Origin: Octopus sinensis
Taxonomy: Eukaryota
NCBI RefSeq assembly: GCF_006345805.1
Contig: NC_043007.1
Coordinates: 10,664,001-10,728,000 of the forward strand
Length of the DNA: 64,000 nucleotides
Direction of reading: 5' to 3'
The notes below the pieces were generated by a model that searched no databases, was not told the DNA's origin, and saw nothing but the letters and a program-made list of their open reading frames with translations. Shown piece after piece: positions 1 through 64,000 of this stretch (position 1 is the stretch's first letter; every line of letters starts with the position of its first letter). The position numbers and the translations under genes were made by a program.

Positions 1-79
1 ACACACACACACACACACACACACCACACACACAAACACACACACACCACACAATATTATATATATACATGTATGTATA

Positions 80-1752
80 TCTATTATATCAAAGTCAATG
101 TCTTTATGTGTGTTCGTGTGTTACTTATACATTCGAAAACTGCTGCACACGATCATAATGAAATTTGGACACAAAATCCAAGCCTAGGGAGAAGGGTAAC
201 GCTGTGTGTTTCATACAATTTCATTGACCAAAATTACTGAATGGATCCTTATGATATTTGAAACTTAGATTCAATGCATAAGGGCAGGTATAATGCAATA
301 TGTTTGGTTTGAATTTCAGATGGCTTAAAGGGGGCAGAAGCCCCATCAAAATTAATAAATTTTCAATGTTGATGAAATTTCAACCACGAGTAATTGATAC
401 ACATCAAGAAGTATTCTCAAAGTTTCCACTTCACATGAGAATTCTAAGACACCCTAATGGGGGCCTAAACTCCCAAATTTTAGTAATTTCTTTTATGATC
501 CAAAACTAGGTCAAAAGTACTGAATGGATCTTTACAAAATTTGGAAATTATATTCTATGCATAAGGGCCATAACCCCCATGATAATTCATATATTTTTGC
601 TGTTGATGAAATTTAACCATACATATTAGATACAAATGAAGTAATATTTATAAAATTCATCTTCTTACAATTTGAAAGACCAGACCCTTCATGGGGACTT
701 ACAAACACCCACAATTTGTCATTTTATCTAAGCAAAGACGAATACAGTTGTACAATGGAAGCTGTAGGGTCACCCGAGCATAAAAGATGAGCATTATTTG
801 TAATTCAATGGTACAACAGTGTAAGAGTTTTCTTTTACATACACTTAGATTGTGATTTCTGCAATGTGCTGCATAAATTGTCAAGTAAATGATAGGCATC
901 ATTGCTTCCACTGATTCAGTTGCAAAGTGTTGAGTAAAGTTATTTGATTGCAGATCTCCTTTCAGTCTTTTTATTATCACTGGGTCACACACATAGTCCC
1001 CAGATGGTAACATTGATTTCAAGGCCTTCCCAGATGAGTGACTGGTTATTATAGATTGTAAATTTATTCTGTCCAGTTATGTATCAGTATAGTGGTCATT
1101 TGCAAACTCCAACTTTCATTTCTCCTTAGCCCTCACATCACACAGTGATAATGTTTATTTCAGTTGGGTCACACCCTTCCATTTGCTATAGATTCATAGG
1201 CATCTTACACCTGTGCCTATCACTTGGATAGTGAGGAATACTAAATTGGGAGTGGTAACGAATAGGGAACTGTAGCTGACTGCTTATTGTGATCATTCCT
1301 CTTGGTTTCCGGTAGCTTTGCTCTCTTTTACAAACCCAGTGAACACATATTTCCTATTTCAAAGAAATTCAAAATAATAGATATAGGACCCAAGTTAATA
1401 AGATTCTCAACAAATCAACTTCTCTGGTTGACGTTAATGCCCATCCCTAATAGGGGCCTAAACTTTCACATTTTAGAGCTCCATTACCTCCATTTTTCAG
1501 GAGCAAAATCCTTTTAACAGGTTCTATAAGACTGGAATTTTTGAATATGTGCATAAAAATCAGTACTATGGGATACATGTGGCACAATTACAATTTTTTT
1601 AGGGTGTGTAAAGAGGGAAATAACCCTCATCTGCAATTTTGATGAAATTCGAAACATAGGTATTCAAGTTCATTACAGAAAATATAACAGAAAAGAGAAA
1701 AGTCTAATTCTTCAATTGCATGTAACACAGGCAACGCCGGGTAACTCTGCTA

Positions 1753-1753
<1 letters not shown>
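80..1753 (+). mobile_element. Non-autonomous Helitron/DINE-like element
   Basis: Starts TCTATTATATCAAAG after a (TA)n/(CA)n tract; ends GCAACGCCGGGTAACTCTGCTAGT (GC-rich subterminal segment plus CTAG). No coding capacity. Second copy at 41768-43442. Confidence 0.45.
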
Positions 1754-1809
<56 letters not shown>

Positions 1810-2017
1810 TACACATATACATGTATACGTATGCATCTATACATATACAGCTATACATATTCATGTATACATATACCAGTATATATATACATCTATATAT
1901 ATACATGTATATATATATATATATACATCTATTTATATACATGTATATATATATACACATTTATATATACATTTGTGCAGATGTATACACATACACACTC
2001 ATATATATGTGTGCGTG

Positions 2018-2145
2018 TGAGGCGCAATGGCCCAGTGGTTAGGACAGCGGACTCTCGGTCAGAAGATTGTTGTTTCGATTCCCAGACCGGGCGTTGTGTG
2101 TGTTTATTGAGCGAAAACACCTAAAAGCACCACGAGGCTCTGGCA
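2018..2145 (+). mobile_element. tRNA-derived SINE family C, truncated head
   Basis: GAGGCGCAATGGCCCAGTGGTTAGG...GTTTCGATTCCC carries A/B-box-like motifs; same head at 43676, 51019, 59499 and, more diverged, 62895. Confidence 0.7.
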
Positions 2146-2233
2146 TATAATATAATATATATATATATATATATGTATACACTCATATTATATACATATT
2201 ATATATATGTATGTATATATGTATATAAGCCTG

Positions 2234-2265
<32 letters not shown>

Positions 2266-2567
2266 ATGAGATAATAGTTTCACTTTAATAGTTTCAGTAT
2301 TAAAGTGAAAGTATCTGACATCACAATAGAGAGATGTTATTGTTTCACTTTTGACACGTAATCCTGAAATAGTGGAGAAGATATGATATATGCTGTGGGC
2401 TCGCACTAGGCAAGAAGTTAAACATTTTTTTGGCCTATGATACTACATGGACCCTCAGTAAAGCATGTGTAAAATTTGAATGAAATTGGTCGTGTAGTTC
2501 TCAAATTTTAGGGATTCACACAGACACACACATTCTCTTTTTTATATATATAGATGAATACAGTATC

Positions 2568-2796
2568 TTACTCTTTTACTCTTTTACTTGTTTCAGTCAT
2601 TTGACTGCCGCCTTGCTGGAGCACCGCCTTTAGTCTAGCAAATCGACCCCGGGACTTATTCTTTGTAAGCCCAGTACTTATTCTATCGGTCTCTTTTGCC
2701 GAACCGCTAAGTGACGGGGACGTAAACACACCAGCATAGGTTGTCAAGCAATGCTAGGGGGACAAACACACACACACAAACACACATACACACACT

Positions 2797-2828
<32 letters not shown>

Positions 2829-2993
2829 CATATATACGACAGGCTTCTTTCAGCTTCCGACTACCAAATCCACTCACAAGGCATTGGTCGGCCGGGGCTA
2901 TAGCTGAAGACACTTGCCCAAGATGCCATGCAGTGGGACTGAACCCGGAACCATGTGGCTGGTTAGCAGCTACTTACCACAACAGCCACTCCT
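2568..2993 (-). mobile_element. tRNA-derived SINE family A
   Basis: Minus strand reads AGGAGTGGCTGT...GGTTCAGTCCCACTG, then an internal (TA)/(TG) tract and a GAAACAAGTAAAAGAGTAA tail; more than 12 copies in the window. Confidence 0.8.
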
Positions 2994-3269
2994 GCACCTT
3001 CATTATAAAACTGTAAGGTATATATGAATATGGCGAAAGTATAAAGAATTCGTACACCCGGTGTTTAGAGTTTGGTTAGGAGTTAGGGTTAGAGTTTTTT
3101 GTTACGTTGAAACGGGTGGTGTACGTATTCTTTACCTCTGCCTGCAACAATTTATATGATATGCATACCCGACGAATTATAATCTGATTTTTTAAAATTG
3201 CTCAACCCCACCCAAAAAATTTCAGGCATTTAGTAGAAAGGAATATTATTATTGTTATCATTATTTATT

Positions 3270-3395
3270 ATTATTAGTAGTAGTAGTAGTAGTAGTAATA
3301 GTGAGAGGAGGAACTGTTGGTGTTGAAATAGTTGTAACAGCAGCAGTAGTGACAGTGGGTGTGGCTGGAGTAGTAGTAGTAGTAATGGTGTTGTG

Positions 3396-3435
<40 letters not shown>

Positions 3436-3888
3436 CAGTAGTGGTAATGGTGGTGGTGGTGGTGGTGGTAGTAGTAGTAGTAGTGGTGGTGGTGGTGGTG
3501 GTGGTGGTGGAGGTAGTAGTAGTAGTAGTGGTGGTGGTGGTGGTGGTAGTAGTAGTAGTAGTAATGGTGGTGGTGGTGGTGGTGGTGGTGGTGGTAGTAG
3601 TAGTAGTAATAGTAGTAGTAGTAGTAGAATCGTACTTCTTTCACTTTCAGTATTAAACTGCTGCGCACAAAATCCGTCATTTTATATGTGTATATAGGTA
3701 GGTGTACGTGTGCACGTTTCATCAAATGAGTCTACGTACATGTAAGCGTGTGTGTATATGTGAGTGTTTGCGTGTATGTATGTATATGTGTGAGAGAGAG
3801 AGAGAGAGATGAGAGAAGAAACAGTCTGTATTTGTGTGTTTGTCTATGTAAGTCTGTGTGCGGATGTGTTTATGACAACCAAATCATT

Positions 3889-3931
<43 letters not shown>

Positions 3932-3995
3932 GGTGGTGGTGGTGGTGGTGGTGGTGGTGGTGGTGGTGGTGGTAGTAGTAGTAGTGGTGGTAGTA

Positions 3996-4042
<47 letters not shown>

Positions 4043-4052
4043 GGTGGTGGTG

Positions 4053-4087
<35 letters not shown>

Positions 4088-4142
4088 GGTGTTTGTGGTG
4101 GTGGTGGTGGTGGTAGTAGTAGTAGTGGTGGTAGTAGTGGTG

Positions 4143-4174
<32 letters not shown>

Positions 4175-4226
4175 GGTGGTGGTGGTGGTGGTGGTGGTGG
4201 TGGTAGTAGTAGTGGTGGTGGTAGTA

Positions 4227-4273
<47 letters not shown>

Positions 4274-4510
4274 GGTGTTGGCGGTTGTAGTAGTAGTAAT
4301 AGTAGCAGTAGTAGTAGTAGTAGTAGTAGTGGTAGTAGTATTGATAGTGGTGGTGGTGGTGGTGGTGGTGGTGTGGTGGCGGTGGTTGTAGTAGTAGTAG
4401 TATTAGTGGTGGTGGTGGTGGTGGTGGTGGTGGTGGTGGTTTGTAGTAGTAGTGGTAGTAGTAGTGATGGTGGTGGTGGTGGTGGTGGTGGTTGTAGTAG
4501 TAGTAGTAGT
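3270..4510. repeat. Compound (GTA)n/(GTG)n microsatellite arrays
   Basis: Alternating AGT and GGT runs, interrupted at about 3630-3890 by a short unique module; they account for the poly-V/poly-H/poly-G ORFs. Confidence 0.95.
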
Positions 4511-4519
4511 TAAAGTGGT

Positions 4520-4850
4520 GCATAGCCCTTTAAGAGATTTCGATGTTTATATCCTGTTTGTAGCGCAACGAGAAATCTAAGAGCGATAAGTATTAAGTCG
4601 TATAACGAGTTGTCTCCTTGGATAGCTTTGCAGGTTCAAGGGAGACTATTCATTTTGATTGGTTGAAATTGTAGAAATTGAAGAAAAAAAAAACAACAAA
4701 TATCTTACAGACTATAGAATTTTCTCAATAAAGCCAAGAGAAAAAGATGTTTTATAAACACTTTGTACCAGTATAAGAAGTTTAAAATTTTTTAGTTACC
4801 TAGAAATTATGTTAAAAACAGCCGTTCAAACCGAAAAGATCCGACGTCAC
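4520..4850 (+). repeat. ~330-bp local duplication (partner about 7530-7860), including part of a MITE-family sequence
   Basis: GTGCATAGCCCTTTAAGAGATTTCGATG...CAAACCGAAAAGATCC is present at both sites; the right half matches the MITE at 11856-12270 and 62388-62794. Confidence 0.8.
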
Positions 4851-4872
4851 TGATTGAAATTGCAGAAATTGA

Positions 4873-4948
4873 AGCTGATGGAAAAACATAATAACACAAA
4901 CCTAATTGTTTGATGTTCCGTAATCTCTGAAATTGTACTGTATTGGTG
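4873..4948 (-). pseudogene. SAMHD1-like fragment (N-terminal [22 protein letters not shown] segment)
   Basis: GAAGCTGATGGAAAAACATAATAACACAAACCTAATTGTTTGATGTTCCGTAATCTCTGAAATTGTACTGTATT matches 15445-15520. Confidence 0.85.
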
Positions 4949-4981
4949 CTGGTGGTGGTCGTGGTGGTGGTGGTGGTCGTG

Positions 4982-5023
<42 letters not shown>

Positions 5024-5094
5024 ACAGTGGCGGTTGCTGCTTCTAAATTTCACTTTCACTATTAATCTACTGCGAATTAAATCCGTCATATTAA

Positions 5095-5145
<51 letters not shown>

Positions 5146-5148
<3 letters not shown>

Positions 5149-5376
5149 TTTCGCGGAATTTCCTGATTTACCAATGATAAGATCTTTTATGAAAGCAATT
5201 TCATCGGGCTCAATTTTTTCTTTAACATGTGGGTTCTCTTTAAGAAGATGATCCAACATTTGACACGATGCATCTTCATGATTCCATCTTTTATCTGTTC
5301 TTCGATATCCATCAATAAAATCTTTAAAGACATGCGAAAAAGGCGCATGTCCTAAATCATGACACAAACAAGCAAT
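5146..5376 (-). pseudogene. SAMHD1-like fragment (HD motif region)
   Basis: Within ORF 5086..5703: [75 protein letters not shown], bounded by (GT)n and (AGT)n; most similar to the 47472-48713 copy. Confidence 0.9.
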
Positions 5377-5392
5377 TATTGTAGTAGTAGTA

Positions 5393-5445
<53 letters not shown>

Positions 5446-5486
5446 TTGTTGTTGTTGTTGTTGTTGTAGTAGTAGTAGTAGTTGTT

Positions 5487-5524
<38 letters not shown>

Positions 5525-5554
5525 TGTGATGCGGTGGTGGTGGCAGCAGTTGTT

Positions 5555-5599
<45 letters not shown>

Positions 5600-5907
5600 C
5601 AACAAGAACAGCAACAGTAGGATCGAATAAGTTTCACTTTCTGTAGTAAAGTACTGCGAAGATTGTCAGTTGTTTTGATAATTGTATGCGTGTGTGTATG
5701 CATGTGTATATGTGTGTCTGAATAACTGTGTGTAAATGTGTTCGTGTGTATGTCTGTGTATGTGTCTGATCTACATGTGTGTGTGTGTGTGTGTGTTCGT
5801 TTGTGAGTGCGTGCGTGCGTGCGTGTGTATGTCTGTGAATGTGTATGTGTGTGAGAGAGAGAAAGAGAGAGAGAGAGTTTATTGGAAAAGGAAGATGGAA
5901 TTATCTA

Positions 5908-6020
5908 CCGGGTTCAGTCCCAGTGCGTGGCACCGTGGGCAAGTGTCTTCTACTATTGCCTTGGGCCGACCAAAGCCTTGTGAGTCGATTTGGTGGAAGG
6001 AAACTGAGATAAGCCCGTTG

Positions 6021-6051
<31 letters not shown>

Positions 6052-6285
6052 ATGTATGTATGTGTGTGTATATGTTTCGTGTGTCTGTGCTTGTCTCTCC
6101 AACATCGCTTGACAACCGATGCTGGTGTGTTTACGTCCCCGTAACTTAGCGGTTCGGCAAAAAGAGACCGATAGAATAAGTACTAGGCTTACAAAGGAAT
6201 AAGTCCTGGCGTCGATTTGCTCGACTGTAATGGCGGTGTTCCATCATGGCCGCAGTCAAAATGACTGAAACAAGTAAGTAAAAGA
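5908..6285 (+). mobile_element. SINE family A (5-prime truncated)
   Basis: CCGGGTTCAGTCCC...GACTGAAACAAGTAA, reverse complement of the family A consensus at 2568-2993. Confidence 0.75.
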
Positions 6286-6788
6286 AGTATTATGAGACGA
6301 ATGAAATGCCTCTAACCATTTTGTCCGGCGCGGAAACGATTCTACCAGCTCGCCACCTTTTTCTGCTCTTAAACAAATATATTTCAACGTGAGGATGGAC
6401 GATTTATTGCAGAATTGCTAGAGTGGTGGACATATTTGCCTTGCGGTATTCCTCTCATTTCTTTATATTCTGAGTTCAAATCGCAGCGGAGTTGACTGTG
6501 CCTTTCGTGTTTCTAAAGGCGATGAGACATATACTGAATAAATAATAAGGTTTTCCATTTTGTTTTTTAGGTCGTCTAGAAAATAATGGTGAATTTCTGT
6601 CGTTGACAGCTAAAGCAATTTTCGTTTTTGCAGGAGTGGCTGTGGTGTAGTAGCTTGCTAACCAACCACATGGTTCTGGGTTGAGTCCCACTGCGTGGCA
6701 TCATGGGCAAGTGTCTTCTGCTATAGCCCCGGGCCGACCAATGCCTTGTGCGTGGATTTGGTAGTCGGAAACTGAAAAGGAGCCTGTC

Positions 6789-6840
<52 letters not shown>

Positions 6841-7016
6841 AGTTTTGGAGATGATGTACAGGTATTATATATTAGAAGAAATGAGGTAATCAGAAGATCG
6901 GATGGTTTATATTTACAGATATTTATTTATATATTACTTTTTTTACATATATATCATATCATTTAGATCATTAGCGCTTTCTCCCATCTAGTGGGATTTT
7001 CAAATCAAAATAACTT

Positions 7017-7278
7017 CTGGTTCTCTTAAGAAGATGATCCACATTTCACACGATGCATCTTCATGTTTCCATTTATATCTGCACTTCGATTTCAATTAAT
7101 AAAACCTTCAAAGACATGCGAAAACGGCGCAAGTCCTAAACGGCGCATGTCCACAAACCAGCAATTTCCACGCAAAATATATCGCGTTCAGATACTTTCG
7201 GTGGGGCTTTTTGTTGGTTAAGATGACGAATCATTTTCCCAGCTAAATAACATGTCCCCAGACAATGCTCGAATCTAT
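7017..7278 (-). pseudogene. SAMHD1-like fragment with indels (NRFEH to HEDASC region)
   Basis: Matches about 48280-48540 (...CCACGCAAAATATATCGCGTTCAGATACTTTCGG...CATGTCCCCAGACAATGCTCGAATCTATTA) with small deletions and a duplicated AAACGGCGCA. Confidence 0.85.
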
Positions 7279-7358
7279 TAGGAAGAGCAACAGCGTCAGT
7301 AGTTGTAGTAGTAGTAGTAGTATTGGTGGTGGCGGTGGTGATGTTGGTGGTGGTGGTT

Positions 7359-7394
<36 letters not shown>

Positions 7395-7430
7395 TTGGTG
7401 GTGGCGGTGGTGATGTTGGTGGTGGTGGTT

Positions 7431-7487
<57 letters not shown>

Positions 7488-7921
7488 ATGGTGGTGGCGG
7501 TGGTGGTTGTAGTAGTAGTAGTAGTTACTGTTGTGCATAGCCCTTTAAGAGATTTCGATGATTAGATCGTGTTCTTAGCGCAACTAGAAATCTAAGAGCG
7601 ATAAGTATTAAGTCTTATAACGAGTTGTCTCCTTGGATAGCTTTACAGAGTCAAGGGAGACTATTCATTTTGGTTGGTTGAAATTGTAGAAATTGAAGAA
7701 AAAAAAACAACAAATATCTTACAAACTATAGAATTTTCTCAATAAAGCCAAGAGAAAGAGATGTTTTATAAACACATTCTAATAGTATACGAAGTTTCAA
7801 ATTTTTTAGTTACCTAGAAATTATGTTAAAATCTGCCGTTCAAACCGAAAAGATCCAAATCAGGTACTTAACCAACTGGGTCAAATACACGTAGAGGTTG
7901 ACAGCAAAAAATGGACCTACA

Positions 7922-7967
<46 letters not shown>

Positions 7968-8582
7968 TACATACATACATACATACATACATACATACTA
8001 CATACATACATACATACATACACGGCGGCACCTTGAAAAATTTGTTGTCGACTATTTCGACCCCAATACTTTTTTTTTAAATCCTTTTAAGCCTGGTACT
8101 ACTCTATCGGGCTTTTATGCCCAACCGCTAAGTTACTTGTTTTAGTCATTTGACTGCGACCATTCTGGTGCACCGTCGTAAAAATTTTTTAGTCGAATTT
8201 ATCTACTCCTGTGTCTATTTTTAATGCCTGGTACCTATCCTATCGATCTCTTTGCCGAGCTTTTAATTTACGGGGATGTAACAAACGGGTACCGGTTGTC
8301 ACACACCACACACACACACACACACATTATTTTATTTGTTTCAGTCATTTGACTGCAGCCATGCAGGAGCACCGCCTTTAGTTGAACAAATTGACTCCAG
8401 GATTTTTTTTTGTAGGCCTAGTACTTATATCGGTTTAAGTTTCGGGGATGTAACTTAGACCGATATAAATTACCGAGTTACGGGGACGTGAACACACCAG
8501 TGTCGGTTGTGAAGCGATGGTTGGGGAACAAACACAGATATACAAACACATAATACTTCTAATATATATATATATATATATA

Positions 8583-8619
<37 letters not shown>

Positions 8620-9169
8620 TACGAGTATTCTTTTTAAAAAAAAAATTTTCTTTAATTTTTCTAAATTTAATTATTTAATTGTTACAGTTGAAAAAGTCTC
8701 AATGACTGAAACCGGTACTGAAATATTTTTAATAAAATTATTTTAGCATTTTCTATCTTTGACTTTTTTTCCATATATATATATATATATATATATATAC
8801 GGCGGGCTTCTTTCAGTTTCCGTCTACCAAATTCACTCCCAAGGCTTTGGTCGTCGGCCCGAGGCTAAAGTAGAAGACACTTGTCCAAGGTGGCACTCAG
8901 TGGACTGAACCCGATAAAACATTCTTTCAGTTTCGTTTACCAAATCCACTCACAAGAATTTGGTTGGCCCATGGTTACAGTAGAAAGCACTTGCCCAAAG
9001 TGCCACGCAGTGTGACTGAACCCCGAACCATGTGGTTGGGAAGCAATCTTCTTACCACACGGCCACACCTGCTATGGCAGTGATATATATACTTATCTCA
9101 CATTTTATTTCACTATCACTAGTTTTATCATGTATAATATAATTACTACTATAGGTAAAATTTAGTATA

Positions 9170-9330
9170 TTAATTATAGTTAAGTTAAGTTAAGTTAATT
9201 TTTGGGGCTCAAAAAGCAAAAAGCAAGGCCACGTAGGGGGACATGGAGTTATGTACAGGGGTGTTCATGCAAAGAGTTCAGGCTATTTCTGGTCAAGACA
9301 GACTTTGAACCGAGCGGTCGTCGGTACGTC
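9170..9330 (-). mobile_element. 3-prime end of CR1/L2-type LINE
   Basis: Reverse complement of the 37970-38065 LINE end (CTCCATGTCCCCCTAC...GCCTTGCTTTTTGCTTTTGAGCC plus a short TAAC-type tail). Confidence 0.6.
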
Positions 9331-9894
9331 ACTGCCCCATAAACTCAAACGTCCCCTTCGACATGCCCAGAGTCCCCTCGGGGCAGTACCATCTACGTTG
9401 AGAATCCTTGGTGTGGTCGTGCAGATCAGCCTCAGTAATTATTTTTAAGCTTGGTACTTAGTCTATCACTTCCTCTGTTGCCGAACCGGTATTGAAACAC
9501 AAACACAAGCACAACCACACACACACACACTCACACACGCACATACACACATACACACACTCACAAACAAACAAATAAACAAACAAGCAACGTAACCGTT
9601 AATTCAAACGCATTTTTTTCTATCGTCCTGTTTTCTCTCTTGAGAAATTAGGCTTCTCAAAACCAGAAAGGAGAAAGCTAATTTGAAGACTACAGATCCA
9701 ATCCATCACTGCAACTGTAAAAACCTGTAAAACTTTCCAGAAGTTTATCATTTAAATATATATGAGCATGTCTAGATATGCATTGAAAGAATGGCCGAAA
9801 TTCATTCTCGCTGCTAAGTGAAGTCCGTCAGCTCATCGCAGCCGAAAGGTATATCGCAAAACAGGTATTCAAGTGTGGTGAATCTGGTTGGTTT

Positions 9895-11790
9895 TTTTTT
9901 GAGGGCGGGGGGGGGGGAATAAAATGCCTAGAAGGACCTACATAGCTGCAGAGAAGAAAATGACAGGCCATAAGCCAATAAAAGATAGGCTAACTCTTGC
10001 CCTTCATACCAATGCGAGTGGAGACTTAAAAACCAAGCCGCTCTTTGTCTACCATTCCGAAAACCCACGAGTGTTCAAGTCGAACAAAATCCTAAAAGAA
10101 AAGCTGCAAGTCATGTGGAGGGTAAGCGTTAAAGCCTGGGTCATCAGGCAATTCTTCACCGAGTTGGTCAAACTTGTCTTCGGACCAGCAATGAAAAAGT
10201 GCCTTCCGGAGAACGATCTTCTTCTCAACGTCATTCTCATCCTCGATAATGCTCCTGCTCACCCTCCTAACTTCCAAGATGATATCCTGGACGAATTTAA
10301 ATTCATAAATTTGTGTACTTTTCACGCAACACCACCCCATCTTTCAGCCCATGGACCAACTGGTGATCTTCAATTGTAAGAAATTGCACACCAAACATCT
10401 GTTTCGTTGGTGCTTTGAAGTCAGCGAAAATACAAATCTAACTCTTCATGAGTTTCGGATGGAGCACTACAACATTGTAAACTGTCTGAAAATCATCGAT
10501 ATGGCCTGGCAGGGTGTAACGAGAAGAATGTTGAATTCTGCATGGAGGAAATTGTGGTATCGGAAAGCGACTTCGTGGGGTTTGAGTGTGAGACACCTGT
10601 ACTTGAGGAGTGTATCTTGGCAAGTCCATAGGCCTCGAGGTTGTTGATAGTGACATTAACGATCTCGTCGAGGAACACTCCGAGGAGCTAACCACAGGTG
10701 AATTCTTTCAGCTTCAGGAGCAAAAGCACGTATGTGTGTGTATTAGGTGAACAGATGCGAAAGGAATGTGTATGTCTTTGAAGTAAAAAAATGAGTGAAT
10801 CGCTTCAGAGTTAAAAATAATTTATTCACTGGACTTAATTTGTCGTTGGTACACATAATTCTTCACTACATGCAAAATGTTGACAACTGCTACGAGTTGC
10901 TAGAATTAGAAACAGGGTACATCTGTGGAAGTGATGTGTCAGAAATGCACGTGTGTGTGTGTGTGTGTGTTTGTGTGTGTGTGTGAGTGTGTGTGCGTAA
11001 TTCATCTGAGATCAGTAGTCTACCGTAGAACTTCGAACATTTCTCTCGAGTCTCTACGACCAATCAAAACCTGTCGTCGTAGACATTTCTCGTTTGCCTG
11101 CTAGGCCTTTCTCCTCTCTGTCTGTCTGTTGACCACCGTATTTATAATAATCGTGGCAGCTAGAAGGACAGACATACTGCAGCAGGTTAGCTCCTGTCCA
11201 TTTGAACTTCGCCTGACATGGCTGAGTTTGTAGATCAATCACTTTTTGACAGGACAAAGAAAACCGTTTTTTCGCACCTGTTGATCGTGGTGGTTTGACG
11301 ACCGAAAATTCTTAGATTCGCTTTCGAATCTAGGCTTGGAGAAGGAAGTGTTAATTTTTACAAGCATTTGAATGCGGTGGAAGAGATTGATTCCCTGGTG
11401 GAGGACATTCTGGCGGAGAATGCTATCTCTACGAGTGACACAAGGACAGTGTTGGCAAGGTGGCAGTGTTTTTCTGTATTTCTAGAAAATTATCATCTTG
11501 TAAAATTAGCTACAGGTCGTGCAGCTACTTTATTTAATGACACTGCTCTGACGAGTTTTCGCAACATTTTTGAAAGGCAGACTTCTTTTGGTAAGTTTCT
11601 AATGAAACGGCCTGGAAGTGTAAAAAGTGAAGGAATTGTGTCCAAAAAGCCTAAATTAAGCGAAGTGAGACAAATTCCTGAAGTCTTAATAGAACATGAA
11701 TCTCCTTCCAAGCAGCAATCCTTCTCCTTCCGCTCTATCGTCTTCCTCGCGCACAAATTGTCCTCTTTAAGGCCATTCAGTTAATAAAAC
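9895..11790 (+). mobile_element. Degenerate Tigger/pogo DDE transposase remnant
   Basis: ORFs 9924..10379 (KDRLTL...NASGDLKTKPLFVYHSENPRVFK...ILILDNAPAHP), 10351..10647 (DQLVIFNCKKL...DMAWQGV...NSAWRKLW) and 11368..11784 resemble TIGD1/Tigger transposases; frameshifted and interrupted. Confidence 0.8.
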
Positions 11791-11855
11791 CAGTTTACAT
11801 ATTTCTTTTGCATTTTCTTTTTTATAATTGTCACTTTACTTTTAACAACAATTTT

Positions 11856-12270
11856 GGATCTTTTCGTTTTGAACAGCAGTTTTTCAACGGCGGTGTCATG
11901 AAATTGTCACCCATATTATGACCCTAAATCGATTTGTTGCATTTCAATCTCTTTTAGGGTTAAGGTTAGTTAGGGTTAGGGGTGGGGGAAGGGTATCTTT
12001 TTTTCTTCACAAATGTAAATAAACCCAATCTGTTTCTTAAACGAGGGACATATTCATGCCGCACAGAATGCTTTTTAATTCAATAGACGTCACTGGTTTG
12101 TTGAAATTGCAGAAAAATAACAACAAATATCTTACAAACTATAGAATTTTCTCAATAAAGCCAAGAGAAAAAGATGTTTTTTTAAACACATTCTACCAGT
12201 ATAGGAAGTTTAAAATTTTAAAATTAACTAGATATTATTTTCAAAACTCTGCGTTCAAACCGAAATGATC
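11856..12270. mobile_element. MITE with GGATCTTTTCG TIR-like ends
   Basis: Begins GGATCTTTTCGTTTTGAAC and ends GTTCAAACCGAAATGATCC; same family as 62388-62794 in the opposite orientation. Confidence 0.6.
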
Positions 12271-12630
12271 CCCAATTTTTCTGCTTTAAAACCCATAAAA
12301 AAATTTTTGGGTTGATTTGGGGTGGGTGCTGAAACGGATTAATTATATTTAGTTCATTCAATAGGGAAATTGATTTGTAAAACGAGTAAATCGTAAACGA
12401 TTTCGGGCATAGAACGAATTAAGCTCGTTTTGCGAAGTAATCGATGTAATTCTAATTAAATAATTCTAGTTTAGTAATTACCTTCCCTTCTAATCTATTT
12501 TGTACTTGAAGATTCGGTGCGAGCGAGCTCGGTAGAAGGAAAATGCCTATCTTCAAACCTTTCAAATGAGTGCAGGATGTAATTATTTCATCACAGAGAA
12601 CTAAGAAACTTGAAGAAAAAAAAAAAATTA

Positions 12631-26218: not shown

Positions 26219-27394
26219 TTAAGCAACTTTCTTCTTTTCAAAGCAATAAACAATTTTCATCTGAAATTCGCTTGGCAACAAAAGCATATTTGATAGTTCA
26301 GATGGCTTATATTTAAATGATTTGTCCTCATTTTTTTTATAAAAGAGTATTTTCTTTAAAGGGTTTTCTTTTCCAGCACTATAATCCAAATTAGCTTCAC
26401 AGAATAACATTCCCTCTTTTTTGCCTTGATCCTTTCCAACTTTGCATGTGCCTTTGTATTCATAAGACCGATGGATTATATCCTTCAATTTATTCTGGGC
26501 CTCTTTGAGACTTTCATTATCCTCATTCTTTAATATCTCTTCCAAAATACAATCTGTAAAATAAGTAAATTCCTTCATATCGTCGACCTTTTCGAAGATT
26601 TTCAGGTGTTTATCTGCGGATTTGAAGGCCTCGCCAAGTAGTTTATTAAACAAAAGAACAGTTTTGTGTTGGTAAGCTGTTTTATGTAATCGATATCGTG
26701 CATAGAACATATCATAGAAATTATCAAGACATTTGTCTCTGTAGCATATTTCACCATCTATTACTTTGGACATTTTCATCATTCTCTCGTGATCAAATGA
26801 TTTTCCAATGCCAAGAAAATGAGAATCTCTCGCCAGATAATCCCATTTATTAACATCGATATAATTGGTTTTATTGTTGACAATTTGATAAAAAAATTTT
26901 GGTTTATTAGAATTTTTTGGTTCACCAATAATAATATCTTTTATGAAAGCAATTTCACCATCCTTAAATTGTTTTTCAATGTGTGAGTTTTCGGCAAGAA
27001 GGTAATCCAACATTTCGCACGTTGCATTTTCATTTTCCCACTTTTCACCTCCATTTTCCTCTCGATATTGGTTGATACTTTCTTGAAAGACGTAAGAGAA
27101 AGGGCCATGTCCTAAATTATGACACAAACCAGCAATTTCAACACAAAGCATATCTCGATCAGATATTTCCAGATCGGAATTTTGCTGTTTAAGATGGCAA
27201 ATCATTTTCCCAGCAAGATGACATGTCCCTAAACAATGCTCAAATCTATTATGTGAAGCTGATGGATAAACGTAATAACACAAACCTAATTGCTTGATAT
27301 TACGCAATCTCTGAAATTGTATTGTATTGATAATATCTACACAGAGTGGTTGAAGCTCCATGGTTCCATGAATAGCATCATGATAAATGGCCAT
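26219..27394 (-). CDS. SAMHD1: SAMHD1-like HD-domain protein, copy 3, intact ORF with degenerate active site (391 aa)
   Basis: Single-exon ORF; HNRFEH is retained, but CHNLGHGPFSY, WENENAT and IDVNKWDY replace [18 protein letters not shown] and IDVDKWDY. Confidence 0.9.
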   Translation of the reverse strand: MAIYHDAIHGTMELQPLCVDIINTIQFQRLRNIKQLGLCYYVYPSASHNRFEHCLGTCHLAGKMICHLKQQNSDLEISDRDMLCVEIAGLCHNLGHGPFSYVFQESINQYREENGGEKWENENATCEMLDYLLAENSHIEKQFKDGEIAFIKDIIIGEPKNSNKPKFFYQIVNNKTNYIDVNKWDYLARDSHFLGIGKSFDHERMMKMSKVIDGEICYRDKCLDNFYDMFYARYRLHKTAYQHKTVLLFNKLLGEAFKSADKHLKIFEKVDDMKEFTYFTDCILEEILKNEDNESLKEAQNKLKDIIHRSYEYKGTCKVGKDQGKKEGMLFCEANLDYSAGKENPLKKILFYKKNEDKSFKYKPSELSNMLLLPSEFQMKIVYCFEKKKVA

Positions 27395-27795
27395 TATTAA
27401 ATTATTAGGAAACTATCTAACCTGCTTTTTGATTGTCCTTTATGTCGCTGTTACTTCGAGTGTTGGGACTGAAATGTGGAGTAGACATATGAATTATCCA
27501 GGTATGTTCAGTACGATATTTCTAATAATTGATTTCAAAAGATCTCGGTCGTATTAGCATTTAGATGTCGAATATCACAAATAACAAGCGATCCAAAGTG
27601 TCTCTGTTGTCGGTAGCGACGCAACGAAATAAACTGTAATGTTACATCAAATGTTTGCCTCAAAAATTGGGTGTGGTTGTCAGCTGATTTTAAGAAAGTG
27701 AAAGTAGAATTGTCCAATGAGAGAAGCGCTGTAAAGAAGTGTGTGTAGTTGAGAAACTGAAAGTGAAAATTGTACGGCAGTGCTGCCACTACTGC
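27365..27795. repeat. Inverted repeat arm (partner about 29728-30160)
   Basis: About 410 bp of upstream sequence plus the first ~10 codons are almost identical in inverted orientation; overlapping spurious ORFs 27535..28026 and 29636..29989 encode nearly the same peptide. Confidence 0.9.
27694..27776 (-). promoter_or_regulatory. Upstream module of copy 3: GAAAGTGAAAGT, CCAAT, GAAACTGAAAGTGAAA (IRF/ISRE-like; also the terminal inverted motif)
   Basis: Motifs read directly at 27694-27705, about 27714 and 27753-27768; homologous modules lie upstream of the other two intact copies. Function is inferred. Confidence 0.5.
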
Positions 27796-27866
27796 TGATA
27801 ATAATAATAATAATAGACCAACTGCTACTACTACTACTACTACTACAAATAATAACAATAATAATA

Positions 27867-27945
<79 letters not shown>

Positions 27946-28109
27946 AAGAAGAAGAAGAAGAAGGAGAAGAAGAAGAAGACTCAGAGAGCGCAAACCTCCG
28001 CCAAGGCAACACCAACGTCCTCTCAACGATTAGCCAGAGATGGTTTTTAAAATGAGAATATCTGAAATAAAATCGACTGTTTACACAAACGAGAATACTA
28101 AAAATGAAC

Positions 28110-28146
<37 letters not shown>

Positions 28147-28322
28147 TAGCTGCTAAGATCGGTTTCACCGCTTTCCGTGAAAAAAATAATATTTTTTTTA
28201 ATATGGGGTTGGAGGAAAGGGTATCTCTTGAAGTCGGCGTGAAAGTGAAAGAGACAGAGAGGGCGCGATTGTAGGAGTGAAGTTCTTTAGAAGTCGGCGT
28301 GAAGCTTAAGAATTGATGTGCG

Positions 28323-28355
<33 letters not shown>

Positions 28356-28465
28356 AATTGTGTGTGTTGTGTGTGTGATTATTATTATCATTATTATTAT
28401 TATCATAATTATTATTATTATTATTATTATTATCATCATTATTATTATCATTATTATTATTATTA

Positions 28466-28508
<43 letters not shown>

Positions 28509-28841
28509 CATTATTATTATTATTATCATTATTATTATTATTATTATTATTATCATCATTAGTATTATTATCATCATTAGTATTATTATTACACCTGTCC
28601 CAAATGTTAGGGTACCCATGATTTTTATAGGGTTTTTCTGTGAGCAGCCTTCAAACATCTTCTCCATATTGAGGATTACAAATTGTTGAATATTTTTTTT
28701 TTATTATTATGTTAATCTTCTTTACAACAACACACTCTCACCAACATACACACAAACATTTTTTGTTTTGTCCCGGACTGTTCGTAATATTTTGCTTAAT
28801 GCAAACCATTTGTGGTGAATAGAGAAATCATCATCACCATC

Positions 28842-28873
<32 letters not shown>

Positions 28874-29005
28874 CAGCAGCAGCAGCAGTAGTAGTAATAG
28901 TAGTAATAGTAGTAGTATTAAGAGTAGTAGCAGCAGCAGGAGCAGTTGCTGTGCCGTACAAGTTTCACTTTCTGTTTCACAATCACACCTAGTTCTTTAC
29001 AGCCG

Positions 29006-29124
<119 letters not shown>

Positions 29125-29301
29125 CAGTAGAAGTAGCAGTAGCGGCAGCAGTAGCAGCAGCGGCAGCGGTTCCAGTGCCGTGCAAATTTCACTTTCAGTT
29201 TCACAACCACACTCAGTTCTTTACAGCCGTAGTAGTACTAGTAGTAGTAATGGTGGTGGTGGTGGTGATGGTTGCGTGTTTTCCACCAAACATAAACAGC
29301 C

Positions 29302-29394
<93 letters not shown>

Positions 29395-29747
29395 CATCAT
29401 CATCATCATCATCATTATTATTGAATGAGAGAGCAGTGCATGCCATTAAAGTGACACTGGGGTAAAATATACGAAGCCCAGTATACCCATCAGGACTACC
29501 CGTCTGATAAGGGTACACTAGGCACATGCATCACAACCATATGGGCGCGACATGGTGATCTCATATCAAGATAAACAGCGCATGACCTTCCATGTGGGGC
29601 CCAGTTTGAATTTTCTTCTGGTCGAGTAGCCCATCGTGCTCCAAAGGTCCCTGAATAAGGATTGTTTTCTATTAGTAGTAGTAGTTGTTGTTTTTGTTGT
29701 TGTTGTTCCATTATCATTAACATTATTAGCAGTAGTGGCAGCACTGC

Positions 29748-29830
29748 CGTACAATTTTCACTTTCAGTTTCTCAACTACACACACTTCTTTACAGCGCTT
29801 CTCTCATTGGACAATACAACTTTCACTTTC
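29748..29830 (+). promoter_or_regulatory. Upstream module of copy 4 (CGTACAATTTTCACTTTCAGTTTC...ATTGG...ACTTTCACTTTC)
   Basis: Inverted counterpart of 27694-27776. Confidence 0.5.
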
Positions 29831-30129
29831 TTAAAATCAGCTGACAACCACACCCAATTTTTGAGGCAAACATTTGATGTAACATCACTGTTTATTTCGT
29901 TGCGTCGCTACCGACAACAGAGACACTTTGGATCGCTTGTTATTTGTGATATTCGACATCTAAATGCTAATACGACCGAGATCTTTTGAAATCAATTATT
30001 AGAAATATCGTACTGAACATACCTGGATAATTCATATGTCTACTCCACATTTCAGACCCAACACTCGAAGTAACAGCGACATAAAGGACAATCAAAAAGC
30101 AGGTTAGATAGTTTCCTAATAATTTAATA

Positions 30130-31299
30130 ATGGCCATTTATCATGATGCTATTCATGGATCTATGGAGCTTCCGCCACTCTGTGTTGATATTATCAATAC
30201 AATACAATTTCAGAGATTACGTAATATAAAACAATTAAGTTTGGTTAATTACGTTTATCCATCGGCTTCACATAATAGATTCGAGCATTGTCTAGGAACG
30301 TGTTACCTAGCTGGGAAAATGGTTCGCCATCTTAAACAGCAAAATCCCGATCTGGAAATATCTGATCGAGATATGCTTTGTGTTGAAATTGCTGGTTTGT
30401 GTCATGATTTAGGACATGCGCCTTTTTCTCATGTCTTTCAAGAAATTATCAACGAGTATCGCAAGGAAAATGGAGGTGAAGAGTGGGAACATGAAGATGC
30501 ATCATGTGAAATGTTGGGGCATCTTTTTAAAGAGAACCCACATATTAAAGGAGAACTTAAGTCTGATGAAATTGATTTCATAAAAGATCTCATTACTGGT
30601 AAACCAGAAAAATCTCAGAGACCAAAATTTCTTTACCAAATCATCAACAATAAATCCTATAACATCGACGTTGATAAATGGGATTACCTAGCTAGAGATT
30701 CCCATTTTCTTGGTTTTGGAAAATCCTTTGATCACGAAAGAATGATGAAAATGTCCAAAGTAATAGGTGATCAAATATGCTACAGAGACAAAAGTCTTGA
30801 TAATTTCTATGATATGTTTTATGCACGATATCGATTACATAAAACTGCTTGCAAACACAAAACTGCTCTTCTTTTTAATAAACTACTTGATAAAGTTTTC
30901 AACTCTGCCAATGAACAACTACAAATTTTCGAAAAGGTCGACGATATGAAGGAGTTTACTTATTTTACAGATAGTATTTTGGAGGAGATATTAAAGAATG
31001 AGGATAATGAAAGTCTCAAAGAGGCCCGGAAGAAATTGAAGGATATAATCTCTCGGTCTTATAAATACAAAGGCACAGACGGAGATGAAAATGACCAGGA
31101 CGGAAACCAAGACAAAATATTATGTGAAGCCGGTTTTGATTATGGAGCTAGGGAAGGAAACCCGTTAGAGAAGATACCATTTTATAAAAAAGATGAAACC
31201 GAATCATTCACATATAGTCAAGAAGAACTAGACGAGAATCTTTTGCTGCCAAGCGACTTTCATATGAATATCACTCACTACTTTGAAAAGGAAAGTTAA
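30130..31299 (+). CDS. SAMHD1: SAMHD1-like HD-domain dNTP triphosphohydrolase, copy 4 (389 aa)
   Basis: Single-exon ORF with [36 protein letters not shown] and DYG..GNPL motifs; no SAM domain. Confidence 0.92.
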   Translation: MAIYHDAIHGSMELPPLCVDIINTIQFQRLRNIKQLSLVNYVYPSASHNRFEHCLGTCYLAGKMVRHLKQQNPDLEISDRDMLCVEIAGLCHDLGHAPFSHVFQEIINEYRKENGGEEWEHEDASCEMLGHLFKENPHIKGELKSDEIDFIKDLITGKPEKSQRPKFLYQIINNKSYNIDVDKWDYLARDSHFLGFGKSFDHERMMKMSKVIGDQICYRDKSLDNFYDMFYARYRLHKTACKHKTALLFNKLLDKVFNSANEQLQIFEKVDDMKEFTYFTDSILEEILKNEDNESLKEARKKLKDIISRSYKYKGTDGDENDQDGNQDKILCEAGFDYGAREGNPLEKIPFYKKDETESFTYSQEELDENLLLPSDFHMNITHYFEKES

Positions 31300-31714
31300 A
31301 GCCTAAAAAGATGGCAGTTGCAAGATAAAAGTGAGTGATTTTTAAAAATTGTCAATTAATGAAAAATAGAAAAGCAACAATCAAGCGAAAACGAAAAAAA
31401 AAAAAAGAGAAGAAACAGATAAAAAGATAAAACCAACTTCGTAAAAGTTAGAAATGATAAAAATATTGAAAGAGTCAAAGGTTAAAAATACTAAACGAAC
31501 AATAATCTTTTTTCTACAGGAAGTATTTGATTGGCTTAGATTTCATCAAACTTTAAATGTATTTTCTTACTTTTAAAATATAACATTTCATTGTGTAACC
31601 TATAGTTTTGGAACACGTGTAACACGTTAAGTAGAGGTATTTTTTAGATTTGCTTATCATACCCCACCTCATACACGCACACACACAATCAGACACACAA
31701 ATGCAGACTCTCTC

Positions 31715-31748
<34 letters not shown>

Positions 31749-31872
31749 AACACATATATACACGCACGTAAACACGCGGATATACAAGCATAGCGAGACG
31801 AAGTACTTTCTTGGCAGTAGGTAAATACTGAAAGTGAAACTTGTACGCTACTACTACTACTACTACTACTAC

Positions 31873-31914
<42 letters not shown>

Positions 31915-31949
31915 TAATAATAATAATAATAATAATAACAACAACAATA

Positions 31950-32290
31950 ATAATCGACCCCAGGACTTATCCTTTGTAAGCCTAGTACTTATTCTATCGG
32001 TCTCTTTTGCCTAACAGCTAGGTTACGGGGATGTAAACACACCAGCATCGGTTGTCAAGCGATGTTGGGGAGGGAGGGAACAAACGCAGACACACAAACA
32101 TATATACACACACATACATATATACATATATACGACGGGTTTCTTTCAGTTTCCGTCTACCAAATCCACTCACAAGGCTTTGGTCGGCCCGAGGCTATAG
32201 TAGAAGACACTTGCCCAAGGTGCCACGCAGTGGGACTGAACCCGGAACCACGTGGTTGGTAAACAAGCTACTTACCACACAGCCACTCCT
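31950..32290 (-). mobile_element. SINE family A, truncated at AATCGACCCC
   Basis: Family A consensus; same truncation point as 61758-62092. Confidence 0.75.
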
Positions 32291-35200
32291 ATGCCTATCT
32301 CTAGAGATATCCTATAGAAATTACAGCCAACATTAAATTTTTGTTACGACGTTTTGTATCGGAGACCTCAGGTGCACGCAAACATCTTCGGTTTCATTGT
32401 TTGTTTACATTTGACGTTACGGATAAAAAAAAATCGTCGTAGTAGAAATCCGTACAGTGATGTTAAGCGCACTGGGCAGGACTTCCTTTTGTACCCACCA
32501 AACTCACGCCTTTTTTTTCTTCTACACAAACCCCTGTTTTCGGCTACGGAGAATACGAATCTGCAAAAAAAATTGGCAAAAATCGGCATTTTGAAATTCA
32601 ACCCACCCCCACTAATTTCTTTTTTTTTTTTTTTTTTTTTCCGAAATATGCGGAAAAACACGAAGATTATGATCCTGAAAACAATTTCAAAAAATTTCTT
32701 GTAAAATTTCAATTAAAAAACAAAAATGACACTTACCCCTCCCCTCGCAGTATGCACCTACTTATTTCATTTTATTTTTTTTTTTGTCTTGTTTTTGTTT
32801 TGTTTTATTTTCAAAATATGCGGAAAAATACGAAGATTATGATTCTGAAAAAAAATTTCAAAAAACTTTTGTAGTTAGTGTTAGGGAAAAAAGTTTTTAA
32901 AAAATGGAGAAATTGGGAGGAAGTAGCGGGGGCGGAATTTCAAAATGCCGATTTTTGGCAATTTTCCGGAATCTCCGTATCCGAAAACAGGGATTTTTTA
33001 GGAAAAAAACAAAAACAAGGAGGAATGAGGGGGATAGAAGGAAGTCTTTCCGCGCACTGTTAACATAGTAGAACACCAGGTGCGGTCCCAGGAATTTTTC
33101 GAATGGAGGGCACAAGGTCATGGCATTATTTAGAAGGGCGCACTTCTATTCTTGATGCGAGGAGGAAATCGCCCCTCAGCCCCCGCTTCCCAGGGTCCGC
33201 AGCTGAACATGGTATTGACTTATAAAAGCGTTTAATATATTTCATGGTATATTATAGTTGCATAACGAAATACCATATGCCTACGAGTCGTTAATATATT
33301 ATCATTATTCTTTTATGTGTATAATTAATCTTGTTTAGTGTGTTTGTACCATGTATTCATATTTACATTACCATTATGTAAAGGATGTGTTTAAATGAAT
33401 ATATATATATTTGTGAATATATATATATTTGTTTATGTAAGAAAATCATATATATAAATTTGTCAGTGTGTATGTGTATTAATATTCAACTATTCCATTT
33501 ATATTTAATATAGGAACTAAATTGTCGCCTTTCATTTGAAGTACACTGATTATAAATACCGTAAATCCTCGAGTATAATCCGCATTTTTTCCCAAAATTT
33601 AAAGGTCAAAATCCCTAGTGCGTACTATATACGTGGTTAAAAATGAAAATTATTTTCTAAGCAATATCCGAGTCTCTATTTGCTGTCCGGCAATGTTTAT
33701 TCAGACGCATTTTGTTATGTTGGGCGCGAAAATACCTTAAGCTAAGCCTGAAAGCAATGAAGTCATAAAGGAATCATCCATAACTTGCAGTTAGCAACAT
33801 TTATTAAACGTTATTACTGTTATTTCTTTATTTTCTGCAAACATAATGCACAAAAAAGCTACACGTTTGCATTAGGTTATATATACAACAGGCAGTCTCG
33901 CCCGGCGTTGCTCGGGTTTGTAAGGGAAATAACTATATAAGCATTTTTAGAGAGCAAAAAATGCATTAAAAAGGGAAAAAAATGATGGTAATTTTTTTTT
34001 TAAATCGTAGACTCATCGTAGACATTTTTAGAGAGTTACTTCCCTTATATAAAAGCAAAAAAATGCATTAAAAATGGAAAAAGATGATGGTAAATTTTTT
34101 TTAAATCGTAGACTCATCGTAGACGCGCGCTAATACCCAGAAGGGCTCGATATGAATCATGACTATAAGATATTTGGTTAAACTGCACCGAAAAATGTGG
34201 GAGTAGATAGGAATCTAAATCGTAGGAGACAGACAGCACACAACCTTAAGAAATATCAACCAAATAATCCACCATTTTTAAAACAAGGGATGACTCATTT
34301 GGTAATATAGACATTTTTTAAAAGACAGGATTCCCATAAATTAAAATGTCTTAGAACGTAGGCTTTCGCAACCAAGAGAAACTAAGATAGCAACAACAAC
34401 AACAACAACAATAACCGTTACATTATTCAGAATTCTTCTATTAGTTAAACTGGCTGCAACCAACACTTGCTCATTCTTTTCTTTTCCCTTTGTTCCTCTA
34501 GATGTACAGGACAAAGATATGTTATCTATAATCTCTGAATTATTAAAAATATTTGTGTCCTGTACCTTGAACTGCTAAGATTTTTTAAAATTGTTATCAT
34601 TTGTCAGATTAGTTCCAACTTGATTTTTGGTTCCAATTGCTAATCTTTGAGATGAATCCTAAGTTCTATTCTCTTTTTTTTCCCAACATCTCTGTCTCTC
34701 TCTCTCTCCCTCTTTGTCTGTCTGTCTCTCTTATTTCACCAGGAACAAAATACATAATACTTTCATTTTACTTGATTATTTTAAATACATTATGATTTCG
34801 CTTATCTAGATATACATATATACATATATACGACGGGCTTCTTTCAGTTTCCGTCTACCAAATCCACTCACAAGGCATTGGTCGGCCCGGGGCTATAGCA
34901 GAAGACACTTACCCAAGATGCCACGCAGTGGGACTGAACCCGGAACCATATGGTTGATTAGCAAGCTACTTACCACACACAGCCACTCCTGTGCCTATAT
35001 AGTCATTGGTGTTATGTTACTTTCTGTATTCTGTAACTATCACAATATACTTTTGTAGGCCTGAAATATTTGTGGGAAGGGGGCCAGTTGATTAGATCAA
35101 CCTCAGTACACAACTGGTATTTAATTTATTGATCCCAAAAGGACGAAAGGTAAAGTCGATCTTTGAAGAATTTGAACTCAGAATGCAAAGACAGACGGTC

Positions 35201-35330
35201 ATAATATGTAAACATTTCTTACAGTATCAGTACATTGTTTATAGATGCTTACATTTTTTATGTTTTCCATAAATTTTTCACGGATTTAGCTAGTTATTAC
35301 TATTCTGTTAGTAGTAGTAATAATAATAAT

Positions 35331-35364
<34 letters not shown>

Positions 35365-35943
35365 GCCCTGATGCAGTACCAGGCAGTGGCTCTCATGGCT
35401 TCTGATCTTAACTGATTGGAAGTGTTATCATGTACATTGTTTTGTGTTGGTATAACAGATGGGCTACAGCAAATATTCTGCTCAATACCACAGATTTGCT
35501 TGTCAGTTGTTTGACCTTAACCAGTTGAGCATGTCCCTTAGTGGCTGACGATATGTGCATCTCTGATCACGAGCAGAAGTAGTGGGGGAGCATCATAGCC
35601 AGGTGTTGAGAGGGATTCTTTGGGGTTTGAATAATTCACCTTTGGAAACAGGGGTGTTTCATTCAACATCCTTAAACAATCCTTATTCAGGGACCTTTCG
35701 AGTGGGATGGGTTACTCGACCTGAAGAAAATTCTAACTGGGCCCCACCTGCAAGATCATGTGCTGTTTATTTTGATATGAGATCACCATGTCACGCACAT
35801 ATGGTTGTGATGCATGTGCCTAGTGTACCCTTATCAGACGGGTAGTCATGATGGGTATACTGGGCTTCGTATATTTTACCCCAGTGTCACTTTGATGGCA
35901 TGCACTGCTCTCTCACTCAATAATAATAATAATAATAATAATA

Positions 35944-35983
<40 letters not shown>

Positions 35984-35989
35984 TAATAA

Positions 35990-36020
<31 letters not shown>

Positions 36021-36614
36021 AAGAAGAAGAAGAACAACAAGAAGAAGAACAAGAAGAACAAGAAGAACAAGAAGAACAAGAAGAAAAACAACAACAACAA
36101 CTACAGCAGCAGCAATGCAATATGTTAACCATTTATTAATTTGCTATAAAGATAGGACGAATGAATATTATTAATTTGTATAAAATGATTAATAAAAAGG
36201 TATGTAAAAAAATCATTATTGTTTTGTTGTTGTTTTATTAAGTTTTCTTTGATTACTGTGGTGAAAGAGTTTGTATAATGGACTCATTCGAAAAGTTTGA
36301 GGGGTCATTTTTTTTTTTTTTTCTGCCTGGCTCTCTCACTATTTACTTCAAGTACCACTTGAAAAGTTACGTGAGGATAGAAAAGTGGAGAGGAGTGGAG
36401 TGCTGTTTTAAAGTGTGTTTAATGATAGTTCAGTGACAGTGGTATGACTGGTGAGACAGAATGACCTCCTCTAAATATGTTTTTCTAGGAAACTGAGTGA
36501 ACACTTGTTAAAAATCAAATAACGACAGAAGACGAGGAATCTGAAAATTATCTTAATATGAAATTTGACACAATTCCCCATGGAATTTTGGAGATTTTAC
36601 AAAAAATTTGCCGT

Positions 36615-37005
36615 AGCTTGTTTACCAACCACATGGTTCCGGGTTCAGTCCCACTGCGTGGCACCTTGGGCGAGTGTCTTCTACTATAGTCTCGGGCCGA
36701 CCAAAGCCTTGTGAGTGGATTTGGTAGACGGAAACTGAAAGAAGCCCATCGTATGTATGTATATATATATATGCATGTGTGTGTGTTTGTGTGTCTGTGT
36801 TTGTGTGTCTGTGTTTGTCACCCTAGCATTGCTTGACAACCGATGCCGGTGTGTTTATGTCCCTGTTACTTAGCGGTTCGGCAAAAGAGACCGATAGAAT
36901 AAGTACTGCGCTTACAAAAGAATAAGTCCCGGGGTCGAGTTGCTCGATTAAAGGCAGTGGACCAGCATGGCCGCAGTCAAAATGACTGAAACAAGTAAAA
37001 GAGAG
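36615..37005 (+). mobile_element. SINE family A
   Basis: GTAGCTTGTTTACCAACCACATGGTTCCGGGTTCAGTCCC...GACTGAAACAAGTAAAAGAG. Confidence 0.8.
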
Positions 37006-37024
37006 AGAGAGTCCTAAAAAAAAA

Positions 37025-37345
37025 GACTCCGCCGGTTACGACGACGAGGGTCCCAGCTGATACGATCAATGGAACAGCTTGCTCATGAAATTAACGTGCA
37101 AATGGCTGAGCATTCCACAGACACGTGTACCCTTAACGTAGTTCTCGGGGATAATCAGCGTGATACAGAGAGTGACAAGGCTGACCCTTTGAAATACAAG
37201 TACAACTCATTTTTGCCAGCTGAGTGGACTGGAGCAACGTGAAATAAAGTGTCTTGCTCAAGGACACAATGCGTCGCCGGGAATCGAACTCACAACCTTA
37301 CGATCATGAGCCGAATGCCCTAACCAGTAAGCCACGCGCCCTCAC
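37025..37345 (-). mobile_element. tRNA-derived SINE family D
   Basis: Reverse complement of 56294-56613 (GAGGGCGCGTGGCTTA...GAGTTCGATTCCCGGCG...GTGTCCTTGAGCAAGACAC). Confidence 0.75.
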
Positions 37346-37539
37346 GAGAGAGAGAGTAAAGAGTAATACAAGGGCCTTTTAAAAGACATCTGGAAAAGAA
37401 CATAGACCACACATAGAACACATGCAGTTAGCCCCATTTTTTATGTCTACGTGATATATTCATCTTGTGGGCTAATTGGTTCTGGTGGTAGAGTAGCAGC
37501 ACTTATCTGGAAAGAATTGGAGCGATATAAACAATCTTC

Positions 37540-38065
37540 CTGGAAGGGATGGGAGTAAGTCTGTGATCCTTATCTCCTCAAAGACATACAGCATCTCGAA
37601 AGAGTCCAGAAGCTGGCTACTCGCATGGATCATGGTCTCAAGAATTTGTCTTATGAAGAAAGGCTGAAGACGCTTGACCTTTATTCTCTAGAAAAACGCC
37701 GCCGCCGTGGTGATCTCATTCTCGCTCACAACATCACAAGCGGAAAGTGTAACCTCTCAAAAGAGCTGTTCTTCACTCCTGCTCCAGAGCGTCGGCTGCG
37801 GGGGTTATTCCGAAAAGCTCTACCTGCGACGATTTCATCTCAATCGAAGGAGAGGAGCTTTCTCCGTCCGGGTTGCGGATCCGTGGAACAAGCTGCCAGA
37901 CGAGATGGTGAAGATGCCGACGACCGCTTTGTTCAAAGTCTCCCTTGACCTCAAGTGGCCTGAACTCTTTACATGAACACCACCTTGTACTTAACTCCAT
38001 GTCCCCCTACATGGCCTTGCTTTTTGCTTTTGAGCCAAAAAATTAACTAACTAACTAACTAACTA
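37540..38065 (+). mobile_element. CR1/L2-clade LINE 3-prime fragment
   Basis: Peptides LKNLSYEERLKTLDLYSLEKRRRRGDLI and FSVRVADPWNKLPDEMV are typical of the CR1 ORF2 C-terminus; the fragment ends in a (TAAC)n tail. Confidence 0.85.
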
Positions 38066-38099
38066 TATGTAAATTATAGTTAAAAGCAGTACCTTTAGC

Positions 38100-64000: not shown

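What the first reader, a model, noticed from the sequence alone, without database searches (positions are those of the whole stretch)
26219..27394. Intact paralog with four catalytic residues replaced: candidate SAMHD1 pseudoenzyme
Seen: a 391-aa ORF with no stops or indels, yet HD becomes HN (CHNLGH; D207N equivalent), H215 becomes Y, the WEHEDAS motif becomes WENENAT (H233N) and DVDKWDY becomes DVNKWDY (D311N). R164, H167, H206, K312, Y315, R366, Y374 and Q375 equivalents are kept. Established: D207 and D311 bind the catalytic metal, and H215/H233 take part in hydrolysis. Inference: targeted loss of chemistry with retention of fold and substrate contacts fits a dNTP/nucleic-acid-binding sensor, decoy or dominant regulatory subunit better than random decay.
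Basis: partly seen in the sequence, partly recalled or inferred. Interest (0 to 1): 0.85.

Follow-up and report, generated by a model that had tools for sequence, protein, structure and literature searches.

The report
Conserved catalytically dead octopus SAMHD1 paralog
This intact octopus gene is a copy of the dNTP-destroying enzyme SAMHD1 that has lost its catalytic residues, yet has been kept by selection as one of at least nine such "dead" copies in three octopus species, so it probably works by binding rather than by catalysis.

Summary
Window 26219..27394 (minus strand) is an uninterrupted 391-codon, single-exon SAMHD1 HD-domain gene with D207N, H215Y, H233N and D311N. The other pocket and allosteric residues are kept.

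It is not an isolated oddity. The same dead-site core, including the shared two-step codon change CAT>TAC at H215, is found in at least 9 intact ORFs of Octopus sinensis, O. vulgaris and O. bimaculoides. None of 111 other SAMHD1 homologues scored at these motifs has it.

Codon models give omega 0.46 on the target lineage (p=0.004 against neutrality) and 0.42 in the other dead copies (p=3e-8), against 0.29 in active paralogs. About 108 random substitutions would leave the frame open only about 0.3% of the time. The AlphaFold model is confident and matches SAMHD1 (TM 0.9).

A sister dead-type protein was detected in a published O. vulgaris skin-mucus proteome. The target itself has no direct expression evidence.

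The target sits head-to-head with an active paralog, and their 5' flanks are 97-100% identical.

Verdict: a selectively retained SAMHD1 pseudoenzyme, mosaic through gene conversion. How it acts (mixed tetramers, or nucleotide or nucleic-acid binding) is inferred, not shown.

The parts
26219..27394 (-). Target gene D: single-exon 391-aa SAMHD1-like HD-domain ORF with a dead catalytic site. No SAM domain.
   Evidence: ORF. Pfam HD domain. PDB SAMHD1 match at E=3.9e-77. AlphaFold pLDDT 92.9 and TM 0.90-0.92 to SAMHD1 cores. Omega 0.46, p=0.004 against 1.
27116..27118 (-). Codon AAT = N93, at the position of the metal-bridging Asp of the HD motif (human D207).
   Evidence: AAT in all 9 dead-type copies, GAT in all active copies.
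27092..27094 (-). Codon TAC = Y101, at the position of the general-acid His (human H215).
   Evidence: CAT>TAC needs two changes and is shared by every dead-type copy in three species, which argues for a single origin.
27032..27034 (-). Codon AAT = N121, at the position of the Mg3-ligand His (human H233).
   Evidence: The role of H233 is described in PMC7311409.
26849..26851 (-). Codon AAT = N182, at the position of the metal-ligand Asp (human D311).
   Evidence: N in 7 of the 9 dead-type ORFs. Two O. sinensis copies (L004) keep GAT.
27395..27854 (-). 5' flank of D, forming one arm of an inverted repeat. It is the presumed promoter and 5' UTR, almost identical to the flank of the active neighbour E.
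   Evidence: Inverted repeat 26234-27854 / 29670-31290, 1621 nt, ungapped, 87%. Flank positions -345..-1 are 97-100% identical, against 84% for the CDS. About 230 nt are conserved upstream of all paralogs.
29670..30129 (+). 5' flank of E, the partner arm of the inverted repeat.
30130..31299 (+). Gene E: intact 389-aa active-type paralog with canonical HD/H/H/D residues, arranged head-to-head with D.
47472..48713 (-). Gene F: intact 413-aa active-type paralog. RefSeq fuses its 5' half to the 3' half of D in the chimeric model XP_029642718.2.
14405..15626 (-). Copy B: active-type copy disrupted by a frameshift and a stop.
16978..18131 (-). Copy C: active-type copy disrupted by a frameshift.
4879..7288 (-). 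Copy A: scattered fragments of a degraded copy.
   Evidence: and the ORF at 5086..5703.

Best explanation
The ORF encodes a selectively maintained, catalytically inactive SAMHD1-like protein, that is, a pseudo-dNTPase. It belongs to an Octopus-specific clade of dead-site paralogs that arose once inside a tandem array of intronless, HD-only SAMHD1-like genes. That origin predates the split of O. bimaculoides from O. vulgaris/O. sinensis.

Shown here:
- The fold is intact.
- Two of the four metal ligands (D207, D311), the Mg3 ligand H233 and the general acid H215 are replaced by near-isosteric neutral residues (N, N, N, Y).
- The allosteric-site residues examined (AL1/AL2) match those of active octopus paralogs, and the target keeps its substrate-pocket residues.
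- Purifying selection persists after inactivation.

Inferred:
- The protein still binds nucleotides and oligomerises but cannot hydrolyse dNTPs.
- The most likely mode of action is co-assembly with active paralogs into mixed tetramers that tune dNTPase output. The best candidate partner is the divergently transcribed neighbour E, which has the same 5' flank. I put this at about 0.3 of the total.
- Alternatives are a non-hydrolysing dNTP or nucleic-acid binder (about 0.25) or a decoy (about 0.1).

The stated confidence refers to 'retained, non-catalytic, functional paralog', not to any one of these sub-mechanisms.
For: - Homology and fold.
- Catalytic residues replaced, other residues kept.
- Mutational precedent in human SAMHD1 (PMC7311409): H215A has no measurable activity and H233A lowers kcat about 300-fold, yet both still tetramerise. 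H215A still binds a substrate analogue. The H206R/D207N metal site is empty.
- Clade: at least 9 intact dead-type ORFs in 3 species. They are monophyletic with UFboot 95 and share the TAC codon.
- Uniqueness: none of 111 other scorable homologues has these substitutions.
- Selection: omega on the target lineage is 0.46 (p=0.004 against 1), and in the other dead copies 0.42 (p=3e-8). In the catalytic core alone, all dead branches give 0.47 (p=0.0014). Tree-free pairwise omega is 0.38 (p=4e-7).
- Open frame: P(no stop) is 0.003 after 108 random substitutions. There are no indels over 1621 nt against E, while neighbouring copies B and C are frameshifted.
- Protein evidence for a sister dead-type paralog, A0AA36FCK9: 9 peptides, 15 PSMs, 1 protein-unique and 6 group-unique peptides (PMC11431876 supplement).
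- Shared 5' flank with active E, and divergent dead/active pairs recurring at other loci.
Against: - There is no transcript or peptide evidence for the target itself. Target-specific tryptic peptides were not found in the stored parts of the proteome tables.
- O. sinensis RefSeq has no stand-alone model for it, only a chimeric one.
- Constraint is relaxed relative to active paralogs (0.46 against 0.29). That difference is not significant for the target lineage alone (p=0.18). A four-class model fits better than a single omega (2dlnL=8.99, 3 df, p about 0.03).
- In the 150-codon catalytic core the target branch alone cannot reject neutrality (p=0.13).
- The gene is a gene-conversion mosaic. This violates the single-tree assumption and could help keep a frame open without selection.
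- Sister dead copies lose further pocket residues (E234K, K312Q, H210Y, R366L, R164I). Substrate binding may therefore not be what is conserved.
- Loss of activity is inferred from human mutants, not measured.
Confidence: 0.7

Rival explanations
1. Non-functional copy in slow decay. A duplicate lost its catalytic residues, and its frame stays open only by chance or because gene conversion from functional neighbours keeps refreshing it.
For: - The array clearly produces dead copies: A is fragmented, B and C are frameshifted.
- The target is a mosaic, with its 5' end and flank converted with E.
- Omega is higher than in active copies.
- The target-only test on the core is non-significant.
- There is no direct expression evidence and no stand-alone RefSeq model.
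Against: - Omega is significantly below 1 on the target lineage and in pairwise comparisons with other dead-type genes.
- P(no stop) is 0.003 for the lineage's divergence.
- The dead core persists intact in 9 ORFs of 3 species. Conversion from active neighbours would erase the dead residues rather than preserve them.
- A sister dead-type protein is detected by mass spectrometry.
Confidence: 0.13
2. Still an enzyme, but with re-tuned chemistry or a new substrate. The N/Y/N/N site, together with retained H167, H206, H210 and R164, would bind a different metal arrangement and catalyse another reaction, or a much slower hydrolysis used as a timer.
For: - All four replacements are near-isosteric and keep hydrogen-bonding capacity.
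- 15 of the 24 dead-versus-active diagnostic columns cluster at residues 93-178 around the active site. This looks like coordinated remodelling rather than simple loss.
- H167, H206 and R164 stay invariant, and H210 is kept in 7 of 8, across the aligned dead copies.
- HD-domain proteins are chemically versatile (PMC8177086).
Against: - In human SAMHD1, single changes at three of these positions abolish or strongly reduce activity: H215A, H233A, and D207 within the H206R/D207N double mutant. Two of the four metal ligands are gone here.
- Sister dead copies erode further catalytic and pocket residues. That is not expected for a conserved new active site.
- The stem branch shows no omega above 1.
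Confidence: 0.1
3. Editing-dependent enzyme. The three AAT (Asn) codons at the positions of D207, D235 and D311 are recoded to GAT (Asp) in the mRNA by the extensive A-to-I editing of coleoid cephalopods, so the genome only appears dead.
For: All three D>N changes are G>A at first codon positions, which is the class that A-to-I editing can reverse. Heavy recoding in coleoids is established knowledge, from my own knowledge and not tested here.
Against: H215Y (TAC) and H233N (AAT) cannot be turned back into His by A-to-I editing. Loss of either one cripples human SAMHD1. No RNA data were available.
Confidence: 0.02

Closest known systems
Human SAMHD1 (dNTP triphosphohydrolase) and its engineered catalytic-site mutants (H206R/D207N, H215A, H233A, D311A)
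   Same: - Same HD-domain fold (TM 0.90-0.92) and about 38% identity.
- Same allosteric and pocket residues: Q142, R145, R451, V156, D330, R333, R352, K354, N358, H376, K377, K523, Q149, L150, R164, D309, K312, Y315, D319, R366, Y374, Q375.
- The natural substitutions fall on the positions that structural biologists mutate to obtain inactive proteins that still bind substrate and still tetramerise.
   Different: - No SAM domain and no C-terminal regulatory tail (391 aa against 626 aa).
- Single exon.
- D137N at the AL1 specificity residue, in all octopus copies.
- Four catalytic residues are naturally replaced and then conserved across species.
RelA pseudo-hydrolase domain (an inactive HD domain derived from a bifunctional Rel/SpoT ancestor)
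   Same: An HD-superfamily domain that lost its catalytic residues after gene duplication and was retained for a non-catalytic, regulatory role (my own knowledge).
   Different: It is bacterial, acts within one polypeptide rather than as a separate subunit, and belongs to a different HD subfamily. There is no sequence relationship beyond the superfamily.
Prozyme-type dead paralogs (trypanosomatid AdoMetDC and DHS prozymes; antizyme inhibitor as a dead ODC paralog)
   Same: A catalytically dead paralog retained because it oligomerises with, or competes on behalf of, the active paralog. This is the model favoured here (my own knowledge).
   Different: Heteromer formation is demonstrated for those systems. 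It is only inferred here, from conserved interface and allosteric residues and the shared 5' flank.
OASL and the inactive domains of OAS2/OAS3 (dead paralogs of an antiviral nucleotide enzyme)
   Same: A nucleotide-metabolising innate-immunity enzyme family expanded by duplication, with members that lost catalysis but kept ligand binding and an antiviral role (my own knowledge).
   Different: Unrelated fold. No antiviral role has been shown for any octopus SAMHD1-like protein.

Membership tests
SAMHD1 family (HD-domain dNTP triphosphohydrolases) | SAMHD1-type HD-domain fold and sequence homology | tested here: met
   phmmer against PDB E=3.9e-77. Pfam HD domain above cutoff. AlphaFold pLDDT 92.9 and Foldseek TM 0.90-0.92 to SAMHD1 cores.
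SAMHD1 family (HD-domain dNTP triphosphohydrolases) | Metal-binding tetrad H167 / H206-D207 / D311 | tested here: not met
   H167 and H206 are kept. D207 is N and D311 is N.
SAMHD1 family (HD-domain dNTP triphosphohydrolases) | Catalytic His residues H215 (general acid) and H233 (Mg3 ligand) | tested here: not met
   Y101 and N121. Their roles are described in PMC7311409.
SAMHD1 family (HD-domain dNTP triphosphohydrolases) | Allosteric nucleotide sites AL1 and AL2 | tested here: met
   By sequence only. Q142, R145, R451, V156, D330, R333, R352, K354, N358, H376, K377 and K523 are kept and match those of active octopus paralogs. K116, N119 and R372 differ in all octopus copies.
SAMHD1 family (HD-domain dNTP triphosphohydrolases) | N-terminal SAM domain | tested here: not met
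   The ORF starts at the equivalent of human residue 115. No SAM domain is found by Pfam. The same holds for all HD-only octopus and Argonauta copies.
SAMHD1 family (HD-domain dNTP triphosphohydrolases) | dNTP triphosphohydrolase activity and nucleotide-induced tetramerisation | not testable with these tools
   Needs recombinant protein.
Pseudoenzyme (retained inactive paralog) | Loss of residues essential for catalysis in an otherwise intact homologue | tested here: met
Pseudoenzyme (retained inactive paralog) | Purifying selection and conservation after the loss | tested here: met
   Omega 0.46 (p=0.004) and 0.42 (p=3e-8). Pairwise omega 0.38 (p=4e-7). Nine intact ORFs in 3 species. Stop-free simulation gives 0.003. 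Caveat: the gene is a mosaic.
Pseudoenzyme (retained inactive paralog) | Expressed as a protein | tested here: inconclusive
   The sister dead-type paralog A0AA36FCK9 was detected in the O. vulgaris mucus proteome. No target-specific peptide was found in the stored parts of the tables. No RNA data were available.
Pseudoenzyme (retained inactive paralog) | Experimentally inactive | not testable with these tools
   Inferred from human mutants.

The most novel reading that the evidence does not exclude
Octopus has evolved a two-component SAMHD1 system. Dead and active HD-only paralogs are encoded as divergent gene pairs with homogenised promoters and assemble into obligate mixed tetramers. The dead subunit would act as a nucleotide-sensing regulatory ('prozyme'-like) partner that sets dNTP levels, for example to restrain viruses or the very active retroelements of cephalopod genomes.
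Probability: 0.2. Interest if true: 0.8.

Novelty: new variant of a known kind. Interest (0 to 1): 0.62.

Why it matters
SAMHD1 is a central regulator of dNTP pools and a restriction factor. Whether its catalysis-independent roles (nucleic-acid binding, DNA repair, immune damping) are real remains debated, and they are usually probed with engineered dead mutants.

Here evolution has made the same mutations, D207N among them, and kept the result under selection across three octopus species. The dead genes sit next to active paralogs. This gives a natural system for asking what a SAMHD1 scaffold does without hydrolysis, and whether dead subunits regulate active ones.

It also documents a large, previously undescribed expansion of intronless HD-only SAMHD1-like genes in octopods. 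In the searchable literature nothing on this was found.

It also shows that current RefSeq models in this array are chimeric.

Tried and rejected
1. Plus-strand reading of the coordinates gives only stops. The gene is on the minus strand.
2. Read error was rejected, because the independent O. vulgaris and O. bimaculoides assemblies have the same codons.
3. Single-lineage accident was rejected, because the dead core is shared by a clade.
4. I tested whether the dead/active pair was duplicated as one unit. It is not supported. dS(E, L4d)=0.06 against dS(D, L4c)=0.35, and the spacers are homologous only near the genes.
5. The RefSeq model XP_029642718.2 is not evidence of splicing. There is no GT/GC..AG pair at any homologous junction, so it is treated as an annotation artefact.
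I did not attempt it another way and used a count of diagnostic columns among extant sequences instead.
7. The search for target-specific peptides in the mucus proteome tables found nothing, but the files are truncated.
8. Literature searches for cephalopod SAMHD1 or SAMHD1 pseudoenzymes found nothing relevant.
9. Positive selection on the stem of the dead clade was not detected. Omega is 0.83, or 0.56 in the core, and neither differs significantly from 1.

Full report
**Observation**

The ORF exists at 26219..27394, but on the minus strand. It runs ATG to TAA and encodes 391 aa with no internal stop. The plus-strand reading is full of stops.

It matches the Pfam HD domain and human SAMHD1 chains in the PDB at E=3.9e-77, with query residues 1-317 aligned to human 115-460. 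Mapping that alignment onto human numbering and reading the codons confirms the four replacements:
- D207N: AAT, 27116-27118
- H215Y: TAC, 27092-27094
- H233N: AAT, 27032-27034
- D311N: AAT, 26849-26851

So are H210, Q149, L150, D309, D319 and H370. The neighbour at 30130..31299 (+) has all canonical residues.

**Context**

The window is Octopus sinensis chromosome CM016869.1, at about 10.66-10.73 Mb. It holds six single-exon, SAM-less SAMHD1-like copies (tblastn):

| Copy | Coordinates | State |
|---|---|---|
| A | 4879-7288 (-) | degraded fragments |
| B | 14405-15626 (-) | active-type, frameshift and stop |
| C | 16978-18131 (-) | active-type, frameshift |
| D | 26219-27394 (-) | the target, dead-type, intact |
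| E | 30130-31299 (+) | active-type, intact |
| F | 47472-48713 (-) | active-type, intact |

A further cluster lies about 90 kb away (locus L004), and the homologous O. vulgaris region holds still more copies. Argonauta hians homologues are also single-exon and have active-type motifs.

**The dead site is a clade feature**

Database hits and the fetched DNA show the same core (CHNLGH-GPFSY, WENxNAT) in nine intact ORFs of 391-413 aa:
- O. sinensis: D plus three copies in L004
- O. vulgaris: two identical orthologs of D (L001, L002) plus two copies in L005
- O. bimaculoides: L003

All nine share AAT at D207 and the two-step change CAT>TAC at H215, which argues for a single origin. D311 is N in seven copies and D in two. 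Some sister copies lose further active-site residues: H210Y, H233K, E234K, K312Q, R366L, and R164I in P0122.

Among the 123 fetched homologues, 111 have HD..H..D at all three motifs. Six could not be scored for at least one motif. Only the six Octopus dead-type proteins deviate.

A maximum-likelihood tree places the target, with its O. vulgaris ortholog, as sister to the O. bimaculoides/L004/L005 dead group (UFboot 95). The E-type active copies are the next branch out. The target differs from the other dead copies by dS 0.30-0.39, whereas O. bimaculoides differs from the L004/L005 copies by about 0.19. The target lineage therefore appears older than the split between O. bimaculoides and O. vulgaris.

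**Selection**

I wrote a codon-model maximum-likelihood program (GY94-type, F3x4, branch classes). Results:

| Branch class | Omega | Test against omega=1 |
|---|---|---|
| Active paralogs and outgroups | 0.29 | - |
| Target lineage | 0.46 | p=0.004 |
| Other dead-type branches | 0.42 | p=3e-8 |
| Stem of the dead clade | 0.83 | not significant |

- The target lineage does not differ significantly from background (p=0.18).
- By region, omega on the target lineage is 0.42 in codons 1-300 (p=0.02) and 0.55 in the fast-evolving C-terminal 91 codons (not significant).
- In the catalytic core alone (codons 76-225, on its own tree), all post-inactivation branches give 0.47 against 0.25 in the background (p=0.0014 against neutrality). 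The target branch alone gives 0.49 (p=0.13), which is underpowered.
- Tree-free pairwise ML between the target and the O. bimaculoides dead gene gives omega 0.38 (p=4e-7).
- The target stem carries about 0.276 substitutions per codon, or about 108 in total. Simulating 108 random substitutions leaves the frame open in 0.3% of trials, and 190 substitutions in 0.04%.
- D and E align without a single indel over 1621 nt.
- The O. vulgaris orthologs are intact and differ from the target by 2 nonsynonymous and 2 synonymous changes.

Constraint is relaxed by roughly 1.5- to 2-fold, but it is clearly present.

**Caveat: the gene is a mosaic**

Sliding-window identity and segment trees show that the target groups with the dead clade only in the core, codons 76-225. 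Its N-terminal quarter groups with neither clade, although its first 150 nt are closest to E. Codons 226-300 are closest to E-type and F copies. The last 90 codons are far from everything sampled (71-76% nucleotide identity).

Gene conversion is therefore active in the array, and single-tree branch estimates are approximations. However, conversion from active neighbours would erase the dead residues, yet the dead core persists.

**Gene anatomy and neighbourhood**

D and E lie head-to-head as arms of an inverted repeat, 26234-27854 and 29670-31290. Their 5' flanks are 97-100% identical from -345 to -1, while the coding regions are 84% identical. The flank has therefore been homogenised recently, and D very probably shares the cis-regulatory sequence of E.

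About 230 nt upstream are conserved among all paralogs, including the O. bimaculoides copy. Divergent dead/E-type-active pairs recur in L004, L005, L001 and L002. The pairs do not have the same age, since dS(E, L4d)=0.06 against dS(D, L4c)=0.35, so duplication as a single unit is not supported.

**Structure and residues**

AlphaFold2, run with a 44-sequence alignment, gives pLDDT 92.9 and pTM 0.92. Foldseek finds SAMHD1 catalytic cores at TM 0.90-0.92.

The residue table shows that the allosteric-site residues are the same in dead and active octopus copies. The substrate pocket of the target is complete, and Y374 and Q375 are in fact better kept in the target than in the E-type active copies.

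Twenty-four alignment columns separate dead from active copies. Fifteen of them lie between residues 93 and 178, around the active site.

In human SAMHD1 (PMC7311409; see also PMC8177086):
- H215A has no measurable activity.
- H233A lowers kcat about 300-fold.
- Both mutants still tetramerise, and H215A still binds a substrate analogue.
- The H206R/D207N mutant has an empty HD metal site but still binds dNTPs.

The four natural replacements are near-isosteric (D>N, D>N, H>N, H>Y). This is the kind of change used to make substrate-trapping mutants (my inference).

**Expression**

The exact 391-aa protein is not in the protein collection.

O. sinensis RefSeq represents the locus only through XP_029642718.2. 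That 400-aa model joins the 5' half of F to the 3' half of D across 22.5 kb. No GT/GC..AG pair exists at any homologous junction, so it is probably an artefact. P0002 is a similar chimera in L004.

The O. vulgaris annotation has a 328-aa model starting at Met64.

In a published O. vulgaris skin-mucus proteome (PMC11431876, Data S1), the dead-type sister paralog OctVul6B005787P1 (A0AA36FCK9, identical to the L005 15431-16672 product) is a high-confidence master protein. It has 24% coverage, 9 peptides, 15 PSMs, 1 protein-unique peptide and 6 group-unique peptides. Target-specific peptides were not found in the stored, truncated tables.

Dead-type proteins are therefore made. For the target itself this remains untested.

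**Interpretation**

The best-supported reading is a selectively retained SAMHD1 pseudoenzyme (confidence 0.7).

How it acts is inferred. The allosteric sites of SAMHD1 are built at subunit interfaces, and they are conserved here. D also shares the flank of E. I therefore favour mixed tetramers with active paralogs. A non-hydrolysing dNTP or nucleic-acid binder is the next option.

Rivals:
- A decaying copy kept open by chance or by conversion (0.13).
- A re-tuned enzyme (0.10).
- Rescue of the Asn codons by A-to-I editing (0.02). This cannot restore H215 or H233.

**Novelty**

Searches of the paper library for SAMHD1 together with octopus, cephalopod, pseudoenzyme or paralog expansion found no description of this clade. 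I rate it a new variant of a known kind: a natural, conserved, dead SAMHD1 subfamily within an octopod-specific expansion.

Noticed in passing
window 14405-15626 (-), 16978-18131 (-), 4879-7288 (-): Three further SAMHD1-like copies of the active type are disrupted. B has a frameshift and a stop, C has a frameshift, and A is only fragments split by microsatellites. This points to birth-and-death evolution in the array, unless the frameshifts are assembly errors.
   Followed up: partly
window 26219-48713 (-); L004 10001-39553: The RefSeq models XP_029642718.2 (5' half of F joined to 3' half of D, 22.5 kb apart) and P0002 (L4a joined to L4d, 29.5 kb apart) are chimeras of two paralogs. For the first, no canonical splice-site pair exists at any homologous junction.
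   Followed up: partly
all octopus and Argonauta HD-only copies (target residue N23): The AL1 guanine-specificity residue D137 is Asn in every copy, active or dead. In human SAMHD1, D137N was crystallised with XTP as activator. The activating nucleotide of the whole octopod subfamily may therefore differ from GTP.
   Followed up: no
codons 301-391 of the paralogs; L003/L004/L005 dead group: The C-terminal lobe evolves very fast. Omega is 1.42 in the other dead-type group and 0.64 in the background. The young active pair E/L4d has whole-gene omega 0.85. This could be positive selection or relaxation, and it was not tested by site models.
   Followed up: partly
P0005, P0008, P0015, P0018 (O. sinensis and O. 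vulgaris, other loci): Some active-type paralogs carry an insertion of about 170 aa of repeats (KIKGTFTGTVTG.., SESKMQ.. units) in the C-terminal linker. One of them (A0A6P7U4P1) is abundant in the skin-mucus proteome, with 16 peptides and 44 PSMs.
   Followed up: no
L001 9812-10987 and L002 9812-10987 (O. vulgaris OX597824.1, about 44 kb apart): O. vulgaris has two copies of the D/E pair whose D coding sequences are 100% identical, whereas the O. sinensis window has one. This is either a very recent segmental duplication or an assembly duplication.
   Followed up: no
L004 10001-11242 and 26861-28102: Two O. sinensis dead-type copies have GAT (Asp) at the D311 position, while their closest relatives have AAT-CAA (Asn-Gln). 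This suggests patchy gene conversion from active copies.
   Followed up: no
window 27395-27650 and homologous flanks: The conserved upstream block has CCAAT-like and TATAA-like motifs in the L003/L004/L005 copies. In both D and E these read CTAAT and GATAA.
   Followed up: no
window 9924-10379 (+), 60949-61593 (+), 56926-57468 (-): Transposon remnants are present: a DDE_1 endonuclease fragment (Pfam E=1.7e-14) and a weak zf-RVT hit. Very long microsatellite or low-complexity tracts lie between the genes, for example at 3261-4523, 44945-46344 and 49912-50631.
   Followed up: partly
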